A stretch of 64,000 bases of DNA from Escherichia phage EAWsc9: the sequence record PQ341120.1, one strand, 5' to 3'. Shown here piece by piece: positions 1 through 64,000 of the stretch. How positions within the stretch are numbered: the stretch's first letter is position 1; every line of letters starts with the position of its first letter. A model generated the notes under the pieces. The model was given only the letters and a program-made list of their open reading frames with translations, had not been told where the DNA came from and did no database searches. The position numbers were made by a program, and so were the translations under genes.

Positions 1-158
1 CTGATAATATCCACATCAGCCCAATGACCATAACCAGGTAGACGGTCTTTAATAGATAATCCGCCATCAGATTTCAGCATTTTAATTGTTTTAGTATATG
101 GTTCAATATTTCGGGCCCATGGACTTACATCAGTCACGCGATAAGTAACTTCGACCAT
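1..158 (-). CDS. hypothetical protein, 5' part only (gene runs off the window start); ATG at 156-158, alternative GTG at 195-197
   Basis: open minus-strand frame from 158 to position 1 with no stop. Confidence 0.4.
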   Translation of the reverse strand, partial: MVEVTYRVTDVSPWARNIEPYTKTIKMLKSDGGLSIKDRLPGYGHWADVDII

Positions 159-198
159 TTCTGTTCCCAAAATTTTCTGAATCAGTTTCTTAAACACA

Positions 199-393
199 TT
201 ATCCTCGCTTTAAACATTTGATTACAGACAACTCACCACCCATGCGAACGTCTTCAGTTCCATCAACCCACAAGACTGCATATGCTTCTTTAATTTGGGT
301 ATTGCCTAATTTAAACGCAGGCAGGACCTTTGAAATCATTCCAGGAATACCTACGCCTTTTAACTGAACGGTTTGTGATAAGAATAGTTGCAT
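199..393 (-). CDS. hypothetical protein, 64 aa
   Basis: track ORF; its ATG overlaps the upstream stop (TAATG), suggesting translational coupling. Confidence 0.5.
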   Translation of the reverse strand: MQLFLSQTVQLKGVGIPGMISKVLPAFKLGNTQIKEAYAVLWVDGTEDVRMGGELSVIKCLKRG

Positions 394-680
394 TAGAACC
401 TCGTTTGGAATCCATGTGATTTAACATTACCGCCATTAATATCAGATGAATTAATTTCACGTGCTGCAATTGGGGCAATATCAATGTCGCGTCTAAGCTT
501 GGTGATTGCCAGAGTATCGCGTCCATTAACAGTCCGGAATTCTAGTGGGCAAACTACATCAACATAGTTCTTAATGGAATCACGTGTTGGTTCACACCCA
601 GCAGGAACATTAGGACCTTTTTTAGAGAAAACAACTTCACAGAAATTTTTACGTGTATCAAAGTAAGTAGTCATAAACAT
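393..680 (-). CDS. hypothetical protein, 95 aa
   Basis: track ORF; preceded by GC hairpin plus CTTGAGGAAAAT Shine-Dalgarno. Confidence 0.55.
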   Translation of the reverse strand: MFMTTYFDTRKNFCEVVFSKKGPNVPAGCEPTRDSIKNYVDVVCPLEFRTVNGRDTLAITKLRRDIDIAPIAAREINSSDINGGNVKSHGFQTRF

Positions 681-718
681 AGTATTTTCCTCAAGGGGGC
701 TTTCGCCCCCATTTAAGA

Positions 719-1096
719 TTAGATATCAAATTCATTAAGAACTACATCAAAGATTGCTTCCAGGTGTTCAGGTTTTGCTTTGTTGCTCAGGATGTGACGA
801 ATCCAAGTTTTAACCAGAAGCTTGCGATTAACACCATTCCAGCAAGGATGAGTCCCTAAATCACGCTCACGGAAATCATCATCTAATGCGATTTTGAATA
901 CCGAACCTTCCATCGTGATTGAAAGAGTGATACCATTTTCAAATCGCATATAAACGTAGTTAGGAGTCATATACTGTTCAATTTCACACACTGAACCGTT
1001 TTGATGTTTCCACAAGCAAATAACTTCAGAAGAACCTGGGATGCAGTTAGAAACATATTTGCGTTCAAAGTTGATGTAGTTCATTTTATTCTCCAA
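719..1096 (-). CDS. hypothetical protein, 125 aa
   Basis: track ORF; SD GGAGAATAAA before ATG. Confidence 0.55.
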   Translation of the reverse strand: MENKMNYINFERKYVSNCIPGSSEVICLWKHQNGSVCEIEQYMTPNYVYMRFENGITLSITMEGSVFKIALDDDFRERDLGTHPCWNGVNRKLLVKTWIRHILSNKAKPEHLEAIFDVVLNEFDI

Positions 1097-1155
1097 TTGT
1101 TTTCATTTGTTGGTACAGGTTTATAATATCATAACCTGTACCAAAGTAAACTGTT

Positions 1156-1524
1156 TTATGCGACTTTAATCCAATTATCTAAATTTAATTCACCCTTAGC
1201 TTTCATTTTTTCAATCAGAAGGTCTGCAGTGGTGCGACCATTTTGATACCATGTAACATCTTCAGAATAACCAGTTTCTTCATCTTCATAGGTCTTACAA
1301 CGAATCTTACCCAAAATCAAAGTTTTCAGTTCGTATGTATCACCAGTAAAAAAGTTTGTTACCATAATTTTCCAGGAGAAGTCATCAGAAGGACCTTCAG
1401 GAGTCATGCAACCAACAAATTCAAACTGTTCTTTATACAAGTGCCATTGCATCTCTTTAGTTTCAATGGCTTTGTAACCGTCGTGGTCTTTACCTTTGAT
1501 GTATGAGTTAAGATTGATTTTCAT
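1156..1524 (-). CDS. hypothetical protein, 122 aa
   Basis: track ORF; SD GGAGAATAAAATG; early promoter upstream. Confidence 0.6.
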   Translation of the reverse strand: MKINLNSYIKGKDHDGYKAIETKEMQWHLYKEQFEFVGCMTPEGPSDDFSWKIMVTNFFTGDTYELKTLILGKIRCKTYEDEETGYSEDVTWYQNGRTTADLLIEKMKAKGELNLDNWIKVA

Positions 1525-1559
1525 TTTATTCTCCAGTGTTTTATTGTGTAACTCAGTAT

Positions 1560-1600
1560 GGAATCATTATGCACTGGACCAACCCTGTTGTAAACCCCTT
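1560..1600 (-). promoter_or_regulatory. T4-type early promoter (-35 GTTTACA, -10 CATAAT)
   Basis: minus-sense GGTTTACAAC ... GCATAATGA about 50 nt before the ATG at 1524. Confidence 0.6.
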
Positions 1601-1608
1601 TATGGAAA

Positions 1609-1636
1609 ATAAAAAAGGGACTCCGAAGAGTCCCTG
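1609..1636 (-). terminator. rho-independent terminator
   Basis: hairpin GGGACTC-TTCG-GAGTCCC followed by T-run in minus sense. Confidence 0.7.
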
Positions 1637-1639
1637 AAC

Positions 1640-1801
1640 TTATGCTTTCGGCTTACCAAAGCAAGCTGCATCGGCACGCAATACCGCACGAGCACGAGCC
1701 TGAAGTTTATCAGTCACCTGATTGATTCGCTTGTTGGACGCACGCTTGTAACCAGCGCGTTTGGAGGAGCCATCAACAACTTTAACTTCTTTCTTAGCCA
1801 T
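1640..1801 (-). CDS. small highly basic protein, 53 aa (MAKKEVKVVDGSSKRAGYKRASNKRINQ...)
   Basis: ATG-to-TAA ORF below the 60-aa track cutoff; terminator directly downstream. Confidence 0.5.
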   Translation of the reverse strand: MAKKEVKVVDGSSKRAGYKRASNKRINQVTDKLQARARAVLRADAACFGKPKA

Positions 1802-2199
1802 ATTAAATTCTCTTTAAAATAGAATGCAGGACTTATTGGCATTGCCTGCGCAAGCCCTCGAAGGGAACATTAGGTTTCGGATATTTAACGACAGGATAAC
1901 CATAAACCTCGTCATCATACCTTATAGCTCTTATCTGTTGCACACCGTTAGCTTAAAGGTTCCGGGTTCGATTTCTCGAGGATAAGATATATACTGATGG
2001 ATATATAGGCCTTGAGGCGTACTCCCGATTGGCCATCACCTCGGGGTAGCATGCACTTGCCGCTATAAGAATAACATTCAAGAGGTACACCGTAAAATTG
2101 CCGGGGTCTTAAAACTATAATGATTCGCAAATCATTAATCAGACGGTTCGACGGCTCCTCGATTTTCTAGCCGCACTAAGGTAGCGAATCACCTACAGC
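1802..2199. other. ORF-free, comparatively GC-rich intergenic region with several short hairpins; candidate structured RNA or regulatory region
   Basis: no credible ORF across about 395 bp in an otherwise gene-dense genome. Confidence 0.35.
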
Positions 2200-2454
2200 T
2201 TACTTCAGGGTTACGACAAAATGGCGAACAGCTTTACGGGCAGCAGATGCCAGCGGCTTAGCAAATTTCAGTTCATCTTTTGCTTCGAGCACTGCGCGAA
2301 GGTCGGTTTGAACCGGGTTAAGATGTTTGAAATACTGCAGAATTTCCAGTGCTTCGGCTTCAACATCAATAGATGCGCCGTAGTTTTCGTGACCGTTATT
2401 CCATGCAGTGCGTTGCAGTTCGAGAGCGTGTTGTAATTGTTTGTTTAAAGACAT
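2200..2454 (-). CDS. rIII: rIII lysis-inhibition accessory protein, 84 aa from the SD-preceded ATG (track ORF 2200..2523 is over-extended)
   Basis: size and position next to gene 31 as in T4; GAGG SD 9 nt before ATG. Confidence 0.6.
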   Translation of the reverse strand: MSLNKQLQHALELQRTAWNNGHENYGASIDVEAEALEILQYFKHLNPVQTDLRAVLEAKDELKFAKPLASAARKAVRHFVVTLK

Positions 2455-2625
2455 TTTAGAAGCCTCAATATGAGGTGAATATTTGGTGGACACGTTCTTC
2501 TGAATTTCACTTCCTTTCGGCAAGTCTCTCAGTTGTAGTCCACCGTTTAGGATTAGCTAACCCCATACACCAGCAAAGCTCTGTATGACATCAACCAATC
2601 CATATTATTATTTATAACGCTAATT

Positions 2626-2973
2626 TTACTTATAAAGACAAGGAACGGCTTTATAATGACAGGTCACAAATTTTTGCTTAACTTCTTTAGCCTGCTTAAG
2701 CCCCAGAGCAACCAGAGGATGTGGAACGTTTGCAATCTTGCCAACCGGAAGAGGAGTCAAATCACCTACTTCGCAGAATCCTTCAGGAACATCCGGACCA
2801 ACCGAAAATACTTCACACATCTCCGGGATTTCACCCTGATGGAGTTTTCCGATAACGATGCCTGATGCCGTAGTTTCTTCATCACCAGCTTGCTTTGGCT
2901 CAGAAACCAAAATAATATATTCACCTACTGCTTTAATTGGTAATTCCATATTTAATCCATGTTGTTTGGTCAT
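2626..2973 (-). CDS. 31: gp31 co-chaperonin (GroES-like) for capsid folding
   Basis: near-identical to remembered T4 gp31 ([16 protein letters not shown]...[16 protein letters not shown]); start uncertain (M1 or M9). Confidence 0.9.
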
Positions 2974-3004
2974 GTATTAATAATAACACGCGTTGTTTGA
3001 AGCA

Positions 3005-3304
3005 TTAAAGGACGAGCAGAGTCTCGGTCTGCAGTCCATTCACGGAAATCAATTTATTGAAACAGAATGAACGCCATTCATTAAGCTTGGTATCAAATAC
3101 CCGGATATAGCTAACTGGTTCTTTATTGACTTCTGGGCCAGGGGCCTGGATTTCTTTATATGGAAGCAGGTCCAGGTCGCGAGTACAAGTCATACGACGA
3201 ACACTGCCATCTGCTTTTTCAAACAGAACTTCGTGAAAGCCAACAGACAAAATAGTCTTGACTTTTTCGCGAAGGCGAATTGTTTCTTGTTCAGTTAAAA
3301 TCAT
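3005..3304 (-). CDS. hypothetical protein, 99 aa
   Basis: track ORF. Confidence 0.55.
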   Translation of the reverse strand: MILTEQETIRLREKVKTILSVGFHEVLFEKADGSVRRMTCTRDLDLLPYKEIQAPGPEVNKEPVSYIRVFDTKLNEWRSFCFNKLISVNGLQTETLLVL

Positions 3305-3306
3305 AA

Positions 3307-3540
3307 TTATTCCAAAACAGTTTTAATAGTGGTTGCATTACGCTCTTTTAAAGCGCTCAGCAGGGATTTGCATTTTTCAAAAACCGGGTCCGTTTTATAC
3401 CGGATGCTTTCGTCAATCCATTCAGATTTATAGTAAGACTTCCAGCGAGAGAAGAAATACTTTTTGTATTCCACCGAAAAAGCGATTATACCCGTCCCCC
3501 GAGGACTAAGACTGGTTATTTTAACCATACGAAATTTCAT
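3307..3540 (-). CDS. hypothetical protein, 77 aa
   Basis: track ORF. Confidence 0.5.
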   Translation of the reverse strand: MKFRMVKITSLSPRGTGIIAFSVEYKKYFFSRWKSYYKSEWIDESIRYKTDPVFEKCKSLLSALKERNATTIKTVLE

Positions 3541-4121
3541 TATTCACCACAAAATTCGTTAATGTTTTCCCAGTTCAATTTGTCTAAACTACGCTTAGGC
3601 ACATTGAACACCTCAATTCCTGCATTCTTCAGGATATCATCCCAACCAGGAATATTCTTATCATACGTTTCACAGTAAACCAATTTCTTGATTCCTGATT
3701 GAGAAATTGCCTTTGCACAGTCAGGGCAAGGGGAAAGCGTCACATACATAGTAGCGCCTTCAATTGACGAACCCATTCTTGCTGCAAACAGAATTGCATT
3801 AAGCTCAGCATGGATTTCGTTGTTCTTTGACCATGCAGAATGGGCTTCGCGATGGGCTTTCGCCAATACAAAACGGTCAACCTTACTGAATCTCACACAT
3901 TCTGGCTTGTGACCGGGGACGAGAACAGGTTTAGGTTTATTCAGTAACCAACCTTGCTCTTCCGCATGCTCGCAACAGTTGACCCCACCTGCAGGGGAAC
4001 CATTATACCCTGTAGAAATAATGCGTCCATTCTTTTCAATAACAGCTCCCACTTTCCAGGAGCAACATTTGGATTCTTGAGATACAAGGTATGCGATTTG
4101 CAGAACAGTAGTTGGTTTCAT
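3540..4121 (-). CDS. cd: dCMP deaminase
   Basis: 193 aa; zinc-binding cytidine/dCMP deaminase motifs (CAE...PCxxC); same length as T4 Cd. Confidence 0.9.
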   Translation of the reverse strand: MKPTTVLQIAYLVSQESKCCSWKVGAVIEKNGRIISTGYNGSPAGGVNCCEHAEEQGWLLNKPKPVLVPGHKPECVRFSKVDRFVLAKAHREAHSAWSKNNEIHAELNAILFAARMGSSIEGATMYVTLSPCPDCAKAISQSGIKKLVYCETYDKNIPGWDDILKNAGIEVFNVPKRSLDKLNWENINEFCGE

Positions 4122-4457
4122 TTACATCACCACGAGATAATTGGTTTTAATAGTTTCAACACGATATAATTCATGTCGCAATTTAGTAATGCTCTTAACA
4201 TGTGTTGTAATTATACTATCACCGTCGCTGAAGCGTTTTTTCTTATCGTCAAAAATCACCCCAAACATTCGCTCACCAATTTCTACAGGAGCTTCTGTGA
4301 TAACAATCGCATCATAATTACTTGGGTGAATACTTTTAAACAGAGCATCATTCGCAAGCGTTACTTTGATAAATGCAGTTGTTTCTGGGTCCAACTTACG
4401 ATGGTCACCTAAATCATTTTTAAGTGATTCTTTGAAAATATCCATTAAATTCATCAT
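4122..4457 (-). CDS. hypothetical protein, 111 aa
   Basis: track ORF. Confidence 0.55.
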   Translation of the reverse strand: MMNLMDIFKESLKNDLGDHRKLDPETTAFIKVTLANDALFKSIHPSNYDAIVITEAPVEIGERMFGVIFDDKKKRFSDGDSIITTHVKSITKLRHELYRVETIKTNYLVVM

Positions 4458-4699
4458 TGAATATACACTCGCTGCGCTTCAACCAGACCATCAGAACCCA
4501 ATTTCAGTTGGGTAAACTGGTCACCACCTTTTAGAGTAATTTTCGGATTAATGACAATCATAAAACTGCGTGCAGATTCCTGAATAACTTGCAAAGTCGC
4601 AGCAGGGAATCGCTGTGATACGCGGTTAATCATCTCTTGAGCAAATGCCTTCACTTTTTCGTGAAACTCTTCAACAGTAATTGGGGTTTCGCTAAGCAT
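4454..4699 (-). CDS. hypothetical protein, 81 aa
   Basis: track ORF, 4-nt overlap with neighbours. Confidence 0.55.
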   Translation of the reverse strand: MLSETPITVEEFHEKVKAFAQEMINRVSQRFPAATLQVIQESARSFMIVINPKITLKGGDQFTQLKLGSDGLVEAQRVYIQ

Positions 4700-5241
4700 C
4701 AGATTGTCTCCTGTTTAACTTGTTTAACGATAGAAGCTTTTGTGATATCGCCTTTGATAATATAACAATCTTCTGCAGTACCGCGGTTTAACAGGCGCTC
4801 TGCTTCGTCTTCCGCATATTCTTTTGACGTATGACGAGAGTTAATCTCAATCTTGCCATTTTTAACCACGAGCAATTTCCAAACTGATGCAAGTTTTACT
4901 GGCGCAGGTTCAACTTCTGGCTTAACGCCAACTTCTGCCTGAATAAAATATTCGAATTCATCTGACAATGGACCAGCGGAAACAAACATTGCTCCACGAT
5001 GTCTGTTTCCTTCGTCAGATATTTTTGCCAAATCCACAAAATCATTTTCATCAATCAAACGAATCTCACAAACTTTTTTACCGCCGCTAACATTATCAGG
5101 TAAAATCTTAACTTCAAATGGAGTCATACCGATGTATCCGGCAATTTGGTAATTAGCTGCCCAGCCTCCGGCAATAAATTGTTTTTTGGCATTTTCAGAT
5201 ACAAATTTGTAAAACTTACCTTCTTCAAAGAAATCGCTCAT
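4699..5241 (-). CDS. hypothetical protein, 180 aa
   Basis: track ORF. Confidence 0.6.
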   Translation of the reverse strand: MSDFFEEGKFYKFVSENAKKQFIAGGWAANYQIAGYIGMTPFEVKILPDNVSGGKKVCEIRLIDENDFVDLAKISDEGNRHRGAMFVSAGPLSDEFEYFIQAEVGVKPEVEPAPVKLASVWKLLVVKNGKIEINSRHTSKEYAEDEAERLLNRGTAEDCYIIKGDITKASIVKQVKQETI

Positions 5242-5301
5242 TTTGTTTTCCTCATGTGTTGATGAAATTCATTATACACCATCCATGGTGAAAGTAAACA
5301 C

Positions 5302-5580
5302 TTAAATTGCTTCTGCAATTGCAGTTTGATTCTGGAAGTCAACCTTGCACGAAACGGTCAAAGTGGCTCCATCAATTTTAAACGGAACAATTGCGAATGC
5401 TGCACCAGGCGTGAGTTGAACAGTGATTGCATCAACTGCATCCGGGAACATGATTTCCAGAATAGCAGACAAACGACCGTGCACTTTTAGTTCAGTCGAC
5501 ACGTCGACGCTTTCGTATAGATAATCAGATACAATCTGACTAAAAAGTACTTTAACAATTTCAGAATATGTAGGAAACAT
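5302..5580 (-). CDS. hypothetical protein, 92 aa
   Basis: track ORF. Confidence 0.55.
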   Translation of the reverse strand: MFPTYSEIVKVLFSQIVSDYLYESVDVSTELKVHGRLSAILEIMFPDAVDAITVQLTPGAAFAIVPFKIDGATLTVSCKVDFQNQTAIAEAI

Positions 5581-5651
5581 TTCTTTTCTCGCTTAGTTAT
5601 CGGGGTATCCAAAGGACCTAGACCCCATTATACCATAAAATTTTTAAAGCG

Positions 5652-5867
5652 TTAATGGACGGTATGCACCTTGACATTAACGATAAATCGGTCAATGACT
5701 TCAGTCAGCGGAACGAATTCAACATAATATTCGCCCTTGTACCGTTCGTTGATGTCATTACGCAGTGCAGCCAGGTTATTGATAAGAGCAGGAGACATAT
5801 TCTGACCTACCAGTTTCTGAAGCTCTTTATAAGCTTCTTCTTCAACTTCATGGTGTTTGTTATACAT
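5652..5867 (-). CDS. hypothetical protein, about 71 aa (track ORF 5652..5936 trimmed to internal ATG)
   Basis: trimmed start gives a short overlap with the upstream gene. Confidence 0.45.
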   Translation of the reverse strand: MYNKHHEVEEEAYKELQKLVGQNMSPALINNLAALRNDINERYKGEYYVEFVPLTEVIDRFIVNVKVHTVH

Positions 5868-6056
5868 AATGTTCTTCCAAGAAGGCCAAGAGTTCTGGAG
5901 CGGATTTAAAAATACCACCATCGACCTTGTCTTCATCTTTATAGTCCATTACATCCAGGCCAATACGTCCATCAGTTAAAGGCCATACGCTGAAAAAGTA
6001 TTCGTAACGTTTTTCAATTTCTTCGATTGTACGAAAAATCTTTTCGATATTATTCA

Positions 6057-6057
<1 letters not shown>
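5860..6057 (-). CDS. hypothetical protein, 65 aa
   Basis: ATG overlaps the pseT stop (TAATG). Confidence 0.55.
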
Positions 6058-7275
<1,218 letters not shown>

Positions 7276-7279
<4 letters not shown>

Positions 7280-7758
7280 ACACCAAGCTCCTTATAAAGT
7301 TCTTCGCGACAAGTTTTAAGGATTTTACCAGTTTCATAAGCTGCGCTTTCAGAAACATCACCAAGCGTAGCGGCAGCTTGCATTTGACCATGGCGTTTAG
7401 CCGCATATTCAAAACTTTTTACCAGTTCACGAATACGTTCTTTTTCATTGTATTCTTCAATAAATTCTGGGTATTCCCAAACAGGTCGCATCATACGATA
7501 CCACTGTTGGATAGTAATATAATTACTTCCATCCAGGTTAATAATTTGGGAAGGCTCAATAGCACCAGGAGCATAAAAAGTTACCTGTCTTACTACATCA
7601 ATACCGTCCACAATAGCCCAAGCAAAATCGAAAGTTGCCTTCTTTTCAATTGGTGTACTTGCACAGGACCCTAATTTTAAGAGCTTTTGTAATACAGGAG
7701 ATTTAATACTTGAAATGTATTCAGGCTTAGCCACAAAACTGTTATCACGTAAAGTCAT
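7276..7758 (-). CDS. hypothetical protein, about 160 aa (start trimmed to SD-preceded ATG)
   Basis: track ORF 7276..7794; GAGGAAA SD. Confidence 0.55.
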
Positions 7759-7789
7759 AGTCATTTCCTCAAATTTTATAATCCGTAGG

Positions 7790-7825
7790 AGCATTATACT
7801 CTGCTCCCATGAGTTTGTACACTAC
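7790..7825 (-). promoter_or_regulatory. T4-type early promoter with -10 inside an inverted repeat (GGGAGC...GCTCCC)
   Basis: minus-sense GTGTACAAAC ... GAGTATAATG. Confidence 0.55.
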
Positions 7826-7925
7826 TTTCCAAAAAGACCTTGAACACATAAAGTGGCCGCAATTCCAAAACAAAAACAGAATGCACCAAATCTAACAATA
7901 TCCCAACCAAGGCTACAGTTCTCTA

Positions 7926-8216
7926 TCATTTGCAACGTTCCTCTTTTAGTTCAGAACGATAATAACATAACATACCTTTTTGGTCATGTACATATCTTTT
8001 TACATCATTCATCCAAATCCGGAATTCTTGCGATGCTTCAAAAGGCATACCAACCCAGGCTTGACCCTCAATTACCTTAACTTCCCATTGCTGTTTGTAA
8101 TCAGCCAATGCAACAGGCCAATTGGGATGAACTTGGATTGTGGGCTCCACAACGGGCTTCTGGGCGCATGAAACGAGTCCAATAGCCAAACATACTGCCA
8201 TGATAGATTTCATCAT
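7926..8216 (-). CDS. lipoprotein, probable outer-membrane spanin subunit
   Basis: signal peptide with lipobox LVSC; immediately follows the i-spanin-like gene with 4-nt overlap. Confidence 0.6.
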   Translation of the reverse strand: MMKSIMAVCLAIGLVSCAQKPVVEPTIQVHPNWPVALADYKQQWEVKVIEGQAWVGMPFEASQEFRIWMNDVKRYVHDQKGMLCYYRSELKEERCK

Positions 8217-8566
8217 TTGGTGAGCTCCTGGAAGTCCTGGACAAACTTATCAAAAGACTGATTAATCTGTTTTTCAACTAATTTAGGCTTCGCTGCCACA
8301 ACCTTAGTACGTTTTGCATCTGCGCGGAGTTTATCATTTTCCTTCTGCAGAAGTTCAACATATTCCTGGCGCTCCTGGTCAAGGAGATTAATTTGATTAA
8401 TCTGGTCTTTTACTGATTGCAGATTTTTCGCGTTATCTTCTGCAACTTTGGTGACCGCAGCCACCTCTGTCTTGAGATTATCTACTTTTGCTTTTAGATA
8501 GAAACCACTACCAGCAGTTACTACCAGGGCGAGCATAAGCCCTGCAGTGAGATTACTTATTTGCAT
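8213..8566 (-). CDS. probable inner-membrane spanin subunit (Rz-like)
   Basis: N-terminal TM helix followed by long charged coiled-coil; paired with downstream lipoprotein. Confidence 0.6.
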   Translation of the reverse strand: MQISNLTAGLMLALVVTAGSGFYLKAKVDNLKTEVAAVTKVAEDNAKNLQSVKDQINQINLLDQERQEYVELLQKENDKLRADAKRTKVVAAKPKLVEKQINQSFDKFVQDFQELTK

Positions 8567-9060
8567 AACTTGATGATTACCTCAACAATATCATCCTGGG
8601 ATAAACCATTCAGGAGGATGTGATTTGTACTGTCAGATGCTGAAATGCGGAACTGATTACCAACTTCATCCGCCATATCATCCTGGGTTAACACTGGATG
8701 TTTAATTCCCAGGCGGTGTTGAAGTGTCAGGGGTTCAACCACAACATAACAAACACATCCATTGATATGTACATTAGGTTGGGTCTGGTTAATGAACACT
8801 TCTGCATCATATTTAACCAAATGGTTCTTTAAGAATTCAACCATTTCAGGAACAGATTCATGCAGTGCTTCTTTCCGCTCTTCTGATTTTTTATCGCGAT
8901 ATTCTTTTTGTTTCGCCTTCAACTTTTTGTTAGAGGCGAGTTTTTTCCGCAGGTCAGTCATAAGACCAATTTTCTTGGTCCCTTTATAGACATAAATTCC
9001 GTCATGACGGTCACCATATTCATTGACAATCATTTCATTTGAAATCAGTTGCATATCCAT
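8557..9060 (-). CDS. alc: Alc-like protein (host transcription shutoff); 167 aa from SD-preceded ATG (track ORF 8557..9162 over-extended)
   Basis: length equals T4 Alc and position next to rnlA; assignment by size and synteny only. Confidence 0.5.
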   Translation of the reverse strand: MDMQLISNEMIVNEYGDRHDGIYVYKGTKKIGLMTDLRKKLASNKKLKAKQKEYRDKKSEERKEALHESVPEMVEFLKNHLVKYDAEVFINQTQPNVHINGCVCYVVVEPLTLQHRLGIKHPVLTQDDMADEVGNQFRISASDSTNHILLNGLSQDDIVEVIIKLCK

Positions 9061-9073
9061 AATATTTTCCTCA

Positions 9074-9307
9074 TTAGTAGCGGTTATAACCCCGGGGACC
9101 AAAAGAGTTGGCACCCAGGCGCTCATCTTTCTTTTTGGCTCTTGCTCTAAACCCAGAATCACCTGTTTGAGCTTTCAGTTCTTTTAACAATTTGGCCTTT
9201 AGGTCAGTAATGAAACCAATCCGGCGGTCTCCCTTATAGACATAGATTCCATCATTTCTGTCACCATATGCCTGTGTAACTCTGTCATTTGTAATTAAGT
9301 TTAACAT
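9074..9307 (-). CDS. 77-aa paralogue of the N-terminal 45 residues of the adjacent Alc-like protein
   Basis: shared YGDR(N/H)DGIYVYKG..IG..TDL.(A/K)KL block in protein and DNA. Confidence 0.45.
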   Translation of the reverse strand: MLNLITNDRVTQAYGDRNDGIYVYKGDRRIGFITDLKAKLLKELKAQTGDSGFRARAKKKDERLGANSFGPRGYNRY

Positions 9308-9334
9308 GTTTTGGTCCGCATCAGTAGTTGATGG

Positions 9335-9370
9335 AACCATTATGTATAGAAAGAAGGGGCTTGTACACCC
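9335..9370 (-). promoter_or_regulatory. T4-type early promoter
   Basis: minus-sense GTGTACAAG ... CATAATGG. Confidence 0.5.
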
Positions 9371-9378
9371 CTTTTTTA

Positions 9379-10515
9379 TTATTCAGGAAGGATTACTTCC
9401 GCTTGGTAGTCCGACGGAATGTAAAGTTTATGATTTTTAAGGAAAACCTTATTGATTTGAGCAATCGTTTGTTCAGTTTCCTGTGGGCGTTGATAGGTGT
9501 TCATTAATACGGAGAACAATCCCGGGTATGGTTTACACAACTCTTGGCCTTTAATCGCAAACTCACGACGGTCTTTTCCTGCTAACTGTTTTTGTGCATC
9601 AAGCAACAATCCCAGTGTATTGGACAGATAATCCAGATGCGTTGCAGTAAAGGCAGTAACTTTTTCACGAGCATAAGTATCGCCAGTAAACATGGCAATA
9701 ACATCATCTGCACCGCCAGCAACAACAACTTCAAACAGTCGCTCATTATTATTAATGGAGTCTTTAGTATGATGCAGAGCACAATACCATTCTGTTTTCA
9801 TCTTGAACTTCTGACCGTTAGCCATCTCATAGACGAAGCCTTCAATCTCTTTCATACCACGAACATTCTCAATGGTTGCCGGGTCATATGCTTCAACCAG
9901 GAAAGGACGGAGTGCAGCATCTTTGAACAGTTCCTGATAAGGAACATATTCACCAGTTTCATTATGGCGAACGTTCAGCAAAATCAGGTCACGTTCCTGG
10001 TAAGGCAAAACAATGCGGTTGGTCGGCGCAACATATTCCATGTTGCATGTATAACCAGCTTCAGTGATTTCAGTCACACGAGCCCTGAATGCACTGCGAT
10101 GTTCTTGTTTAAACACCTGCAAGGATTCAGCTGCTTGGGAGCTTTTGATTGACCCCTTTGATTTAAAGGCGATATTAGTCTGGTCCATATAAGTAGAAAC
10201 CAAGCTACCATCAGCTTTTGCAGTAACCAGGACAACCTCATCAAGGTTAAGGTCCATGGTCATTGGATTCTCACCCAGATTAAAGAATTTTTCCATAGGG
10301 CGAGCAGCAATGCGAACTGGACCATTGTCATCCATTTCAAACATAATGCCACGGCACTCCAGCGCATCATCAAGGAGCCAATCACTATAGGAAGCATAGT
10401 TATAGCTAAAGATGCGGAACTTAGTTTCAAATGGAGAAACAAAATCCGTATAGAAAAACTTACCTTTATCAGATTCGGCGCAAAGCTTCATTAAGTTATC
10501 ATATAATTCAATCAT
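9379..10515 (-). CDS. rnlA: RNA ligase 1 (gene 63)
   Basis: 378 aa; strong identity to remembered T4 Rnl1 (FRIFSYNYASYSDWLL, ECRGIMFEMD, adenylylation lysine in TAKADGSLVSTY, corresponding to T4 TKEDGSLVSTY). Confidence 0.95.
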   Translation of the reverse strand: MIELYDNLMKLCAESDKGKFFYTDFVSPFETKFRIFSYNYASYSDWLLDDALECRGIMFEMDDNGPVRIAARPMEKFFNLGENPMTMDLNLDEVVLVTAKADGSLVSTYMDQTNIAFKSKGSIKSSQAAESLQVFKQEHRSAFRARVTEITEAGYTCNMEYVAPTNRIVLPYQERDLILLNVRHNETGEYVPYQELFKDAALRPFLVEAYDPATIENVRGMKEIEGFVYEMANGQKFKMKTEWYCALHHTKDSINNNERLFEVVVAGGADDVIAMFTGDTYAREKVTAFTATHLDYLSNTLGLLLDAQKQLAGKDRREFAIKGQELCKPYPGLFSVLMNTYQRPQETEQTIAQINKVFLKNHKLYIPSDYQAEVILPE

Positions 10516-10928
10516 TTCTTCACCTTATGTTGGTAATTCCACGGGGGATTAAAAAGCTTGATGAACATCGGCTCTTCCAGAGACATCGTTTCGACTGACA
10601 TCGTACCAAGTTCATTGGTCATTGACAGATTGAAACATTGTCGTGCATAGAATACCACCTTTTTGCCTTCTTGTAAAGCTTCATGTATCATCCGGGATTT
10701 GTTTGAATCACTCGTCTGTTCGATTCGGTTAATTGCAGTCCGGTAATAGTTGATACGCTTCTTAAGGTTGTTCGTCTTACCAATATACACTAGTTCATCA
10801 TCAACTGAAATAGCATAGATAACATTTTTCTTGTTTGCGAGAGTAAGGATAGGGATTTTACCATCGACTAACTCTAACTCCGCGTATTTTATAAAACTGT
10901 ATTCGTCAGCGATTTGTTTCATAGACAA
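10512..10928 (-). CDS. denA: endonuclease II (GIY-YIG-like)
   Basis: 138 aa; ELVYIGKT...LKKRINYY motif; position between rnlA and nrdB. Confidence 0.8.
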   Translation of the reverse strand: MSMKQIADEYSFIKYAELELVDGKIPILTLANKKNVIYAISVDDELVYIGKTNNLKKRINYYRTAINRIEQTSDSNKSRMIHEALQEGKKVVFYARQCFNLSMTNELGTMSVETMSLEEPMFIKLFNPPWNYQHKVKK

Positions 10929-10948
10929 AAAGGGCCGAAGCCCTTTCC
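10926..10948 (-). terminator. rho-independent terminator after nrdB
   Basis: hairpin GGGC-TTCG-GCCC plus T-run in minus sense. Confidence 0.6.
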
Positions 10949-12127
10949 TTATAGATATTTACGGAAACCAGCAAGAACGTTCTCATCGACGTCATTGTCA
11001 ATCTGGGCTACCAGGTAAGCAGACAACTCAACTTCTTGTGGTGCTGATTGCACATTATCAGAGTTAAGATATTCGCGAATCCATGGAATCGGGTGCTTAG
11101 TAGATTCTAACACGATTTCACACGGGAGGCCGCATTGCTTCATACGAGAAACCGTCAGGTAATCGATGAACCGGTTAAGAATCTCGACGCTCAACCCAGG
11201 AAGTCCACCATCTTTAAACAGATGCACGGCCCATTCTTTTTCCTGGCGATTAACTTCCATGAAAATGGCTGCGGCTTCTGCTTCGCATTCGTGTGCGATT
11301 TTAACCCATTCGTCACCGTCAACACCAGTCTGCAGCTGACGAAGAATATATTGGGTTCCCTTAAGGTGGAGCTGTTCATCACGGGCGATGAACTTCATTA
11401 TCTTCGCATTACCTTCCATGATTTCCATGTTCTTATGGAAGTTGAAAGTACAGGCAAAAGATACATAAAAACGAATGGCTTCCAGGGCATTAATGACATG
11501 CAGGCAGAGATAAAGAGACTTCATCAATGCTCGTTTGGCGATAGATTCTTGTTTGACAGCTCGTTCCAAACGTTCGTCCGCTTCGGGAGTTTCTTTAGCC
11601 AGTTCAACAAAAGCAATCTGGTTTTGCCATTGACGAGTTTTATTCAGAACATCATCATAGTAATGACCGATGGATTCTGCGCGCTTCATGATTGCATCAT
11701 CTAACAGGATTTCGTCGAATACCTTCGCCGGGTCCGTATAGAGATTTCGCATTATGTGTGTATAAGAACGAGAGTGAATTGTCTCGCTGAATGTCCAAGT
11801 CTGAATCCAGGTATCAAGACTCGGGTCAGAAACTAATGCGGCTAATGCTGCTGCAGGAGCACGACCCTGGATACTATCCAGAAGCGACTGGTATTTCAGG
11901 TTGTTGGTAAAAATATTTTGTTGATGTTCAGGAAGCTTATTAAATTGGGCTCCGTCCATCATCAGGTTTACTTCCTCTGGACGCCAGAAGAATGATAATT
12001 GCTTTTCTGTTAATTCTTCGAAAACTTTATGACGCTGGATATCATAACGGGCAATCCCCAATCCTGAACCGAAGAACATTGGCTCGGCTAAAACATCCAC
12101 CGGAGTGGTATTAAAAACTGTACTCAT
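10949..12127 (-). CDS. nrdB: ribonucleotide reductase small subunit, uninterrupted
   Basis: 392 aa; N-terminus MSTVFNTTPVDVLAEPMFFG matches T4 NrdB; single continuous ORF. Confidence 0.95.
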   Translation of the reverse strand: MSTVFNTTPVDVLAEPMFFGSGLGIARYDIQRHKVFEELTEKQLSFFWRPEEVNLMMDGAQFNKLPEHQQNIFTNNLKYQSLLDSIQGRAPAAALAALVSDPSLDTWIQTWTFSETIHSRSYTHIMRNLYTDPAKVFDEILLDDAIMKRAESIGHYYDDVLNKTRQWQNQIAFVELAKETPEADERLERAVKQESIAKRALMKSLYLCLHVINALEAIRFYVSFACTFNFHKNMEIMEGNAKIMKFIARDEQLHLKGTQYILRQLQTGVDGDEWVKIAHECEAEAAAIFMEVNRQEKEWAVHLFKDGGLPGLSVEILNRFIDYLTVSRMKQCGLPCEIVLESTKHPIPWIREYLNSDNVQSAPQEVELSAYLVAQIDNDVDENVLAGFRKYL

Positions 12128-12165
12128 TTTATTTCCTCAATAGCTCATCCATGAGCATAATTATA

Positions 12166-14421
12166 TCAAAGTTTACAGGCAGAGCAGTCTTCTGCTTTAG
12201 GAGCTTCGATTTCGTAATCGTCTGTACCAGAACCATCTCTAGTGTTATGATAATAAAGGTTTTTACCACCAAAATACCAGAAGTACATCAAGTCGTCAAG
12301 CATAACTGACATCGGAACTTTTCCTTTCGGATAATTCTGCGGGTCGTAATAGGTATTGGCTGATGCTGACTGGCAAATCCATTTCAACATAATCGCGACT
12401 TGGGTCAGATAAGGTTTGTTACCTTGCTTAGCTAATACCCATGCGTAATCGTACAATCCTTTATTGTGCTCGATATTTGGAACAACCTGGTTAAAAGAAC
12501 CTTCTTTACTTTCCTTGATACTTACTGGACCGCGCGGAGGTTCGATACCGTTTGTAGAGTTGGAAACTTGACTGCTCGACTCGCAAGGCATGAGCGCAGA
12601 TAAGGTGCTATTACGGATGCCGTGTGCAACCAGGTCTTCCCGCAGCTGCGCCCAGTCACAAACGTAGTTTGGAGCTGCGATTTGGTCAATCTTTTTATTG
12701 TACCAGTCGATAGGTAATTCGCCTCGAGCCCAACGAGTGTCTGAATAATATTCGCAAGGTCCTTTTTCTTTGGCGAGCTTAATTGATGCACGGATAAGGC
12801 CATATTGCAATCTCTCAAATAGTTCATGCGTTAAATCGTTTGCATCGGCATAGGAAGCGAAATTGCTTGCCAACCATGCAGCATAGTTAGTAACCCCGAC
12901 ACCCAAGTTGCGGCGTTTTTTGGCTTTCAGAGCTTCTTTAACCGGATAACCCTGGTAGTCCAACAGATTATCAAGAGCACGAACTTGTACTTCGGCCAGC
13001 TCGTTAATTTTATCTTGGTCTTGCCAGTCAAAACTATCCAGAACAAATGCAGACAATGTACACAATCCAATTTCAGCATCTTCGCTGTTCACATCAGCGG
13101 TCGGGATTGCAATTTCGCAGCAAAGGTTTGATTGACGAATTGGAGCCTTATCGCGGATGAACGGAGTGTAGTCATTCACGTTATCAACGAACTGTGGATA
13201 AACGCGGGCTGTACCGGAACGTTCGGTCATGAATAATTCAAATAAATCTTTTGCTTTGATGCGCTTCTTACGAACCGTCGGGTCTTTTTCCAAGGCTTCA
13301 TATAACTCGCGGAATTTATCCGGGTTATCAAAATATGAATAATACAATTCACCGCCAGCTTCGTGCGGACTAAACAGAGTGATGTAATCATTCTTAGCCA
13401 GTCGTTCCATCATCAGGTTATTCAGCTGGACACCATAGTCCATATGTCTGATGCGGTTTTCTTCAACGCCCTTGTTGTTCTTCAGAACGAGTAAATTTTC
13501 AACTTCCAAATGCCAAATAGGATAATAAGCAGTAGCAGCGCCGCCACGGATTCCACCTTGTGAACATGATTTAACAGCCGTTTGGAAATGTTTCCAGAAC
13601 GGAATAACACCAGTATGCTTGACTTCACCCATGCCAATCTTAGAACCTTCGGCACGAATCATGCCAACGTTGATGCCGATACCTGCACGCTTACTGATAT
13701 ATTCGATGATTGAGTTAGCAGTCTTATTGATTGACTTCAGGGAGTCCGCAGCTTCGATAACCACACACGAACTGAACTGTCTTGTAGGTGTTCTGGCGCC
13801 CGCCATGATAGGTGTGGGCAACGAAATCTGCTGCGTAGATACTGCATCATAAAAACGGCAAATGTGCTTCAGACGGTCCGTTGGTTCATCCTGGTGCAGT
13901 GCCATGCCGATGGCCATGATAGCGAACTGTGGAGTCTCATAGATTTTCCCAGTGGTTTTATCTTTAACCAGGTATTTCTCTTTAAGCTGCATCGCGCCTG
14001 CATAAGTCAGGTCAAAATCGCGTTCGTGCTTAATACGAGATTCCAGGTAAGTAATCTCTTCAGCTGAGTAGCTTGACAACAGCTCTGGGTCATATTTACC
14101 TTCATTAACACAATAAGAAATCTGGTCAATAAAAGAACGTGGCTCAAACTGGCCATAAACATCTTTACGCAGAGCAAACATCGTAGCTTTGGCTGCAACA
14201 TATTGGTAATCTGGTTCTTCAACCGAAATAAGCCCAGCGGATACTTTGATGATAACCGTCTGAATATCGCGAGTAGTCATGCCATCGCGCAGATGTGGTT
14301 TGATTGTTTCGTATAATTCATACGGGTCGATATTAGTTCCTTCACATGACCAGGAAAGAACTTTAATAATTTTCTGGCCATCAAAATCTTGAGATACACC
14401 ACTACTTTTTTGTACTTGCAT
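12166..14421 (-). CDS. nrdA: ribonucleotide reductase large subunit
   Basis: 751 aa; class Ia RNR catalytic motifs; matches T4 NrdA. Confidence 0.95.
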   Translation of the reverse strand: MQVQKSSGVSQDFDGQKIIKVLSWSCEGTNIDPYELYETIKPHLRDGMTTRDIQTVIIKVSAGLISVEEPDYQYVAAKATMFALRKDVYGQFEPRSFIDQISYCVNEGKYDPELLSSYSAEEITYLESRIKHERDFDLTYAGAMQLKEKYLVKDKTTGKIYETPQFAIMAIGMALHQDEPTDRLKHICRFYDAVSTQQISLPTPIMAGARTPTRQFSSCVVIEAADSLKSINKTANSIIEYISKRAGIGINVGMIRAEGSKIGMGEVKHTGVIPFWKHFQTAVKSCSQGGIRGGAATAYYPIWHLEVENLLVLKNNKGVEENRIRHMDYGVQLNNLMMERLAKNDYITLFSPHEAGGELYYSYFDNPDKFRELYEALEKDPTVRKKRIKAKDLFELFMTERSGTARVYPQFVDNVNDYTPFIRDKAPIRQSNLCCEIAIPTADVNSEDAEIGLCTLSAFVLDSFDWQDQDKINELAEVQVRALDNLLDYQGYPVKEALKAKKRRNLGVGVTNYAAWLASNFASYADANDLTHELFERLQYGLIRASIKLAKEKGPCEYYSDTRWARGELPIDWYNKKIDQIAAPNYVCDWAQLREDLVAHGIRNSTLSALMPCESSSQVSNSTNGIEPPRGPVSIKESKEGSFNQVVPNIEHNKGLYDYAWVLAKQGNKPYLTQVAIMLKWICQSASANTYYDPQNYPKGKVPMSVMLDDLMYFWYFGGKNLYYHNTRDGSGTDDYEIEAPKAEDCSACKL

Positions 14422-14454
14422 GTTTTCCTCTATAGTTCAAAAGGGTTGGGAACC

Positions 14455-14700
14455 TTAAATTGTCTCTGGTAGTTCCGAAGTCATTTCATCATTATATTCT
14501 TCTTCTGACTGGACAGTGATGTCAAAATATGACTGGACGTCACCGGCTGAATCATGACAGTAGACACGTTCATGTCGTTTGGCCAGAAATTTGATTCCGT
14601 CAATAGTGATATAAGAATTTGGCGCAGGTAAATCTTGTTCGGTAAATTGTGGCATTTCAAAAATGACTTCGCCTGACTGGCGTTTAAATCGTAAATTCAT
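14455..14700 (-). CDS. hypothetical protein, 81 aa
   Basis: track ORF. Confidence 0.55.
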   Translation of the reverse strand: MNLRFKRQSGEVIFEMPQFTEQDLPAPNSYITIDGIKFLAKRHERVYCHDSAGDVQSYFDITVQSEEEYNDEMTSELPETI

Positions 14701-14759
14701 AATTTCCTCTCATTAAATTTTAAATAATTATATCACAGTGCCCTGAAGCGGAATCGTAT

Positions 14760-15059
14760 TTATGCGCCCAAATCCTCGAGCGAAAAGGTGTCTTTGAAAA
14801 GTTTGTTAACGACCAGAGCGATAACATCGCCATGACATGCTTTCGGTTTGCATGTACACGCTAATCGCATTCCGCGAAGGGTTTCAAGGTGTTCTCTTTT
14901 GATTTCACCCGATTTAATCTTTGCTATGAAATATTCTTTAAAGTTCTTTATGTTTTCTTCTCGGGTACCATCTTTGTATGGATTTCCCCACATGGTACCC
15001 CGTTGAATATTCACATCAAAGTCGGATTGATATTTGTTAACAACCCGACAGGCTTTCAT
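14760..15059 (-). CDS. DUF4326-like protein, 99 aa
   Basis: WGNPY...CxC.P..CHGDV pattern. Confidence 0.55.
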   Translation of the reverse strand: MKACRVVNKYQSDFDVNIQRGTMWGNPYKDGTREENIKNFKEYFIAKIKSGEIKREHLETLRGMRLACTCKPKACHGDVIALVVNKLFKDTFSLEDLGA

Positions 15060-15120
15060 AGTAGGAAGTTAAGCCCAACCATTACGACCAAAAACAAAAT
15101 ACCGGCAATTTGAATTTTCA

Positions 15121-15317
15121 TTAGACCTCGACAATAAACCAGATAGTCCGATTGAAATCATCATATTCATATGATTTAATCACGCGCATAACATAAAGTT
15201 CTTTACCCTGAACAAAAATAGTTGTTTTCTCTTTAGGCAGTTCATCGAGACTTATATTCATTTTTTCAAACAGCACCTCATTGGTGCTGTATCTATTGTT
15301 TACTATACGAATATTCA

Positions 15318-15318
<1 letters not shown>
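15121..15318 (-). CDS. hypothetical protein, 65 aa
   Basis: track ORF. Confidence 0.45.
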
Positions 15319-17094
<1,776 letters not shown>

Positions 17095-17104
17095 TATATT
17101 TTCC

Positions 17105-17344
17105 TCACGCTTTCTTGGCAACTTTCCAGTCAGCTTTAAATTGGTCAACGTCAGAGTGATGAATCCAGAAACCAGATGAGCTACCATCTTCATAAAGAGG
17201 ACAACCATCGCACTCATCTTTCCAACCCATCGCGCATAAAGTTTCTTCAGCTTTTTCCAGAGCTTCTGGATTGTTACCCTGGATTGTAAAGTACCATTTG
17301 CCTTTAACTTCTGAATCTTTGATGCTTTCACGTTGTAATTTCAT
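17105..17344 (-). CDS. hypothetical protein, 79 aa
   Basis: track ORF; early promoter upstream. Confidence 0.55.
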   Translation of the reverse strand: MKLQRESIKDSEVKGKWYFTIQGNNPEALEKAEETLCAMGWKDECDGCPLYEDGSSSGFWIHHSDVDQFKADWKVAKKA

Positions 17345-17379
17345 TTTATTCTCCAGTTTTATTTGGTAGCTCAGTATGG

Positions 17380-17415
17380 GACCATTATGTCATAGCCCCA
17401 TTTGGTTGTACACTA
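17380..17415 (-). promoter_or_regulatory. T4-type early promoter
   Basis: minus-sense GTGTACAACC ... ACATAATGG. Confidence 0.5.
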
Positions 17416-17419
17416 CTTT

Positions 17420-17686
17420 TTAAATTTTATCAAGCCATTTGCCAAGTTTAATCATTTCCTTAGTGGCTTTTTCCATACTTCTGAACTTAACTAATAAAGG
17501 ATATGTATCTACACCCATAACAAGATTGGTTGCAAGGCTGTGCTCACCCACAAGCCATAATGAGTAGGTTTGAACATCCAGACCATAATTTCTGTCTTTA
17601 TGCAAACGCACACCCATCACTTCAAATTGTTCACTGGCTTTTTCCACTGCATCCAGGAAATCATCTTTAGTCATATTAGACCCCAA
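17420..17686 (-). CDS. hypothetical protein, 88 aa
   Basis: track ORF. Confidence 0.5.
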   Translation of the reverse strand: MGSNMTKDDFLDAVEKASEQFEVMGVRLHKDRNYGLDVQTYSLWLVGEHSLATNLVMGVDTYPLLVKFRSMEKATKEMIKLGKWLDKI

Positions 17687-18107
17687 AAGTTGCTTTAATC
17701 AGTGCAATGACTTCTGCCGCATTTTTATGATTTACCTGCACATGAATGGTTTGGGTATCAACAGGTGCATCGCCATCAACTTCTGCCGCATTTTTATGAT
17801 TTACCTGCACATGAATGGTTTGGGTATCAACAGGTGCATCGCCATCAACTTCCAGGAAGTGACAGAATTCCCATCCAGCGAGTTCAAAGTACTCATCAGC
17901 ACCACCCATACTATTCAGGATGGTGCCATCTTTCATTTCAACTTTTTCAACAAAATAATCACCTTCAATATAACACATATCCAGGACTTTGAAGGAATTG
18001 CCATGTTGTTCCATCAACCTGACCATGCACGAATTGTCATCAGGACTATCAGCGATGAATTGTTTTTTGGCAGCGGGGTCTAATACGTAAAATTTACCAG
18101 TTTCCAT
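17676..18107 (-). CDS. hypothetical protein, 143 aa, carrying a perfect 23-codon tandem duplication
   Basis: track ORF; paralogous to 18457..18819 (shared D(D/E)YFEL and C-terminal motif). Confidence 0.6.
   Translation of the reverse strand: METGKFYVLDPAAKKQFIADSPDDNSCMVRLMEQHGNSFKVLDMCYIEGDYFVEKVEMKDGTILNSMGGADEYFELAGWEFCHFLEVDGDAPVDTQTIHVQVNHKNAAEVDGDAPVDTQTIHVQVNHKNAAEVIALIKATFGV
17712..17849. repeat. perfect 69-bp direct tandem duplication (2 copies), in frame
   Basis: 17712-17780 is identical to 17781-17849. Confidence 0.9.
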
Positions 18108-18166
18108 TTTAATTTCCTCATATTCAATTGAGGGAACATATTATCATGTCCCCGTTTGTTTGTATA

Positions 18167-18394
18167 CTAAGCTTCAATCAAATTCATATAAAATTTAGTG
18201 TCTTCAGGGTACATACCATCACAATATTCATTTTGCATAAAGCGGGTAATGTCTTCAAGAGGACCTTGGACTTCAATTTGAATACCAAAGACTTCAGTAT
18301 CTTTAATGTAAGTCATACACAAAGAAGGATAACGATTGCGGATAACTTCGTAAGTGTATTCAAAATCAACGATATCAATATTAACCTTAGCCAT
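18167..18394 (-). CDS. hypothetical protein, 75 aa
   Basis: track ORF. Confidence 0.5.
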
Positions 18395-18456
18395 TTTATT
18401 TTCCTCATGTAGTTGATAGGTCTATAATATCTCAGCCATAGACCTGTTGTAAACTG

Positions 18457-18819
18457 CTATTTGAAAGCTTTTTGTAGAAGTTCAATGATTTGGTCGACGT
18501 TATTAGCATCCACAACACAATTAATAGAAACCGCTCCTGAAGGTGTTTTTGCATAACTAGAGTATTCACGGAAGCAATAAAACTCTTCTTCACTAAGTTC
18601 AAAATAATCATCACCCATGCCATCATCATTATAGATTGCACCATTAGCACAAATGATTTCGGTTACATAATCATAGCCATCTGCGCTTGATATTGATTTA
18701 ACTTCAAACCAACCACCATTTTCTTGGATGATGTCGACCATATTAGCATTTGATGAACTAATATCAATGAAAGATTTAATACGATGCGGGTTGAACTCAT
18801 ATTTTTTGCCGATTTCCAT
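18457..18819 (-). CDS. hypothetical protein, 120 aa, paralogue of 17676..18107
   Basis: track ORF; early promoter upstream. Confidence 0.55.
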   Translation of the reverse strand: MEIGKKYEFNPHRIKSFIDISSSNANMVDIIQENGGWFEVKSISSADGYDYVTEIICANGAIYNDDGMGDDYFELSEEEFYCFREYSSYAKTPSGAVSINCVVDANNVDQIIELLQKAFK

Positions 18820-18854
18820 TTTTATTTCCTCAGTTGTTATCAGTAGTTGATGGA

Positions 18855-18890
18855 ATCATTATGCCTTAGCTCAAAGGGCTTGTACACTAC
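18855..18890 (-). promoter_or_regulatory. T4-type early promoter
   Basis: minus-sense GTGTACAAG ... GCATAATGA. Confidence 0.5.
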
Positions 18891-18904
18891 TTTTTGAAAA
18901 TAAA

Positions 18905-18930
18905 AAAAGGGACCCGAAGGTCCCTTTATA
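18905..18930 (-). terminator. rho-independent terminator after gene 32
   Basis: hairpin GGGACC-TTCG-GGTCCC plus T-run in minus sense. Confidence 0.7.
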
Positions 18931-19842
18931 TTAAAGGCCAGCCAGGAGGTCGTCAAGACCATCATCGGAAGGCTCTGGAGTGCTTGGAGCAGTCGCAGTG
19001 CGTTCAGACTTAGCAGGTTTGCTGGAAGTGAAGTCTTCCATATCTTTATCGAAATCGTCCAGGTCAGCGCCCAGTTTATCGGCTTGTGCAGCAGCTTTAG
19101 AAGCAGCGCCGCCGAGAGCGGCCGTACCCATTACTTTAGAGAATTTCTTCTGATTCTCTTCAAGGGATTTAAACACCAGCAATTCATTCAGGTCAGACAT
19201 TTCGTCCCAAAGTTTTTTCTGGAATGCTTCATCATTGATACCAGCGATTTCGGACTGGTTCATGAATTTGGAATCATCGTAGTTTTTATAACCGGAAACC
19301 AGTTTAGATTTCAGTACAAAGTTTGCACCTTCAAAAGGACAAGTTACATCAATAGCTGTTTCGCCCATGTCAACATCGACTTCAACCATCTGGTTAATTT
19401 TGTCCATGATTTTCTTGCCGAAGCGATATTTGAATACTTGACCTTCGTTAGACGGAACAGCAGGGTCTTTAATGACCAGGATGTTAGCCCAGTAAGAAGT
19501 ATTACGCTTCAGTTTACGATATTCGGATTCGTTTGTATTGTACAGGTCATTCTTATTCATGTACGCACACACAGGACAGTTTTCATAGTCGCCGTGAGTA
19601 GAAGTACAGTTTTCAATATACCATTGACCGCCATTTTTAAAGCCGTGGTTAACGAGCTTGATGAACGGAGATGGATTTTCTTCATTTTTGGAAGGCAGGA
19701 AACGAATAACCGCAGAGCCGACGCCATCAGTATCTTTCAGTTTCCATTCTTTTTTATCGTCAGAAGAGAAACCGGAACCACCTTTCAGGGCGTTAAGGGA
19801 AGCAGCCAGGTCAGCAGGGTTTTTACGTTTAAACATAGACAT
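18931..19842 (-). CDS. 32: single-stranded DNA-binding protein gp32
   Basis: 303 aa; FKRK...[34 protein letters not shown] match T4 gp32. Confidence 0.95.
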
Positions 19843-19902
19843 ATGATTTTCCTTAGATTATTTGATTTTTAGCAGTTGTTTTGATTACGTATTAATTATA
19901 CT

Positions 19903-20571
19903 TCAAAGTGCTTGAAGCGTTATTTGACAGTTTTTAACGGTCTCGATGAACAATTTACGAGCTTCAAGAGAATCTATATTTAAGATTTTCTTATAGGCAT
20001 TTAGTTTGGTTGAATACTTTTCCCAAACCAAGTCGTTAGTCTGCTCATCATGTTTATTTATAATATCTAAAAATGAATCAAGCAAACAAAACGTTTCAAA
20101 TGAGATAACATTCGATTGGAGAAGTTTGAAAATATAACTTGTGTTTACTTTAGTATTATACTCGAAAATCTCTTGAAGCGATTTGACTTCGACTTTCTTA
20201 CTGAAGTAATAGATATTCTTTATATCATCTTCGTATACTTGTTTAATTCTTTTAAGTCTGCCAATGTATTCTCGATAAAATATCAGAGCATCGGCATCGC
20301 TTATATCACCTATCCATGCATCCTGGTTCGCGACCAGGTTTGACATGAATATTAACGTTAATTCTTTGAGAGTGTACTTATCACTAAGCTTTTCGAAAAA
20401 ATACTTATCGCGACGTTTTTGATAAGCACTGTCGGAGATTCGCATGGTCCAGTTATATTTGATAATATCATAACGACCCGAAAAATGCTGTTTGATGGAT
20501 AAGTATAGTTGATATACTGATTTACCATTTATATATCGGTTGTTATTTGGAGGCATGCGAATCGTAATCAT
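19903..20571 (-). CDS. 59: gp59 helicase loader
   Basis: 222 aa; RYI.GKSVY.LYL.IKQH, ANQDAWIGDISDADAL.FYREYIGRLK match T4 gp59. Confidence 0.93.
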   Translation of the reverse strand: MITIRMPPNNNRYINGKSVYQLYLSIKQHFSGRYDIIKYNWTMRISDSAYQKRRDKYFFEKLSDKYTLKELTLIFMSNLVANQDAWIGDISDADALIFYREYIGRLKRIKQVYEDDIKNIYYFSKKVEVKSLQEIFEYNTKVNTSYIFKLLQSNVISFETFCLLDSFLDIINKHDEQTNDLVWEKYSTKLNAYKKILNIDSLEARKLFIETVKNCQITLQAL

Positions 20572-20861
20572 AACAAAAAGTCCAGCGTATTAGTTTTCTG
20601 TGTACGAGACATACTCGGACGAAGCAGGTTATCATCATAGGCTTCGTTCATAATCTTATCAATGATTCCCGCAGGAATGTATCGCGCAAAATTACCTTCA
20701 GGAATTCCACGTTCTTCCAACCAGGCAGTCGCAGCTTCCAGATAAGACATTTCAGTTGACTCAACCATGGCTTCAATATCAAGCCCGTTTTGCTGCTTAC
20801 TAATCGCCCCGGAAGGCGATTCAGTTTTCTGTGTATCGAAATTAACTAAAGAGGACATCAT
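20568..20861 (-). CDS. 33: gp33 late-transcription co-activator (track ORF 20568..20954 trimmed; true start uncertain)
   Basis: C-terminus MSYLEA.TA.LEE..IPE..FA..IP.GII.KI....D.NLLRPS....KTNTLDFLL matches T4 gp33. Confidence 0.85.
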   Translation of the reverse strand: MMSSLVNFDTQKTESPSGAISKQQNGLDIEAMVESTEMSYLEAATAWLEERGIPEGNFARYIPAGIIDKIMNEAYDDNLLRPSMSRTQKTNTLDFLL

Positions 20862-21111
20862 AGAGCTCCACAGCTTCGGTTTTTTCATCTTCAAAACGTT
20901 CACGAGTGCCTTTATGATACAGGCCGAGCTGTGTATTGAACATCTTACCGTCAACGCCTAATTCAGTTTTTGCCTTATCTTTAAGGTCTTTAATTTCGTC
21001 TGCATATGCTTCCATTTTTAATTTGGTATCGGAAGCAGCTTTAATCAGCTTGGCTAGCTCAGCACCATGAGTATCAGGACAAAATTCAACTTTCACTTTT
21101 TTCTCTTTCAT
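20842..21111 (-). CDS. dsbA: DsbA, dsDNA-binding late transcription enhancer
   Basis: 89 aa; position between rnh and 33 as in T4. Confidence 0.75.
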   Translation of the reverse strand: MKEKKVKVEFCPDTHGAELAKLIKAASDTKLKMEAYADEIKDLKDKAKTELGVDGKMFNTQLGLYHKGTRERFEDEKTEAVELYDVLFS

Positions 21112-21119
21112 AATATACC

Positions 21120-22064
21120 TTAATAAAATTCAGCAATATTTGCAGTTAGTTTAGACAGACCAGACTTAACAAAGTAAGGATAAACTTTACTTTTGGCTGG
21201 GATAACGTAGTTATTATATCGTTCTAAGATTGAAGCGGATATTTCCGTTGGGATAAAGTCCATATCAATCAACAATTGGTTTTCACAGAATCTATTATAT
21301 TGCTCTTCTGTTAAAAGCGTTTTCAAAACGTCATGGTCGTAATAGTTGAGTGCAATTTGTTCAAGCTCAGCAGCGCGGGTCGGTGGAGTGCGTTCACCTT
21401 CTTCACGAGTGTAATAAAAATCACCGCGAACCTTGATGCTTGACACGTTATCTTTTTTGTCGCCTTTAACAACCTTTGTCACGCAATCCATAAGAGCATC
21501 GCCTGATTTAGTTTTGACATATTTTTTCTGCATCGGTGACCATTGTTTCACCCCAGGGAATTTATGTAACTGGGTAAAGTCGCCATCTGAAGAAACAATC
21601 ATAACCGGATGCCCGAGACCAGTGAGCAACTTCGTTAATACTGCAATATGGTCGTCAGCCTCAATTTTATCCATATTCATCACGATGTAAGGCATATGTT
21701 TTTCCATTTCATCAATGATGATATGCATGGCAGCGTGTAGACCTTCCCAATCAAATTGTGACTCTTCACGAGCTTTTGCACGGTTTTTCTTATAATAATA
21801 AGATTTCGTGCGTCGCCAATAACCATTCTTCGAATTATCAACACAAATAATTGGGACTGTATAACCGAGCTTTTTAAACTGTACAATGTTTTTTCTGATA
21901 GAGTTCAGAACCAGATGTCTGGTCATTGCAGTTGTTACTTTCGGAAAGCCTGCGTCTTTGCCGAATTCCTGGAAGGCTGCTGCCATGATAAGCTGGCTAA
22001 AATCGAGTAACAGAAAACCATCTTTTTGACGGTCTTCTTCAGGGAGTAAAAAATCTAAATTCAT
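21120..22064 (-). CDS. rnh: RNase H (5'-3' flap exonuclease)
   Basis: 314 aa; SGYWRR..YYYKKNR.KAREES.WDWEG, YMPYIVM, EADDHIAVL, SSDGDFTQLHK match T4 RNase H. Confidence 0.93.
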   Translation of the reverse strand: MNLDFLLPEEDRQKDGFLLLDFSQLIMAAAFQEFGKDAGFPKVTTAMTRHLVLNSIRKNIVQFKKLGYTVPIICVDNSKNGYWRRTKSYYYKKNRAKAREESQFDWEGLHAAMHIIIDEMEKHMPYIVMNMDKIEADDHIAVLTKLLTGLGHPVMIVSSDGDFTQLHKFPGVKQWSPMQKKYVKTKSGDALMDCVTKVVKGDKKDNVSSIKVRGDFYYTREEGERTPPTRAAELEQIALNYYDHDVLKTLLTEEQYNRFCENQLLIDMDFIPTEISASILERYNNYVIPAKSKVYPYFVKSGLSKLTANIAEFY

Positions 22065-22121
22065 ATGAACCTCTGTTCAATTAGTTGACTCGATTATATT
22101 AGCATAAAAATTTTAAAGCAA

Positions 22122-22129
22122 TATAAATA
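22122..22129 (+). promoter_or_regulatory. late promoter TATAAATA for gene 34
   Basis: exact TATAAATA about 30 nt upstream of the gene 34 ATG. Confidence 0.7.
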
Positions 22130-22160
22130 CACATATACCAAATCAATAAGGATAAAGCAC

Positions 22161-25100
22161 ATGGCCGATATTTTAAAACCAGCATTCAGAGCAACATCCG
22201 GTCTCGATGCTGCTGGTGAGAAAGTCATTAATGTCGCAAAAGCTGATTACTCAGTTTTATCAGACGGCGTTAACGTAGGTTTCTTTATAGAAGAAAACAC
22301 AGTTCAACAATATGATGCAACACGCGGATACAAAAAGAACTTTGCAGTTATTAATGATAACCGTATTTGGGTTGCTCAACGTGATATTCCGGCACCAGCT
22401 GGAGCATTTACCCCTCAGTATTGGTTAGCAACTCGTACTGACCCGAAATGGGAAACTGTTGCATCTCCAACTCGTCAGCTTAGCTCCGGTGAATTTATCG
22501 CAGTCGACTCAGCTGCAAGCTTTACCACATTTACATTGCCTCCGAACCCGACTGATGGTGATACCATCGTTATTAAAGATATCGGCGGTAATACCGGTTA
22601 TAATGAAATTAAAATCCAGTCAAGCAACGTGCCTGGCCAAGGTAACCAAAAGATTGTTCGCTTTGGTAATCAGTATTCAGAAGTTTTAATTACCAAACCA
22701 TTCTCTTATAACATGCTTATCTTTTCAAACCGCTTATGGCAATTTTGGGAAGCAGGTAACGAAGAACGTGGTATCAGAGTAGAACCGTCGACCGGACGTT
22801 TCCATGCACAAGCTGGCGACTTTATTATGCGTCGTTATACAACTGGTGCACCGATTACTTTCATTCTTCCTAAGTATGCAAACCAGGGTGATATTGTCAA
22901 ATCTGTTGATATCGATGGCATGGGGCCAACGTTCCACCTGATGGTTGAAACCTTTGACACCAGTTCCAGTCTTGGGAAAGCTGGCCAGCATCAAATGGAA
23001 TTCCGTACCACAGGTGATGGTTTCTTCGTTTATAATGCTGCCGAAAAACTCTGGTATGTTTGGGACGGTGATTTTAAAACTCGTCTTCGCGTTATTCGCG
23101 ACAGCGTTAAACTTTTACCAAACGAAAGTGTCATTGTATTTGGCGAAGATAACTCAACTCCGGCAACGATTAATATCGATTTGCCAACTAATGTTTTGCA
23201 AGGCGATATTGTTAAGATTGCGCTGAACTATCTCCGTAAATCGCAGACTGTTAATATAAGAGCTGCTGTTGGCGATAAGATTGCAACTGACATTAAATTG
23301 CTGCAATTCCCTAAACGTTCCGAGTATCCACCAGATACAACTTGGGTGATGGTTGATTCATTGACCTTTAATGGCAACATCAGTTATACTCCGGTTATTG
23401 AATTATCATATGCAGAAGATGCAGTGTCTGGAACAAGTTATTGGGTTGTCGCTCAGAACGTCCCGACTGTCGAACGAGTTGACTCATTAAATGATTCCAC
23501 GCGTACACGTCTTGGTGTTATTGCTCTGGCAAACCAGACTCAGGCAAACGTTGACCATGAAAATAACCCAGAAAAAGAACTCGCAATTACCCCTCAGACT
23601 TTAGCCAACCGTGTTGCTAAAGAGAACCAACGAGGCATTGCCAGAATCGCAACGACTGCCCAAGTAAATCAGAACAGTGATTTTGCATTTGTTGATGATG
23701 TAATTATTTCTCCGAAAAAACTCAATGAACGTACGGCAACAGAAACGAGACGTGGGCTCGCAGAACTCGCCACACAGCAAGAAACCAATGCGGGTGTAGA
23801 TGATACCACAATTATAACTCCAAAGAAACTGCAAGCTCGCCAGGGCTCAGAATCGCTATCTGGTATTGTAACTTACGTTTCAACGACTGGTGCAACTCCT
23901 GCCGCTTCGCGTGAATTAAATGGTACAAACGTTTATAATAAAAATACGGTTAATCTGGTTGTTTCTCCGAAAGCTCTTGACCAGTACAAAGCTACTTACA
24001 CTCAGCAAGGCGCGGTTATTCTTGCGGTTGAAAGTGAAGTAATCGCTGGTACTTCTCAATCTGGCTGGGCAAACGCAGTCGTTACTCCAGAAATGTTGCA
24101 TCGCAAAACTGCTCTTGATTCCCGTATCGGTTTAATCGAGATTGCTACTCAGGTTGAAACAGATGCAGGAACCGATTATACCAGAGCTGTGACTCCTAAA
24201 ACGTTAAATGACCGTAAAGCATCAGAAACGTTAACCGGCATAGCCGAGATTGCTACGCAATCAGAATTTGATACTGGAACTGATGATACTCGTATCTCAA
24301 CTCCATTAAAAATTAAAAATAGATTTAATAATACTGCTCGTACTTCTGTTAATGCATTAAGTGGTTTAGTAGAAACAGGGACGCTCTGGGACCATTATAG
24401 CCTGAATATTCTTGAAGCAAATGAGACTCAGCGTGGCACAGCAAGATTAGCAACTCAGGGTGAAGTCAATACTGGCACTGACGATAAAACAATCGTTACT
24501 CCGCTTAAATTGATGTCGAAAAAAGCCACTGAAAACGCCGAAGGTATTGTTCGCATCGCGACAAACGCAGAAGCAACAGCAGGCACATCAAAAGTCTTGG
24601 CCATTAGTCCGTCTGCGCTGAAATATATTGCCCAAACGGAAACAACTTGGGAAGCATCTGAAACACTGCGTGGATTTGTTCGTTTATCTTCCGGTGCAGC
24701 TACTTCGGCCGCAACTACAACGACGGGCGCGGGATTTACATATGAAAATGGTGTGTATACCCCGGACCCAAGTAAACTGGTTAGCTATGCGAAATCTGGA
24801 TATGCAGTTTCGCCTTACGAATTAAACCGCGTATTGCAAAACTTCTTACCGATAAATGCGATGGCTGTTAATGCTGAAAAACTGGATAACCTCGATTCGA
24901 CCCAGTTTATTCGTCGTGATATTGCTCAGACTGTTGAAGGTGTATTAACCCTTACTAAGCAGACAAATATATCTGCTCCGGTTGTATCGACGAGCACTGC
25001 GGTGTTTACTGATGTAACGGCTGGTACTTCGACGTTCGGAACTGTGAATGTTGTTAATGGAACTAACAAGTGGAAAATCACTGCTCCTTCCACCGGAACG

Positions 25101-26117
25101 ACAATGACTATTGGTGATACGACTAACGTATTGACATTAAACACCGCCTCGGGTAATGCTGCAGTATTGAACAACCTTAGCGCCGGAAATGATGTTCAAG
25201 CCAAAAATAATTACGTTCTAAATGGTCGTACTATCGCAACCACGACGGGTGAAGTTTCTGGTGCAACTTTGTCTCTGGGTGATAACTCACAGAATTTAGT
25301 GCTCAAAACTCTTGATGCTGGTAATATCATAGCAAATGGTGGCGGTGCATTTAAAGTTCTGACCGAGAAAAACGCAGTAGAAATTGTTGATAGAAACTTT
25401 GTTAACCAGGCTGGTGATACAATGTCTGGTGTACTCCGTGTGAATGCTCCAGTCCGTGTATTCGGTACGAAACCAAGTCTTATCGCACAAGCTCCGACTG
25501 CGGATACTGTTGGTTTCTGGTCTGTCGATATCAATGATGAACCGACTTATAGCCAGTTCCCTGGTTATTGGACAATGAAGTTAAAACGTCAAGTAAACAT
25601 TGATACGGTTCAAACTAAACCTGCTGGGGTAACTGATGAAGTTTGGAATGCTTCTGGTTGGTTAACTGAAAACGGAACTTTTGCCTCGCCCGCTATTCGT
25701 TATCGTACTGATGATGGTACACTCGGTGATGAAGTATTAGGTAGCTCCGGACAGAAACTGCGCGGAACCTGGTTTGACTATTCAGTTCGTGATAAACAAA
25801 TTAAATATCCTGGTACATTGACTCAGTTTGGTAATACGCTAGATTCGTGCTATCAAGATTGGGTTTGTTATCCAACTGGATTGAACGGTGGTACTATTCG
25901 TTATACTCGTACATGGCAGAAAAATAAATCAGCATGGACGACTTTCGCAATGGTTTACACCGCGGATAACCCTCCGTCTGCAGAGGATGTTGGTGCATTA
26001 CCGGCTGACAACACAACGATGGGGAACTTAACCATTCTTGATTGGTTACGTATCGGTAACGTGCGTATCATCCCAGACCCGACCACTAAATCCGTTAAGT
26101 TTGAATGGATTGAATAA
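22161..26117 (+). CDS. 34: long tail fibre proximal subunit gp34
   Basis: 1318 aa; long identical blocks to remembered T4 gp34 (PTVERVDSLNDSTR.RLGVIALA, TAIITPKKLQARQGSESLSGIV, GNLTI.D.LRIGNVRI.PDP). Confidence 0.95.
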   Translation: MADILKPAFRATSGLDAAGEKVINVAKADYSVLSDGVNVGFFIEENTVQQYDATRGYKKNFAVINDNRIWVAQRDIPAPAGAFTPQYWLATRTDPKWETVASPTRQLSSGEFIAVDSAASFTTFTLPPNPTDGDTIVIKDIGGNTGYNEIKIQSSNVPGQGNQKIVRFGNQYSEVLITKPFSYNMLIFSNRLWQFWEAGNEERGIRVEPSTGRFHAQAGDFIMRRYTTGAPITFILPKYANQGDIVKSVDIDGMGPTFHLMVETFDTSSSLGKAGQHQMEFRTTGDGFFVYNAAEKLWYVWDGDFKTRLRVIRDSVKLLPNESVIVFGEDNSTPATINIDLPTNVLQGDIVKIALNYLRKSQTVNIRAAVGDKIATDIKLLQFPKRSEYPPDTTWVMVDSLTFNGNISYTPVIELSYAEDAVSGTSYWVVAQNVPTVERVDSLNDSTRTRLGVIALANQTQANVDHENNPEKELAITPQTLANRVAKENQRGIARIATTAQVNQNSDFAFVDDVIISPKKLNERTATETRRGLAELATQQETNAGVDDTTIITPKKLQARQGSESLSGIVTYVSTTGATPAASRELNGTNVYNKNTVNLVVSPKALDQYKATYTQQGAVILAVESEVIAGTSQSGWANAVVTPEMLHRKTALDSRIGLIEIATQVETDAGTDYTRAVTPKTLNDRKASETLTGIAEIATQSEFDTGTDDTRISTPLKIKNRFNNTARTSVNALSGLVETGTLWDHYSLNILEANETQRGTARLATQGEVNTGTDDKTIVTPLKLMSKKATENAEGIVRIATNAEATAGTSKVLAISPSALKYIAQTETTWEASETLRGFVRLSSGAATSAATTTTGAGFTYENGVYTPDPSKLVSYAKSGYAVSPYELNRVLQNFLPINAMAVNAEKLDNLDSTQFIRRDIAQTVEGVLTLTKQTNISAPVVSTSTAVFTDVTAGTSTFGTVNVVNGTNKWKITAPSTGTTMTIGDTTNVLTLNTASGNAAVLNNLSAGNDVQAKNNYVLNGRTIATTTGEVSGATLSLGDNSQNLVLKTLDAGNIIANGGGAFKVLTEKNAVEIVDRNFVNQAGDTMSGVLRVNAPVRVFGTKPSLIAQAPTADTVGFWSVDINDEPTYSQFPGYWTMKLKRQVNIDTVQTKPAGVTDEVWNASGWLTENGTFASPAIRYRTDDGTLGDEVLGSSGQKLRGTWFDYSVRDKQIKYPGTLTQFGNTLDSCYQDWVCYPTGLNGGTIRYTRTWQKNKSAWTTFAMVYTADNPPSAEDVGALPADNTTMGNLTILDWLRIGNVRIIPDPTTKSVKFEWIE

Positions 26118-26125
26118 GAGGTAAT

Positions 26126-27256
26126 ATGGAAAAATTTATGGCAGAGTTTGGACAAGGATACGTCCAAACGCCAGTTATATCAGAAAATAATGCCGTTAAA
26201 TTTAAAATGAGTATAGCAGGGAGCTGTACTCTTTCCACGGTGAAATCGTATATCAAATTTCAGGATGAACGAATTGGACCAACTACTTTTGGTAATGGTC
26301 TGACTCTATTGGAAATTGATACAACTACGAATAAAATTGTTAACACGAAAAACTATTCATTAACTAGCACACACGATGCAATCAGTCAGGCATTAATCAC
26401 CTTTGTGGAATCTGTTCCAGCCGGAAGATTGATTGCTTTTATTTCTTCAGGGAAACTAAATGCATCACAGACATTAATTGATTGGTTCCGTAAATGTGGT
26501 TCAAGAGCATTCCCGGAGAAATGGCTGATTGATAAAGTTGATACATCGTACTCGGCCTTTTATATAACCGGCCGGAATGTAATTGTTTCGGAGCATGTTA
26601 AGTATAATGACGGGAAGTTAGTTGAGGATGTTTCGACTCCGCTTGAAGTCATTTATGATACCTTTAGTGATATAGGAGCAACAGGCTATCCTGTACGCAT
26701 AACGGAAGACGAGAGCACGTATTCATCAACAGGTGATGGAACATCAACCACAATTAAAAGGTTCCCCACAGAGGACCTGGTGACTCCTATGGACACCTAT
26801 AACCTTTTACCTTTGGATGTGCTTTACTTGAAGTTTCAGATGTCATTTGACGCTGCACTGAAAGCTGCGGGGACCGTAAGGACTTCGATTCGATTCTTTA
26901 AAAGCCCCAGCACTTCTCCGATATCAAATACGAACATCGATATTGCAGCAAACGTTCCTGCCGGGGCTTGGGCGAGTTTCGAAAGATATGTCGAGATTCC
27001 GCCAGGAGCTGATGGCTTTACAGTAGTAACATCAAGAACTGTAGCTACCGGAACTGGGTCAATACGCAATATTGTTATTGGTGAGATAACCAGAGGTGAC
27101 TCGGCATTCAAACCAGCTGAATTTGGTGTCAACGGCATAAGGATGTCATATGCAAACGATACAACAAATACAGGCAATACAATTGTAACATTCCCGGATG
27201 CACAAGCTCCGAGAGCCGGCAAGATATACGCAGCCGAACTACGAGAAAAACAATAG
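26126..27256 (+). CDS. 35: tail fibre hinge protein gp35
   Basis: 376 aa; N-terminus MEKFMAEFGQGYVQTP and C-terminus KPAEFGVNGIR match T4 gp35. Confidence 0.93.
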   Translation: MEKFMAEFGQGYVQTPVISENNAVKFKMSIAGSCTLSTVKSYIKFQDERIGPTTFGNGLTLLEIDTTTNKIVNTKNYSLTSTHDAISQALITFVESVPAGRLIAFISSGKLNASQTLIDWFRKCGSRAFPEKWLIDKVDTSYSAFYITGRNVIVSEHVKYNDGKLVEDVSTPLEVIYDTFSDIGATGYPVRITEDESTYSSTGDGTSTTIKRFPTEDLVTPMDTYNLLPLDVLYLKFQMSFDAALKAAGTVRTSIRFFKSPSTSPISNTNIDIAANVPAGAWASFERYVEIPPGADGFTVVTSRTVATGTGSIRNIVIGEITRGDSAFKPAEFGVNGIRMSYANDTTNTGNTIVTFPDAQAPRAGKIYAAELREKQ

Positions 27257-27278
27257 GACTCTTCGGAGTCCTTTTTTC
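27256..27278 (+). terminator. rho-independent terminator after gene 35
   Basis: hairpin GGACTC-TTCG-GAGTCC followed by TTTTTT. Confidence 0.7.
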
Positions 27279-27280
27279 GT

Positions 27281-27288
27281 TATAAATA
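27281..27288 (+). promoter_or_regulatory. late promoter TATAAATA for gene 36
   Basis: exact TATAAATA about 35 nt upstream of the gene 36 ATG. Confidence 0.7.
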
Positions 27289-27323
27289 CAAAATATCATA
27301 TGCCGGTTGAAGAGGACTTATAA

Positions 27324-27971
27324 ATGGCAGATTTAAAACTAGGCTCAACAGCCGGAGGTTCGGTCCTCTGGCACCAGGGTAATTTCCCATTAACACCAGT
27401 CAGTAATGACTTATATTTCAAAACTTATAAAATTTATTCAGAATATAACAAGCCACAAGCAGTCGATAACGATTTTGTTTCTAAAGCTCTGGGTGGTAAT
27501 TATAAAGCAAACGTATATTTTGAACAAGGTCTAACATTTAACGATTCAAATGGTTACGGGATTAAGTTAGGAGCGAGAACAGGTGGTGCACCATTTACCG
27601 CATCTTTCCGTATTAAAGGACCATTCGGATTTGAGACTGAAACAGGAACACCATTCGTTATTTTTGACCCTGACACTACGACGGGAGCAAAACGTCTTAC
27701 TGTTATGGGTGATACGTTAGCTCGACAAATTTATGATGAAACAGGTCGTGTATTTTCTCCAGGGAATACTCCGTCAAAAGCTCAAGTTGGTCTTGGTAAT
27801 GTAACTAACCAGCAACAGGTAGAACTAAATAATAGTACATTGCAAACAATGACAGGTAACTTGTCAGCACCTAATTTCTTCTCTAGGAACCCAGCATCAG
27901 ACCCGGCCCATGTGCCTCGTTTTGACCAAATCGTTCTTAAAGACTCCGTACAAGATTTTGGATATTATTAA
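27324..27971 (+). CDS. 36: tail fibre protein gp36
   Basis: 215 aa; MADLK.GST.GGSV.WHQGNFPL and C-terminus PRFDQIV.KDSVQDFGYY match T4 gp36. Confidence 0.93.
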   Translation: MADLKLGSTAGGSVLWHQGNFPLTPVSNDLYFKTYKIYSEYNKPQAVDNDFVSKALGGNYKANVYFEQGLTFNDSNGYGIKLGARTGGAPFTASFRIKGPFGFETETGTPFVIFDPDTTTGAKRLTVMGDTLARQIYDETGRVFSPGNTPSKAQVGLGNVTNQQQVELNNSTLQTMTGNLSAPNFFSRNPASDPAHVPRFDQIVLKDSVQDFGYY

Positions 27972-27979
27972 GAGGCATT

Positions 27980-30900
27980 ATGGCTACTTTAAAACAAATA
28001 CAATTTAAAAGAAGTAAGGTTGCCGGCGTTCGTCCGGCGCCAACAGTTCTTGCTGAAGGTGAACTGGCTATCAACCTGAAAGACCGCTTACTTTTTACTA
28101 AAGATGACACCGGCGCCATTATCGACCTTGGTTTTGCCAAAGGCGGTAATATTGATGGTAATGTTATTCATAACGGTAATTACAATCAAACTGGTGATTA
28201 TACTCTGAATGGTACTTTTACTCAAACTGGTGATTTTAATTTAACCGGCATTGCTCGTGTAACTCGCGATATTATTGCCGCGGGTCAGATAATGACTGAA
28301 GGTGGTGAACTTATTTCTAAGAGTGCATCGACTTCGCATCTTCGTTTTTTTGATGGTGCATCACGCGAACGCGGTATTATCTTTTCTCCTAACAATGCGG
28401 GTTTGACAACTCAGGTAGTTAATATACGAGTGCAAGATTATGCCGCTGGTAGCGAAAGCACTTACGCGTTTTCGGGCAATGGTCAATTTACTTCACCTGA
28501 AGTATCAGCATGGAAATCTATTTCATCCCCACAAATTCTGACTGATAAAGTTATTACAAATGGTAAGAAAGCTGGTGATTACGATATCTATTCATTAGCA
28601 AATAATAATTCTAACACAGATAAAAATAATTTACGTGTTGTACGTACCGACGCAGCCGCCGCAATGCTCCATGAAATTTGTGAAAATAACGGTATCAGTT
28701 GGTATTCCGGTTCAACCCCTACTGATTATATGTTATCTTTTGCTTATTCAGGTGGTTTTCAAGCTGGACATTCGATTGCAGTGGGTATGGAATCAGGGCC
28801 TATGACATATTCAGCCTTAGGTAAAGGTTCTATTGCTCTTGGTGATAATGACACCGGGTTAAAATGGTACCAAGATGGTTATTTCTATGCAGTAAACAAT
28901 GGTACGAGAACTTTCCTTTACAGCCCTGAATCAACTGTAAGCCTTAGAAAAATGGTCATGGGTTATTCTGTAAACGGTAACGATTTAACTACGCCGCCGA
29001 CAGAAAACTATGCGCTTGGTACCGTTGTTACTTATCATGATAATAATGCCTTCGGTGATGGGCAAACTCTTTTAGGATATTATCAAGGTGGAGCATATCA
29101 CCACTATTTTCGTGGTAAAGGCACTACAAACATTAACACCACGGGTGGTTTGTTGGTGACTCCGGGTAATATCGATGTGATTGGCGGTTTAATTAATATC
29201 GACGGCCGCAGTAATGCTTCAACCTTACTGTTTAGTAGCTATACGTCTGGTCAAAGCTCTGTCGATAATATGAATATACGCGTTTGGGGCGATACTTTTA
29301 CCACTGTAGACGGTACTCGCAAAAACGTAATGGAAATATCTGATGCTACTAGCTGGATGCAATATATTCAACGAACAACTGCTGGTAAAGTCGAATCGGT
29401 TCTAAATGGCTCCCAGATTGTTAATGAAAACCTGACCGTAGTAAAAAATGCCACATTTGATGGTACAATCAGCGCACATGGTGAAATTGCAGGTAATGCT
29501 GTTAATGCCCTTAGAATTTGGAACGACGATTACGGTGCTATTTTCCGTCGCTCAGAAAACAGCCTTCATATTATTCCAACTGCCTATGGTGAAGGCAAAA
29601 ATGGCGATATCGGTCTACTTCGTCCGTTTAGTTTGTCTTTAGACACAGGTAAGGTTGTTATTCCTGACCTAGATTTGAGCTATGCTGGATTCCCTGCAAA
29701 CGGGTATATCAGATTTGGCGGTCATGGCGCTGGTGCCGGTGGATACGATATACAGTATTCACAAGCAGCCCCTGTTTTCCAAGAAATTGATGATGACGAG
29801 GTAAGTAAATATTATCCTATTGTTAAGCAGAAATTCTTACAAGGGGAAGCTGTTTGGTCTTTAGGTACTGAAATTAATTCCGGTACTTTTGTTTTACATC
29901 ATTTAAAAGAAGATGGAACACAAAATCATACCTCAAGATTTAATGCTGATGGTACAGTTAATTTCCCGGATAACGTTCAAGTCGGTGGTGGTGAAGCTAC
30001 TATTGCTAAAAATGGTAACATTTTCTCTGATATCTGGAAAACATTTACTTCAGCAGGCGATGTAACTAATATTCGCGATGCCATTGCTACTCGTGTTGCC
30101 AAAGAAGGCGATACAATGACTGGTAAATTGGTCATTGAGGCTCCTGGTGATGCTTTAGTATTAAGAACTAGCGCAGGTAATAGTTCACATATCCGTTCTG
30201 ATGTAAATGGTACCGGCAACTGGTATGTTGGTAAAGGTGGCAGCGATAATGGAATAGGCCTTTACAGCTATGCTACTAACTGTGGCCTGTATATCACCAA
30301 TAACGGTGAATTCAACGTAGACCTTTCTGGTGCTGGTCTGGCAATGCAGATGAATTATTATCGCATGTATGTTAACGGTCGAGCATGGGTTAATACTCAA
30401 GGTCATGGTTACGGAAACCAATGGCAAACAGAAGCTCCTTATTTCGTTGACTTTGGTGAATCCGTTCCTAAAGATAGTTATATGCCAATTATCAAAGGAA
30501 AAAGCACTCTAGCTACTGAAGGATATTCTACTAAAGCAGACTTCGGTATTATTAGATTGGGTGGAGCTGGTACTTGGGGTTCTGCTGTTATTCGTGTGGG
30601 TTCTGCTGAAAGCGGCGATGCAAGCCATCCTAATGCAATATTTGTATTTCAGGCTAATGGTGATTTTGTTGCACCTGCCGGTTTACGAGCCAGCGTTAAC
30701 CTAGGTGTGGGTACAATCCCGGTATGGGGTGGTGCGTCCATTGCTATTGGTGATAATGATACCGGTTTAGTTCATGGCGGCAACAGTCGAATTAATATGT
30801 ATGCTAACGCGCAGCATATTGCGTCATGGGGTACGATGTATCAATCTCATCCCGGCCTTTGGGACTCAAATGGAGCTTTTTGGACAGAAGTCGGCAAAGC

Positions 30901-31309
30901 AATTATTTCTCATGGCCATTTAGTTCAGGCGAATGACAGTTATTCCACATATGTCCGTGATGTTTATGTCCGTTCTGATATTCGCGTTAAAAAAGACCTC
31001 GTTAAATTTGAAAATGCTTCTCAGAAGCTTTCTAAAATTAACGGTTACACTTATATGCAGAAGCGTGGAACGGATGAAGAAGGTAATCAGAAATGGGAAC
31101 CTAACGCTGGTTTAATTGCTCAAGAAGTTCAAGCTATTTTACCTGAATTGGTTGAAGGTGACCCTAATGGTGAAGCTTTACTTCGTTTAAACTATAACGG
31201 TGTAATTGGTTTAAATACAGCTGCAATCAATGAGCACACTGCAGAAATAGCAGAATTGAAATCAGAGATTGAAGAACTTAAAGCATTAATTAAATCATTG
31301 TTAAAATAA
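27980..31309 (+). CDS. 37: long tail fibre distal subunit gp37 with C-terminal intramolecular-chaperone-like domain
   Basis: 1109 aa; N-terminus [32 protein letters not shown] matches T4 gp37; C-terminal ~120 aa ([14 protein letters not shown]...[16 protein letters not shown]...NYNGVIGL...coiled coil) resembles the self-cleaving chaperone domain of other phage fibres. Confidence 0.9.
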
Positions 31310-31312
31310 TAA

Positions 31313-31328
31313 GAGGGGCTTCGGCCCC
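31313..31328 (+). other. GC hairpin between genes 37 and 38, directly before the gene 38 SD
   Basis: AGGGGC-TTCG-GCCCCT with no T-run; GGAGG SD follows. Confidence 0.5.
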
Positions 31329-31340
31329 TTGGAGGTTTAT

Positions 31341-32123
31341 ATGGCAGTAGCAGGACCGTGGATAGGAACTTCTGCATTAGCTAATACAGGACAAAATTGG
31401 ATGGGCGGCGCTGCCCAACGATTGAGAATGGGTGCTCCGTTTTGGATGAGTAATATGGTAGGTCGGTCTGTTGAAGTAATTCACACACTTGGGGCCGACC
31501 ATAACTTTAATGGGCAATGGTTTAGAGACCGTTGTTTTGAAGCCGGTGCTGCACCTATTGTGTTTAACATCACCGGTGATTTAGTATCTTATACCAAAGA
31601 TGTTCCGTTGTTCTTTATGTACGGCGATACCCCTAATGAATACGTTACTTTGAATATTCACGGCGGGGTCCATATGTGGGGCCGTGGTGGTAACGGTGGG
31701 ACCCGTGTTTGGGTAGCGGGTACAAATGGTGGTGATGTAATTCAAAACGACATTGGGGGCAGACTCCGTATTTGGAACTATGGTGTTATAGCTTCAGGTG
31801 GCGGTGGTGGTGCCGGGTGTGCTTCAAATAACTCTTGGCTTGAGGCGGGTACAGCCGGTGGCGGCGGTGGTAGACCATATGGATTAGGTGGTACTAATGG
31901 TGCCGTAAACCCAGGTGGCAACGCTAGTTATACCGGGCCAGGTGGCGGTGGCAGCTTTGGTGGACAGTGGGGCGGTGGTAATGGCGGCGACGCGGGCGGT
32001 GCTGGTGGCGGTGCTTACGGACGAAGCGTTACATACGGCTCACAAGGCGGAGCCGGGCGCGCGGTATTCGGAAGTTCTCCTTCATGGGGTGCGACAGGCA
32101 CTATCTACGGCTCATGGTTATAG
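31341..32123 (+). CDS. 38: gp38 tail-fibre tip adhesin with glycine-rich motifs (T2/T6-type)
   Basis: conserved N-terminal attachment domain ([53 protein letters not shown]) then poly-Gly motifs; ATG at 31341 with GGAGG SD (track starts at a TTG). Confidence 0.88.
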
Positions 32124-32135
32124 TACATAAGCGCT

Positions 32136-32143
32136 ATAAATAT
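32136..32143 (+). promoter_or_regulatory. late promoter TATAAATA for gene t
   Basis: exact match about 18 nt upstream of the t ATG. Confidence 0.65.
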
Positions 32144-32160
32144 CTTTAAAGGAGAAAAGT

Positions 32161-32814
32161 ATGGAACCAAAAGTAGGAATATCAATACCCGACCTACTTT
32201 TTGGACTTCTTGATAGAATTTTTAAAGATAATGCGACCGGGAAAGTTGTTTTTTCCCGGGTACTAGTTATTGTTCTATTATTTTTAATGGCGGTAATCTG
32301 GTATAAAGGTGATGCACTTTTAGATGCGTACAGGGATGCTTCATATGCCTCATACACTGAAATGATAAGGCAAGACCAGGATAACAGATTTAAAATTGCA
32401 GCTATCGAGCAAATCCAGATAGTCCACTCGTCAAGTGGGGCAGACTTTACAGCAATATATTCTTTTAGACCAACTAACCTTAACTACTTTGTGGATATGG
32501 TGGGTTACGAGGGGATATTGCCTGATACAGTCGACGAAAAAAATTTAGGTGGGTTTCCAATAGATAAGACTTCAGCGGAATATTTGGCGGGGGTTAATGG
32601 TAATTATTTTGAATCCAGTGTGGAATCTGTATTCTTACCAACAAAGAAAAAAAGCAGCTTCACATATATGTTCAGCTGCCCATTCTTTAATTTGGAAAAC
32701 GTTTATGCAGGCACAGTCTCACTGTACTGGTATAAGCAAAAACCCGACCTTGGTTTTGATAGGCTTTCTTCTATGTGTGGACAAGCAGGTCGTACGCTCG
32801 GGCGTACACGTTAG
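32161..32814 (+). CDS. t: holin T
   Basis: 217 aa; LLFG.LDR.FKDNATGKV, one N-terminal TM segment, C-terminus C.QA.R.LGR match T4 T. Confidence 0.93.
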   Translation: MEPKVGISIPDLLFGLLDRIFKDNATGKVVFSRVLVIVLLFLMAVIWYKGDALLDAYRDASYASYTEMIRQDQDNRFKIAAIEQIQIVHSSSGADFTAIYSFRPTNLNYFVDMVGYEGILPDTVDEKNLGGFPIDKTSAEYLAGVNGNYFESSVESVFLPTKKKSSFTYMFSCPFFNLENVYAGTVSLYWYKQKPDLGFDRLSSMCGQAGRTLGRTR

Positions 32815-33086
32815 AATCCGGAGGTATACATCATAAGATAACGGTGTATATCTTCGAATCCTTCGTTAAATTGTTCAATGATTTGTTCAATTTCATCTTC
32901 AGATAAACTTTTAAACAATTTGTTAAACGATACATTGTTTAACTCATTCCCATTCTCATTTCTCAATCCCAACTCATTCAAAAACGCGATAAACACATCG
33001 CGCTTCATCGTAATATCTTCCCGGTCGGTTTTAATCAAAATTGAAGTTATAGTAACAATTTCAGAAACGATTTCAAATTTAGTCAT
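32811..33086 (-). CDS. asiA: AsiA anti-sigma-70 factor
   Basis: 91 aa; EI.T..SILIK..REDI...R..FIAFLNE.G and FNEGFE...RYL.MYT match T4 AsiA. Confidence 0.9.
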   Translation of the reverse strand: MTKFEIVSEIVTITSILIKTDREDITMKRDVFIAFLNELGLRNENGNELNNVSFNKLFKSLSEDEIEQIIEQFNEGFEDIHRYLMMYTSGF

Positions 33087-33136
33087 TTTAATTTACTCAA
33101 GTATTCAATAAGACATTCAATTATTCAGTAAGGGTA

Positions 33137-33166
33137 TTATACTATTATTCCTCTGGGTTGTACACA
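33137..33166 (-). promoter_or_regulatory. T4-type early promoter upstream of asiA
   Basis: minus-sense GTGTACAACC ... TAGTATAAT. Confidence 0.55.
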
Positions 33167-33310
33167 TGATTTTCCATCTGTACAACATATTCCTGATACA
33201 TCTGTTCAACTGGTTCCTGGAACTTAAAATCAGCTCCAAGGAATTCCTCAAAGCAAGCCTGCTCGTGCGTACGTTGACCGGTGATGGTGTTCTCTAAGTT
33301 ATGACTCATA
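33146..33310 (-). CDS. small acidic protein, 54 aa
   Basis: ATG with AAGGGA SD; below track cutoff; its 3' end overlaps the asiA promoter. Confidence 0.45.
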
Positions 33311-33398
33311 ATGATTCCCTTTGTGCTTCTGCTTACGTTTGGACTGCATTTTGGTTTTCTTCTTGTCCTTATGGACAGACGCCTTATTGAAATCGTGC

Positions 33399-33677
33399 TT
33401 AGCTACCAGATTGTTCATGCAATTTCCTTAATTGATATTCAAGAGAACTGATAATTTCTTTATTAGTTGCAATATACATATCACGTAGGAAGGGTTTCAG
33501 ACCTTCTCTAACTCTATACGTGTTATCACTAATATCCTTTATATATTCATGGTCTAAAGCATCCCAAGCCGGCTGGTTAACATAAGTTCCCCAGTTGTCT
33601 TCCATCATAGTGTTCAGACGTTTGATATGATTGATATGGGTTTCGATTGCATCAATCTGGAGTTGTTTAAGGTTCAT
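33399..33677 (-). CDS. hypothetical protein, 92 aa (possibly Arn-like by position and size; not verified)
   Basis: track ORF between asiA and motA. Confidence 0.5.
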   Translation of the reverse strand: MNLKQLQIDAIETHINHIKRLNTMMEDNWGTYVNQPAWDALDHEYIKDISDNTYRVREGLKPFLRDMYIATNKEIISSLEYQLRKLHEQSGS

Positions 33678-34288
33678 TAATAAAGGTCCTCTGAATAAAG
33701 TTCTTTTTCACTACCGCCACGTTCAATACGCACTTGATTTGCATAAGTCGCAATAATCATTGCTTCTTCGCGGGTCCAGTAATTGCTGTACTGGTCAATG
33801 AATCCTTGATTATCACCACAAACATGGTCTGACACAAGTTTATCACTTACTTGGTCAAGCACTTCTGCCATATCCTTGGAATAATGTCTGGCACCAGGAA
33901 TAACCAGAGTCCCACCATCTTTTAACTTAAATCGGTTGGCGGCACATACAATCCGTCGCTGATATTTTTCATTGTTATTCCAATGCGCAATCTGCCAACA
34001 GATTTCCGGGACTTCTTCCAGAATATCTTTTTCATCGCATGTGTATCCATGTGCTTTAAATTTTTCAGCGAGGCTTTTGGGGGTTTCACGCGATTCTGGT
34101 GCTGGTAACATTTCTAAACGAGTGATAAACGGATTCATTTCACAATTACCTTCTTCATTATATTCGGTGTAATCACCGTATGCATGTAATTTAGCAGCGA
34201 GACTTTCAGGAGTCTCCCGAGAAAGAGCTTTATCTAACAAGGCCATACGGTCTTTAAAGGATAATGCTTTACCTTTTAATGGATTCAT
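33677..34288 (-). CDS. hypothetical protein, 203 aa, with an internal N-terminal repeat
   Basis: repeats [18 protein letters not shown] / [17 protein letters not shown]. Confidence 0.6.
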
Positions 34289-34632
34289 TTGAAAATCACC
34301 TTATAACCGTTATCTTTAGCGAATTCTTGAATTTTAGCGGCGGTTTCAATTAAATCACCTTTATAATAGGATGATAATTTAATATCAACTGTTTTGCCTT
34401 CGCCATACGAAGTTATATTCACTTTTTCCGTAAAAATAAGCTCAAGAAATCGCAATAGCTGCATACCAAATTCAAGAGTAACATTATCAATCTGGAGGTT
34501 AAGTTGATAAGTTTTCTTAATACCATTCACCAGGGCACAGCGCTCATCCCAAGCGTTACGTTGTTCTTCAATCAATTTAAGGGAATGACCTTCGCCATCC
34601 CAATTTAGTTCCATAGGAATCATTTGAACCAA
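34285..34632 (-). CDS. hypothetical protein, 115 aa
   Basis: track ORF. Confidence 0.55.
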
Positions 34633-34952
34633 CCTTTAACACGTTGCCACAGACTTTTCTGTTGAGCTTTATTAACACCAATTGAGCGAATAACTGGTTG
34701 TGATTCCAGGTATTCTTTATAGTCAGCTTTATAGACTTCATATGCTGCTGGAACAAAGGCACCAATCGCCGCCATGAAGTTCTTGCGAGCACCAAATGGA
34801 GCTACTGCATCATCCTGGCGATGGATAAGATACTGACCAGCTTTGACCTTGACAATAGTCCCAAGGTAAGCGCCATGATACCAAACATCCCAACCCTCTT
34901 GAGTAGGTTCTGCACAAGCACGCAGTTCATTAACAATATTCAGCTTATTCAT
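34620..34952 (-). CDS. hypothetical protein, 110 aa
   Basis: track ORF. Confidence 0.55.
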   Translation of the reverse strand: MNKLNIVNELRACAEPTQEGWDVWYHGAYLGTIVKVKAGQYLIHRQDDAVAPFGARKNFMAAIGAFVPAAYEVYKADYKEYLESQPVIRSIGVNKAQQKSLWQRVKGWFK

Positions 34953-34959
34953 AATTTCC

Positions 34960-35568
34960 TCACTTTAAGATGTTAATAACATGTTGAATGTTTTCAGTTG
35001 ACATATGATTGTCAATGTAGGTATTCAATCCACCTACTTTAACGCTAAATCCCACGTCTGTAAACTGTTTTACTATCTTTTGTTCAGTATTATACGCATG
35101 CACACGAATCTGACCATCACGACGGACATCAATCTGTTTTAATGTCTTGACTCGCTTGAACTTCACAATCAGATTACTGCGGTCTTCTGAAATGCTCTTA
35201 AAGTCAATACCAATAGACAACAATTGCTCTTTGATATATTCTGCAGTCGCTTCCATTTCATCAGTCACACCGCGTTTTGTTCTTGTCTTCTTCACTTCCA
35301 GAAGGTCAGGATTATTTTCATTCGCCCACAGTTCAGCTGCATCCAGAATAAGGTCAACACCTTTTTCTGTAACCATCAAACCATCACCAGAAGCTTCAAC
35401 ATAGTTGTTATTCAACAATGTCTGCACGCTATCAATTGACGTGTTCTGCTGGCCTAAAACAACCTCAGGACGCACGAAGTTGTTTTTGTATACAAACACC
35501 AGAGCATTAACATCAGTCTCATGTAGAGCGTTCTGGGAGCATTTAACGATATAATTTAGCTTGTTCAT
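34960..35568 (-). CDS. motA: MotA middle-transcription activator
   Basis: 202 aa; SGDGL.VTE.G.D and QKFTD.G.S match T4 MotA. Confidence 0.85.
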   Translation of the reverse strand: MNKLNYIVKCSQNALHETDVNALVFVYKNNFVRPEVVLGQQNTSIDSVQTLLNNNYVEASGDGLMVTEKGVDLILDAAELWANENNPDLLEVKKTRTKRGVTDEMEATAEYIKEQLLSIGIDFKSISEDRSNLIVKFKRVKTLKQIDVRRDGQIRVHAYNTEQKIVKQFTDVGFSVKVGGLNTYIDNHMSTENIQHVINILK

Positions 35569-35570
35569 AA

Positions 35571-35798
35571 TTATCCCTTAATAGATTTCATGTAATTTGA
35601 TGCATATGATTGTACCACAGTACGTTTCATATGGGAAGTAGAAACAATAACATCAATCGCTTGTTTACGTTCTTCTTTAGAATTCGCCAGTTTGAACATA
35701 TCAAAGTAGTAATAGCAAGCTTCTTTGTTAGATTTGAATTTAGCGTTAATGTATTCTTGACCTTCATTCTGTTGTGCAGTAAACATTTTATTCTCCAA
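35571..35798 (-). CDS. hypothetical protein, 75 aa
   Basis: track ORF; early promoter upstream. Confidence 0.55.
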   Translation of the reverse strand: MENKMFTAQQNEGQEYINAKFKSNKEACYYYFDMFKLANSKEERKQAIDVIVSTSHMKRTVVQSYASNYMKSIKG

Positions 35799-35832
35799 AG
35801 TTTTTGTGATTCATTGTGTAACTCAGTATGGA

Positions 35833-35868
35833 ATCATTATGCATCAGGTCAAGGGTCATGTACACTAC
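35833..35868 (-). promoter_or_regulatory. T4-type early promoter
   Basis: minus-sense GTGTACATGACC ... GCATAATGA. Confidence 0.5.
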
Positions 35869-35892
35869 TTTTTTAAATATTTTAAAATAAAA

Positions 35893-35912
35893 AAGGACCC
35901 CGACGGGGTCCT
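35893..35912 (-). terminator. rho-independent terminator (hairpin flanked by A/T runs on both sides)
   Basis: GGACCCC-GAC-GGGGTCC. Confidence 0.65.
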
Positions 35913-36009
35913 AGTTTTTATCTATCTTATTACCAATAAACATACCAACAATCACACCTGCGATTGCCGCGAAAATACAAAGCAATGCAAACTCAACTCC
36001 AAAACTCAT
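35911..36009 (-). CDS. 32-aa hydrophobic peptide, translationally coupled to gene 52 (ATGA overlap)
   Basis: MSFGVEFALLCIFAAIAGVIVGMFIGNKIDKN; GGAGG SD inside the gene 52 3' end. Confidence 0.45.
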   Translation of the reverse strand: MSFGVEFALLCIFAAIAGVIVGMFIGNKIDKN

Positions 36010-37385
36010 AGAGCCTCCAAATCATTAAGGTATTCAGTTTTAACGTCAGTTGTCTTCCAGTACTCATGCTCAGCTTTCTTAGCCTTAGCTTCGTCCGCAA
36101 GCTTCTTAGCTTCATCAGAGGTCATATGGTAGATGTTCATTGCCACTAACTTCTCTGCATAATCGCCATATATTTCACTTGCCTGGAGCTCCTCAATCAA
36201 CTTCTTACGAGGTTTCCCCTGGATAACAACCTTACCATCAATCACTTCTTTAATAAAGAAGACTTTCGCGCGGGCCAGTTTAAATGCCGCTTCAGTTTCT
36301 TTAATCTTACTGTCAATTCGCACTTGGACATAAGTCTTACGAACATCAACGAAATCGCGAATCAGGTCAAGCGTGTTGGTGTATTCAGCCAGTTTACCTT
36401 TGTGATTAAGCACAGTTAAGTTCTGGGAGAGCTTCTCAATCAGACCAAAGTCTTTCATGATTTTCTCATGATTCTCTTCTTCAGTGCCATCCAACTTGTA
36501 TTCTTTGCGGAATTTAATCTTAAACCCAAAACCATGCTCGCCACAGTTATCTTTCCAGGTGATAAAACCTTTCTCTTCCAGTGGGTCCAGGATTTTACTT
36601 GTATATTTTTCCAGGTTCCATTGGACCGGGATTTCAGTAATTTCCATTTGAGTCCGGGAAGTCATTTTGTACGTGCCATGAAGTTCATACTTACCAGGCT
36701 CTTCCAGCTCAACAACTTTACCACGGAATTCTGGATATTTTACTTTCGGAGCAACCGGCTCACGACCTTCCACGATAGCTTTAACAGCTTCCTTGACGTC
36801 CTGGAACGAATGAGGAAGGATATCAGTAGCAAAGCCAACAGCAATCCCAGAAGTGGCGTTAAGTAATACAGTAGGAATAACAGGAAGATAAAAAGCAGGA
36901 GGCTTATGTTCTTCATCAGGATGGACCGGAGCATATTCTGTATCCTTAAACAAGTTGTAAAAGTTCTTTGAAACCCTTGCGAATACATAACGAGCTGATG
37001 ATGCTTCTGGCACCATTCTGGAACCAAAGTTGCCTTGCCCATCAAACATGGGGTATTCATTTTTATATGTTGCGACCAAACCAGAAGTTGCTTCTTCCGC
37101 TGATGCTTCGCCATGGTGATAACCATAATCAGCTACACCCCCTGCGATGGATGCAACCTTATGGAATTTATTTTTATCACCACGTGCCAGGTCTAATGCT
37201 CTCGCCATAACAAATCTGTGAACTGGTTTAAAACCATCAATCATGTTTGGGATGGCACGACCTTCCACAGTGTAGATAGCGTATGACAATGCTTCCACAT
37301 CAATAATGTCTTTTAGACTGCGTGGGTTAAGGGTCCCCATGGAATCACTGAACTGTTTGGACATCATACTTAAAACGTCAGACAT
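36006..37385 (-). CDS. 52: DNA topoisomerase II medium subunit gp52
   Basis: 459 aa; RAIPNMIDGFKPV.RFV.ARALDLARG, catalytic-Tyr region and toprim-like blocks match T4 gp52. Confidence 0.95.
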   Translation of the reverse strand: MSDVLSMMSKQFSDSMGTLNPRSLKDIIDVEALSYAIYTVEGRAIPNMIDGFKPVHRFVMARALDLARGDKNKFHKVASIAGGVADYGYHHGEASAEEATSGLVATYKNEYPMFDGQGNFGSRMVPEASSARYVFARVSKNFYNLFKDTEYAPVHPDEEHKPPAFYLPVIPTVLLNATSGIAVGFATDILPHSFQDVKEAVKAIVEGREPVAPKVKYPEFRGKVVELEEPGKYELHGTYKMTSRTQMEITEIPVQWNLEKYTSKILDPLEEKGFITWKDNCGEHGFGFKIKFRKEYKLDGTEEENHEKIMKDFGLIEKLSQNLTVLNHKGKLAEYTNTLDLIRDFVDVRKTYVQVRIDSKIKETEAAFKLARAKVFFIKEVIDGKVVIQGKPRKKLIEELQASEIYGDYAEKLVAMNIYHMTSDEAKKLADEAKAKKAEHEYWKTTDVKTEYLNDLEAL

Positions 37386-37393
37386 ATATCACC

Positions 37394-37534
37394 TTACCAA
37401 ATTAACGAATGTACTGCCATTATAACATCAGAAATAAAAAGCACAACCTGCACTAATGCAAATACAACTCCATAATACAGCGCTACCAATAAGGCAGCAA
37501 GGGCTAACGAGTAGCCCAAGATTTTCTTAATCAT
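37394..37534 (-). CDS. small membrane protein A, 46 aa (MIKKILGYSLALAALLVALYYG...)
   Basis: overlaps upstream ORF B (ATGATTAA); hydrophobic. Confidence 0.45.
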   Translation of the reverse strand: MIKKILGYSLALAALLVALYYGVVFALVQVVLFISDVIMAVHSLIW

Positions 37535-37679
37535 TTTTATCCAATAATTTAAATAGTGTTAAAGTCGCTAATACACCTTGAGCTGTTGACTGCAGAAATA
37601 CTGAAGTTTCTCCAGTTATTAATGTTCCAACAAATAAAAATGACCAACAGAAAAAAGCTACGCCATGAACAAATTTCAT
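37527..37679 (-). CDS. small membrane protein B, 50 aa
   Basis: hairpin plus GAGGAAAAT SD upstream; hydrophobic. Confidence 0.45.
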   Translation of the reverse strand: MKFVHGVAFFCWSFLFVGTLITGETSVFLQSTAQGVLATLTLFKLLDKND

Positions 37680-37680
37680 A

Positions 37681-37735
37681 TTTTCCTCAAGGGCGTCCAA
37701 AGACGCCAGTTAATTTCAGATTATGACGATACCAT
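37681..37735. repeat. copy 1 of about 55-bp repeat R1 (GC hairpin + CTTGAGGAAAAT); copy 2 at 37945..38005
   Basis: near-identical sequence at the two positions. Confidence 0.85.
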
Positions 37736-37789
37736 TACAGCGCTACAGGCAGCAAGGGCTAACGAGTAGCCCAAGATTTTCTTAATCAT
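37721..37789 (-). CDS. 22-aa peptide A' (MIKKILGYSLALAACSAVMVSS), truncated duplicate of A
   Basis: first 13 codons identical to ORF A; looks like a signal peptide with lipobox-like LAAC. Confidence 0.4.
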   Translation of the reverse strand: MIKKILGYSLALAACSAVMVSS

Positions 37790-37944
37790 TTTTTCACGTA
37801 CCGTGCCAGACTTACAATTCCAGAAATAACCCATGCAATAAACATCGCGCCCATGAAAAATGTGCTTGGAGTCCAGACTCCCAAAAAGAAGCAGACTGAA
37901 CAAACCACGGCAATAATAAGTTCAATAAAAGCCAGAATAATCAT
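37786..37944 (-). CDS. small membrane protein B', 52 aa
   Basis: same upstream hairpin/SD module as ORF B; hydrophobic. Confidence 0.45.
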   Translation of the reverse strand: MIILAFIELIIAVVCSVCFFLGVWTPSTFFMGAMFIAWVISGIVSLARYVKK

Positions 37945-38005
37945 ATTTTCCTCAAGGGCGTCCAAAGACGCCAGTTAATTTCAGATTATGACGATGCCAT
38001 TGCAT
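37945..38005. repeat. copy 2 of repeat R1
   Basis: TTTTCCTCAAGGGCGTCCAAAGACGCCAGTTAATTTCAGATTATGACGAT(A/G)CCATT. Confidence 0.85.
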
Positions 38006-38033
38006 CACGTGTTCATTATGGAAATTACTCATA

Positions 38034-38480
38034 TTAATAGCTCTGCAGAATGAATTTAAAGTTATCAGCAAGCATGCGATTCATTTCTGAAAGGGTCTGG
38101 CAATCAGAACTATGCGAGCGAGTGAACGCCATTGCAATTTGACCTTTACCATAACCAGTTGTCAGAGGTTTCATTTTAGAAACTGGGACAAACAGGACTT
38201 CATAGATAACCCCATTGTTCGCCATTGTGCGAGACAGTTGAGAACGTTGTTTGCGGATGTGACTTAATACAGTGTCAAACCCTTGTTGTGAACGTTGGTT
38301 ACCAACATAAAAACGTGCAGCAACAATACGTGATTCGCCTTCACCTTTAACCACGAAATAAAAACCTGGTTGAGTGATAGCTTCTTTAGTCGGACGCCCG
38401 AGATAATTACCATTATGGATGTAAGCAACAGTGGTAGCGCCAGCATTCAGTACGTCACGACGGGTCATGTAAGTAGACAT
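38034..38480 (-). CDS. ndd: Ndd nucleoid disruption protein
   Basis: 148 aa; [70 protein letters not shown] match T4 Ndd. Confidence 0.93.
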
Positions 38481-38511
38481 ATTAATTTCCTCAGTAAGTT
38501 AAAGTTTTGTG

Positions 38512-38556
38512 CTCCAGTGGGGTCATTATACTCTGACCCCAAGAGTTTGTACACTA
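38512..38556 (-). promoter_or_regulatory. T4-type early promoter, -10 in the loop of inverted repeat GGGGTCA...TGACCCC; identical copy at 49725..49767
   Basis: minus-sense GTGTACAAAC ... GAGTATAATG. Confidence 0.6.
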
Positions 38557-38901
38557 TTTTTGAAGTTGTTCTAAAATAAATCCGCTCGTATAAAAGGAAG
38601 CATTATACACCTTATTCAGCGGGGTCAAAGCGCGCTTATAGGTATTACGCAATTCTTTGATAACATTTTCATAACTCACGTAGTAAGCACTATGGTAGTA
38701 ACCTGGCTCCATACTCATACGAAATTTAATGAACCGATAAAAGCCTGTTTCCGGGTCTTGGACGAAAACGAAATCAGCACTCGTCATAACTTTTGGATGT
38801 ACGTCAGGAATCATACTTTGATTGAATGCCTCCGACGCCTCCTGAAGGCTAATCTGTTTAAAGAACATAACTTTAGCATTACCAAAAAATACTTTAGACA
38901 T
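38554..38901 (-). CDS. hypothetical protein, 115 aa
   Basis: track ORF. Confidence 0.55.
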   Translation of the reverse strand: MSKVFFGNAKVMFFKQISLQEASEAFNQSMIPDVHPKVMTSADFVFVQDPETGFYRFIKFRMSMEPGYYHSAYYVSYENVIKELRNTYKRALTPLNKVYNASFYTSGFILEQLQK

Positions 38902-38928
38902 AATATTTTCCCCAGTAAGTAAACCTTT

Positions 38929-39075
38929 TTAAAGAACTTCTTCAATCTGAATGTACTTGCTGTAACCTTCCTCAATGAGGATATCCCGCGCACAATTTGC
39001 GCTAATATACGCATTAAAACTAAGAGTTTTAATCACTTTACCATGAAGCTTTACTTTATAAATTCTATTGTCCAT
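38929..39075 (-). CDS. hypothetical protein, 48 aa
   Basis: ATG with GAGGAAAAT SD; below track cutoff. Confidence 0.4.
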   Translation of the reverse strand: MDNRIYKVKLHGKVIKTLSFNAYISANCARDILIEEGYSKYIQIEEVL

Positions 39076-39090
39076 AATATTTTCCTCAGT

Positions 39091-39336
39091 TTATTCAGGG
39101 TCTACCGCGCCATCCCACAAGTCAACTTCTTCTGATGATTCCATCAGTTCATCAACCGTGAAGCACTCAGTATTATTTTCAATTGCAAAACGCTTCTGAT
39201 AAAAAGGATAATCCAAACAGTTTTCAGTGCGCACAGGGCGCTCGCTGTTATCCATTAAAGGCGAAATGCGAATCAGTTGTTGACCATTACCCAGGACAAA
39301 TTTTTCACCAACTGCAATGTCTTTAAAAAGTTTCAT
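39091..39336 (-). CDS. hypothetical protein, 81 aa
   Basis: track ORF. Confidence 0.55.
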   Translation of the reverse strand: MKLFKDIAVGEKFVLGNGQQLIRISPLMDNSERPVRTENCLDYPFYQKRFAIENNTECFTVDELMESSEEVDLWDGAVDPE

Positions 39337-39539
39337 TGCTTAGCTCCATTCCAAATTACATCAACAACAGACTTCAAACCATTATCCTGGATTTGTGTGA
39401 ACACTTCAGCAGCAATCCAGAGCTGGAAACCAATCATTGCAATGGCACCAATGAAAATCAGGATAATCATCGCCACAATAAACTTGAACATAAAGTCAAA
39501 GCGACGATTGGATTTCTGAAATTGTGAATTGTAATTCAT
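39333..39539 (-). CDS. small membrane protein, about 68 aa (track ORF 39333..39587 trimmed)
   Basis: GAGGATAAT SD; one TM helix. Confidence 0.5.
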   Translation of the reverse strand: MNYNSQFQKSNRRFDFMFKFIVAMIILIFIGAIAMIGFQLWIAAEVFTQIQDNGLKSVVDVIWNGAKQ

Positions 39540-39549
39540 AATATTATCC

Positions 39550-39666
39550 TCAAAAGAAATAGTTAAAGTAAACACGTACATGGTCAATCATAAAAACAAT
39601 TGGGAAAATGCTCAGGACAACAAACAGTACAAACATGTTCCAAATGGCTTTAAGTAACTTTTTCAT
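39550..39666 (-). CDS. 38-aa hydrophobic peptide
   Basis: ATG to TGA ending just before the downstream SD. Confidence 0.35.
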   Translation of the reverse strand: MKKLLKAIWNMFVLFVVLSIFPIVFMIDHVRVYFNYFF

Positions 39667-39689
39667 AATCATCTCCAGTAGTTGATAGG

Positions 39690-39722
39690 TTCATTATACT
39701 ACAACCACTGGAGATGTACACT
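39690..39722 (-). promoter_or_regulatory. T4-type early promoter
   Basis: minus-sense GTGTACATC ... AGTATAATGA. Confidence 0.5.
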
Positions 39723-39811
39723 CTTTTACGCAAGTTTCATTAATAATAAACTAAAACAAACGCAAATTACTGGGATACACAACATCCAGATAAGACACCA
39801 GGTTTTGCTGC

Positions 39812-40078
39812 TCAAAATATCACCTCTTTGATTTCAATCAGACCCCTGTGCAATGCGGTGCGAAGGTCATAAAGAATATCTATGCCATCAACATTATCCA
39901 GTTTTCCATCAATAAGCTTTTTTAAATCTTCCTTTGATGCAACCAGCGGGCGAAGAAATTTACATTCAGAAAGAGACAATTCTGTAGTAACATCATCGCC
40001 ATCGCCTGACGCATCATACATAGCGGCAACAACCATACCTGTAACTTTGTGCTTGGCGTAATATAATTTGATATCCAT
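39812..40078 (-). CDS. hypothetical protein, about 88 aa (track ORF 39812..40150 trimmed)
   Basis: GAGGAAAAC SD before internal ATG. Confidence 0.5.
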   Translation of the reverse strand: MDIKLYYAKHKVTGMVVAAMYDASGDGDDVTTELSLSECKFLRPLVASKEDLKKLIDGKLDNVDGIDILYDLRTALHRGLIEIKEVIF

Positions 40079-40088
40079 TCTGTTTTCC

Positions 40089-40244
40089 TCACGCATAACG
40101 ATTGTATGTATTTTTACGACAAGCGTAAAATTGACGCTCAGTAACTGCAAAACTTTTTCCGCGCTGTTGCATTAATTTAAAAAATTCAGTGATATCGCCA
40201 TTAACTTCAAGATATAAAGTCATTGCATATTGAGCAGGTTTCAT
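40089..40244 (-). CDS. hypothetical protein, 51 aa (track ORF 40089..40313 trimmed)
   Basis: GGAGAATAAAATG; the track extension runs through a promoter. Confidence 0.45.
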   Translation of the reverse strand: MKPAQYAMTLYLEVNGDITEFFKLMQQRGKSFAVTERQFYACRKNTYNRYA

Positions 40245-40279
40245 TTTATTCTCCAGGTTTGTTTGGTAACTCAGTATGG

Positions 40280-40315
40280 AATCATTATACATAGACTCCA
40301 TACTGATGTACACTA
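40280..40315 (-). promoter_or_regulatory. T4-type early promoter
   Basis: minus-sense GTGTACATC ... GTATAATGA. Confidence 0.5.
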
Positions 40316-40323
40316 CTTTTTAA

Positions 40324-40599
40324 TTAATTGTGCATTTGTTCTTTAACTTCTTTATATGCGCCAACTGCATTCACGACCCCAGTAAAATCTGCAGTCCCAC
40401 GATAGAGATAGAAAGCGATTTCAGTCAGGTGGTAGACTTCAAATTCTGAAAGATAAATGATAACGTCATAATAGGCAACTTGCCCCTGGACTTCGTTGAA
40501 TACTACATCAAAAATTTCATGGGTTGGAAAATTGATGTTGTTGTTTTTGAGTGCTTGAATAAGAATTTGTTTGATGTTATTAGTAGTAACGTGTTCCAT
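40324..40599 (-). CDS. hypothetical protein, about 91 aa (track ORF 40324..40689 trimmed); SD lies in a hairpin
   Basis: GAGGA SD inside the 3' arm of a 10-bp inverted repeat at 40603..40632. Confidence 0.5.
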   Translation of the reverse strand: MEHVTTNNIKQILIQALKNNNINFPTHEIFDVVFNEVQGQVAYYDVIIYLSEFEVYHLTEIAFYLYRGTADFTGVVNAVGAYKEVKEQMHN

Positions 40600-40646
40600 G
40601 ATAATGTCCTCATTTGTTGGTGTGAGGACATTATTACATGGTTGGT

Positions 40647-41240
40647 TCAGCTTGTAAACCGGTGATAGGGAAATTTTTCTTCTGAACAAGAACGGAGGTA
40701 CCAGCCATCCCCTTGTGACTTCTGCACAAGACCAGACTCAGGAACGAAAGCGCCAGGTCCAGCAAGGAATTTTGGTTTAAATCTATAACCTTTGATAGTC
40801 TCTTTTACATTAAACATAATCATAAGGTCAGCAAGCTTGTGCTGCATAAAAGGACCAAGATTGACCCCGTAACCATGCGGATAATCACCATGGCTGCCAG
40901 TGTGCACGGATATCCATTTGGAGTCAGACTGATGAGTTTTGACTTCGATTCTTACCCCTTCTTTCGAAACTACATCAAATGCAAAGGAATAAGGATTATC
41001 GTAATCTTCATCGCCACCACATAAAAAACCGGAGGTCCATTTAGCAATAGCTTGTTCAGCCATTGTAGCCACCATACATCTTTGCATGACTTGCTCACGG
41101 TCCTGGCCAGGGTCTTTACGCAATGAATACCTGGCAGTGTCTACAATCTTTTGCAGGGATTCGGGGGTTAAGTCTTCTTTTGTATAAAGAAAGGAGGGCA
41201 TCTTTTTCAGATGCTCCCATGTTTTACTCTTCTGAATCAT
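40647..41240 (-). CDS. denB: probable endonuclease IV (DenB-like), 197 aa
   Basis: size and position between ndd and rIIB; sequence identity not verified. Confidence 0.5.
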   Translation of the reverse strand: MIQKSKTWEHLKKMPSFLYTKEDLTPESLQKIVDTARYSLRKDPGQDREQVMQRCMVATMAEQAIAKWTSGFLCGGDEDYDNPYSFAFDVVSKEGVRIEVKTHQSDSKWISVHTGSHGDYPHGYGVNLGPFMQHKLADLMIMFNVKETIKGYRFKPKFLAGPGAFVPESGLVQKSQGDGWYLRSCSEEKFPYHRFTS

Positions 41241-41244
41241 AATG

Positions 41245-41565
41245 TCATCCTTTAAAATACATATCGGATTTTTCGATAATATCTAAAGAATTTTGCTCAG
41301 CTTGCTCTTGATAATCGCTGCCAATATAAACTTTGTCCACATGAACGACGCCATAATAAATTCTGGCACTTTCGGCTAGTGTAGAATGGTCCAGACTACG
41401 AAGTTCTTCTTTCGTTGCAAGAATGATGTCCCTCGCATATAACCGCCCAGTTGACTTTGTAGAAGCATAATGACAATCCACACAATAAACAATATCCGCA
41501 ACATGATTACCATGCAACCGGATTTCGTTAATAGATTCATCGCCAACGTTCATATAGTTAATCAT
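41245..41565 (-). CDS. hypothetical protein, 106 aa
   Basis: track ORF. Confidence 0.55.
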   Translation of the reverse strand: MINYMNVGDESINEIRLHGNHVADIVYCVDCHYASTKSTGRLYARDIILATKEELRSLDHSTLAESARIYYGVVHVDKVYIGSDYQEQAEQNSLDIIEKSDMYFKG

Positions 41566-41568
41566 AAT

Positions 41569-41766
41569 TTATTCACCAAAATAAGAGATACGGATTGCCA
41601 GTACATGAGCATATGCGCCCATCGCATCCAGTTGGGCAATCAAAAGACCTTGTTGACGGATATCAAGAGTTTCAAAAACTCCACCCTTAATAAACTCTTC
41701 AAGAGCATTAATTTTCAAAACCAGCTGGTCATATTCTTCAACTACACGTGCTTGGAAACCTAACAT
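41569..41766 (-). CDS. hypothetical protein, 65 aa
   Basis: track ORF. Confidence 0.5.
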   Translation of the reverse strand: MLGFQARVVEEYDQLVLKINALEEFIKGGVFETLDIRQQGLLIAQLDAMGAYAHVLAIRISYFGE

Positions 41767-41799
41767 AAAGCCTCATTAGGGGCCGAAGCCCCGATTAAT

Positions 41800-42771
41800 T
41801 TAGAATTGTTCAGTTACATCATCAAGAACCAGGTAACCACAAACCCTCATCTTACTATCCCCATAATCCACCGGGATACTTACAACATCGCGCGGGTGAA
41901 CTTTACAGGATACGATGCGCCCATCACCATGACCAAAACCACTTCCGATATAACCTTTAGAGCAAACGTGCAACCCAGTTGAACAGGTTTGTTCGTCATT
42001 GTCATTCACACGAGAGCGCGGCATTTTAACATATTGGCCAGGGCTGTTGTCGAATGTATTTGAGTGACAATCTTTGTATGTTGCACGAACCATTTTCCAT
42101 GCGATGAAATGACCGTCTTCGGTGATTTCGATATCGTTAGCAACCAGGAAGTCAAACAAACGCTGTACTGCTTTTTCACTCGGGTTCTCAAGGAGATTCT
42201 CAAGGAATGGCAGATAGAATTCAAAGTCTTCACCATTTTGCATTGAATCAATGATACGAGTAACCAGGCCGGAGCGCAGTTCAATTCCCTGATAGAACAG
42301 ACTACCACCTTCAATACGCACATCACCTTTCACATATTTTTGCACCGCAGCTTTGATTGAGATAAACTCGATAGCATCGTCAAAACGAGATTCTTTGAGT
42401 GCCTGAATAATATCATTAAAGTGTTTATGGTCTTTTGTTGCGTTCCAGACTGTACGGCCTTCAGTGATGGAAACGAATTTGCTTGATGCGTTCCATACGA
42501 TTTCTGGGCGGCTTCCGCCGATTGTATCAGTAACCGGGACTTCAACCGTTACTGTCACCGGAGCATTAATCGCCACACCAACGGCTGCTTTCAGTGATGC
42601 AGAAATGGTTTTAGCTAATTTTGATTCTTTATCATTTTTCAAAACGCGGCGAATGGTGTCAACGGACACAGCAAAATATTCTGCCAATTCAGGCTGGGTA
42701 TAATTGCCCGTTGAATACATCTGGACCACATCAGCTTGTTCGGCTTTAGACATACATTTGATATTAAACAT
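41800..42771 (-). CDS. rIIB: rIIB membrane-associated protein
   Basis: 323 aa; long identical blocks to T4 rIIB (SVDTIRRVLKN, DVRIEGGSLFYQ.IELRSGLV, FLVANDIEITEDG, HVCSK.YI). Confidence 0.95.
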   Translation of the reverse strand: MFNIKCMSKAEQADVVQMYSTGNYTQPELAEYFAVSVDTIRRVLKNDKESKLAKTISASLKAAVGVAINAPVTVTVEVPVTDTIGGSRPEIVWNASSKFVSITEGRTVWNATKDHKHFNDIIQALKESRFDDAIEFISIKAAVQKYVKGDVRIEGGSLFYQGIELRSGLVTRIIDSMQNGEDFEFYLPFLENLLENPSEKAVQRLFDFLVANDIEITEDGHFIAWKMVRATYKDCHSNTFDNSPGQYVKMPRSRVNDNDEQTCSTGLHVCSKGYIGSGFGHGDGRIVSCKVHPRDVVSIPVDYGDSKMRVCGYLVLDDVTEQF

Positions 42772-42772
42772 A

Positions 42773-45007
42773 TTATTCCTTATTGGCCGCTTCCACGGCC
42801 TTCATGATTTGAGCAACGTTCTGTACTTGTTCAGTTGACATGGCGTTACGGTTATATAAAAAGTGTGAAACAATCGGGTGATTCTTTTCAAATTCAAAAA
42901 CCATTTTATCGCTTGTTACCGAAGCGTTTTTGGTCAGGTCGTCATAAATCTTATTACAAAGGACCAGAGTTTCCTGCATGGTCTTATCAACTGTTCCACT
43001 GTTATATGCGTTATAAGCAAAGAACTTATTGAACTGCATTAATTCGGCATAGTCAGTATTCACATCTTTCTGAACATCTTTTGCATAAAAATACTTGAAC
43101 ATAAAATTCAGTTCTGCATATTCAGACAGGATAGGAATATAATAACGCGAACGGCTTGAAGCGGCAATGTACTGGTCCGCATCAACCGCATCAATCAATT
43201 CCACATAACGATTGACTGCAGCTTCAATCAGACAATCACACTGCGCCAGCTTGGTAATCTTTTTCTGAAGCTGTGGACGAATAACACAGAATTCATTGAT
43301 TTCCAACAGGTTTGCCAGTTTACACAATGTCTGGGTCCCGAAGGTCGTGGTGCCATATTCTTGATTCAACGGGGAAATGCTACTGCGGTTAATGAATACA
43401 GCATAACCATCGATTTCCTCTGCATCAGCTGCACATGTAAATTCTTCAACAGACTGCCATTTGCCATTAGTTTTAGTCCAACGAATCAATGATGGAGTCT
43501 TTGACTTAACGCGCGCTTTCGGGTCAGCAACCGGAATCCAGTCTTTTACAAGGGCGGTCAGTTCAGACGTACGATAGATATTAACTGTATCGCCTTTAAA
43601 TCGTTCTTGAAGTTGAACCATCAGACGTGTTTGAATTTCGCTGGTTGGGTCAACGAACAATAGACTACTACCTTGTACAGTCGGGACTTTACCAGATGCT
43701 TTGAGCTTTTTGGCTTTCGCGCTGGTGTCATACAGCATTGAACTGATGCCCCGAATCATCGCAATTCGCCCTTTAGCATCGTCAATAACAATGTTCAAGG
43801 TATTATTCTGAATACCAAACATGCTCGTCAGGCTTGCAGTATTCGTGTTCGAGCTTGAGTTACGCAGACGTTTCAGACGGGTAGTGCTATAGATATCATA
43901 GACAACCCCGGCATTAATAAGGTCTTTGTCCAGCTCGAACATTTCATACATCTGGTTAAAGGTCAATTGCGATTTCGTAAATTTCGTTTCAGCATTACGA
44001 GCTTTCAGAAAATTACGAGCTTCATAACTCAGACTCTGTAATTCGCGATACGTGTGGCGGATACATTCTGATTCCTGCCATTTCTTACAATCATCTTCCA
44101 TGACTTTCTTATCAAGGGATTCAATACGTTCAACGATATTTGCGACCGTACGTTTATCCAGTGATAATGCTTCGCGAGAAGGTGCAATATCCAACGAACC
44201 CATCGGGAACTTAATAAAGACAACATCATTTTTGGCAGTCATCCAGGTTTTCTTTGTATAACCGTCAGCAATTGGATAAACAATTCCACCGTAAATTGCA
44301 TAAAGACCATAACGTTCTGGGCTGCTATAATCAATACGCTCTGGAGCATAATAATCATCAAATTCCGGGAAATAATTAATTTCGCCTACGCCTTGTACTT
44401 CAGCCAGTCCAGCAAATGGACGCATGATATATGCAATCTCGTGGCGGAACTTACCAAAATCATTACTATCAACCGGGACAACAACTTCAATCCCTGTGCG
44501 GTCGCCAGGTTTCATTGGTTCGCTAAAGGTTGGCTTAATCTGTGGACCATCACCATCCATATAAGCGACATAACCATTAACTTGACCATCATGATACGAA
44601 ATCAGGCTAAACGTCTCTGTATAACTGAACGGAGATTTAGAGCCCAAACCAAAGCCGCCAATAAAATCATTAGATTCAGCCTTGGATGATGCAAAGAAAC
44701 TGTTATACAGACCTGGAGTGTTTTCATCACCACGAATCTGGAAATCACTCATACCTGGACCAAAGTCACGACACACAAAACGTGGGTCCAGTTCACCAGG
44801 AGCCTGAACAATGAATTTATCCTGACAGCCATTGAGCATATGAGCATCAATCATATTGGTAATCAGCTCACGAACAACCGCGCGCACCTTATTTGTATAA
44901 AGGTCACTGGTCAGAATCTTAAACACCTTTGGAGATGCCTGGATTGTGAATGCTGATGCCTTGGCACCATTACCAAGGATTGTTTCCTTTTCAGTTTCTA
45001 AAATCAT
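42773..45007 (-). CDS. rIIA: rIIA protein
   Basis: 744 aa; position next to rIIB; N-terminal ATPase-like region. Confidence 0.88.
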   Translation of the reverse strand: MILETEKETILGNGAKASAFTIQASPKVFKILTSDLYTNKVRAVVRELITNMIDAHMLNGCQDKFIVQAPGELDPRFVCRDFGPGMSDFQIRGDENTPGLYNSFFASSKAESNDFIGGFGLGSKSPFSYTETFSLISYHDGQVNGYVAYMDGDGPQIKPTFSEPMKPGDRTGIEVVVPVDSNDFGKFRHEIAYIMRPFAGLAEVQGVGEINYFPEFDDYYAPERIDYSSPERYGLYAIYGGIVYPIADGYTKKTWMTAKNDVVFIKFPMGSLDIAPSREALSLDKRTVANIVERIESLDKKVMEDDCKKWQESECIRHTYRELQSLSYEARNFLKARNAETKFTKSQLTFNQMYEMFELDKDLINAGVVYDIYSTTRLKRLRNSSSNTNTASLTSMFGIQNNTLNIVIDDAKGRIAMIRGISSMLYDTSAKAKKLKASGKVPTVQGSSLLFVDPTSEIQTRLMVQLQERFKGDTVNIYRTSELTALVKDWIPVADPKARVKSKTPSLIRWTKTNGKWQSVEEFTCAADAEEIDGYAVFINRSSISPLNQEYGTTTFGTQTLCKLANLLEINEFCVIRPQLQKKITKLAQCDCLIEAAVNRYVELIDAVDADQYIAASSRSRYYIPILSEYAELNFMFKYFYAKDVQKDVNTDYAELMQFNKFFAYNAYNSGTVDKTMQETLVLCNKIYDDLTKNASVTSDKMVFEFEKNHPIVSHFLYNRNAMSTEQVQNVAQIMKAVEAANKE

Positions 45008-45014
45008 GTTTTTC

Positions 45015-45224
45015 TCACTTTATGTTACGTTTGATTAATTCTGCAACTTCAAGAAGTTCATCCTTTGTTGCGGTGTCTGAAGCTATTTTAATACGGATTT
45101 CTTTGAAGCGTTCTTTAAACTCTTCAGCTTCTCTTATATCAAAAAATCGTTGGATAACACGGTATTCTTTATGGACAGCTTTATCAAACAGTTCCATATT
45201 AACTTTGAAGTTTGTCATTTCCAA
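45015..45224 (-). CDS. hypothetical protein, 69 aa
   Basis: track ORF. Confidence 0.5.
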   Translation of the reverse strand: MEMTNFKVNMELFDKAVHKEYRVIQRFFDIREAEEFKERFKEIRIKIASDTATKDELLEVAELIKRNIK

Positions 45225-45483
45225 TCTCCTGCAATATTTTTCTCATACTACGCATGGTAGCTTTATGTTCTTGGCCATGGTATATCAATGCAAGGAGTGC
45301 TTCAATTCGCTCCTCAGGGACCTTCTGGCCAGCCTTAATGCTCATGGCTGCTGTTCTTACAGCCAACAAGTAACTTCGCTTCCTGTCGCTATCTGGGAGC
45401 TCCTGTACCTTCCTCAGGCCTGCTTCCATAATACACCGGGCGACATTTTGCAGATTAACTAAACTTCCGTCAGACATAATCAT
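45199..45483 (-). CDS. hypothetical protein, 94 aa
   Basis: track ORF. Confidence 0.5.
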   Translation of the reverse strand: MIMSDGSLVNLQNVARCIMEAGLRKVQELPDSDRKRSYLLAVRTAAMSIKAGQKVPEERIEALLALIYHGQEHKATMRSMRKILQEIGNDKLQS

Positions 45484-45539
45484 ATTTTCACCTCAAGGAT
45501 ATCCTAACGCACTTTTTACAGCTTGTACATAATAAAAAA

Positions 45540-45560
45540 AAAGGACCCGAAGGTCCTTTT
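45540..45560 (-). terminator. rho-independent terminator
   Basis: AGGACC-CGAA-GGTCCT plus T-run in minus sense. Confidence 0.65.
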
Positions 45561-45562
45561 GG

Positions 45563-45715
45563 CTACTCAACTTTATAGACTTGCCCATATGCGGTATAGT
45601 ATTCGCCATCCCAAGTCTCGCACATAATGGTGACAAAGGATGCAAACAGAGGTTTAGTATCGGCCCACAGATAACCGTATTCGCCATTTGACAACGTAAC
45701 CCACCACTTTTTCAT
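45563..45715 (-). CDS. hypothetical protein, 50 aa (preferred over track ORF 45493..45687, which reads through the terminator hairpin)
   Basis: GGAG SD 8 nt before ATG; ends just before the terminator. Confidence 0.4.
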   Translation of the reverse strand: MKKWWVTLSNGEYGYLWADTKPLFASFVTIMCETWDGEYYTAYGQVYKVE

Positions 45716-45757
45716 GGACTTCTCCTATAAGACGGGAGAATATTCTCCCACATCTAT

Positions 45758-47590
45758 TTATAGTGTCGCATTCATCCAATCTTTACGCTGCTGGGAATCT
45801 TTACCGAAGAGCATTTCGAACAGTTCTTTCCAGTTGTCGGGCAATTGAACAACTTCGAATACTGGTTCGAGCAATACGCGTTTGTACTCAGCATCTTCCA
45901 GAGAACCAAGTCCCTTTATATATCTGATAGTATGCTTCGGAAGTTTATCCTTAGCTTCTTCATAATCAGGAAGAGAATAAAACCATTCTTGTTTATCTTT
46001 GAGCTGCGCAATAATAACAGGAGTTTTCACAAAGCGAATTCGTCCTTCATGGAACAGCTCTGGCCAGTTACTGAAAAACGCCAATAACGATGGATAGATA
46101 CTACCGACGCCATCCACATCCGCATCTGTCATGATAGCAATGTTTCGGTAATTCATATTCTCGGCCGGTTGTCCAATCGTTAACCCAGTAATTGCACACA
46201 CATCAAAGGCTTCGGCGTTCTTCATAACATCAACAGCTTTCAGGCCCCATGTGTTTTTAAACTTACCACGTAACGGATAAGCACCTTGCAATTCACGGTC
46301 GCGAACCTTGATAAATGGCCCGGTTGCAGAATCACCTTCGGTCAGGAATAGAGTCGTTTCCAGCTTATCATTGCCCCATTCGTTGGCCTTGATATGCTTT
46401 TGCACCTTGGCCTTTGAAGCTTTCTTATTCGCCTTGGTCTCTGCTGCTTTCTCTGCAGCCAATTTACGGGCTAATGCAGCTTCAACAATCGGCATAATCA
46501 GCGGTTCATTTTTCAGAATAGCTTGCGCGATTTTCTTGGCATCAATCTTAATGTGATTTCGAATTTCACCAGCCGGAGAAGTCAATCGCTCCTTAGTCTG
46601 GGAATCAAATCGCATGTTGCTCATATCGCGAATGAACATAAGCATGGTGAGGCATTCCTTAACTCGTGCCTTTGTCACCTCAATGCCTTTATATTTGCGT
46701 TTAATGGCTGGCTGAAGATGTTCACAGATATCATCCATAACACATTCAACGTGGTGTCCACCATTCTTTGTATGAATGTTGTTGACATAAGTCAACTGGC
46801 GGAAACCATCCGGGCTAGTCGTAAAGGCCATCGATACTGTATCAGTTTCCTGGATAACAACTTCGGTTCCGAATTGCTTGGCGAACTTCTTGAAATTGCC
46901 ATCAACCTTTTTACCATTAAAGGTAAACTGAATATCTGGATAAACAACCGCAAGAGTCTGCAGACGGTCCAATGTAATATCCAGATAAATCTGGGACAGG
47001 CTATTTTCTTCAAAGTGACTGAAGTCCGGAACAAAAATAACAGTTGTACCTTTACCCTTAGATTTCTTGGTAGACCAACCTTTGTTTTCCATACCATTGG
47101 AGCAGTTAACGGTGATTTCATTTGCGCCGTCGGCGGTAATCCCGGTGAACAATACAGAGAAAATATTGGTCAGAGAAGACCCGACGCCATTCATCCCACC
47201 AGTTTTACGTTCAGCATCATCACCGAAGTTACCACCTGCTTTTGGAATAGTCCATGCTGCAACCGGGCCAGGGATTTGTTCACCGTTTTGGTCTGTAACC
47301 ATTGCTTGTGGAATACCACGGCCATTATCGGAAACCGAAATCTGATTATCTTTAATTTGGACATCAATTTTATTGGCAAATTTAAAACTGGTGCGAATTG
47401 CTTCATCAACAGAGTTATCGATAATTTCATCAATCAGTTTTACAATACCAGGAACATAGCTTACGGACTTATATTCACCAAACAAGAATCGCTCATGCGC
47501 TTCATTTGAACTGGAACCAATATACATCCCGGAACGTTTTTTGATATGCTCGACGTCCGAGAGTACTTTAATTTCATTATTAATCATCAT
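45758..47590 (-). CDS. 39: DNA topoisomerase II large (ATPase) subunit, single fused ORF covering T4 gp39 plus gp60
   Basis: 610-aa continuous ORF; GHKL ATPase N-terminus and toprim C-terminus; no frameshift or gap. Confidence 0.93.
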   Translation of the reverse strand: MMINNEIKVLSDVEHIKKRSGMYIGSSSNEAHERFLFGEYKSVSYVPGIVKLIDEIIDNSVDEAIRTSFKFANKIDVQIKDNQISVSDNGRGIPQAMVTDQNGEQIPGPVAAWTIPKAGGNFGDDAERKTGGMNGVGSSLTNIFSVLFTGITADGANEITVNCSNGMENKGWSTKKSKGKGTTVIFVPDFSHFEENSLSQIYLDITLDRLQTLAVVYPDIQFTFNGKKVDGNFKKFAKQFGTEVVIQETDTVSMAFTTSPDGFRQLTYVNNIHTKNGGHHVECVMDDICEHLQPAIKRKYKGIEVTKARVKECLTMLMFIRDMSNMRFDSQTKERLTSPAGEIRNHIKIDAKKIAQAILKNEPLIMPIVEAALARKLAAEKAAETKANKKASKAKVQKHIKANEWGNDKLETTLFLTEGDSATGPFIKVRDRELQGAYPLRGKFKNTWGLKAVDVMKNAEAFDVCAITGLTIGQPAENMNYRNIAIMTDADVDGVGSIYPSLLAFFSNWPELFHEGRIRFVKTPVIIAQLKDKQEWFYSLPDYEEAKDKLPKHTIRYIKGLGSLEDAEYKRVLLEPVFEVVQLPDNWKELFEMLFGKDSQQRKDWMNATL

Positions 47591-47607
47591 CTTTCCTCTT
47601 GTGTATG

Positions 47608-47642
47608 GAGGTATTATAAGTCACATATTTTAAAGCAAAAAG
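47608..47642 (-). promoter_or_regulatory. MotA-dependent middle promoter for gene 39
   Basis: minus-sense TTTGCTTTA (MotA box) about 12 bp before TTATAATAC. Confidence 0.55.
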
Positions 47643-47660
47643 GCCCGAAGGCCTTTTATT
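47636..47660 (-). terminator. rho-independent terminator
   Basis: GGCC-CGAA-GGCC with T-runs on both strands. Confidence 0.6.
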
Positions 47661-48057
47661 TGAATCGAAGCTGCTCTAACATTTTAATAGCTTGTAGGCG
47701 CCCGGCTTCAGTTTTAACCGTAATAATAACATCGCCACCGGTAACAACGATATCCTCTTTTGATTCCTGTTCGGTTATTTCAGAATCACATTCCTTTGGG
47801 GTTTCTTCAAAATATTTAAATTCATCACCAAAAATAAGACCGGTTCCATTACGACTATGGAAAGAAAATCCAGTTCCATCGATAGTACTAAATTCCGTCA
47901 CAACATTTGCTTCCATCTTGGTGACTGAAAACTCTTTGGTAGTAATCAAATCAATGATAGAGGTTCCTTGCTGGTTCAAAATGCAACCGGGCATACCGAC
48001 ATGTTTAAGGAAGCCATCTAAATCTTTAATGCAATAACTCTTTCCAATTTTAAACAT
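47656..48057 (-). CDS. hypothetical protein, about 133 aa (track ORF 47656..48234 trimmed)
   Basis: GAGGATATT SD before internal ATG. Confidence 0.5.
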   Translation of the reverse strand: MFKIGKSYCIKDLDGFLKHVGMPGCILNQQGTSIIDLITTKEFSVTKMEANVVTEFSTIDGTGFSFHSRNGTGLIFGDEFKYFEETPKECDSEITEQESKEDIVVTGGDVIITVKTEAGRLQAIKMLEQLRFK

Positions 48058-48064
48058 AATATCC

Positions 48065-48325
48065 TCATTCAAATCGGATGGTTGAATTCTTGAACAACAA
48101 ACCAGAACAAACAGTTCCTTCAACTTTCTTACCAGTTGGACCCACGGCCGTAAAGCCTGTGTGTTGGAAATCATCTTTACCACAAGAGAACCAATTATAT
48201 CCGGTGATTTGGATTTGCTCATAGCCGTTTGCATCTAATACACGAATGGCGTTATCTGCATCAGTACAACCAGCTAATGAAACCGCCAGCACCAGCGCTG
48301 CAATAGAACGATTAATGTATTTCAT
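48065..48325 (-). CDS. small lipoprotein, 86 aa
   Basis: signal peptide with lipobox LAGC. Confidence 0.6.
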   Translation of the reverse strand: MKYINRSIAALVLAVSLAGCTDADNAIRVLDANGYEQIQITGYNWFSCGKDDFQHTGFTAVGPTGKKVEGTVCSGLLFKNSTIRFE

Positions 48326-48331
48326 AATTTC

Positions 48332-48508
48332 TCACTTAGTCAGCAGGTCGTAAAAACCGCCATTAACATGTTTAGGGGCCGAGACTAACCGAACAGCCAG
48401 CCGATGGCAATCAGGACAAACATCATTATCTCTTTCAGAGATTTTCTTGATTTTTTCGTATTCTTTCGCGCAGTCATTGGATTGACATTTGTAATCATAA
48501 AGTGGCAT
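48332..48508 (-). CDS. zinc-ribbon protein, 58 aa
   Basis: MPLYDYKCQSNDC ... CPDC two-CxxC arrangement. Confidence 0.5.
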   Translation of the reverse strand: MPLYDYKCQSNDCAKEYEKIKKISERDNDVCPDCHRLAVRLVSAPKHVNGGFYDLLTK

Positions 48509-48509
48509 G

Positions 48510-48881
48510 TTATTCCTTAAAGTGTGCTTTCAACATCTGGTAAACGGTCCAGGCTTCGGAGTTATTAGTGATGGTGATTTTAGTCAAAGGGAATTCGCTT
48601 GGCTCAGATGGAGCTGCGTCTTCGCATTCATCTTCAGTATCGTCATCTTTTTCTTCTTCAAAGAAACGGAATTCGTCTTCCTTTATGAATAGGCTCACAA
48701 ATTCACCAGTTGATAATTCCATTTTATACACATCACCATCTTCAATTCTGACTGGTCTAAATCCCTCGCCATTGATTATAGCATTGGCTATATTATCATT
48801 ATCTGTGCATAACAAACGGAATCTGCTTTCAGCAACATTATCTTTAAAATAATACCACTTATCAGTTTCAAATTTAGACAT
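48510..48881 (-). CDS. acidic hypothetical protein, 123 aa (track ORF 48510..49004 trimmed)
   Basis: GGAGATTTATAATG. Confidence 0.5.
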   Translation of the reverse strand: MSKFETDKWYYFKDNVAESRFRLLCTDNDNIANAIINGEGFRPVRIEDGDVYKMELSTGEFVSLFIKEDEFRFFEEEKDDDTEDECEDAAPSEPSEFPLTKITITNNSEAWTVYQMLKAHFKE

Positions 48882-49098
48882 TATAAATCTCCTTCCAAAA
48901 ATCTGTACCATCTTCTGATTCTTCGCGGAACAGCGCATAGCTAGGAAGTTCTGCGTCTTTGTCTGTATACACATAAATGATATCAGTGGTGCAAAGAAAT
49001 TCATTGATGTTTTTCTTCACAATCACTTTATCACTTTCGGCAGTGTCCCAAAACTCTTCAGCGGTCAGGGAAGTGGTCACACAATCTTCATTAAACAT
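48874..49098 (-). CDS. hypothetical protein, 74 aa
   Basis: track ORF. Confidence 0.5.
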   Translation of the reverse strand: MFNEDCVTTSLTAEEFWDTAESDKVIVKKNINEFLCTTDIIYVYTDKDAELPSYALFREESEDGTDFWKEIYNV

Positions 49099-49144
49099 AA
49101 TATTCTCCTCATTGATAGGGCAAAAACCCTATCATTTTTATAAT

Positions 49145-49699
49145 TTAGGCAAAATGAATATCAGCATACTCAACGATAAAGCTCTCAGGAACAACCTTAA
49201 AGGTTCCAAGGAACACGATATTATACAGTTTGACCCCTTCTTCAACCCACTGGTCTGTGATGTAACCAGACATGCTAGTGGTTTCATAAGTCGGACCATA
49301 CATGCAATTGTATTCAAACGGTTTAGGTGAAACAAAAAAGACACCTTTGCCCAATTTCCATTTAAAATCAACCCCAACATGAGACTGGTCAATGGTTTCA
49401 ACGTCTTGAGCAATTACGCCACGAATATCATTACTTTCGCACACATATCCATCATGGGATTCAACTTCTTCAGACACAGGAGCGATATATCCAGTAAATT
49501 CGGTTGATTCTAGGAATTTAGGATGCACATAAGCCAATTGAGTTTCAGTCTGACCATTTTTAGGAATGATACGCACTTTAACTTCTTTAATTCCACCTAC
49601 TAAATTAGTGCGAAGACCCACAACCTCAACAAAACGACCAGCAGCTTTAGAACGAGATTCTTTAGAAACACGTACAATATCACCAGCTTCAACTTTCAT
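49145..49699 (-). CDS. hypothetical protein, 184 aa; shares its C-terminal domain with the next gene
   Basis: C-terminal YITDQWVEEGVKLYNIVF.GTFKVVP vs WVTDQWIEDGVELLNVVHAGEFTVVP. Confidence 0.6.
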   Translation of the reverse strand: MKVEAGDIVRVSKESRSKAAGRFVEVVGLRTNLVGGIKEVKVRIIPKNGQTETQLAYVHPKFLESTEFTGYIAPVSEEVESHDGYVCESNDIRGVIAQDVETIDQSHVGVDFKWKLGKGVFFVSPKPFEYNCMYGPTYETTSMSGYITDQWVEEGVKLYNIVFLGTFKVVPESFIVEYADIHFA

Positions 49700-49724
49700 A
49701 ATTTTCTCTCTTGGTTAATAAGTT

Positions 49725-49767
49725 TATTCTCCAGTGGGGTCATTATACTCTGACCCCAAGAGTTTGT
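49725..49767 (-). promoter_or_regulatory. T4-type early promoter, 41-bp identical copy of the one at 38512..38556
   Basis: CCAGTGGGGTCATTATACTCTGACCCCAAGAGTTTGTACAC at both sites. Confidence 0.6.
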
Positions 49768-49778
49768 ACACTTTAAAT

Positions 49779-50534
49779 TTAATTAAAAATTTCAACAACC
49801 ATGGAACGTGGTACAACAGTAAATTCACCAGCGTGGACAACGTTCAGGAGTTCAACACCATCTTCAATCCACTGGTCTGTTACCCAACCACAAATGGAAC
49901 TGTTAAATGGGCGTTTGATTTGAACTGGTTTGCATAACAAGTCAATAGGGTCACCCAGTTCGCTAACTTCTTCCAGAAGTACAGATTCACGCGGATAAAG
50001 GATAGCTTCAAGATTGTCACCTGATTCATTGACTGCAGTAAATTCAAAGATGCTTTGGTGATTGTGGTACTTAACTGTTTTAACGGTAAATGGAGCAAAT
50101 CCAAAAATACCTTTCAGTACCCGCCAACCAGCATGCATTGCGACAGTCTTTCCAAACTGACTGGCATCTTCAATAAGCTGATAGGTTTTACCAACTTTGA
50201 TAGGAATTTCTTCAACTTCTTTGAAGAGTACAATCTCAGCTTCATAAATCATAATTTTTTCTACTTCATTAGTATCAAGGCGACGTGCATGCAGAATATA
50301 TGCGTTATCAAACCAGTTACTTTTTACAAAAGTTTCAACAATAAATTCGCCTTTACCCAAAGCATCAACCAGAGTATTATACCCTAAAACCATAGCTGCG
50401 TTTTGAACAATAGGTTCAATCAGTTGATAAGTTTTGTTAATTTCAATAGTCATATTTTGTTTCTCAAGTTTTAATGGTTTAATTGGACACACGTAAGTGC
50501 TTACAACATCAAAGTCAATAAATTCTGGTTTCAT
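49779..50534 (-). CDS. hypothetical protein, 251 aa, with internal repeats and paralogous C-terminal domain
   Basis: two K(T/V)GKTYQLIE repeats; C-terminal similarity to 49145..49699. Confidence 0.6.
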   Translation of the reverse strand: MKPEFIDFDVVSTYVCPIKPLKLEKQNMTIEINKTYQLIEPIVQNAAMVLGYNTLVDALGKGEFIVETFVKSNWFDNAYILHARRLDTNEVEKIMIYEAEIVLFKEVEEIPIKVGKTYQLIEDASQFGKTVAMHAGWRVLKGIFGFAPFTVKTVKYHNHQSIFEFTAVNESGDNLEAILYPRESVLLEEVSELGDPIDLLCKPVQIKRPFNSSICGWVTDQWIEDGVELLNVVHAGEFTVVPRSMVVEIFN

Positions 50535-50791
50535 TATGCAACCTTATTGAACATCGCCAGTTGATTAGGTTGTACAACCATAATTTCACGACGGCCTTTT
50601 GCGTTTGACACGTTCAAGTAGATGCCTTTGTTCATGTCTGTTTCTTTATCATATACCGCAATTTTATTGACAGTAAAGATTTTACCACGAATATTTGTAA
50701 ATGCACATTCAAACGCTTCAGTCAGACCTGCTTCAGCAGCTTGAAGAGCAGACATTTCATATTGTTGGCCAATTTCAAAAGAAGTAATCAT
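50534..50791 (-). CDS. hypothetical protein, about 85 aa (track ORF 50534..50839 trimmed)
   Basis: GAGGATAAC SD. Confidence 0.5.
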   Translation of the reverse strand: MITSFEIGQQYEMSALQAAEAGLTEAFECAFTNIRGKIFTVNKIAVYDKETDMNKGIYLNVSNAKGRREIMVVQPNQLAMFNKVA

Positions 50792-50819
50792 TTTGTTATC
50801 CTCATCAGTAGTTGATGAG

Positions 50820-50855
50820 ATGATTATGTCTCTTTCCATTGGCCTTGTACACTAC
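50820..50855 (-). promoter_or_regulatory. T4-type early promoter
   Basis: minus-sense GTGTACAAGG ... GACATAATCA. Confidence 0.45.
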
Positions 50856-50858
50856 TTT

Positions 50859-51542
50859 TTATCGTTTTTTCGGTAAAGATAACGGGTCTGCATCTTCTTC
50901 GGAAGGAACTTCATCCAAACCAAGAGCATAGCGCTGGGCATACTTAAGCATCAAAATATCTTTCGCGCAGTCATGCACCGAATCATGCGCCACAAATCCA
51001 TCTAAAGTCCCCTTTGGTAATGGAGTTTCACACATCTTACGGACGAGTGATAGGGCTTCGATTGCTGTCCTGATATCTCGCTGGTTCCAGAATACAACCG
51101 GCTCCAGGCCATAGGTATTCAATTCACGCTCGGGAATACCCTCATTGCGCTGTAGGTCACGGATAAGGTCAACAAACAACGGGAAGTCAAAAGACATTCC
51201 ACGACACCACATAAGGCTTTCGTATTTGTTAATTCCATTACCATTCAGATAATCAATTGCCTGTTGGATACCGGTCAGAGTATCAACATCTTGCGCAGAA
51301 GGAGCCAAGTTAACACGGGCTTCTGCTGATTGCTTTTTCCACCAACCCATGGTTGTTGTATCGAACAGACGCTTACCTTTTTGGTATTCAAGGCTAAACT
51401 TGATACGTTTGCCGCGATTAACCAGGGTTTCGAATGATTCCACAATAGCAGGGTCAGATTCGAATGTAATCAGAGCCAGGTCAATAACGGCTCCCTTCGA
51501 GCCGTTTCCCAGAGTTTCAAAGTCAATAATAGCATCAATCAT
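50859..51542 (-). CDS. dexA: exonuclease A (DnaQ-like 3'-5' exonuclease)
   Basis: 227 aa; DEDD motif I IIDFETLG; same length as T4 DexA. Confidence 0.85.
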   Translation of the reverse strand: MIDAIIDFETLGNGSKGAVIDLALITFESDPAIVESFETLVNRGKRIKFSLEYQKGKRLFDTTTMGWWKKQSAEARVNLAPSAQDVDTLTGIQQAIDYLNGNGINKYESLMWCRGMSFDFPLFVDLIRDLQRNEGIPERELNTYGLEPVVFWNQRDIRTAIEALSLVRKMCETPLPKGTLDGFVAHDSVHDCAKDILMLKYAQRYALGLDEVPSEEDADPLSLPKKR

Positions 51543-51774
51543 CGCACATCTCTTTTAATTTCTGAATTTCACCAGCAACATAGTCGGAGATAAAAATCCC
51601 TGGCTCTTCATTGTTAAAATATTCAATCGCGGCCATACGTTTCCGAATAAGATTCAGTTCCAGCAAAACGTAATTACCCTGCACGACGATAGTCGGATTA
51701 TCTTCGAAAAATTCAACCGCGTCCTGAATACCATAGATAAGATTATCTAAATCTTCTTTATGTACTTTATACAT
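51535..51774 (-). CDS. hypothetical protein, about 79 aa (track ORF 51535..51810 trimmed)
   Basis: track ORF; trimmed start reduces overlap with dda. Confidence 0.5.
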   Translation of the reverse strand: MYKVHKEDLDNLIYGIQDAVEFFEDNPTIVVQGNYVLLELNLIRKRMAAIEYFNNEEPGIFISDYVAGEIQKLKEMCDD

Positions 51775-53095
51775 AATATGCGTCGTACCTCGCTCGTGTG
51801 ATTCCAACATAAGCCAACTGGCTCGCTAATGAAGCTTCGGCCATATGGATGCATGGAGTATAGATGAATGCTTTGTCCACTGAAACGCCTTGGGCCTTGT
51901 GGATTGTACTGACCGGAAGAGCACGGACTTTCAAGAAGGTCCTGCGCGCTTTCCAGAAGTCTTTCCACTCTGGACGTTTACCAGCGGCTTTCATCTGTTT
52001 GTATGTGTCAGCAACTTTCGCCAGATATGCCTGGAATTTTGGTTGCTGGTCTTCTGGTAAAACTTTGATGCGGTCAACCTGATATTCTTCATCTTCATCA
52101 ATTGACTCAACTTCCAGGTCCCAGTAATTAATCACTAACTGGTGCGATTCGCCTTTACAACGGAGAATGGTGGAAGTGTATTTGCAATCCTTGATGCGAA
52201 CCAACTGACCATTATTAAAAATGGTTTCGCTGAATTTCTTACCTTCAAATTCCAGCTCTTTCATGTGCGGCTCTTGCATAACCAGGACTTCATACGGTAA
52301 AAATGCTTTATCCGTTTCATAGAGCTTGCGACGAATAATATTGTTCAGTTTTTCAACTGATTTATTCGTGTATGCATACATCCTGTTTTCCATCAACATA
52401 TCAGCATCTTTTACAATACTGAAATAGTTTACCATGAAATCCTTTAAAGCGGTTTGTGAGGTGAAACCTTGCACGCCATGGCCTTCATACATACAGTCGC
52501 GAAACCAACCCCCATTACGAATTTCTGTCGCCACTTCAATGATAGGAGCATTACTTCGCATGACCTCAGTCAGATGAATCTGTTTGAACTTAGGATGCGT
52601 AAAGAATGGGCTTATCTTTTGCTGTGTGCTTCCCGGGTCAACTGGCTGCAGCTGGTGCATATCACCAATTCCAAGAATAGTGCACCATTCAGGAACAGAG
52701 TTAAGAATAATCTTAAACAGAGACCCGTCATACATACTTGCTTCATCACAAACCAGAACATTGCATTTTGACATGTCAGGCATTTCGCGCTGTTCAAAAA
52801 CGTTTTGGTCTTCATATGTCGTTGGGTTAATCTTCAAGATACTATGGATTGTATTCGCTGTTTGACCAGACAATTTAGATAAAACTTTTTTCGCCTGGTG
52901 AGTTGGTGCAGCAAGCACAATTCCCATAACTCCATTACGCACTAAGTGGTCAATGACAAATTTTGTCAGAGTGGTCTTACCTGTGCCAGCTGGACCATTC
53001 AGAGTGATACATTCCCCTGAACGTCGCTGAATAGCTTCAGTAATATAATCAAAAGCTTCTTTTTGTCCTGTGTTCAAGTCTTCAAATTTAATCAT
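51767..53095 (-). CDS. dda: Dda DNA helicase (SF1B)
   Basis: 442 aa; Walker A NGPAGTGKTTLTKF, LAAPTH.AKK.LSKLSG, C-terminus FIYTPCIH match T4 Dda. Confidence 0.95.
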   Translation of the reverse strand: MIKFEDLNTGQKEAFDYITEAIQRRSGECITLNGPAGTGKTTLTKFVIDHLVRNGVMGIVLAAPTHQAKKVLSKLSGQTANTIHSILKINPTTYEDQNVFEQREMPDMSKCNVLVCDEASMYDGSLFKIILNSVPEWCTILGIGDMHQLQPVDPGSTQQKISPFFTHPKFKQIHLTEVMRSNAPIIEVATEIRNGGWFRDCMYEGHGVQGFTSQTALKDFMVNYFSIVKDADMLMENRMYAYTNKSVEKLNNIIRRKLYETDKAFLPYEVLVMQEPHMKELEFEGKKFSETIFNNGQLVRIKDCKYTSTILRCKGESHQLVINYWDLEVESIDEDEEYQVDRIKVLPEDQQPKFQAYLAKVADTYKQMKAAGKRPEWKDFWKARRTFLKVRALPVSTIHKAQGVSVDKAFIYTPCIHMAEASLASQLAYVGITRARYDAYYV

Positions 53096-53391
53096 GCCAA
53101 TTTTACTCGCTTAACATATAAAGTATCTAAAATTAATTTCAATTCTCGTGCGTGTTCTTCAGTAGGAAAAACAGTTTTTGTTTCCCACTTATCAAACCAC
53201 CATTTTCTAGGTGTGCATACTGTTTCAATACGTCCCATGCGTAAATAGCGGCTTGTAGTATATGAATAGTTGGCAAGTTCATATTCTGCGCCCACTTTTG
53301 TGGTGTATAAGGTAACCTTTCCATCATACTCCAATGGGTGTTCAAAACCATCTTTATCTTTGTGGACCAGCACATATGCGTAGTACATCAC
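53092..53391 (-). CDS. hypothetical protein, 99 aa
   Basis: track ORF. Confidence 0.55.
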   Translation of the reverse strand: MMYYAYVLVHKDKDGFEHPLEYDGKVTLYTTKVGAEYELANYSYTTSRYLRMGRIETVCTPRKWWFDKWETKTVFPTEEHARELKLILDTLYVKRVKLA

Positions 53392-53392
53392 A

Positions 53393-54136
53393 TTAACCTC
53401 TAATCAGTTTAAAAATTGACGCGTTCAAAGGCAGACCACGTTTCAGTTTAAGGCGGTCAATGAATGACAACTTATCTAAACGCTCCAGACCTTGAATAAT
53501 TTTATCATACATATCGTAACGCGTTTCAGCGTCAGATGATTTCATTTTCAGACGCCAGTCAGGACCACCCATAACCATTTTCAACCCACGTTGACTAGTT
53601 CCGATGGAAGCCATTTGTCCATGGATACGAGCCTTGACTGCAATCACAGAAGGGGTGGTATCTTTAGCGCCACTTTTATAAAGCTCTTTTAAATGTTTTT
53701 GACGCTTCTTGATTCCACGTTCGGTATCTTTAATATTTTTAACAATTTTGCGAATTTTATAATAGTCAGCGGGAGTTACTTTAAAACTATTGGGCATCTT
53801 AGAACCGCCATTAATACGCACCGCCAAACGAGTCTGTGCACGTTTAAGTTCATCAAGAGATAAATCAGCACGTAAACCGTTGTACTTAGTTTTGACAGGG
53901 ATAACATTGCCTTCAATATAACCTATATCATTGTTAAAGCGTTCAAAGGAAACTTTATCTTGAGTTGAATTTTCATCAAAACGTTCACCAGAATACGCAC
54001 AGAATTCTTGTTTCAAAAGATTGGCGATATACTTACTGGACAGATTGAAATCCTTGTTACGACGTTTTGCAGACGTTTTGGTATGCTCGCGACGTTTGTA
54101 AACTTTTAATTCAAACTCTTCTTTTGACATATTCAT
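53393..54136 (-). CDS. hypothetical basic protein, 247 aa (possibly Srd-like by position)
   Basis: track ORF; position after dda. Confidence 0.5.
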   Translation of the reverse strand: MNMSKEEFELKVYKRREHTKTSAKRRNKDFNLSSKYIANLLKQEFCAYSGERFDENSTQDKVSFERFNNDIGYIEGNVIPVKTKYNGLRADLSLDELKRAQTRLAVRINGGSKMPNSFKVTPADYYKIRKIVKNIKDTERGIKKRQKHLKELYKSGAKDTTPSVIAVKARIHGQMASIGTSQRGLKMVMGGPDWRLKMKSSDAETRYDMYDKIIQGLERLDKLSFIDRLKLKRGLPLNASIFKLIRG

Positions 54137-54179
54137 GATATTTTTCTCATCTTACGGACGATTTGGTAACTCAGTATGA

Positions 54180-54215
54180 AATTATTATACACTGTTCATC
54201 TTTCATGTACACTAC
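54180..54215 (-). promoter_or_regulatory. T4-type early promoter
   Basis: minus-sense GTGTACATG ... GTATAATAAT. Confidence 0.5.
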
Positions 54216-54271
54216 TTTTTCACCTTTAACGCTTTTATTTTTATTGTGTATAATGGTTCTAAGGTCTTTGG

Positions 54272-54886
54272 TTAGTTCAAAACAGTTAAATGCCAAACAG
54301 TATACAGGTTATTCAATGGGTGTGTTTCAATTAAGTCTACGCGAAGCGTAGTCCCAGCGGGAAACATAAACTCATCCTCATCATTAACCAGGTGTAAGTT
54401 TGACTTCCTGGTTGCTTCTGGATATGCACCATTGAACTCTTCAGGAGGAGCACCACAAATCATTTTGAAGATTGCTTCCTGATAGTTATACGCATATGGT
54501 GCATTGTTTATACAGAAAATGTTCCTTGTGCCATAGAAACTGTATGATGCGAAATTTCTTGCAACTTGCCAGTCCCTGGAAAAACTCATTACACGATTGA
54601 ATTCAATTGTTGCACCAACATATCTTAAATCTTCCAGGTATTCCATGGTTTTCTTTGATATACCACGGAACAATGCTGCCGGCGGTGCAGTATTCAGATT
54701 GTTGCGGATAATCCTGGACAAGTCTTCTTGAATCAGGTCAGGTTTATTTTCCATACACTGCCAGAGTACTGATTGCTCATTATCTGTGTAAAGAGCATCA
54801 ATCTCCGCTTGACATTGGTTACGAAAAGACTCACTAGAAGCGGCAGTGTCAATAATTCCATTCAAAACGTCATCAGTGTACAGCAT
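54272..54886 (-). CDS. modA: ADP-ribosyltransferase of the ModA/ModB family (R-S-E type)
   Basis: LFRG...MSFS...EDEFMFP motifs; modA vs modB assignment is by position only. Confidence 0.7.
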   Translation of the reverse strand: MLYTDDVLNGIIDTAASSESFRNQCQAEIDALYTDNEQSVLWQCMENKPDLIQEDLSRIIRNNLNTAPPAALFRGISKKTMEYLEDLRYVGATIEFNRVMSFSRDWQVARNFASYSFYGTRNIFCINNAPYAYNYQEAIFKMICGAPPEEFNGAYPEATRKSNLHLVNDEDEFMFPAGTTLRVDLIETHPLNNLYTVWHLTVLN

Positions 54887-54930
54887 TTTATTATCCTCAT
54901 CAGTAGTTGATAGGAACATCTTAACGTGTC

Positions 54931-55491
54931 TTATTGCTCTTGTACACAGTCAAGAACATAATAATCATCAATAAATCCAGCATCAACTACCACGAATTTC
55001 TGGTCAACTGGAACAAACCATTCAAGCTCAGAATCAATCATGTCCATGTATTCTTCGCGCCTTAATGTAGCTGCCCGGGCGGAACCAGAAGCTGTATTGA
55101 AGAATTCCAGTGGAACGTCAAGCGCAATTTTGCGCATCGCATCATGGTAGCAAAAAGCTTTGGTCTGATTCAATCTGACGATAGTCCTAGTCACATATTC
55201 CATTGCAGCAAAATCCCTGGCAATACCATAGTCTTCTGTAAAGGAGGTTACCCGTCCAAATTCAAAAGGTTGCATTGATTCTTTTGCTTCATCTAATAAA
55301 TCAATCTCTTGCTGGGTTACTCCGCGCCACAAGACTGTATCGGGTATAGACAACCTTGACTTGATGATTGAGTTGACATTTGAATGCAAGGTCTTATCAA
55401 CCTTTGATGTACGGCATTCAAATAATGAAGCTATCTCCATTTCACTAAATTTTAACTGGTTGGGTTCGGTATCAGATTTGATGATGTTCAT
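54931..55491 (-). CDS. modB: second ADP-ribosyltransferase of the ModA/ModB family
   Basis: LWRG...VTSFT...ELEWFVP motifs; tandem paralogue of the previous gene. Confidence 0.7.
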   Translation of the reverse strand: MNIIKSDTEPNQLKFSEMEIASLFECRTSKVDKTLHSNVNSIIKSRLSIPDTVLWRGVTQQEIDLLDEAKESMQPFEFGRVTSFTEDYGIARDFAAMEYVTRTIVRLNQTKAFCYHDAMRKIALDVPLEFFNTASGSARAATLRREEYMDMIDSELEWFVPVDQKFVVVDAGFIDDYYVLDCVQEQ

Positions 55492-55547
55492 AATGGCCTC
55501 TCTGTTGTAAGAAAGGTCATTATGTCATTAGGAGGGGAGTAAGTAAA

Positions 55548-55796
55548 CTACTTAAATACTCCAAGTGGGACGCCAAAGACTGCAATGTCTACGGCCATGC
55601 CAATCGGAGATTGATATGATGGGGATTGATATGATGAGTAAGAACTTTTCGATTCTGTTGGGCGTTCGACTTTAATTGTCTCGGATTTAGTCTTAAGCCT
55701 TTGTAAACGATTATTTTTTTGTTGCTCGATTTCCTTATGAGCATGTTTACGGTCGATATCCAGCGCCGATGTGGGAATATTTGTTAACCAGTTCAT
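55548..55796 (-). CDS. hypothetical protein with Ser/Tyr-rich segment, about 82 aa (track ORF 55548..55817 trimmed)
   Basis: ATGA overlap with the upstream small ORF. Confidence 0.45.
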   Translation of the reverse strand: MNWLTNIPTSALDIDRKHAHKEIEQQKNNRLQRLKTKSETIKVERPTESKSSYSSYQSPSYQSPIGMAVDIAVFGVPLGVFK

Positions 55797-55972
55797 TGTT
55801 TCACCCATGGTGCCCATGGAGGTGGGTCGTCGTAATATGAGGCCAGGTCGCGTAGAACTTCCAAGGGGAGGCTAAAACCGTGCTTCTGTATAATCGCATC
55901 AAGTTCGTCAACTAGGTCCACACGGGCTTCCGTAGGAGCTTTAGGCTCTTCAAAAAGTTCAAATAAATCCAT
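55793..55972 (-). CDS. acidic protein, 59 aa
   Basis: TAATG and ATGA coupling to both neighbours; below track cutoff. Confidence 0.45.
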   Translation of the reverse strand: MDLFELFEEPKAPTEARVDLVDELDAIIQKHGFSLPLEVLRDLASYYDDPPPWAPWVKQ

Positions 55973-56454
55973 TAGTATCCACCGATAGGGCCGTAACCAT
56001 ACATACGAGCGCGCATCTTAGTATCGTGCAGAGCTTCTTCTGTTAAAGTAAAGCGCAGACCAATATCAAAGTGTTTCCAAATCTGACGTTCGACTTCAGC
56101 AAGGTCGTCGGTGGTGGAAATCAGATATGTGCGACCTTGAAGACGTTCAGTGGCCATTTTATCTCTATCTTTATAGAAAATGGTATCTTCGCCATAAAGG
56201 TCTGGGTGACGATAGCCTTTGATGTGCAGAGCTTCGGAAACAGTAAACGGGCACCCTTCGGCAACATTAACGTTTTTTCTATGAAATACCTTCAGCATAA
56301 CGTTTTCTGGCATCGTCAGGTTCATTAATTTTGTTTCCAATGCAGTGACCGAATCCATGCCATTGTAAACCATGATAAGGCATGCGGTAGCATCGTAAGG
56401 TCGTGTTTGACCTGCCGAATCACGGACATAGAATTCTAATTCATATACTTTCAT
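55972..56454 (-). CDS. hypothetical protein, 160 aa (possibly Mrh-like by position)
   Basis: track ORF. Confidence 0.55.
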
Positions 56455-56600
56455 AATGTTTTCCTCTTACCAACTAATGGACCATCAGGAACTTTATTTT
56501 CCTTGATGTACTTTTCGTTTTCTTCCATCATTTTACTGCCAATTTTCAAAAGCAAATCCAGTGCTTCTTTTGCTCGGCGTTCAGCATCTTCTTGTGTCAT
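56451..56600 (-). CDS. hypothetical protein, 49 aa
   Basis: ATGA overlaps at both ends. Confidence 0.4.
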
Positions 56601-56791
56601 GATTTATCTCCGTAGATATCACGCATCAGTTTAAGCGCTGCTCGTTCGGTCTTCTTTTCCTGCATGGCTTTAAGCCCGTTAACGGCCCATTCTTCAGCTT
56701 CACGTTGCATTTCTTCCTCGGCTTTGGCCACCCAGGAATCATCAATCCCTGGAGTAACCAACCAATCTTTAAGCCAACTTGTAATTCTCAT
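56597..56791 (-). CDS. hypothetical protein, 64 aa
   Basis: track ORF. Confidence 0.5.
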
Positions 56792-57133
56792 TTAATCACA
56801 CGAGCTGGAAGACGAATCACAGCTTCCCGAATCATAGGAGGAATAAGACGAATCACCGGTCCACGAACTAACTGCGGCAGCGGTGACCACAATCGAAGTA
56901 GTATCGATACTACTTTGCGCTTGGACTCTTTGTTCTTGCAGTCGAGTTAAACGTTTTTGTAAGTCTTCTTCTGACATTGTAGAATATAGGTCTTTTGATT
57001 TCGATTTGACCACTTCTTCCATCATGCCGTCACCCATGTAAGTATATTCTCTTAGCTTAACATCCGGCAGGCTAACTGGAACCACGCCCTCGTTTGGTTT
57101 AGTCTTGAATAAATTCTTGAGCCAACTAATCAT
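56792..57133 (-). CDS. hypothetical protein, 113 aa, with Ser/Cys-rich low-complexity C-terminus
   Basis: track ORF; tail SSYSSYDSGSCDSSSSSCD. Confidence 0.5.
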   Translation of the reverse strand: MISWLKNLFKTKPNEGVVPVSLPDVKLREYTYMGDGMMEEVVKSKSKDLYSTMSEEDLQKRLTRLQEQRVQAQSSIDTTSIVVTAAAVSSWTGDSSYSSYDSGSCDSSSSSCD

Positions 57134-57327
57134 AGGAAACCTCGTTTAAATTCAACTTGACCATCATCATAACGGATTTCAATATTGAATTCTAAAGAGT
57201 CATCGTCATGCATCATGAATGAATGTACGATAACTTCATCAAACACACCCAGACCATACTTAAAATGGACATCATGCGCAATAATTTCATCTAAAGCTTT
57301 GTTTGGTTTAATCCAACGGTTTAACAT
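57130..57327 (-). CDS. hypothetical protein, 65 aa
   Basis: track ORF. Confidence 0.5.
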   Translation of the reverse strand: MLNRWIKPNKALDEIIAHDVHFKYGLGVFDEVIVHSFMMHDDDSLEFNIEIRYDDGQVEFKRGFL

Positions 57328-57344
57328 AGTATTCTCCTCTGTAA

Positions 57345-57380
57345 TTGAAATAATTATACCGCTTCTATTAAAAGCAAAAA
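57345..57380 (-). promoter_or_regulatory. candidate MotA-dependent middle promoter
   Basis: minus-sense TTTGCTTTTA then GGTATAAT about 12 bp downstream. Confidence 0.4.
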
Positions 57381-57400
57381 GGGACTCCGAAGAGTCCCTA
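57378..57400 (-). terminator. rho-independent terminator after soc; hairpin 18-mer identical to the one at 1617..1634
   Basis: GGGACTC-CGAA-GAGTCCC plus T-run in minus sense. Confidence 0.7.
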
Positions 57401-57403
57401 TAA

Positions 57404-57637
57404 TTAAACTACTGGGGTAGGCGTAAACATCGCCGCGTTCTTAGTTCGCCAATCAGCTGCACTAGACGCTACGGTGACATAAGCGGCCTTTTCGGAAGGA
57501 AAAGTCTGATAGTGTGCATTCGCAATACGATGCTCATTTGAATAGATTTCAAACGGAACAGATACTTCAACACCTTTAACTTCTTTACCTTCACCAGCTG
57601 GATGCGTAAAGGTTTTGATATTAACGAAACCACCCAT
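57404..57637 (-). CDS. soc: small outer capsid protein Soc
   Basis: 77 aa; GYVNIKTF and AHYQTFPSEKAAY match T4 Soc; late promoter upstream. Confidence 0.9.
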   Translation of the reverse strand: MGGFVNIKTFTHPAGEGKEVKGVEVSVPFEIYSNEHRIANAHYQTFPSEKAAYVTVASSAADWRTKNAAMFTPTPVV

Positions 57638-57668
57638 AATTAACTCCTTTGTTGTTTAATTACGGGTG

Positions 57669-57676
57669 TATTTATA
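57669..57676 (-). promoter_or_regulatory. late promoter TATAAATA for soc
   Basis: minus-sense GTTATAAATACA about 30 nt upstream of the soc ATG. Confidence 0.6.
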
Positions 57677-57678
57677 AC

Positions 57679-58197
57679 TTAATAACCCCGGTCCTGACGA
57701 GCGAAGTTTTCAGCATTTTTCAGGTAATACAGTTTAAAGATTTCTTCTGCTGACAGACCAAGACCATGGAACATGTTCAGAACAAAGTGCAGGATGTCAA
57801 TCATCTCAAATTTAATTTCGAGCTGGTCTTCAGGAGACAACTCATCAATACGACGATTACGGAATTCAGCATGTTGGGCTTTCCACGGTTTCCAACAACT
57901 TGAGGCTGCTTTCTCGCCATTAGACATACCCCCGAGAGAAGTCAGAAGTTCACGGAATTCATCATCGACATAATCTTTCTGGTTGCGAAGCCATGCAACA
58001 ACATCACCTGCAGTAGCCAATTCATCTGGATGTGAGTTATATTCAGGTTTTTCGGTAGCCAGACGAACTTGCAATGATTTCTGCATATCAAGCATAATCT
58101 GCAGCGGGTCAATACCTTTTGTAATTGCATTGTCATAAGCCAGAGCAGCTTTATCAACGCCAGCAATCAGTTGTGAACATTCATTAAAATGAGCCAT
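57679..58197 (-). CDS. 56: dCTPase/dUTPase gp56 (MazG-like)
   Basis: MAHFNEC..LI.GVDKA, ETAGDVV.W.R.QKD..DDEFRELLTSLG, EDQLEIKFE..DI.HFVLNMF.GLG..AEEIFKLYYLKN.ENFARQDRGY match T4 gp56; ATG with AAGGAAA SD (track starts at a TTG). Confidence 0.93.
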   Translation of the reverse strand: MAHFNECSQLIAGVDKAALAYDNAITKGIDPLQIMLDMQKSLQVRLATEKPEYNSHPDELATAGDVVAWLRNQKDYVDDEFRELLTSLGGMSNGEKAASSCWKPWKAQHAEFRNRRIDELSPEDQLEIKFEMIDILHFVLNMFHGLGLSAEEIFKLYYLKNAENFARQDRGY

Positions 58198-58282
58198 TAT
58201 ATTTTTCCTTATCAATTCATGTTATTTTGTATGTTAATTATATCATATTGGTTTGAAGCATAAATACACGGAAGGAGGATAT

Positions 58283-58480
58283 ATGCTCAAACTATCTAGT
58301 CTAATTCAAGCCATCAAAGGCAGTCGTAAGCGAACGATTCTGGTCCTTTCGATACTCTGTTTAGTTCTACTCTGGAACTTCGTTGTTGCCCCTGTTGCAT
58401 TGACACATGGTGTTATATTACCAGTCATTGCACTCGAATCAGTTGTAGATATTTTACTGGCATTAATCGGCCTTATATAG
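58283..58480 (+). CDS. plus-strand small membrane protein, 65 aa, 2 predicted TM helices
   Basis: AGGAGG SD 6 nt before ATG; CATAAATA late-promoter-like element about 17 nt upstream. Confidence 0.5.
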   Translation: MLKLSSLIQAIKGSRKRTILVLSILCLVLLWNFVVAPVALTHGVILPVIALESVVDILLALIGLI

Positions 58481-58598
58481 ATGGAATAATATTCACATTA
58501 TTCCATCGGATTTGGAAATTAACCAGTAAAAAAGACAAGAAACATCATGGGCTTTTTAGCTCTTGATGTTTTTCTGCGGAACTTACCGGAATTCCTTC

Positions 58599-59627
58599 CT
58601 AAACTTTTGCGTACTTCGAAAGTCGCATTCTCGCCATCAACCCTTGAGCAACGTTATCGGCCATATATGATTCGATTTGTTCAGGGGTTGCGCCCTCCGA
58701 TTTAACCATCTCATTTATGTCTTTCGTATGCCATGGTGCATTGTCCCAGAACATAACGGCTTCACCCGCTTCAACGAGCTTCTTCATACGTTTAATCGTA
58801 TCCGGATGTCTTGGCTCGTTGTCCATTACCCATACTCGGGTTTCAGCATAAGGAACGGCTTCCAATGCTAATGTTCCACCGGTTATCGCAATGCTGTTAG
58901 GGATAAACAAACTATCAATCGGACCTTCCATTACCCACACGCGCTTGCGCTCATCAATCTTGTCTACGCCATAGACTTTGGAAGCTTCTGGGTGAGCTTT
59001 GATTGTGATATATTTTTGTGGTGCATCTTTGCGAAGAGCTCGTCCTTGGAAAGATTCGATTTCTTTTTTGCCGTTGAAGATAGGAATAACCAAGCGTGGT
59101 TCATTCGTTTCATTCTTATACGTCCCAGGATTAACGGAGTTAACTAATGCAGGCCATTTGTTTGTAAACCATAACCGGTTCCAAACATTGCTCGGAATAC
59201 ACCGACTTTTTACATACTTAACTATCGGATGCTCTTCTGGTAAAGTATCGATTCTTTCGCAAAAAGCAAGCTCTTCAATAACCGGAGTTTTTTCTGGTTC
59301 TTTCGGAGCTTCTGCAACTTCATTACGTTGTCGACCGAAAGCATTCTCCTTATACTTCTCAACCATATATTCCCGGTGCAAATCCGGCTCAAACTCTTTT
59401 ATGTATTTGCTTATATGCGTGGAGTAGTCACAGTTAAAACATTTCACGTAAACCGCACCATCAGACGGATTGGTATACGCCCAGAATCGGGCCTTGTGTG
59501 AATCTTTCTGGGAGTCACCACAAACCTTGCAACGACAGTTTGCCTTAAATGTGCTCCCGGTGACTTCTCTATAACGTGGTTGATACGATAAAGCTCTAAC
59601 TGCAAATTCTCTATCAATATATGACAT
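58599..59627 (-). CDS. 61: DNA primase gp61
   Basis: 342 aa; N-terminal zinc ribbon (CRCKVCGDS...CFNCDYS) plus toprim core; same length as T4 gp61. Confidence 0.9.
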   Translation of the reverse strand: MSYIDREFAVRALSYQPRYREVTGSTFKANCRCKVCGDSQKDSHKARFWAYTNPSDGAVYVKCFNCDYSTHISKYIKEFEPDLHREYMVEKYKENAFGRQRNEVAEAPKEPEKTPVIEELAFCERIDTLPEEHPIVKYVKSRCIPSNVWNRLWFTNKWPALVNSVNPGTYKNETNEPRLVIPIFNGKKEIESFQGRALRKDAPQKYITIKAHPEASKVYGVDKIDERKRVWVMEGPIDSLFIPNSIAITGGTLALEAVPYAETRVWVMDNEPRHPDTIKRMKKLVEAGEAVMFWDNAPWHTKDINEMVKSEGATPEQIESYMADNVAQGLMARMRLSKYAKV

Positions 59628-59659
59628 AGTTTCCTCATTTCAATGGCCCCGAAGGACCA

Positions 59660-59827
59660 TTATACTGTAGGTTTATCGTCTTTATTCTTACGCTTTTTTG
59701 ATGGGATTTGTTCAGGGCCTTTATTGACAACTGCCCCGGAAGTGGTACCTGTTGCGATATTAGTTGGGTTTCCACCTGCATCACCGGCAACCATATCTTC
59801 ATTGATAAAATCTTTGAATGTTTTCAT
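59660..59827 (-). CDS. hypothetical protein, 55 aa
   Basis: ATG to TAA; below track cutoff. Confidence 0.4.
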   Translation of the reverse strand: MKTFKDFINEDMVAGDAGGNPTNIATGTTSGAVVNKGPEQIPSKKRKNKDDKPTV

Positions 59828-59846
59828 AACACCCCCTTTCCGCTAT

Positions 59847-60038
59847 TTATACAACGAAGATAGCTTTATCGCCATTTGCATCAGTCACTTCATAGGTGTC
59901 TTCATGATACAACGGAATAATCCAGGTAACACCATCATCAGCGATAACATGGATTGCTTCTTGGTCTTGCGACACGATTTCATATTCTTCAAAAATCTGG
60001 AAGACCGAAATCTTAGAGCCCGTACACATTGCAGTCAT
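59847..60038 (-). CDS. hypothetical acidic protein, 63 aa
   Basis: track ORF. Confidence 0.5.
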   Translation of the reverse strand: MTAMCTGSKISVFQIFEEYEIVSQDQEAIHVIADDGVTWIIPLYHEDTYEVTDANGDKAIFVV

Positions 60039-60039
60039 A

Positions 60040-60408
60040 TTAACCTCGCTTCATGAAAGCATTAAAAATCTGGTCATCAATATCAGTAGGCGGTTCTTGA
60101 GATTTAACCCAGCCAGCATCCAGAATGTCATTTGCTTCAGTAGATAGCATGACCCCAATTTCAGGATTTCCGGTTATCCACGCTGCACAATCGCGTACAT
60201 TCTTTTTATCAAATGGATAGCCACGAGTATCTTCATAAGGCCCATTCATTACCATAAATGAGCGAGCCTTTATGATAACGCCATCTTTAACAATAATATA
60301 ACCAATCGCCTGATTATAACGAGGCTCGCGGAATTCATAATGAGCATTACCATCATTATTTTTAACTAATTCAAAATTCAGATAAGACAAATCGCTTTGA
60401 ATATACAT
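60040..60408 (-). CDS. hypothetical protein, 122 aa; C-terminus paralogous to the next gene
   Basis: shared C-terminal DDQIFNAFMKR and about 45 bp of near-identical 3' DNA. Confidence 0.55.
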   Translation of the reverse strand: MYIQSDLSYLNFELVKNNDGNAHYEFREPRYNQAIGYIIVKDGVIIKARSFMVMNGPYEDTRGYPFDKKNVRDCAAWITGNPEIGVMLSTEANDILDAGWVKSQEPPTDIDDQIFNAFMKRG

Positions 60409-60409
60409 A

Positions 60410-60847
60410 TTAATCTCGCTTCATAAAGGCATTAAAAATTTGGTCGTCAACTGAATATACAGGGGTTTCTAGAAGTTTCAAAAGACTGTTTTTAATGTAC
60501 TTACCCGGGATACCCATATTAACAATACTGTCATTCAATTCATTGTTAGGATTGATGTCTTTAAATTCAAACCCATCAAACTCAACCTTGTCAGGAATAC
60601 CATCAGCGAAAAAATAAACCAATTGGTGCATTGTATTGCGCGAAAATAATTTAGACTTGACTGCAATAAGTTCTTGCCAATGGTTTAATTCTTTGTTAAT
60701 AAGCTTATGAGCAAACGTAATTCTATCATCACTATCAACAAGAAAATAACCCAGGTATTGAATTTCGTCGCTCCAAAACACCCGGTATGCCTGTGCATTT
60801 GGATTTTTACAGCGAAGTTTTTTGATAACTAAATTTCTGTTAATCAT
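60410..60847 (-). CDS. hypothetical protein, about 146 aa (track ORF 60410..60934 trimmed)
   Basis: GGTGA SD; same C-terminal motif as the previous ORF. Confidence 0.55.
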   Translation of the reverse strand: MINRNLVIKKLRCKNPNAQAYRVFWSDEIQYLGYFLVDSDDRITFAHKLINKELNHWQELIAVKSKLFSRNTMHQLVYFFADGIPDKVEFDGFEFKDINPNNELNDSIVNMGIPGKYIKNSLLKLLETPVYSVDDQIFNAFMKRD

Positions 60848-60848
60848 T

Positions 60849-61142
60849 TTATTCACCTGTAACCCATTGAACAATTTTGCTATTGTCAAATGAAGCATCG
60901 CAATACAGAACATAGTTATACTGCATAACGTCACCAGAAGTCAATTTGTCAGATACTTCTTTAACCATATCAGGGCGGTCACGTTTAGTTATGTTCATAA
61001 TATCAGCATAAATCTGATGTTCAACATCAGTCTGGTCAGCAGTCATAGACCACTCACAAAGGTCTTTATCAAGTCCAGCAGTAACTGGAGCTGTACCACA
61101 TGATGCTACGGTAAGAATTGCTGCAATTAATAACTTTTTCAT
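60849..61142 (-). CDS. sp: Spackle-like periplasmic protein (superinfection exclusion / lysozyme inhibitor)
   Basis: 97 aa with signal peptide; DKDLCEWSMTADQT motif as remembered for T4 Sp; same length. Confidence 0.7.
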   Translation of the reverse strand: MKKLLIAAILTVASCGTAPVTAGLDKDLCEWSMTADQTDVEHQIYADIMNITKRDRPDMVKEVSDKLTSGDVMQYNYVLYCDASFDNSKIVQWVTGE

Positions 61143-61164
61143 TTCAATCTCCTCAGTAGTTGAT

Positions 61165-61200
61165 AGGGATAATATACTGCATTATCCCTTTGATGTACAC
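61165..61200 (-). promoter_or_regulatory. T4-type early promoter with -10 inside inverted repeat GGGATAAT...ATTATCCC
   Basis: minus-sense GTGTACATC ... GCAGTATATTAT. Confidence 0.5.
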
Positions 61201-61542
61201 TTATTTTTCACCTTCAACTGAAAAACCGGTCAAGTTGTAATATTCAGCACGTGCAATATGAAGAGCTGCTTCAATATCAGTAAGGCAGATTTCTTCATTT
61301 AACAGTTGCGCTTCAACGGTCAAAATCAGATTACGCAATGCGGTACCCTTACGCATGTCTACTTTATGAATTAGCTTGTCATCAACAAAAGCTTCAACCA
61401 GCGCATTATAGTTATCAGCAGTCTTCTGGACATACCAGTGAATACCTGCGGGGTGGAACATGCTAGAACGTTCAAAAGATGGTACACCAACAGCACTCAC
61501 TTTGATTGTTACTTTTACGCGGTCTTCTGGATTAAAAGCCAT
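61201..61542 (-). CDS. 113-aa protein containing a Dmd-like segment (dmd paralogue)
   Basis: YNALVEAFVDDKLIHKVDMR vs Dmd NNALVKAFVNDNKVFEYDYR. Confidence 0.6.
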   Translation of the reverse strand: MAFNPEDRVKVTIKVSAVGVPSFERSSMFHPAGIHWYVQKTADNYNALVEAFVDDKLIHKVDMRKGTALRNLILTVEAQLLNEEICLTDIEAALHIARAEYYNLTGFSVEGEK

Positions 61543-61755
61543 TTAGATTTCCTCAGATAAGTGGATACGATAATCATATTCAAAAACTTTATTGTCATTA
61601 ACAAAGGCTTTCACCAGCGCATTATTCACTTCTGCATACTGCACTGTAACCCATTCAATCATATTTTGGTCACTAACATCTAGTGCAGTTTCTTTGGTAA
61701 ACATATTACCATTTTCAAACCAACCAATAAACACTACTTTCTCTAATTTATGCAT
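61543..61755 (-). CDS. dmd: Dmd antitoxin-like protein (inhibitor of host RnlA/LsoA-type RNase toxins)
   Basis: 70 aa; KVVFIGWFENGNMFTKE and YAEVNNALVKAFVND resemble remembered T4 Dmd; adjacent to gene 41. Confidence 0.7.
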   Translation of the reverse strand: MHKLEKVVFIGWFENGNMFTKETALDVSDQNMIEWVTVQYAEVNNALVKAFVNDNKVFEYDYRIHLSEEI

Positions 61756-62073
61756 TTAGATTTCCTCACAGAAGGCCCATTCGGCGTGATAAACTGTTGC
61801 GCCTTTAGTATCATTTAAACAAACCACGTCAACAGGTGCAATCACACGATAAAGACGGGGTTCTCCTCCATATGAGCGAGCTGCTCTTCCTGCATAGATA
61901 CGGGCCAAACCAATATCTTCAGTAAAAAACACACGCCCTAAATTTTTCTTGCGCCCAACTTCTGACAGAACACCAGTTGCATCAGGAGGGCAAAGCATAT
62001 TTTGGATTCCAGCATTAGAGCTTGAGCCATGATAATAAACTTTGTATTCCGCCTTGCAATCAATAGTTTTCAT
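61756..62073 (-). CDS. 105-aa protein with ADP-ribosyltransferase-fold-like motifs (YHGS ... aromatic-x10-Tyr)
   Basis: KVYYHGSS and VFFTEDIGLARIYAGRA resemble the H-G-S/T and Y-x10-Y elements of PARP/Tpt1/DUF952-type proteins. Confidence 0.55.
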   Translation of the reverse strand: MKTIDCKAEYKVYYHGSSSNAGIQNMLCPPDATGVLSEVGRKKNLGRVFFTEDIGLARIYAGRAARSYGGEPRLYRVIAPVDVVCLNDTKGATVYHAEWAFCEEI

Positions 62074-62114
62074 TTTATTCTCCAGTAGTTGATAGGGTCA
62101 TTATAACATAAGAA

Positions 62115-62135
62115 AAAGGGGCTGTAAGCCCCTTT
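62115..62135 (-). terminator. rho-independent terminator after gene 41, overlapping the next promoter
   Basis: GGGGC-TTACA-GCCCC plus T-run in minus sense. Confidence 0.65.
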
Positions 62136-62144
62136 TAAAATATT

Positions 62145-63584
62145 TTAAAATTTCATTTGAGCAGCAAGGTCGTCCAGGTCGCTCCTGTTGACCCTGGTTT
62201 GTCGATTCATTTCAGCCTGGCGATTCATCTCACCGGTGGCTTCTTTAACCGTAGGGCCTTGTTTAGGAGCCGAATCATCATCAACCTCATACCAGCGCTG
62301 ATTACCTTTCTTAACACCCATCTTGAATTTATTATAGTAGTTTTTATCGCCGTAACGAGACTTAAGCTGTTTGATTAACTGCAGTCCCATTTGAGCGAAT
62401 TCTTCGGTCTCAACAACACCTAACATAAAGTCAGCTGTGTGAGCAATACCAAAGGATTCTGCAATGTCAGCCATATCAATCTCAGCTGCAACGTTCGCGC
62501 CTCTGGTCGTCTGTGCTGCAGTCCACAGGACCACATTTTTCTCGACTGCCAGCCCACGAAGTTCTTCTGCAACCATCTTAATCAGACCGTAACTGTTTTC
62601 GGTAAACGTTTTCAGTCTTGAGCTTGCACAGATTGCCAGGTAGTCAACAATAATCACATCCGGTACAAACCCTTGCTTCAGTTTGTATTCGTTCAGTAAT
62701 GCACGGAAAGTATCCGCATGAGCACCACCAGTTGGATATTGTTTTATCTTCAGAGTCCCAAGAGTCCCAGAAGCACGCCATTTTTCCATCTTAGCTTTAT
62801 ATTCTGCCCATGATATATGACCTTCATCAATATCATCCAGAGACACATCCAGCAAGTTGGCATCAATACGTTTGGCACATACTTCTTCGGCCATTTCCAT
62901 GCTTATATAAAGAACGTTATGACCAGTCTGAAGATAGTCAGCCGCTAACGAACAAAGTCCAAGGGATTTCCCGACGTTGGTCCCGGCCAGTAAAACGTTC
63001 TCTGTGCCGTACTCAACTCCACCTTTCGTAATTTTATTCAGGATGTTAATGCGGAACGGAACTTTCTTCGATTTGTTCAGATAAGTCTGGAATCGAGCCT
63101 CGTAATCGTTTAACCAGTCATGGCCAAGGGCAGAATCAAAACAGATGGACAATGCATCACGCATAATGTCAGGGATAGCACCGATATCCGGGATTCGTTT
63201 ATCACGCTTATCTTTCGGAAGTTCAGCATTACTCTGGATTTCGATAATCCTGGATGTGGCATTGAACATCGCAGACTTCTGTACATACTTCTCGGTTTCT
63301 CTGACCAACCATTCCTGGTCTTCTGGAGTATCGGCCAGGACTCCTAAGAGTTTCTTTGTGCCTTCATATTCGACCTCAGAAAGGTCAGAACTGTCGAGCG
63401 CAATATCAAGTGCAGTTTTAGTTGGTACCGCTTGATATTCTTTTACATGTTCGTTAATCGTATTAAAAAGGGTCTTCGCTGGACCCTTTTCAAAATATGT
63501 GCTATTCAGATATGGCCAGACTTTAACAAAATATTCCTTGTTAAAGAGTAGCTGGGATAAAATAGTTTCTACCACTTCCACCAC
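62145..63584 (-). CDS. 41: replicative DNA helicase gp41 (DnaB-like)
   Basis: 479 aa; Walker A GTNVGKS and DnaB-family blocks; same size and position as T4 gp41. Confidence 0.93.
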   Translation of the reverse strand: MVEVVETILSQLLFNKEYFVKVWPYLNSTYFEKGPAKTLFNTINEHVKEYQAVPTKTALDIALDSSDLSEVEYEGTKKLLGVLADTPEDQEWLVRETEKYVQKSAMFNATSRIIEIQSNAELPKDKRDKRIPDIGAIPDIMRDALSICFDSALGHDWLNDYEARFQTYLNKSKKVPFRINILNKITKGGVEYGTENVLLAGTNVGKSLGLCSLAADYLQTGHNVLYISMEMAEEVCAKRIDANLLDVSLDDIDEGHISWAEYKAKMEKWRASGTLGTLKIKQYPTGGAHADTFRALLNEYKLKQGFVPDVIIVDYLAICASSRLKTFTENSYGLIKMVAEELRGLAVEKNVVLWTAAQTTRGANVAAEIDMADIAESFGIAHTADFMLGVVETEEFAQMGLQLIKQLKSRYGDKNYYNKFKMGVKKGNQRWYEVDDDSAPKQGPTVKEATGEMNRQAEMNRQTRVNRSDLDDLAAQMKF

Positions 63585-63910
63585 CTCTTTTTCATTTTAA
63601 TCTTATCAATTTCATCTTGTATTTGCATTGTAACACACTTTTCTACATGCACTGCAAGCTCCGCTTTGCGGTCTTCAGAAGGGGTGCCGAAATCAACTGA
63701 AACTTTTCCAGATGGTTCAATTTTAATTCCGGTTACGTACACGATGTGATTGGACCCATCGGGGAGTGATAACAGAATTTCCTGCCGTACAGTTCCCATG
63801 GATTGCCGGATAATCTCCAAACTTTTTTCGTAGTAAGGCACAGAAGGAGCCTTAGCTCCCTCCGCATCTTTCTCGAAATTATCTAAATCAGATAAATCGA
63901 TATCATTCAT
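63569..63910 (-). CDS. 40: gp40 head vertex assembly protein (by position and size)
   Basis: 113 aa from ATG (track begins at a TTG); between 41 and uvsX. Confidence 0.6.
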   Translation of the reverse strand: MNDIDLSDLDNFEKDAEGAKAPSVPYYEKSLEIIRQSMGTVRQEILLSLPDGSNHIVYVTGIKIEPSGKVSVDFGTPSEDRKAELAVHVEKCVTMQIQDEIDKIKMKKRWWKW

Positions 63911-64000
63911 CAAGGTCTTCCATCATATCTAAATCGTTTTCGATATCTGCTGCAGATGGTTTTGCCTTACCTTCAGGAGCAGAGTATTTTTCAACCTTGG
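63903..64000 (-). CDS. uvsX: 3' end of an upstream gene, probably uvsX (acidic C-terminal tail); gene starts beyond the window end
   Basis: open frame ending ...DIENDLDMMEDLDE, stop overlapping the gene 40 ATG; assignment by synteny. Confidence 0.4.
   Translation of the reverse strand, partial: KVEKYSAPEGKAKPSAADIENDLDMMEDLDE

Follow-up and report, generated by a model that had tools for sequence, protein, structure and literature searches.

A probable two-cassette state of the T4-type ndd-stp-ac-52.1-52 early gene cluster in Escherichia phage EAWsc9

Our analysis of a 64,000-nt stretch of Escherichia phage EAWsc9 (sequence record PQ341120.1, the whole of which we call the window) suggests that the genes between ndd and gene 52 are very probably the early gene cluster ndd-stp-ac-52.1-52 of T4-type phages, here with two cassettes. 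All genes of the cluster are read from the minus strand, starting with ndd and stp and followed by B′, A′, B, A and gene 52, where B′ and B encode small membrane proteins of two different families and A′ is a scar between them. We observe this anatomy and the homologies behind it directly, together with the structure of the flanks, a scar that the window has in common with two other phages, and a second, independent scar in a further group. The two-cassette locus is a variant of the known modular shuffling of T4-type phages and as such instructive but ordinary; it makes accessory gene gain readable, in that two unrelated alternatives for one slot were stacked and a scar was left, in at least two independent events.

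Genes, repeats and expression signals

The cluster is bounded upstream by ndd (nucleoid disruption protein; 38034-38480, minus strand), an ORF named ndd in all relatives, and downstream by gene 52 (topoisomerase II medium subunit; 36006-37385, minus strand), identified from its ORF and the annotation of relatives. Directly downstream of ndd lies a 26-aa ORF (37952-38032, minus strand) that we assign to stp on its translation, its matches to PF08133 (55.3 bits against a cutoff of 25, E=4.4e-15) and phrog_6763 (E=2e-19), the identity of its residues 1-11 to those of T4 Stp, and its position upstream of the ac slot, which is the same as that of T4 stp. In the T4 system Stp switches on the PrrC anticodon nuclease of the host, besides inhibiting type Ic restriction (EcoprrI), and its N-terminal 18 residues are the important conserved part (PMC3014915). 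This 26-codon gene and several of the mini-protein genes are absent from many Gaprivervirus and Dhakavirus records, which amounts to an annotation gap.

At the other end of the cluster, B (37527-37679, minus strand, 50 aa) is assigned as the orthologue of T4 ac, the gene of the acridine-sensitivity membrane protein. BLASTP aligns it to T4 Ac with 40% identity over 48 aa (E=7e-9), B and T4 Ac both match phrog_2501 (E=2.3e-23 and 2e-25, respectively), and the B protein is identical in pEC-M719 and TH40; AlphaFold2 predicts helices at residues 2-22 and 26-49 (pLDDT 80). T4 Ac renders infection acridine-sensitive, possibly through AcrAB-TolC (bioRxiv 10.1101/2025.06.30.662393; PMC13250531), and by analogy with the T4 literature B may do the same. 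The downstream ORF A (37394-37534, minus strand, 46 aa) is similarly assigned as the orthologue of T4 52.1: it matches PF24129 (DUF7396) over residues 1-46 of 46 with 75.8 bits (cutoff 27), has 40 of 46 residues identical to T4 gp52.1 and lies directly upstream of gene 52. None of the cluster's peptides has a match in NCBIfam.

Between stp and these genes lies B′ (37786-37944, minus strand), whose 52-aa product is a predicted two-helix membrane protein (AlphaFold2 helices 2-22 and 26-51, pLDDT 84) that matches phrog_9347 (E=1.7e-19), is 98% identical to the protein of the single-unit phage TH44 and has tblastn matches in 87 phage records. The label 'acridine resistance' on some of these matches appears to belong to a neighbouring gene; in NC-G, the sole record where the misplacement was confirmed, it sits on the Ac-like CDS. 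The N-terminal half of B′ has pN/pS values of 0.07-0.24 (with pS up to 0.61) and the C-terminal half evolves faster, at about 0.5, and we judge from these substitution patterns that the gene is under purifying selection. Positive selection found no support, as pN/pS is below 1 and the rare values above 1 rest on at most 5 substitutions. An earlier note on this DNA had proposed that the B and B′ ORFs are small membrane-protein genes, and the PHROG matches of both (E<=1e-19) and the purifying selection on B′ agree with it. The same note took B and B′ for diverged copies of one gene, for which we find no support. BLASTP between them gives E=0.18 with the match out of register, hhalign of the two family alignments returns a probability of 0.2%, they are assigned to different PHROGs, and each has its own orthologues elsewhere. 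B′ was accordingly rejected as an Ac-family member and is unrelated to Ac; in relatives it can fill the slot that ac takes elsewhere.

Self-comparison bears out that the cluster holds two consecutive units with near-identical flanks. D1 is a direct repeat of 64 nt and 97% identity with its copies spaced 265 apart (copy a at 37941-38004, copy b at 37676-37739), and D2 is one of 47 nt and 100% identity with a spacing of 255 (copy a at 37747-37793, copy b at 37492-37538), all on the minus strand. D1 copy a, the element that had earlier been called R1, consists of stp codons 10-26, the stop, a 7-nt spacer with a GAGG Shine-Dalgarno, and the ATG of B′; D1 copy b is a non-coding stp 3′ fragment, in which the equivalent of codon 11 is TAA, and it too carries a stem-loop and a GAGG Shine-Dalgarno, here together with the ATG of ac. 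D2 copy a is made up of the final nucleotides of B′ and the first 14 codons of 52.1. We therefore read the 64-nt and 47-nt repeats as a duplicated stp 3′ end and a duplicated 52.1 5′ end. Homology over the whole length of the units, as in a true tandem gene duplication, was not found: between the repeats the roughly 150-nt bodies of B and B′ are unrelated, and their DNA identity (47%, with gaps) is one that sequences without any relationship would also reach. The 33-nt core CTGGCGTCTTTGGACGCCCTTGAGGAAAATATG occurs in exactly 2 copies in the 64-kb window (0 expected from 100 shuffles), and with 3 mismatches permitted the number of copies in these 64 kb is still just 2.

Both B′ and ac are preceded by ...GGACGCCCTTGAGGAAAATATG; in contrast, stp, A′ and 52.1, each of which overlaps or directly adjoins the stop codon before it, have no Shine-Dalgarno. 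The ac stop overlaps the 52.1 start in ATGATTAA, as in T4, so that the overlap described earlier holds for B/A; at B′/A′ it is shorter (ATGA). A sigma70-like site lies just upstream of ndd (38553-38525, minus strand). No promoter-like site was found inside the units, no sigma70-like site in the R1 copies, and no MotA-box or late promoter; the stem-loop of D1, which sits within stp coding sequence, has no T-run on the coding strand as a terminator would. R1 was on these grounds rejected as a promoter/terminator cassette. The repeat and its hairpin, as first noted, are real; R1 is mostly coding, made of the final 50 nt of stp with the Shine-Dalgarno of the next gene, and its upstream copy falls within stp, which had been missed, so that it is no intergenic element in its own right. 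An Rfam scan of 37000-38600 gave one chance-level miRNA match only, and a literature search for Ribo-seq or small-protein data on 52.1 found nothing relevant.

The scar and its relatives

The 22-codon ORF A′ (37721-37789, minus strand) consists of 52.1 codons 1-14, then an out-of-frame stretch running into the stp fragment. Residues 1-17 alone match phrog_3595, the PHROG of gp52.1 (E=0.013), no Pfam match was found, and A′ is a truncated chimera, not a full-length gp52.1/DUF7396 protein. By a three-way comparison the recombination junction maps to 37732-37754 (minus strand) and reads TGCTGCC-T-GTAGCGCTGTAATGG. Compared with 52.1, it lacks 5 nt (TATTG), which correspond to the loop of hairpin 3 (see below), and the switch from 52.1 to stp falls inside an imperfect microhomology (GCTGTATTATGG vs GATGCA--ATGG). 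The spacer as a whole is 52.1 codons 1-14 and stp codons 10-26, which are 94-100% identical to their intact counterparts. DCP80 and TH40 have this same 5-nt deletion and the same junction region, beside different B′ alleles: among these two phages and the window B′ is 69-80% identical in DNA and the flanks 94-100%. The A′ tail varies in the three (CSAVMVSS, CSAVMTSS and CSDAMASS), and TH40 makes the switch ~6 nt away from where the window and DCP80 make it, which requires repair of a heteroduplex, a conversion at a later time or a history of more than one event. It had been suggested that A′ is a diversifying paralogue of A and that the duplication is recent. Neither fits these data: A′ is better described as a chimeric remnant and by-product ORF, the equivalent in the second scar group having 9 codons and being further deleted in NC-G, and the scar is common to three phages that are 89-94% identical at the locus, in which R1 identity within genomes (88-94%) is no higher than between genomes. 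The latter observation also led us to reject concerted evolution.

Most Gapriverviruses and Dhakaviruses carry just one of the two genes, and T4 and most of its relatives have a single gene between stp and 52.1. B′ is the sole occupant in TH44, UPEC07 and Dhakaviruses, ac is the sole occupant in pEC-M719, ECML-359, TH41 and T4, and the slot of VR7 holds the 281 subtype (VR7ORF281) of the phrog_9347 family; both families, phrog_2501 and phrog_9347, are found across several genera. The copy-number variation anticipated in the earlier note is thus present, as relatives differ in the number and content of units, and its view of the region as a host-interaction locus matches the T-even ac/stp region by comparison with T4. 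A second 52.1::stp scar is present in JS98, NC-G, IME281, EcWhh-1, Esco_phi_B-01 and UP19. Here the junction lies at a 7-nt GAGTAAT and joins 52.1 at ~codon 23 to stp codon 2-3; this scar is independent of the first, and stacking has occurred at least twice. Because several lineages keep both, ac and the phrog_9347 gene are predicted to be exchangeable in position but not redundant, which bears on the current interest in the role of Ac in acridine or intercalator sensitivity, possibly with AcrAB-TolC. In EcS1 and Gravdalen an Ac-family gene is followed directly by a B′-family gene without a scar, and PEi20 has a possible Ac-like 43-aa gene after B′. The window-type scar was found in 0 loci of IMG/VR and 0 metagenome contigs, and in the IMG/VR loci both flank motifs are single-copy, a JS98 contig excepted. 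Megablast with the scar alone joins nearby halves and hence cannot tell true junction carriers. The 52.1::stp chimera can serve as a cheap survey marker for such events across Straboviridae.

Origin of the tandem and the flanking hairpins

We infer that the tandem arose by an unequal, microhomology-mediated crossover, in which 52.1 (~codon 15-19) of a genome with B′ would have been joined to stp (~codon 10) of a genome with ac, giving the product stp-B′-[52.1 5′ end::stp 3′ end scar]-ac-52.1. The duplicated stp tail would supply the stem-loop and the GAGG-N5-AUG initiation region to both B′ and ac, and because it carries this region the two genes would keep identical translation signals; they would be co-transcribed from upstream of ndd, and early in infection the phage would make Stp and gp52.1 along with B′ and Ac. 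For recombination in T4, homology over some 50 bp is enough (Singer 1982, as cited in PMC2839356). The conserved flanks may later act as homology for allele swaps, and could in principle collapse the locus precisely to either single-cassette form. The flanks are mosaic, with ndd nearest to that of ac-type phages, 52.1 nearest to that of the B′-type TH44, and ac identical to that of pEC-M719, and comparing ndd, stp, 52.1 and gene 52 segment by segment gave no clean two-parent pattern; the two parents that the crossover calls for are therefore inferred ones.

A recent intragenomic tandem duplication, in which the B body diversified fast while the flanks stayed identical, would account for the near-identical flanks and the regular 255-265 nt period, for the similar length of B and B′ and their same predicted layout of helix 2-22, turn and helix 26-end, and for the faster C-terminal half of B′. 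We nonetheless give it hardly any weight. The similarity of B to B′ is undetectable by any of the comparisons above, B matches T4 Ac at 40% identity and the ac of relatives with a single unit at 100%, just as B′ is 98% identical to its TH44 counterpart, both families are spread over several genera, the scar common to phages 89-94% identical here argues that the event is not recent, and pN/pS is below 1 throughout. An ancestral B′-ac pair whose repeated flanks are secondary, by gene conversion or homogenisation, has slightly more in its favour and is still very improbable. The neighbouring Ac-like and B′-family genes of EcS1 and Gravdalen (Ac, then B′), and the possible Ac-like gene after B′ in PEi20, are what it would predict, and co-occurrence alone therefore does not require the crossover mechanism. 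However, nothing of stp or 52.1 is found between the genes of these natural arrays, the window spacer is unmistakably built of both at 94-100% identity, and one gene only is the rule in most Gapriverviruses and Dhakaviruses.

Three hairpins lie in the flanks, all on the minus strand. Hairpin 1a (37957-37972; from inverted-repeat and folding evidence), GGCGUC-UUUG-GACGCC, encodes G-V-F-G-R-P, the C-terminus of Stp, and ends 5 nt upstream of the B′ Shine-Dalgarno; its second copy, 1b (37692-37707), lies inside D1 copy b, and T4 has a counterpart at the same place (GGCGUC-UUCG-GACGCC). All 6 of its pairs are kept in all 20 distinct versions and its stem-loop has a centroid of -10.8 kcal/mol, but against synonymous recodings it goes only marginally beyond the constraint of the GVFGR peptide (44/500 in the window, 7/500 in T4). 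Hairpin 2, GGGCUA-CUCGU-UAGCCC, is found inside both D2 copies (2a at 37756-37772; 2b at 37501-37517, in intact 52.1), and hairpin 3, UGCUGCC-UUAUU-GGUAGCG (37481-37499), in intact 52.1. For hairpins 2 and 3 (codons 6-18), 0 of 500 synonymous recodings reached the folding of the native sequence, in each of the window, T4 and MX01, and 208 of 208 cells are paired, 2 pairs having compensatory changes, compared with 24-59% for slid controls. In the representatives of Kanagawavirus, Winklervirus and Kagamiyamavirus the structure did not reach significance, and in that of Jiaodavirus it was marginal. This strictly conserved element at the 52.1 head is not in Rfam, no description of it was found, and it offers a concrete experimental target.

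These hairpins raise the question of a dedicated cassette-exchange site, with the border stem-loops as DNA-level recombination or template-switch signals like those of PeSL or integron attC, a reading that we consider unlikely; it is equally doubtful that the stem-loops themselves drive genes for membrane mini-proteins to be inserted, replaced and stacked. Consistent with such a site, a variable gene is flanked by structure conserved beyond coding needs in the recoding, pairing and hairpin 1 tests, the 5-nt deletion of the scar removes exactly the hairpin 3 loop, both independent stacking junctions lie just 3′ of hairpin 3, and B′ alleles of widely differing age sit between near-identical flanks. 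Hairpin 2 is moreover a GGGC...GCCC inverted repeat, such as has been reported where T4 deletions end (Mosig 1998, as cited in PMC2839356). With small probability, then, hairpin-stalled replication or a structure-specific nuclease could drive recurrent template switching or crossover at the slot, and if so T-even phages would have an integron-like site to acquire, exchange and stack Ac, B′ and X mini-protein effectors across genera. On the other hand, both junctions lie at plain microhomologies between hairpins and none within, hairpin 1 is marginal, the hairpins are in transcribed coding sequence, where a role in the RNA, for instance in mRNA stability or the initiation of translation, is an equally good explanation of their conservation, scars decay (NC-G lost hairpins 2 and 3), the 52.1-head structure is not significant in more distant genera, and no associated recombinase is evident.

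Comparison with known systems

Gene order, spacing, strand and sizes (26, about 50 and 46 codons) in the window are those of the T4 cluster, a region that is non-essential in T4, where the saDelta9 deletion takes it out (PMC6071114). In both phages the stp tail hairpin is followed by GAGGAAAATATG, the ac/52.1 overlap is identical and 52.1 abuts gene 52. The window differs in its additional unit (B′ and the 52.1′::′stp scar) between stp and ac, in the hairpin 1 loop, which is UUUG where T4 has a UUCG tetraloop, and in the C-terminal third of Stp, which diverges from the T4 version (QFYRNNLKTKGVFGRQ).

Tandem duplications by illegitimate recombination are known in T4, the classical ones being those of the rII region. 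Like the locus described here they are head-to-tail, with an unequal join at short homology and repeats that can recombine afterwards. In contrast, the units in the window hold different, unrelated genes, and therefore two alleles or genomes would have been joined, with no single segment copied; moreover the repeats, at 47-64 nt, are hardly longer than the minimum that homologous recombination in T4 needs.

The flanks also have a likeness to PeSL motifs (PMC2839356; Comeau et al. 2014, PMC4122927), which are likewise short, conserved, GC-rich stem-loop flanks around small, variable, non-essential ORFs, supply homology patches of about 50 bp for insertion, deletion and replacement, and leave chimeric flank copies upon recombination. 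However, the window repeat has no sigma70-type promoter and no coding-strand terminator T-run, lies within coding sequences (stp and 52.1) where PeSLs are intergenic, and is present in two copies only in 64 kb, compared with many across hyperplastic regions; its stacking junctions are illegitimate (microhomology) joins, not homologous ones. With a promoter, an intergenic terminator and many copies all lacking, R1 was rejected as a PeSL mobile regulatory cassette.

Finally, the JS98-type Dhakavirus locus, ndd-X-stp-Ac-like-[scar]-B′-52.1, has apparently not been described before, and a literature search on JS98 stp or ac found nothing relevant. It has the same two gene families as the window, a scar of 52.1 head and stp tail between them, and a duplicated hairpin and Shine-Dalgarno. 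It differs in that the gene order is reversed (Ac-like, then B′), that the scar is more decayed, with its short ORF and a 31-nt deletion in NC-G, and that its two stp copies belong to different lineage types, an intact Gaprivervirus-type stp lying upstream of a Dhakavirus-type stp fragment.

Genes between ndd and gene 52

The cluster of small minus-strand genes between ndd (38034-38480, its upstream boundary) and gene 52 (36006-37385, its downstream boundary) opens with a 26-codon ORF at 37952-38032 (minus), overlooked in the earlier note, which begins one base past the ndd stop. Its product scores 55.3 bits against Pfam PF08133, the anticodon nuclease activator family (cutoff 25), and matches phrog_6763 at E=2e-19, and RefSeq places stp at the same position in VR25; by these matches the ORF is stp. 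The 55-bp repeat element R1 extends from stp codon 10 to codon 26 and the stop, then across a 7-nt spacer with GAGG to the next ATG, so that its GC hairpin (GGCGTC-TTTG-GACGCC) codes for Stp's final residues, G-V-F-G-R-P. Type Ic restriction (EcoprrI, EcoR124I) is inhibited by T4 Stp, which in this way unmasks the anticodon nuclease PrrC, and loss of the last 8 Stp codons lowers activity only moderately (PMC3014915). By tblastn Stp is found in 969 phage records, and matches in small non-T-even phages (e.g. MK737937.1 Raoultella phage RP180, OZ035786.1 Veterinaerplatzvirus, MW032452.1 Enterobacter phage N5822 and ~49 kb Klebsiella phages) suggest that Stp-like anti-restriction peptides occur beyond Straboviridae. 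The match spans about 24-25 residues in RP180 (76% identity) and Veterinaerplatzvirus (67%), the remaining non-T-even matches covering only the functionally critical N-terminal 17-19 residues at ~61-83% identity.

Four minus-strand ORFs follow: B' (37786-37944, 52 aa), A' (37721-37789, 22 aa), B (37527-37679, 50 aa) and A (37394-37534, 46 aa). A shares 40 of 46 residues with T4 gp52.1 and scores 75.8 bits against PF24129/DUF7396 (cutoff 27), while B and T4 Ac share 40% identity (E=7e-9) and the same family, phrog_2501, assigning A as the 52.1 orthologue and B as that of ac. B' belongs to phrog_9347, as does VR7ORF281. The earlier note had taken B and B' for diverged copies of one gene, but neither BLASTP (E=0.18, with the alignment out of register) nor hhalign between profiles of the two families, each built from several genera (probability 0.2%), shows any similarity. 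In AlphaFold2 models from single sequences each forms a two-helix hairpin (helix 2-22, turn, helix 26 to the end; pLDDT 84 for B' and 80 for B), which suggests that they are architectural analogues, although proteins this short may conceivably share a very remote ancestor. B' is a genuine gene on which purifying selection acts, with pN/pS of 0.07-0.24 in its N-terminal half (pS up to 0.61) and ~0.5 in its C-terminal half; genes of its family occur in 87 phage records and those of the Ac family in 279 (tblastn).

Hydropathy agrees with the proposal of membrane peptides for B', B and A, and does not for Stp. T4 Ac renders infection sensitive to acriflavine, and a block of AcrAB-TolC has been proposed (bioRxiv 10.1101/2025.06.30.662393; PMC13250531); the whole 52.1-denB segment can be lost under laboratory conditions, and without it infection no longer stimulates phosphatidylglycerol synthesis (PMC6071114). 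B', Ac and gp52.1 are likely to be early inner-membrane mini-proteins that alter envelope or transport functions, and since several lineages retain both B' and Ac these two are presumably not redundant. Past gene 52, a strongly hydrophobic 32-aa ORF (MSFGVEFALLCIFAAIAGVIVGMFIGNKIDKN, 35911-36009, minus), whose start overlaps the gene 52 stop, is a candidate for a further membrane mini-protein at the position of T4 motA.1. Public records are uneven here: stp is unannotated in most Gaprivervirus entries (GenBank/RefSeq), UPEC07 has a 52-aa, N-terminally extended 'Stp' overlapping X (a 57-aa ORF between ndd and stp), DCP80 carries no CDS for either ac or 52.1, in SP18 nothing is annotated as a CDS from ndd to 52, and the JS98 RefSeq record omits B'.

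Junctions and age of the stacked cassettes

The repeats themselves were recovered: a repeat search gave two direct repeats, D1 (64 nt, 97%; 37676-37739 and 37941-38004) and D2 (47 nt, 100%; 37492-37538 and 37747-37793). A 33-nt core made up of the hairpin, the Shine-Dalgarno and the ATG has just two occurrences in the whole 64-kb window, even with 3 mismatches allowed, where chance would give none. The ORF overlap holds as described for B/A (ATGATTAA), that of B'/A' being ATGA only. Comparison of A' with intact 52.1 and intact stp revealed a chimeric scar between the two cassettes. Its first 43 nt are identical to 52.1; it then lacks 5 nt of 52.1 (TATTG), continues with GTAGCG(CTGTA), and switches into stp at ATGG(T/C)ATCGTCATAATCTG, inside an imperfect microhomology (52.1 GCTGTATTATGG against stp GATGCA--ATGG). 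A' runs out of frame and ends at a TAA after 22 codons, and in the window the stp fragment opens with TAA in the stp frame, so no Stp C-terminal peptide would be made.

Because the gene bodies are unrelated, this is not a true tandem duplication, and we consider it probable that unequal, microhomology-mediated crossover turned the known stp-ac-52.1 locus into this variant with two cassettes. The 5-nt deletion and junction region are common to DCP80 (89% identical to the window across the full length of the 801-nt query) and TH40 (94%), whose B' alleles differ and whose A' tails vary at 3/8 residues. The two R1 copies within each of the three genomes are 94, 88 and 94% identical, no more than orthologous copies between genomes (91-97%). 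Measured against the divergence of these phages, the event is therefore an old one; the recent duplication once supposed does not stand, and concerted evolution of the repeats is rejected on the same identities. In TH40 (~920-975 of its locus) the non-coding stp fragment keeps an internal ATG (Met10), opening a potential 17-aa peptide without the N-terminal residues required for Stp activity.

Tabulating hairpin 1 (the stp tail hairpin) also uncovered two copies in JS98 (locus L024, reverse-complement 3912-4755; NC_010105.1 165464-166923, locus L033), laid out as ndd-X-stp-Ac-like(49 aa)-[52.1 head::stp tail]-B'-52.1-52. Unlike in the window, 52.1 at about codon 23 is joined to stp codon 2-3 at a 7-nt microhomology (GAGTAAT), and the gene order is opposite, Ac-like before B'; stacking of the two cassette types through a 52.1-to-stp join has thus occurred at least twice, independently. 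The intact JS98 stp is of Gaprivervirus type and the fragment of T4/Dhakavirus type, and the 52.1 remnant is ~10% diverged, a frameshift leaving a 9-codon ORF; in NC-G a further 31 nt are gone. The arrangement is found in 6 phages, JS98 and NC-G (megablast) and, as a single-piece megablast match but without X, IME281, EcWhh-1, Esco_phi_B-01 and UP19. To judge from these sequences, scar ORFs behave as decaying remnants and not as genes.

Hairpins and expression signals in the flanks

Hairpin 1 (37957-37972 and 37692-37707, minus) keeps 6/6 pairs in all 20 distinct versions collected, changes giving G-U pairs only. Its excess over synonymous recodings is marginal (44/500 in the window, 7/500 in T4), and the peptide GVFGR favours pairing by itself; as the last 8 Stp codons are only moderately needed (PMC3014915), an RNA-level role is plausible. 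Within 52.1 codons 6-18 lie the adjacent hairpins 2 (GGGCUA-N5-UAGCCC) and 3 (UGCUGCC-UUAUU-GGUAGCG; together 37481-37517, minus), and here none of 500 synonymous recodings folded as well in the window, T4 or MX01 (window, -19.8 against -10.2±2.6 kcal/mol). Across 16 distinct sequences (the window, T4 and 14 others) 208/208 cells are paired, two pairs with compensatory double changes, against 24-59% in slid controls. In more distant genera the structure was not significant by the recoding test, and an Rfam search matched no family. Read on the plus strand, hairpin 2 resembles an intrinsic terminator, with a T-rich run after it.

A sigma70-like site upstream of ndd (38553-38525) is the sole one on the minus strand near the cluster, and no MotA-box or late promoter was found inside the units. 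B' and ac have an identical initiation region (...GGACGCCCTTGAGGAAAATATG); because the duplicated stp tail carries it, both cassette genes would have come out of the crossover with all that they need to be expressed. No Shine-Dalgarno precedes stp, A' or 52.1, and each of their starts abuts or overlaps the stop before it, so these three ORFs are probably coupled in translation.

Slot contents and relation to known systems

The window phage belongs to Gaprivervirus, the VR7/SP18-like T-even group, and small-ORF maps from ndd to gene 52 show variation among T-even genomes, with both one- and two-cassette layouts. The interval reads stp-ac-52.1 in pEC-M719, X-stp-ac-52.1 in ECML-359 and TH41, X-stp-B'-52.1 in TH44 and UPEC07, stp-ORF281-52.1 in VR7 and VR25, stp-B'-52.1 in the Dhakaviruses MX01 and ABTNLsp5, and stp-B'-A'-stp fragment-ac-52.1 in the window, DCP80 and TH40. 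More distant genera lack stp and build arrays from the same repertoire (EcS1, X-Ac-B'-52.1-like; Gravdalen, X-Ac-B'; PEi20, X-B'-43aa-52.1; KLB8, X-Ac-52.1). The SP18 slot gene (756-894 of its locus) is a 45-aa VR7ORF281/B'-family version with a divergent C-terminus and may be frameshifted relative to VR7's 55-aa gene. X itself (MRHFFAMGYLF...FERLCKMCGIYE, phrog_5941) is a membrane ORF that some phages have between ndd and stp and others lack. It has a TATGAG repeat at its borders and is seen in UPEC07 (668-834 of its locus), in loci L009, L010 and L011 and in JS98, and is missing from the window between 38032 and 38034. Its family supplies the first gene past ndd in Kanagawavirus, Winklervirus, Kagamiyamavirus and Jiaodavirus representatives, all without stp.

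B' alleles form two old classes (pS 0.6-0.8), whereas the adjoining 52.1 of the same phages differs by pS ~0.1, and alleles have therefore been exchanged via the conserved flanks. The loop of hairpin 3 is what the scar's 5-nt deletion takes out, and hairpin 2 has the GGGC...GCCC form that has been described for the endpoints of T4 deletions (Mosig 1998, as related in PMC2839356). A hairpin-bounded, actively recombinogenic slot into which genes are swapped would accommodate these observations; we regard it as improbable and favour the unequal crossover. The behaviour of the locus resembles the PeSL-mediated modular shuffling of T4-type hyperplastic regions (PMC2839356, PMC4122927). However, the window repeat carries neither promoter nor terminator, is part of coding sequence and exists in two copies only, so the defining features fail and we rejected PeSL for it. 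The comparison with T4 that the earlier note had proposed gave the same order and spacing, ndd-stp(26)-ac(51)-52.1(46)-52: the T4 stp tail hairpin GGCGTC-TTCG-GACGCC, followed by GTGAGGAAAATATG, has its like at the same place in the window with the loop TTTG, and the ac/52.1 overlap is identical in both.

Follow-up and report, generated by a model that had tools for sequence, protein, structure and literature searches.

Two adjacent genes of Escherichia phage EAWsc9 (record PQ341120.1) raise the question of how a pair of neighboring proteins came to end alike and begin differently, and what an exact copy of the promoter between them is doing some 11 kb away. The window analyzed is a 64,000-nucleotide stretch of that sequence. 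On its minus strand, open reading frames of 184 aa (49145-49699) and 251 aa (49779-50534) have the coordinates and sizes given in the original prediction. That prediction had described them as paralogs with a common C-terminal domain, one with internal repeats, driven by a duplicated promoter. The explanation that best fits the whole, and that we consider very probable, is that the segment is the motB.1-motB part of a T4-like early region, encoding modular proteins with different roles for their domains, expressed through promoter-early stem-loop (PeSL) cassettes, one of which has a duplicate in front of ndd.

Identity of the locus

Positions 48800-50900 of the window are as much as 97% identical in DNA to genomes of Gaprivervirus, a T4-like genus of Straboviridae. 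The closest are pEC-M719-6WT.2 and vB_YenM_P8, and SP18 matches at 95.5%. SP18 is annotated with the order gp39, 39.1, 39.2, goF, cef, motB, motB.1, hypothetical ORF, dexA, dda, and the window shares goF-cef-motB-motB.1-ORF-dexA-dda with Gaprivervirus genomes. T4 has the order of SP18, except that the places of the 251-aa and 85-aa genes are taken by motB.1 (119 aa) and motB.2. Because of this DNA identity and gene order, together with the Pfam and PHROG family assignments given below, we identify the segment as motB.1-motB from the dispensable early region (gp39 … dexA, dda) in a T4-like Gaprivervirus. A search of 47.5-52 kb against Rfam returned no match below E 0.25.

The 85-aa ORF (50534-50791, minus strand) matches phrog_17795. 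Its long form, 101 aa from 50839, would start within an early-promoter-like site at 50823-50851 (minus strand, TGTACA-17-CATAAT, 9/12 by consensus scan). In the long form the PHROG profile covers residues 17-101, which in the short form are residues 1-85. The true start is probably 50791, giving the 85-aa form that is a full match to the profile. The promoter-like site has the upstream block AAAAAGTAGTGTACA common to other early promoters of the window (repeat family D2), and as an early σ70 promoter at about 50.85 kb it would serve both the 85-aa ORF and motB.1. The stop codon of the 85-aa ORF overlaps the start codon of motB.1 in the sequence TAATG, an arrangement suggesting that the two genes are probably co-transcribed and translationally coupled.

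Two further observations concern this neighborhood. An 8-bp hairpin (TGATAGGG…CCCTATCA) lies at 49113-49134, between the motB stop codon and the cef Shine-Dalgarno sequence, and a T-run that follows it on the plus strand gives it a terminator-like look. A 43-aa protein, P0260, has the N-terminus of T4 MotB.2 (MKIYRVESSFSIL.YED) followed directly by the final 28 residues of the C-terminal domain found in MotB.1. It is a deletion remnant, and it shows that segments of this locus are lost in some phages.

MotB and its linker insert

The 184-aa protein is MotB. It matches the MotB family, Pfam PF17613, over its full length (1.3e-49, 168.6 bits against a cut-off of 25), and its residues 1-184 align to positions 1-166 of phrog_1671 at 5e-68. 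All features of the gene are on the minus strand. A basic KOW/SH3-like N-terminal domain (residues ~1-60, 49520-49699) is followed by a disordered linker (residues ~61-109) and a β-rich C-terminal domain (residues 110-184, 49148-49372), the architecture of the MotB group. AF2, run with family alignments, models residues 8-58 as a β-domain and, with confidence, 112-180 as another, and leaves 67-108 between them as a disordered linker. The AF2 models of MotB and MotB.1 are of moderate confidence, with mean pLDDT of 70 and 75, respectively. Searching solved structures by sequence gave no match for MotB and just one match for MotB.1, at chance level (E 0.11).

T4 MotB is an early protein that binds DNA non-specifically, alters H-NS binding and footprints, is toxic in E. 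coli and doubles burst size (PMC6070864, PMC7827196). Within the family, the DNA binding, the effect on H-NS and the toxicity are known for the T4 protein only. The protein of the window resembles T4 MotB in its place between cef and motB.1, in its KOW-like and C-terminal domains, and in the promoter/stem-loop cassette that precedes its gene. It differs in length, with 184 aa against 162 in T4, and in charge, being acidic as a whole (pI 5.2) where T4 MotB is basic (pI 9.2).

Its linker is also longer and contains a 21-aa acidic insert that JS98 has as well (VESHDGYVCESNDIRGVIAQD, residues 79-99, 49403-49465 on the minus strand), within the segment that AF2 leaves disordered. In the alignment, the window, JS98 and JS10 have this insert and the 160-163-aa MotB of SP18/VR20 type is without it, so that it is polymorphic among close relatives. 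It may be a short linear motif. Its core, DGYV..(D/E)..D, recalls both the DGYVVDTDV… linker motifs of proteins that combine a KOW domain with a MotB.1-type C-terminal domain and the IDFDVVSTY leader of MotB.1.

MotB.1 and its tandem domains

The 251-aa protein is the Gaprivervirus MotB.1, the product of a gene annotated as motB.1 in SP18. It matches phrog_2333 at 3.5e-76. It has a MotB-type C-terminal domain with the MotB.1 signature, and its gene lies directly upstream of motB in synteny with SP18 and T4. Of its residues, only 211-247 are matched by the Pfam profile for MotB (1.3e-08). On the minus strand, the gene encodes a leader motif (residues 1-27, 50454-50534), an LSm/SH3-like domain A (residues 28-109, 50208-50453), a domain B (residues 110-193, 49956-50207) and the MotB-type C-terminal domain (residues 194-251, 49782-49955). 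In the AF2 model the leader is disordered, residues 35-107 and 117-190 both run β-α-β-β-β-α-β, and a five-strand C-terminal domain occupies residues 203-248. The bent five-stranded antiparallel β-sheet of an SH3/LSm-like barrel is found N-terminal to the C-terminal domain, and a fold search with MotB.1 recovers T4 MotB.1. The N-terminal domain of MotB.1 has been described as an LSm-like barrel, kin to GoF and Frd.2 (Kim et al. 2025, PMC12152347).

Internal repeats had been noted as two copies of K(T/V)GKTYQLIE. The repetition is real and the motif slightly off, since the exact string in common is KTYQLIE, within INKTYQLIE and VGKTYQLIE. The repeat unit is larger than a 10-aa motif, being a whole domain of ~83 aa in tandem, ~28-109 against 110-193. 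Aligned by Smith-Waterman, domains A and B score 86 against 25.5±4.5 for shuffled sequences (z = 13.5), a score reached by 0 of 5000 shuffles. By hhalign the probability is 97.1%, with E 5.6e-11 over 80 columns, and the HMM of each domain finds the other. The copies are only ~20-25% identical, the codons for KTYQLIE differ at four synonymous sites, and the tandem duplication is old. When HMMs of A, B and a further N-terminal domain, X (see below), were run against all 719 ORFs of the window, only A and B matched each other, with GoF at E 0.047.

The sequence pattern of the 85-aa ORF recalls domains A and B, and in these HMM searches it scores only at E above 2. We claim membership in this fold family neither for that ORF nor for domain X, which is unrelated by sequence.

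Like the MotB.1 described in PMC7827196, the protein is encoded immediately upstream of motB, ends in DPxDLLC…GWVTDQWIEDGVELLNVVH and has a β-barrel of the MotB.1 type at its N-terminal side. It differs from T4 MotB.1 in having two tandem barrels. Domain B resembles the N-terminal domain of T4 MotB.1, and domain A that of ~180-aa proteins in other Tequatrovirus and Mosigvirus phages. Gaprivervirus MotB.1 carries the two domain subtypes in tandem, a minor addition to the known picture.

Deletion of motB.1 from T4 had no phenotype (PMC12152347). The T4 reference motB.1 (NC_000866 7291-7650; L002:4292-4651 in our locus set) has an extra G: its TGGATTGGAAGATGG stands against TGGATTGAAGATGG in five T4-like contigs. 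Because of the frameshift the protein terminates at GWVTDQWIGRWR plus a stop codon, and the next frame is still intact through EDGVELLNVVHAGEYSVVPRSAVVAILN and its stop. A close relative, P0244, has 144 aa. Unless the extra G is a sequencing error, the 119-aa T4 MotB.1 used in experiments would be without half of the domain that it shares with MotB.

The shared C-terminal domain

The C-terminal similarity of the two proteins, for which failure to exceed shuffled controls had been named as the refuting outcome, stands far above those controls. The Smith-Waterman score is 119 against 20.8±4.1 (5000 shuffles, maximum 48, z = 23.7). By BLASTP, MotB residues 140-177 (49169-49282, minus strand) align to MotB.1 residues 211-248 with 20/38 identities, 29/38 positives and E 3e-12. 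The AF2 strands coincide at the BLASTP offset, MotB 156-163, 166-171 and 175-178 against MotB.1 227-234, 237-242 and 246-248. In a joint alignment the homology goes beyond these 38 aa to span the whole C-terminal domain. There the DPxDLLCxxVxIxxPF segment of MotB.1 aligns to VDFKWKLGxxVxFxxPxxF of MotB, and MotB has a hairpin insertion of ~19 residues between this segment and the shared core. By these comparisons, the adjacent genes are paralogous in the C-terminal domain. Patterson-West et al. (2021, PMC7827196) had already described MotB and MotB.1 as having a common C-terminal domain with different N-terminal domains, and had suggested duplication. Among the MotB homologs in their supplement are orthologs of the 251-aa protein, namely SP18 gp012, VR20_011, VR25_011 and VR26_012, and also the one of VR7.

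The DNA of the core motif (repeat family D11) is 77% identical between the two genes over 48 nt. This would fit a reading in which recent gene conversion between neighbors produced both the similar C-termini and the identical promoters, as artefacts with no functional meaning. However, both C-terminal domains are conserved across Tequatrovirus, Mosigvirus, Dhakavirus and Gaprivervirus while remaining mutually distinct, and the promoter stem evolves by compensatory changes, as described below. We regard an artefact of this kind as extremely improbable.

Across phages, the C-terminal domain occurs behind several different N-terminal regions. A KOW domain precedes a MotB.1-type C-terminal domain in proteins of 126-199 aa (P0243, P0245, P0246 and others). 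Domain A alone precedes it in proteins of ~180 aa from many Tequatrovirus and Mosigvirus phages, and domain B alone in proteins of 144-165 aa (P0100, P0244 and T4 MotB.1). Domain X together with A precedes it in P0008-type proteins of ~248 aa. The form with A and B in tandem, 250-252 aa, was found only in a Gaprivervirus set at 88-95% identity. The family thus appears, from these combinations, to have been assembled by domain shuffling, the C-terminal domain having been joined with KOW, A, B, A plus B or an unrelated N-terminal domain.

The family is narrow: when 1.84 billion proteins were searched exhaustively by HMMER with a C-terminal-domain profile, no more than 36 clusters (at 50% identity) were recovered, and the confident ones are all short. 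Longer candidates of 567-862 aa that look like tail fibers (P0258, P0259, P0261 and others) match the profile at E 1e-6 to 5e-4 through repeated 'SLSGYATEQWVLDKNYITG' / 'SGYATEQWV' units. This is probably resemblance at the level of a motif only, and they were set aside as homologs.

Possible roles of the domains

In the proposed organization, MotB would consist of a basic KOW-type β-barrel, a flexible linker and a β-domain of ~70 aa, and MotB.1 of a short leader, two tandem LSm/SH3-like barrels (A and B) and a shorter form of the same β-domain. Median pI is 10.1 for the MotB KOW domain, 5.1 for the MotB C-terminal domain and 4.3 for that of MotB.1, and the C-terminal domain of T4 MotB is near neutral at pI 7.9. 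Given an acidic C-terminal domain and a basic KOW head, nucleic-acid binding would be expected in the head domains, and the shared domain would serve as a common partner-binding or oligomerization module. By this indirect argument from charge, the shared domain is probably not the DNA binder.

Patterson-West et al. proposed that the C-terminal domain is an OB-fold and might bind DNA (PMC7827196). A shared domain that is itself a DNA-binding OB-fold, with MotB.1 as a second non-specific DNA binder having the activity of MotB, seems to us unlikely. A fuller version of the partner-module reading can be drawn. The C-terminal domain would contact a partner, such as H-NS/StpA, or form MotB-MotB.1 hetero-oligomers, while carrying swappable heads (KOW, or one to two LSm-like barrels). 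MotB.1 would act as a second, possibly RNA-directed, anti-silencing arm, and the identical cassettes would co-time motB and ndd, both acting on the host nucleoid. In this full form the proposal is speculative and decidedly unlikely.

The promoter/stem-loop cassette before motB

Between motB.1 and motB lies a 44-bp cassette of PeSL type (49729-49772, minus strand, AGTGTACAAACTCTTGGGGTCAGAGTATAATGACCCCACTGGAG), which from its sequence and from other phages would start motB transcription. Its −35 box TGTACA (49765-49770) and −10 box TATAAT (49742-49747), 17 bp apart, are the top σ70 match of the region in a consensus scan (10/12), and the DNA upstream, TTAATTAAATTTAAAG, is AT-rich. Although the pair had been described as driven by a duplicated promoter, the cassette stands between the paralogs, where it serves motB and can drive the 184-aa gene only. 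An 8-bp stem, TGGGGTCA/TGACCCCA (49735-49758), holds the −10 box in its loop and 3' arm, and an outer CUCU/GGAG stem lengthens the helix. The predicted RNA fold has −18.6 kcal/mol (z −3.3). The hairpin has no U-tract, and is therefore not a classical intrinsic terminator.

The cassette also precedes motB in T4 (stem GGGACCA/TGGTCCC), VR25, UPEC01, DK-13 and VR20. A scan of viral contigs with a corrected pattern that left two covarying stem pairs free gave 26 matches in 25 loci, which together with fetched loci make 19 distinct variants. Across these variants all 152 of 152 cells of the stem are paired, and in two of the pairs both members have changed, one pair occurring as CG, GC, UA, GU and UG. 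The covariation score was reached by 0 of 500 shuffles, and registers slid by one to three columns pair only 33-52% of cells. By this comparison, the stem over the −10 box is under selection as a structure, kept from T4 to the window by compensatory changes. The presence of G·U pairs among the variants speaks for a hairpin formed in sense-strand RNA. Judging by the position of the −10 box, the cassette's own transcript would start ~7 nt after it, within the 3' arm. The hairpin would then form only in transcripts reading through from the motB.1 side, and in such RNA it would attenuate transcription, as in published PeSLs.

PeSL cassettes have been described in T4-type phages (Arbiol et al. 2010, PMC2839356; Comeau et al. 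2014, PMC4122927). Their stem-loops mostly lie between the promoter boxes or over the −10 box, often with G-run/C-run stems, and the cassettes both recombine among themselves and attenuate transcription arriving from upstream (PMC2839356, PMC4122927). Promoter and terminator/attenuator activity was shown by lacZ fusions for RB49/phi1 only (PMC2839356). In each feature open to sequence comparison, the 44-bp cassette appears to match the published PeSLs. It has the boxes of a σ70-type early promoter at ~17-bp spacing, an AT-rich upstream region, and a stable stem-loop with a G-run/C-run stem overlapping the promoter at the −10 box. A Shine-Dalgarno sequence and ATG come next, the position is intergenic in a hyperplastic early region, and there are several copies per genome. 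It differs from them in host genome, the published examples coming from RB49/phi1, T4/PST and KVP40/nt-1 rather than from Gaprivervirus. It differs also in that two copies in the window are identical over 44 bp though 11 kb apart.

The copy before ndd and other cassettes

The second cassette (38512-38555, minus strand; −10 box TATAAT at 38525-38530) lies directly before ndd (38034-38480; Pfam PF06591, 1.3e-68). The original prediction had reported an exact 41-bp copy of the ndd promoter 11 kb away. The copy is exact and in the same orientation, 11,217 bp apart, and its length is 44 bp. Each of the four Gaprivervirus genomes examined has it: the window, VR25 and UPEC01 with the same sequence, and DK-13 with one extra C. 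It adjoins a gene (VR7 gp283-like) that T4 lacks, and the T4 region upstream of ndd is without the cassette and unrelated in sequence. The motB copy has a stem that is polymorphic in the genus: TCA/TGA in the window, SP18 and VR20, CCA/TGGT in VR25 and UPEC01, and CCG/GGC in DK-13. The ndd copy would be a duplicate that was either retained unchanged or homogenized by gene conversion. Conversion from ndd to motB and retention of the ancestral state could both explain the 44-bp identity, as the variants differ by only 2-3 nt.

A third cassette of the same subfamily (7785-7823, minus strand) has the covarying stem GGGAGCA/TGCTCCT and is followed by a 172-aa ORF (7276-7794, minus strand) that matches phrog_4482. 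On the strand of the cassette the window has ~17 early-promoter-like sites, several with −10 hairpins. Minus-strand sites 1150, 17412, 18453, 39720 and 40312 have stable hairpins around the −10 box (−11 to −22 kcal/mol), and sites 40312, 35864 and 54211 have long stretches in common (repeat families D2 and D6). Just downstream of ndd, small membrane-protein ORFs (MIKKILGYSLALAA…) are doubled by a near-perfect tandem duplication (37492-38004) whose period is ~255-265 bp, with stretches of 47 nt at 100% and of 64 nt at 97% identity.

Ectopic recombination between the motB and ndd copies, as the original prediction had proposed, is plausible because of the published PeSL work (PMC2839356, PMC4122927). 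A stronger reading is that the 44-bp identity is kept as an active recombination site, and that exchange between motB and ndd would shuffle or delete the 11-kb block in the manner of the PeSL mini-circles of RB49/phi1. Recombination of PeSLs and excised circles were shown experimentally in those phages (PMC2839356), and 44 bp is near the ~50-bp homology used by the T4 recombination system (cited in PMC2839356). The contrast between a polymorphic motB copy and a constant ndd copy in Gapriverviruses would fit ndd-to-motB conversion in the lineage of the window, and the gene upstream of ndd is unlike its T4 counterpart. However, no deletion, inversion or transposition affects the copies in any of the 33 phage records that contain the element, 21 of which have it in at least two places. 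The interval contains rIIA/B and topoisomerase gene 39, so that deletions would be counter-selected, and with only 2-3 stem positions varying, ordinary compensatory substitution also suffices. We judge an active site unlikely.

One junction that might have been taken for a cassette rearrangement, in DCP80 (PQ671644, L011:3480-3680), was rejected. A run of N in motB is a scaffold gap in this 141-kb 'complete genome', and after it the sequence resumes in a truncated long-tail-fiber gene.

Significance

The finding is correct and largely ordinary, and some of its details may be useful to those who work on T4 early genes. The paralogy, the fold of the MotB.1 N-terminal domain and the type of cassette are each already published, and near-identical genomes are in GenBank. 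The minor additions are the tandem A plus B form, the covariation of the hairpin, the acidity of the shared domain, and the ndd copy, limited to Gaprivervirus among the genomes compared. The compensatory changes give the PeSL hairpin comparative support that it had lacked. The frameshift within the shared domain of the T4 reference motB.1 bears on negative results obtained with T4 MotB.1. The domain map presents the shared C-terminal domain as a portable module, whose acidity argues against a role as the DNA binder.

Follow-up and report, generated by a model that had tools for sequence, protein, structure and literature searches.

In phage T4, a gap of 58 bp separates dmd from gene 41, and no gene is found there. 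In Escherichia phage EAWsc9 (sequence record PQ341120.1), the same interval holds an ATG-initiated open reading frame (ORF) encoding 105 amino acids, which raises the question of what fold this small protein adopts, what it does, and whether it works as a pair with the adjacent Dmd. The window, meaning the whole 64,000-nucleotide stretch of EAWsc9 DNA that was analysed, is ~95% identical to Gaprivervirus phages, e.g. vB_EcoM_VR20 and TH44, which identifies it as DNA of a T4-like (Tevenvirinae) coliphage. A first-pass annotation had singled out the ORF as an extra gene between dmd and gene 41, and this is borne out: T4, empty between the two genes, has no characterised gene at the locus to which the ORF could correspond. 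The three genes are arranged as follows.

62145..63584, minus strand: gene 41 helicase, upstream of the ORF
61756..62073, minus strand: coding sequence of the minimal, Arr-like protein of ADP-ribosyltransferase (ART) fold, 105 aa, with candidate NAD-contact residues H15-G16-S17, F49, T51 and Y60
61543..61755, minus strand: dmd, 70 aa, the direct downstream neighbour of the ART gene (Pfam Dmd, E 5.7e-21; PHROG 2102; synteny statistics)

The protein reads MKTIDCKAEYKVYYHGSSSNAG...VFFTEDIGLARIYAGRAARSYGGEPRLYRV...CEEI. Its orthologue in RB69, RB69ORF040c, is 86% identical and occupies the same place, with Dmd directly downstream. In VR20, an additional 100-aa ORF (4411..4713 of locus L001) separates gene 41 from the ART gene, and RB69 carries the 124-aa ORF041c in the same spot; in the window, the interval (62074..62144) consists of a 71-bp promoter/hairpin spacer only. 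By comparison of these genomes, the gene 41-ART interval is a hot spot at which cassettes are gained and lost. Further along the minus strand of the window lie two adjacent ORFs, 60410..60934 (174 aa, with its true start probably at Met30) and 60040..60408 (122 aa), both of which end in ...DDQIFNAFMKR[DG]. T4 gp61.2/AdfA, which counteracts DarT, has this same C-terminal tail (blastp 6e-5 and 1e-5; Pfam AdfA 3e-4), and AdfA seems to have been split or diversified into two paralogues in EAWsc9.

The ORF matches PHROG 2110 (‘unknown function’) over its full length (E 9.7e-59), and tblastn finds the ART gene in 609 phage records, with Escherichia, Klebsiella, Acinetobacter, Aeromonas, Enterobacter, Vibrio and other hosts. 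Pairwise dN/dS values against orthologues range from 0.07 to 0.12, at a dS of about 1 or more, where synonymous sites are near saturation, and they point to strong purifying selection. A spurious ORF was considered and rejected because of these values and the breadth of occurrence; the ORF is judged, far beyond chance, to be a real gene, and it is strongly conserved. Between genera, this accessory ART has diverged less than gp41, the essential helicase, when both are compared over the same pairs of genomes: relative to the window, ART identity is 89.5% and gp41 identity 79.7% in VR5, and the corresponding values are 71.4% and 56.3% in Klebsiella phage Kpn35c1. This difference would mean that the ART is under very strong constraint or that its gene has recently spread horizontally. 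Several GenBank records name orthologues ‘putative ADP-ribosyl transferase’; a 99%-identical orthologue in Escherichia phage UPEC01 (MW233709.1, 42061..42375) is labelled ‘clamp loaded subunit DNA polymerase’, an evident mis-annotation. Literature searches returned no experimental study of the family or of RB69 ORF040c.

As a single sequence, the window protein matches nothing in Pfam, even with the threshold relaxed to E 1, nor in NCBIfam, PADLOC or the sequences of the PDB, and a profile of the close family (alignment A1, 41 members) likewise has no match among PDB sequences. The AlphaFold2 model built from A1 is confident (pLDDT 86.6, pTM 0.78). It consists of a strand (residues 13-18), a short helix (30-33), a second strand (48-51) and a helix (54-68), followed by strands at 72-81, 84-87, 94-97 and 99-104. 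Together these elements form a split β-sheet ART core that superposes on solved ARTs, best on the NAD lobe of Tpt1/KptA, the top structural match, and on Arr. The assignment of an ADP-ribosyltransferase fold is solid, and it is not new. The first-pass annotation had proposed an ART-like fold of one-lobe size, akin to the PARP catalytic core, the Tpt1/KptA NAD lobe or DUF952, and had listed DarT for comparison. The fold and the size are upheld, with similarity found to Arr by profile and to Tpt1 by structure. Among the relatives it named, the Tpt1/KptA lobe is the best structural match, and neither DarT (DUF4433) nor DUF952 emerged as the closest relative in structure or sequence. The EAWsc9 protein is among the smallest proteins of this fold known.

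The sequence affiliation becomes visible when the family is widened. An exhaustive HMMER search with A1 yields 242 relatives, many of which are a ~95-aa domain within proteins of up to 3924 aa. The gathering score of Pfam Arr-ms (PF12120) is exceeded, at 26-38 bits, by 15 of the 35 multidomain relatives scanned, and these matches always cover model positions 1 to ~67 of 99. All 41 close-family members stay below the cut-off, four of them with weak matches, the best at an E of 0.084. Searched against the PDB with hmmsearch, the widened-family alignment (A2) retrieves the Arr-ms structures 2HW2 and 9IAF (E 4.9e-4), and it is the only profile that reached Arr. This pairing matches H15 to Arr H19 and F49 to Arr Y49, and it lines up E38-x-G40-R41 with E40-x-G-R43 of Arr, a motif common to both proteins. 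Comparison of A2 with an Arr alignment (A3) by hhalign gives a probability of 95.8% and an E of 7.1e-9 over residues 8-84 only. As judged from these profiles, homology to Arr extends over strands 1-3, and the confinement of the match to residues 8-84 marks the phage protein as a divergent, truncated Arr relative, not an Arr orthologue. The protein is thus probably a stand-alone ART domain of ~95 core residues on a divergent branch of the Arr (PF12120) assemblage.

Since Arr is the nearest family by sequence, and bona fide Arr genes occur in some actinophages (Iyer et al. 2022, PMC9503650), the protein might be imagined to ADP-ribosylate rifamycin-type antibiotics and so shield the RNA polymerase of the infected host. 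The anatomy of the protein makes this extremely improbable. It is ~40 residues shorter than Arr-ms (143 aa; PF12120; PDB 2HW2, 9IAF), has no direct PF12120 match of its own, and shares only the N-terminal two-thirds of the alignment: neither the EDDPN loop, to which catalytic D84 belongs, nor the C-terminal part needed to complete the rifampin site is common to both. The alignment ends just before D84, and a naive extension places the variable residues C85, L86, N87 and D88 there. A bona fide Arr was dropped because this C-terminal catalytic and substrate region is missing. The phage protein differs further in its invariant Y60 and in a basic loop, R41-K42-K43-N44, that takes the place of G-R-I-M-N in Arr-ms. 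Moreover, Arr is a bacterial resistance gene, whereas the EAWsc9 protein is the product of a predicted phage early gene, and a lytic T4-like phage with a short infection cycle would gain little from antibiotic resistance.

The multidomain relatives place the ART domain in polyvalent proteins, beside portal, ART-PolyVal, LPD23, CHAP, GNAT, Toprim, NUDIX and 2H modules. Direct fusions are seen among P0148, P0153 and P0185: ART is joined to an Acb1-like 2H phosphoesterase, with a portal domain in front, and two proteins join ART to a NUDIX domain. Both 2H phosphoesterases and NUDIX enzymes act on ADP-ribose-phosphate or nucleotide products, and for this reason the fusions hint at a coupled pathway. 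Polyvalent proteins have been described as entering with the invading DNA and acting at the earliest stage (Iyer et al. 2017, PMC5512222).

The residues kept by the family outline a candidate NAD site. H15, G16, F49 and Y60 are invariant in the close family (A1); in the wider family (A2), H15, G16, A57 and Y60 are invariant, and conservation is at least 90% at P29, P30, E38, R41, F49, T51, A61, A64, G69, G70, P72 and G91. At position 17 both alignments conserve Ser or Thr, so that the first strand bears an H-G-[ST] motif of the NAD-contact type. An aromatic-x10-Tyr element is also present on the second strand and the helix after it (F49-x10-Y60), with Phe in place of the first Tyr of the Y-x10-Y arrangement in the H-Y-[EDQ] clade. 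A further signature of the family is S37-E38-x-G40-R41-K42-K43-N44. Both motifs to which the first-pass annotation had drawn attention, the H-G-S/T strand and the aromatic-x10-Tyr element, therefore lie in the conserved family core. Of the His, Tyr and acidic residue that it proposed to look for, the first two have conserved candidates in H15 and Y60, and A2 contains no conserved acidic column beyond residue 72. H96 and E103 are conserved in the T4-like clade only, and D82, at the start of the strand after the β-3 hairpin, is a topological candidate that is not invariant.

The lack of a conserved acid, together with the very small size of the protein, opens the way to a non-catalytic ART fold, which would soak up NAD+ or an ADP-ribose-derived immune signal like a sponge, or would interfere with ART toxins of the host (DarT or CmdT, for example) as their decoy or inhibitor. 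Its surroundings fit, as Dmd and the two ORFs with AdfA/gp61.2 tails form a neighbourhood with binding-type anti-defence genes. Nevertheless, active ARTs keep just those residues that are invariant here, H-G-[ST] and the aromatics, and Tpt1-type ARTs function without a strand-5 acid. The fusion of relatives to enzymatic modules in polyvalent proteins also speaks for catalysis, and conservation above that of gp41 would be unusual for a stoichiometric inhibitor in an arms race. A non-catalytic role is accordingly regarded as unlikely, and an active enzyme is preferred.

What kind of reaction such an enzyme would perform can be approached through its relatives. In Tpt1, an N-terminal RNA-binding lobe of ~80-90 residues contributes most of the Arg-His-Arg-Arg catalytic tetrad. 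The phage protein corresponds to the NAD-binding C-terminal lobe only, lacks the two-lobe architecture of Tpt1/KptA (PDB 9LD3, 7KW9, 8TG3), and gave no match to Tpt1 at the sequence level. Even so, Tpt1 is the best structural match, the strand-5 acid is not conserved, the basic E38-x-G-R41-K-K-N loop is invariant and 2H/NUDIX fusions occur, and on these grounds the protein could be the smallest self-sufficient ART, carrying out a Tpt1-like, acid-independent ADP-ribosylation of RNA phosphate or hydroxyl termini in RNA-directed counter-defence or takeover. It would then cap or block ends arising from host anticodon nucleases or HEPN RNases, or inactivate a conserved host RNA, and would act in the same arena as Dmd. 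This more specific proposal is considered improbable. A NAD+ glycohydrolase or phosphorylase of the RES or Tox type, which would alter NAD+ or ADP-ribose pools with no macromolecule modified, is less probable again and can be held very unlikely: RES-type matches are far weaker than those to Tpt1 and Arr, the R-E-S motif is absent, and NAD depletion would harm a phage that relies on host metabolism.

Other ADP-ribosyltransferases of phage origin are more distant. T4 Alt, ModA and ModB serve host takeover, belong to the R-S-E clade and are much larger, and Alt is packaged in the virion; they fall outside the top structural matches of the EAWsc9 protein. AcrF11, an anti-CRISPR mono-ADP-ribosyltransferase (PDB 6KYF), has no detectable sequence relationship to it. 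AcrF11 is also sporadic and directed at one defence system only, whereas the EAWsc9 ART family is widespread and very conserved.

The position next to dmd suggests a different kind of function. A ‘novel type-II T-A system’ has been predicted in Escherichia, Shigella and Salmonella phages, in which Dmd is proposed as the antitoxin of a p0068-family ART that may act on RNA (Iyer et al. 2022, PMC9503650). Because the gene pair and the host range match, this is apparently the same pair as in EAWsc9. An ART is predicted in both cases; the published work assigns the p0068 family to the H-Y-[EDQ] clade, whereas the nearest relatives found here are Arr and Tpt1, with no conserved acid. For EAWsc9, this proposal would make the ART a toxin, e.g. 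an RNA-modifying one, neutralised by an adjacent and translationally coupled Dmd. Besides the published prediction, which names exactly this pairing, it draws support from the related ART domains that serve as effector modules of large proteins and from the arrangement at the junction.

61753..61767, minus strand: ART/dmd junction GAGGAAATCTAAATG, in which the ART stop codon TAA abuts the dmd ATG and the dmd Shine-Dalgarno sequence lies within the last codons of the ART gene

The coupling is not peculiar to this pair, since an identical junction joins dmd to its own downstream neighbour. The 15-mer GAGGAAATCTAAATG, or 16 nt if the preceding T is counted, occurs exactly twice (0.02 expected), at the ART/dmd boundary (61753-61767) and at the boundary between dmd and a 113-aa ORF (61540-61554). 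This ORF (61201..61542, minus strand) is a paralogue of Dmd (Pfam Dmd 1.7e-3; jackhmmer 1.9e-19). The C-termini of the two upstream proteins are also alike, with ...LSEEI in Dmd and ...CEEI in the ART. The repeated junction resembles the trace that a tandem duplication would leave if it had begun within the 3' end of the ART gene.

The distribution of the two genes bears more directly on the toxin-antitoxin proposal. A Dmd homologue lies within 3 kb of the ART gene, directly downstream as in RB69, in 10 of 58 metagenomic ART loci from IMG/VR, and a six-frame jackhmmer search of these loci revealed no hidden homologues beyond the ten. The 48 loci without Dmd within 3 kb include three (L011, L014 and L018) whose ART, 85-88% identical, likewise follows gene 41. 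Clustering of three neighbours per side in 59 loci identified no universal partner gene; the genes downstream of ART come from a wide range of unrelated families or are encoded on the opposite strand. In Slopekvirus, RB43-like and Aeromonas phages, ART follows a gene unrelated to gene 41 and dmd, whose 250-300-aa product of unknown function is homologous among these phages, and precedes a small membrane protein, and in Acinetobacter, Proteus and Vibrio phages the neighbours are different again. The 250-300-aa protein (PHROG 7439/7204; 1593..2468 in KP15, L003, and 1680..2441 in Aeromonas phage 31, L005) has no homologue in the EAWsc9 window, and its gene is a second lineage-specific neighbour of ART. 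Dmd is found in 781 phage-database records, nearly all from phages of Escherichia, Shigella, Yersinia and Salmonella, and the hosts of the 609 ART records differ, with many phages of Klebsiella, Acinetobacter and Aeromonas among them; most Dmd-bearing phages, T4 among them, have no ART. T4 Dmd, moreover, is well known to act against RnlA and LsoA in its own right. Given the ten loci with Dmd, the diverse neighbours, the differing hosts and the presence of Dmd without ART in T4, the ART-dmd adjacency is lineage-specific and not an obligate two-gene module, and Dmd is judged an independent neighbour. That the ART acts as the toxin of a type II module with Dmd is consequently considered improbable.

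The signals upstream of the gene are consistent with a unit that is expressed on its own account. Three elements are found in the spacer that follows gene 41.

62114..62136, minus strand: G+C-rich, terminator-like stem-loop AAAAGGGGC-TTACA-GCCCCTTTT, directly after the gene 41 stop (terminator scan)
62100..62128, minus strand: predicted sigma-70/T4-early-type promoter (consensus pattern scan, 10/12 matches with TG)
62078..62084, minus strand: Shine-Dalgarno sequence TGGAGAA, with the GGAG core ending 6 nt before the ATG at 62073 (sequence reading)

The predicted promoter comprises a -35 element CTTACA (62128-62123), a 17-nt spacer and an extended -10 element TG-n-TATAAT (62108-62100), and the loop of the hairpin holds the -35 hexamer. 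It would drive ART, dmd and the dmd paralogue, which suggests that ART heads an early transcription unit. Promoter-early stem-loops have been described at the borders of mobile cassettes in T4-type genomes, and the combination of hairpin and promoter resembles such a cassette boundary. With its private predicted early promoter, the ART gene has the character of a self-contained cassette located downstream of gene 41.

Taken with the candidate NAD-contact residues, these features are best accommodated by a NAD+-dependent mono-ADP-ribosyltransferase, made early and employed in takeover or counter-defence, a reading that is based on sequence and on the predicted model and is considered probable. 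It is favoured because the ART is conserved above gp41 and because related domains occur in polyvalent proteins, described as acting earliest. The protein would bind NAD+ and transfer a single ADP-ribose very early in infection. The same two observations, conservation above gp41 in the same genome pairs and the presence of related domains in polyvalent proteins from phages and mobile elements, suggest a target that many Gammaproteobacteria share in conserved form, or a conserved one in the phage itself; the conservation speaks against one fast-evolving defence protein. The target could be the end of a nucleic acid, a core protein of the host or a small molecule, and the outcome may be host takeover or counter-defence.

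In conclusion, the ART annotation of orthologues in GenBank and the pairing with Dmd as a published prediction were already known. To these are added the affiliation with Arr and Tpt1, the absent conserved acid and truncated C-terminus, the predicted early promoter of its own, an unusually high degree of conservation, the relatives within polyvalent proteins and the lineage-specific nature of the Dmd pairing. The published prediction is narrowed: pairing with Dmd is not the rule for ART, and a toxin-antitoxin role should therefore not be taken for granted. The gene is carried by ~600 sequenced genomes of the best-studied phage group, the T4-like phages, including the model phage RB69, whose carriage makes it a good experimental target. 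If it is a working ART, a protein of 95-105 residues would set a lower limit to the size of these enzymes and would show which residues are really needed. The identity of its substrate could reveal a new early reaction of host takeover or counter-defence, and would clarify the ancestral, non-antibiotic role of the Arr family.
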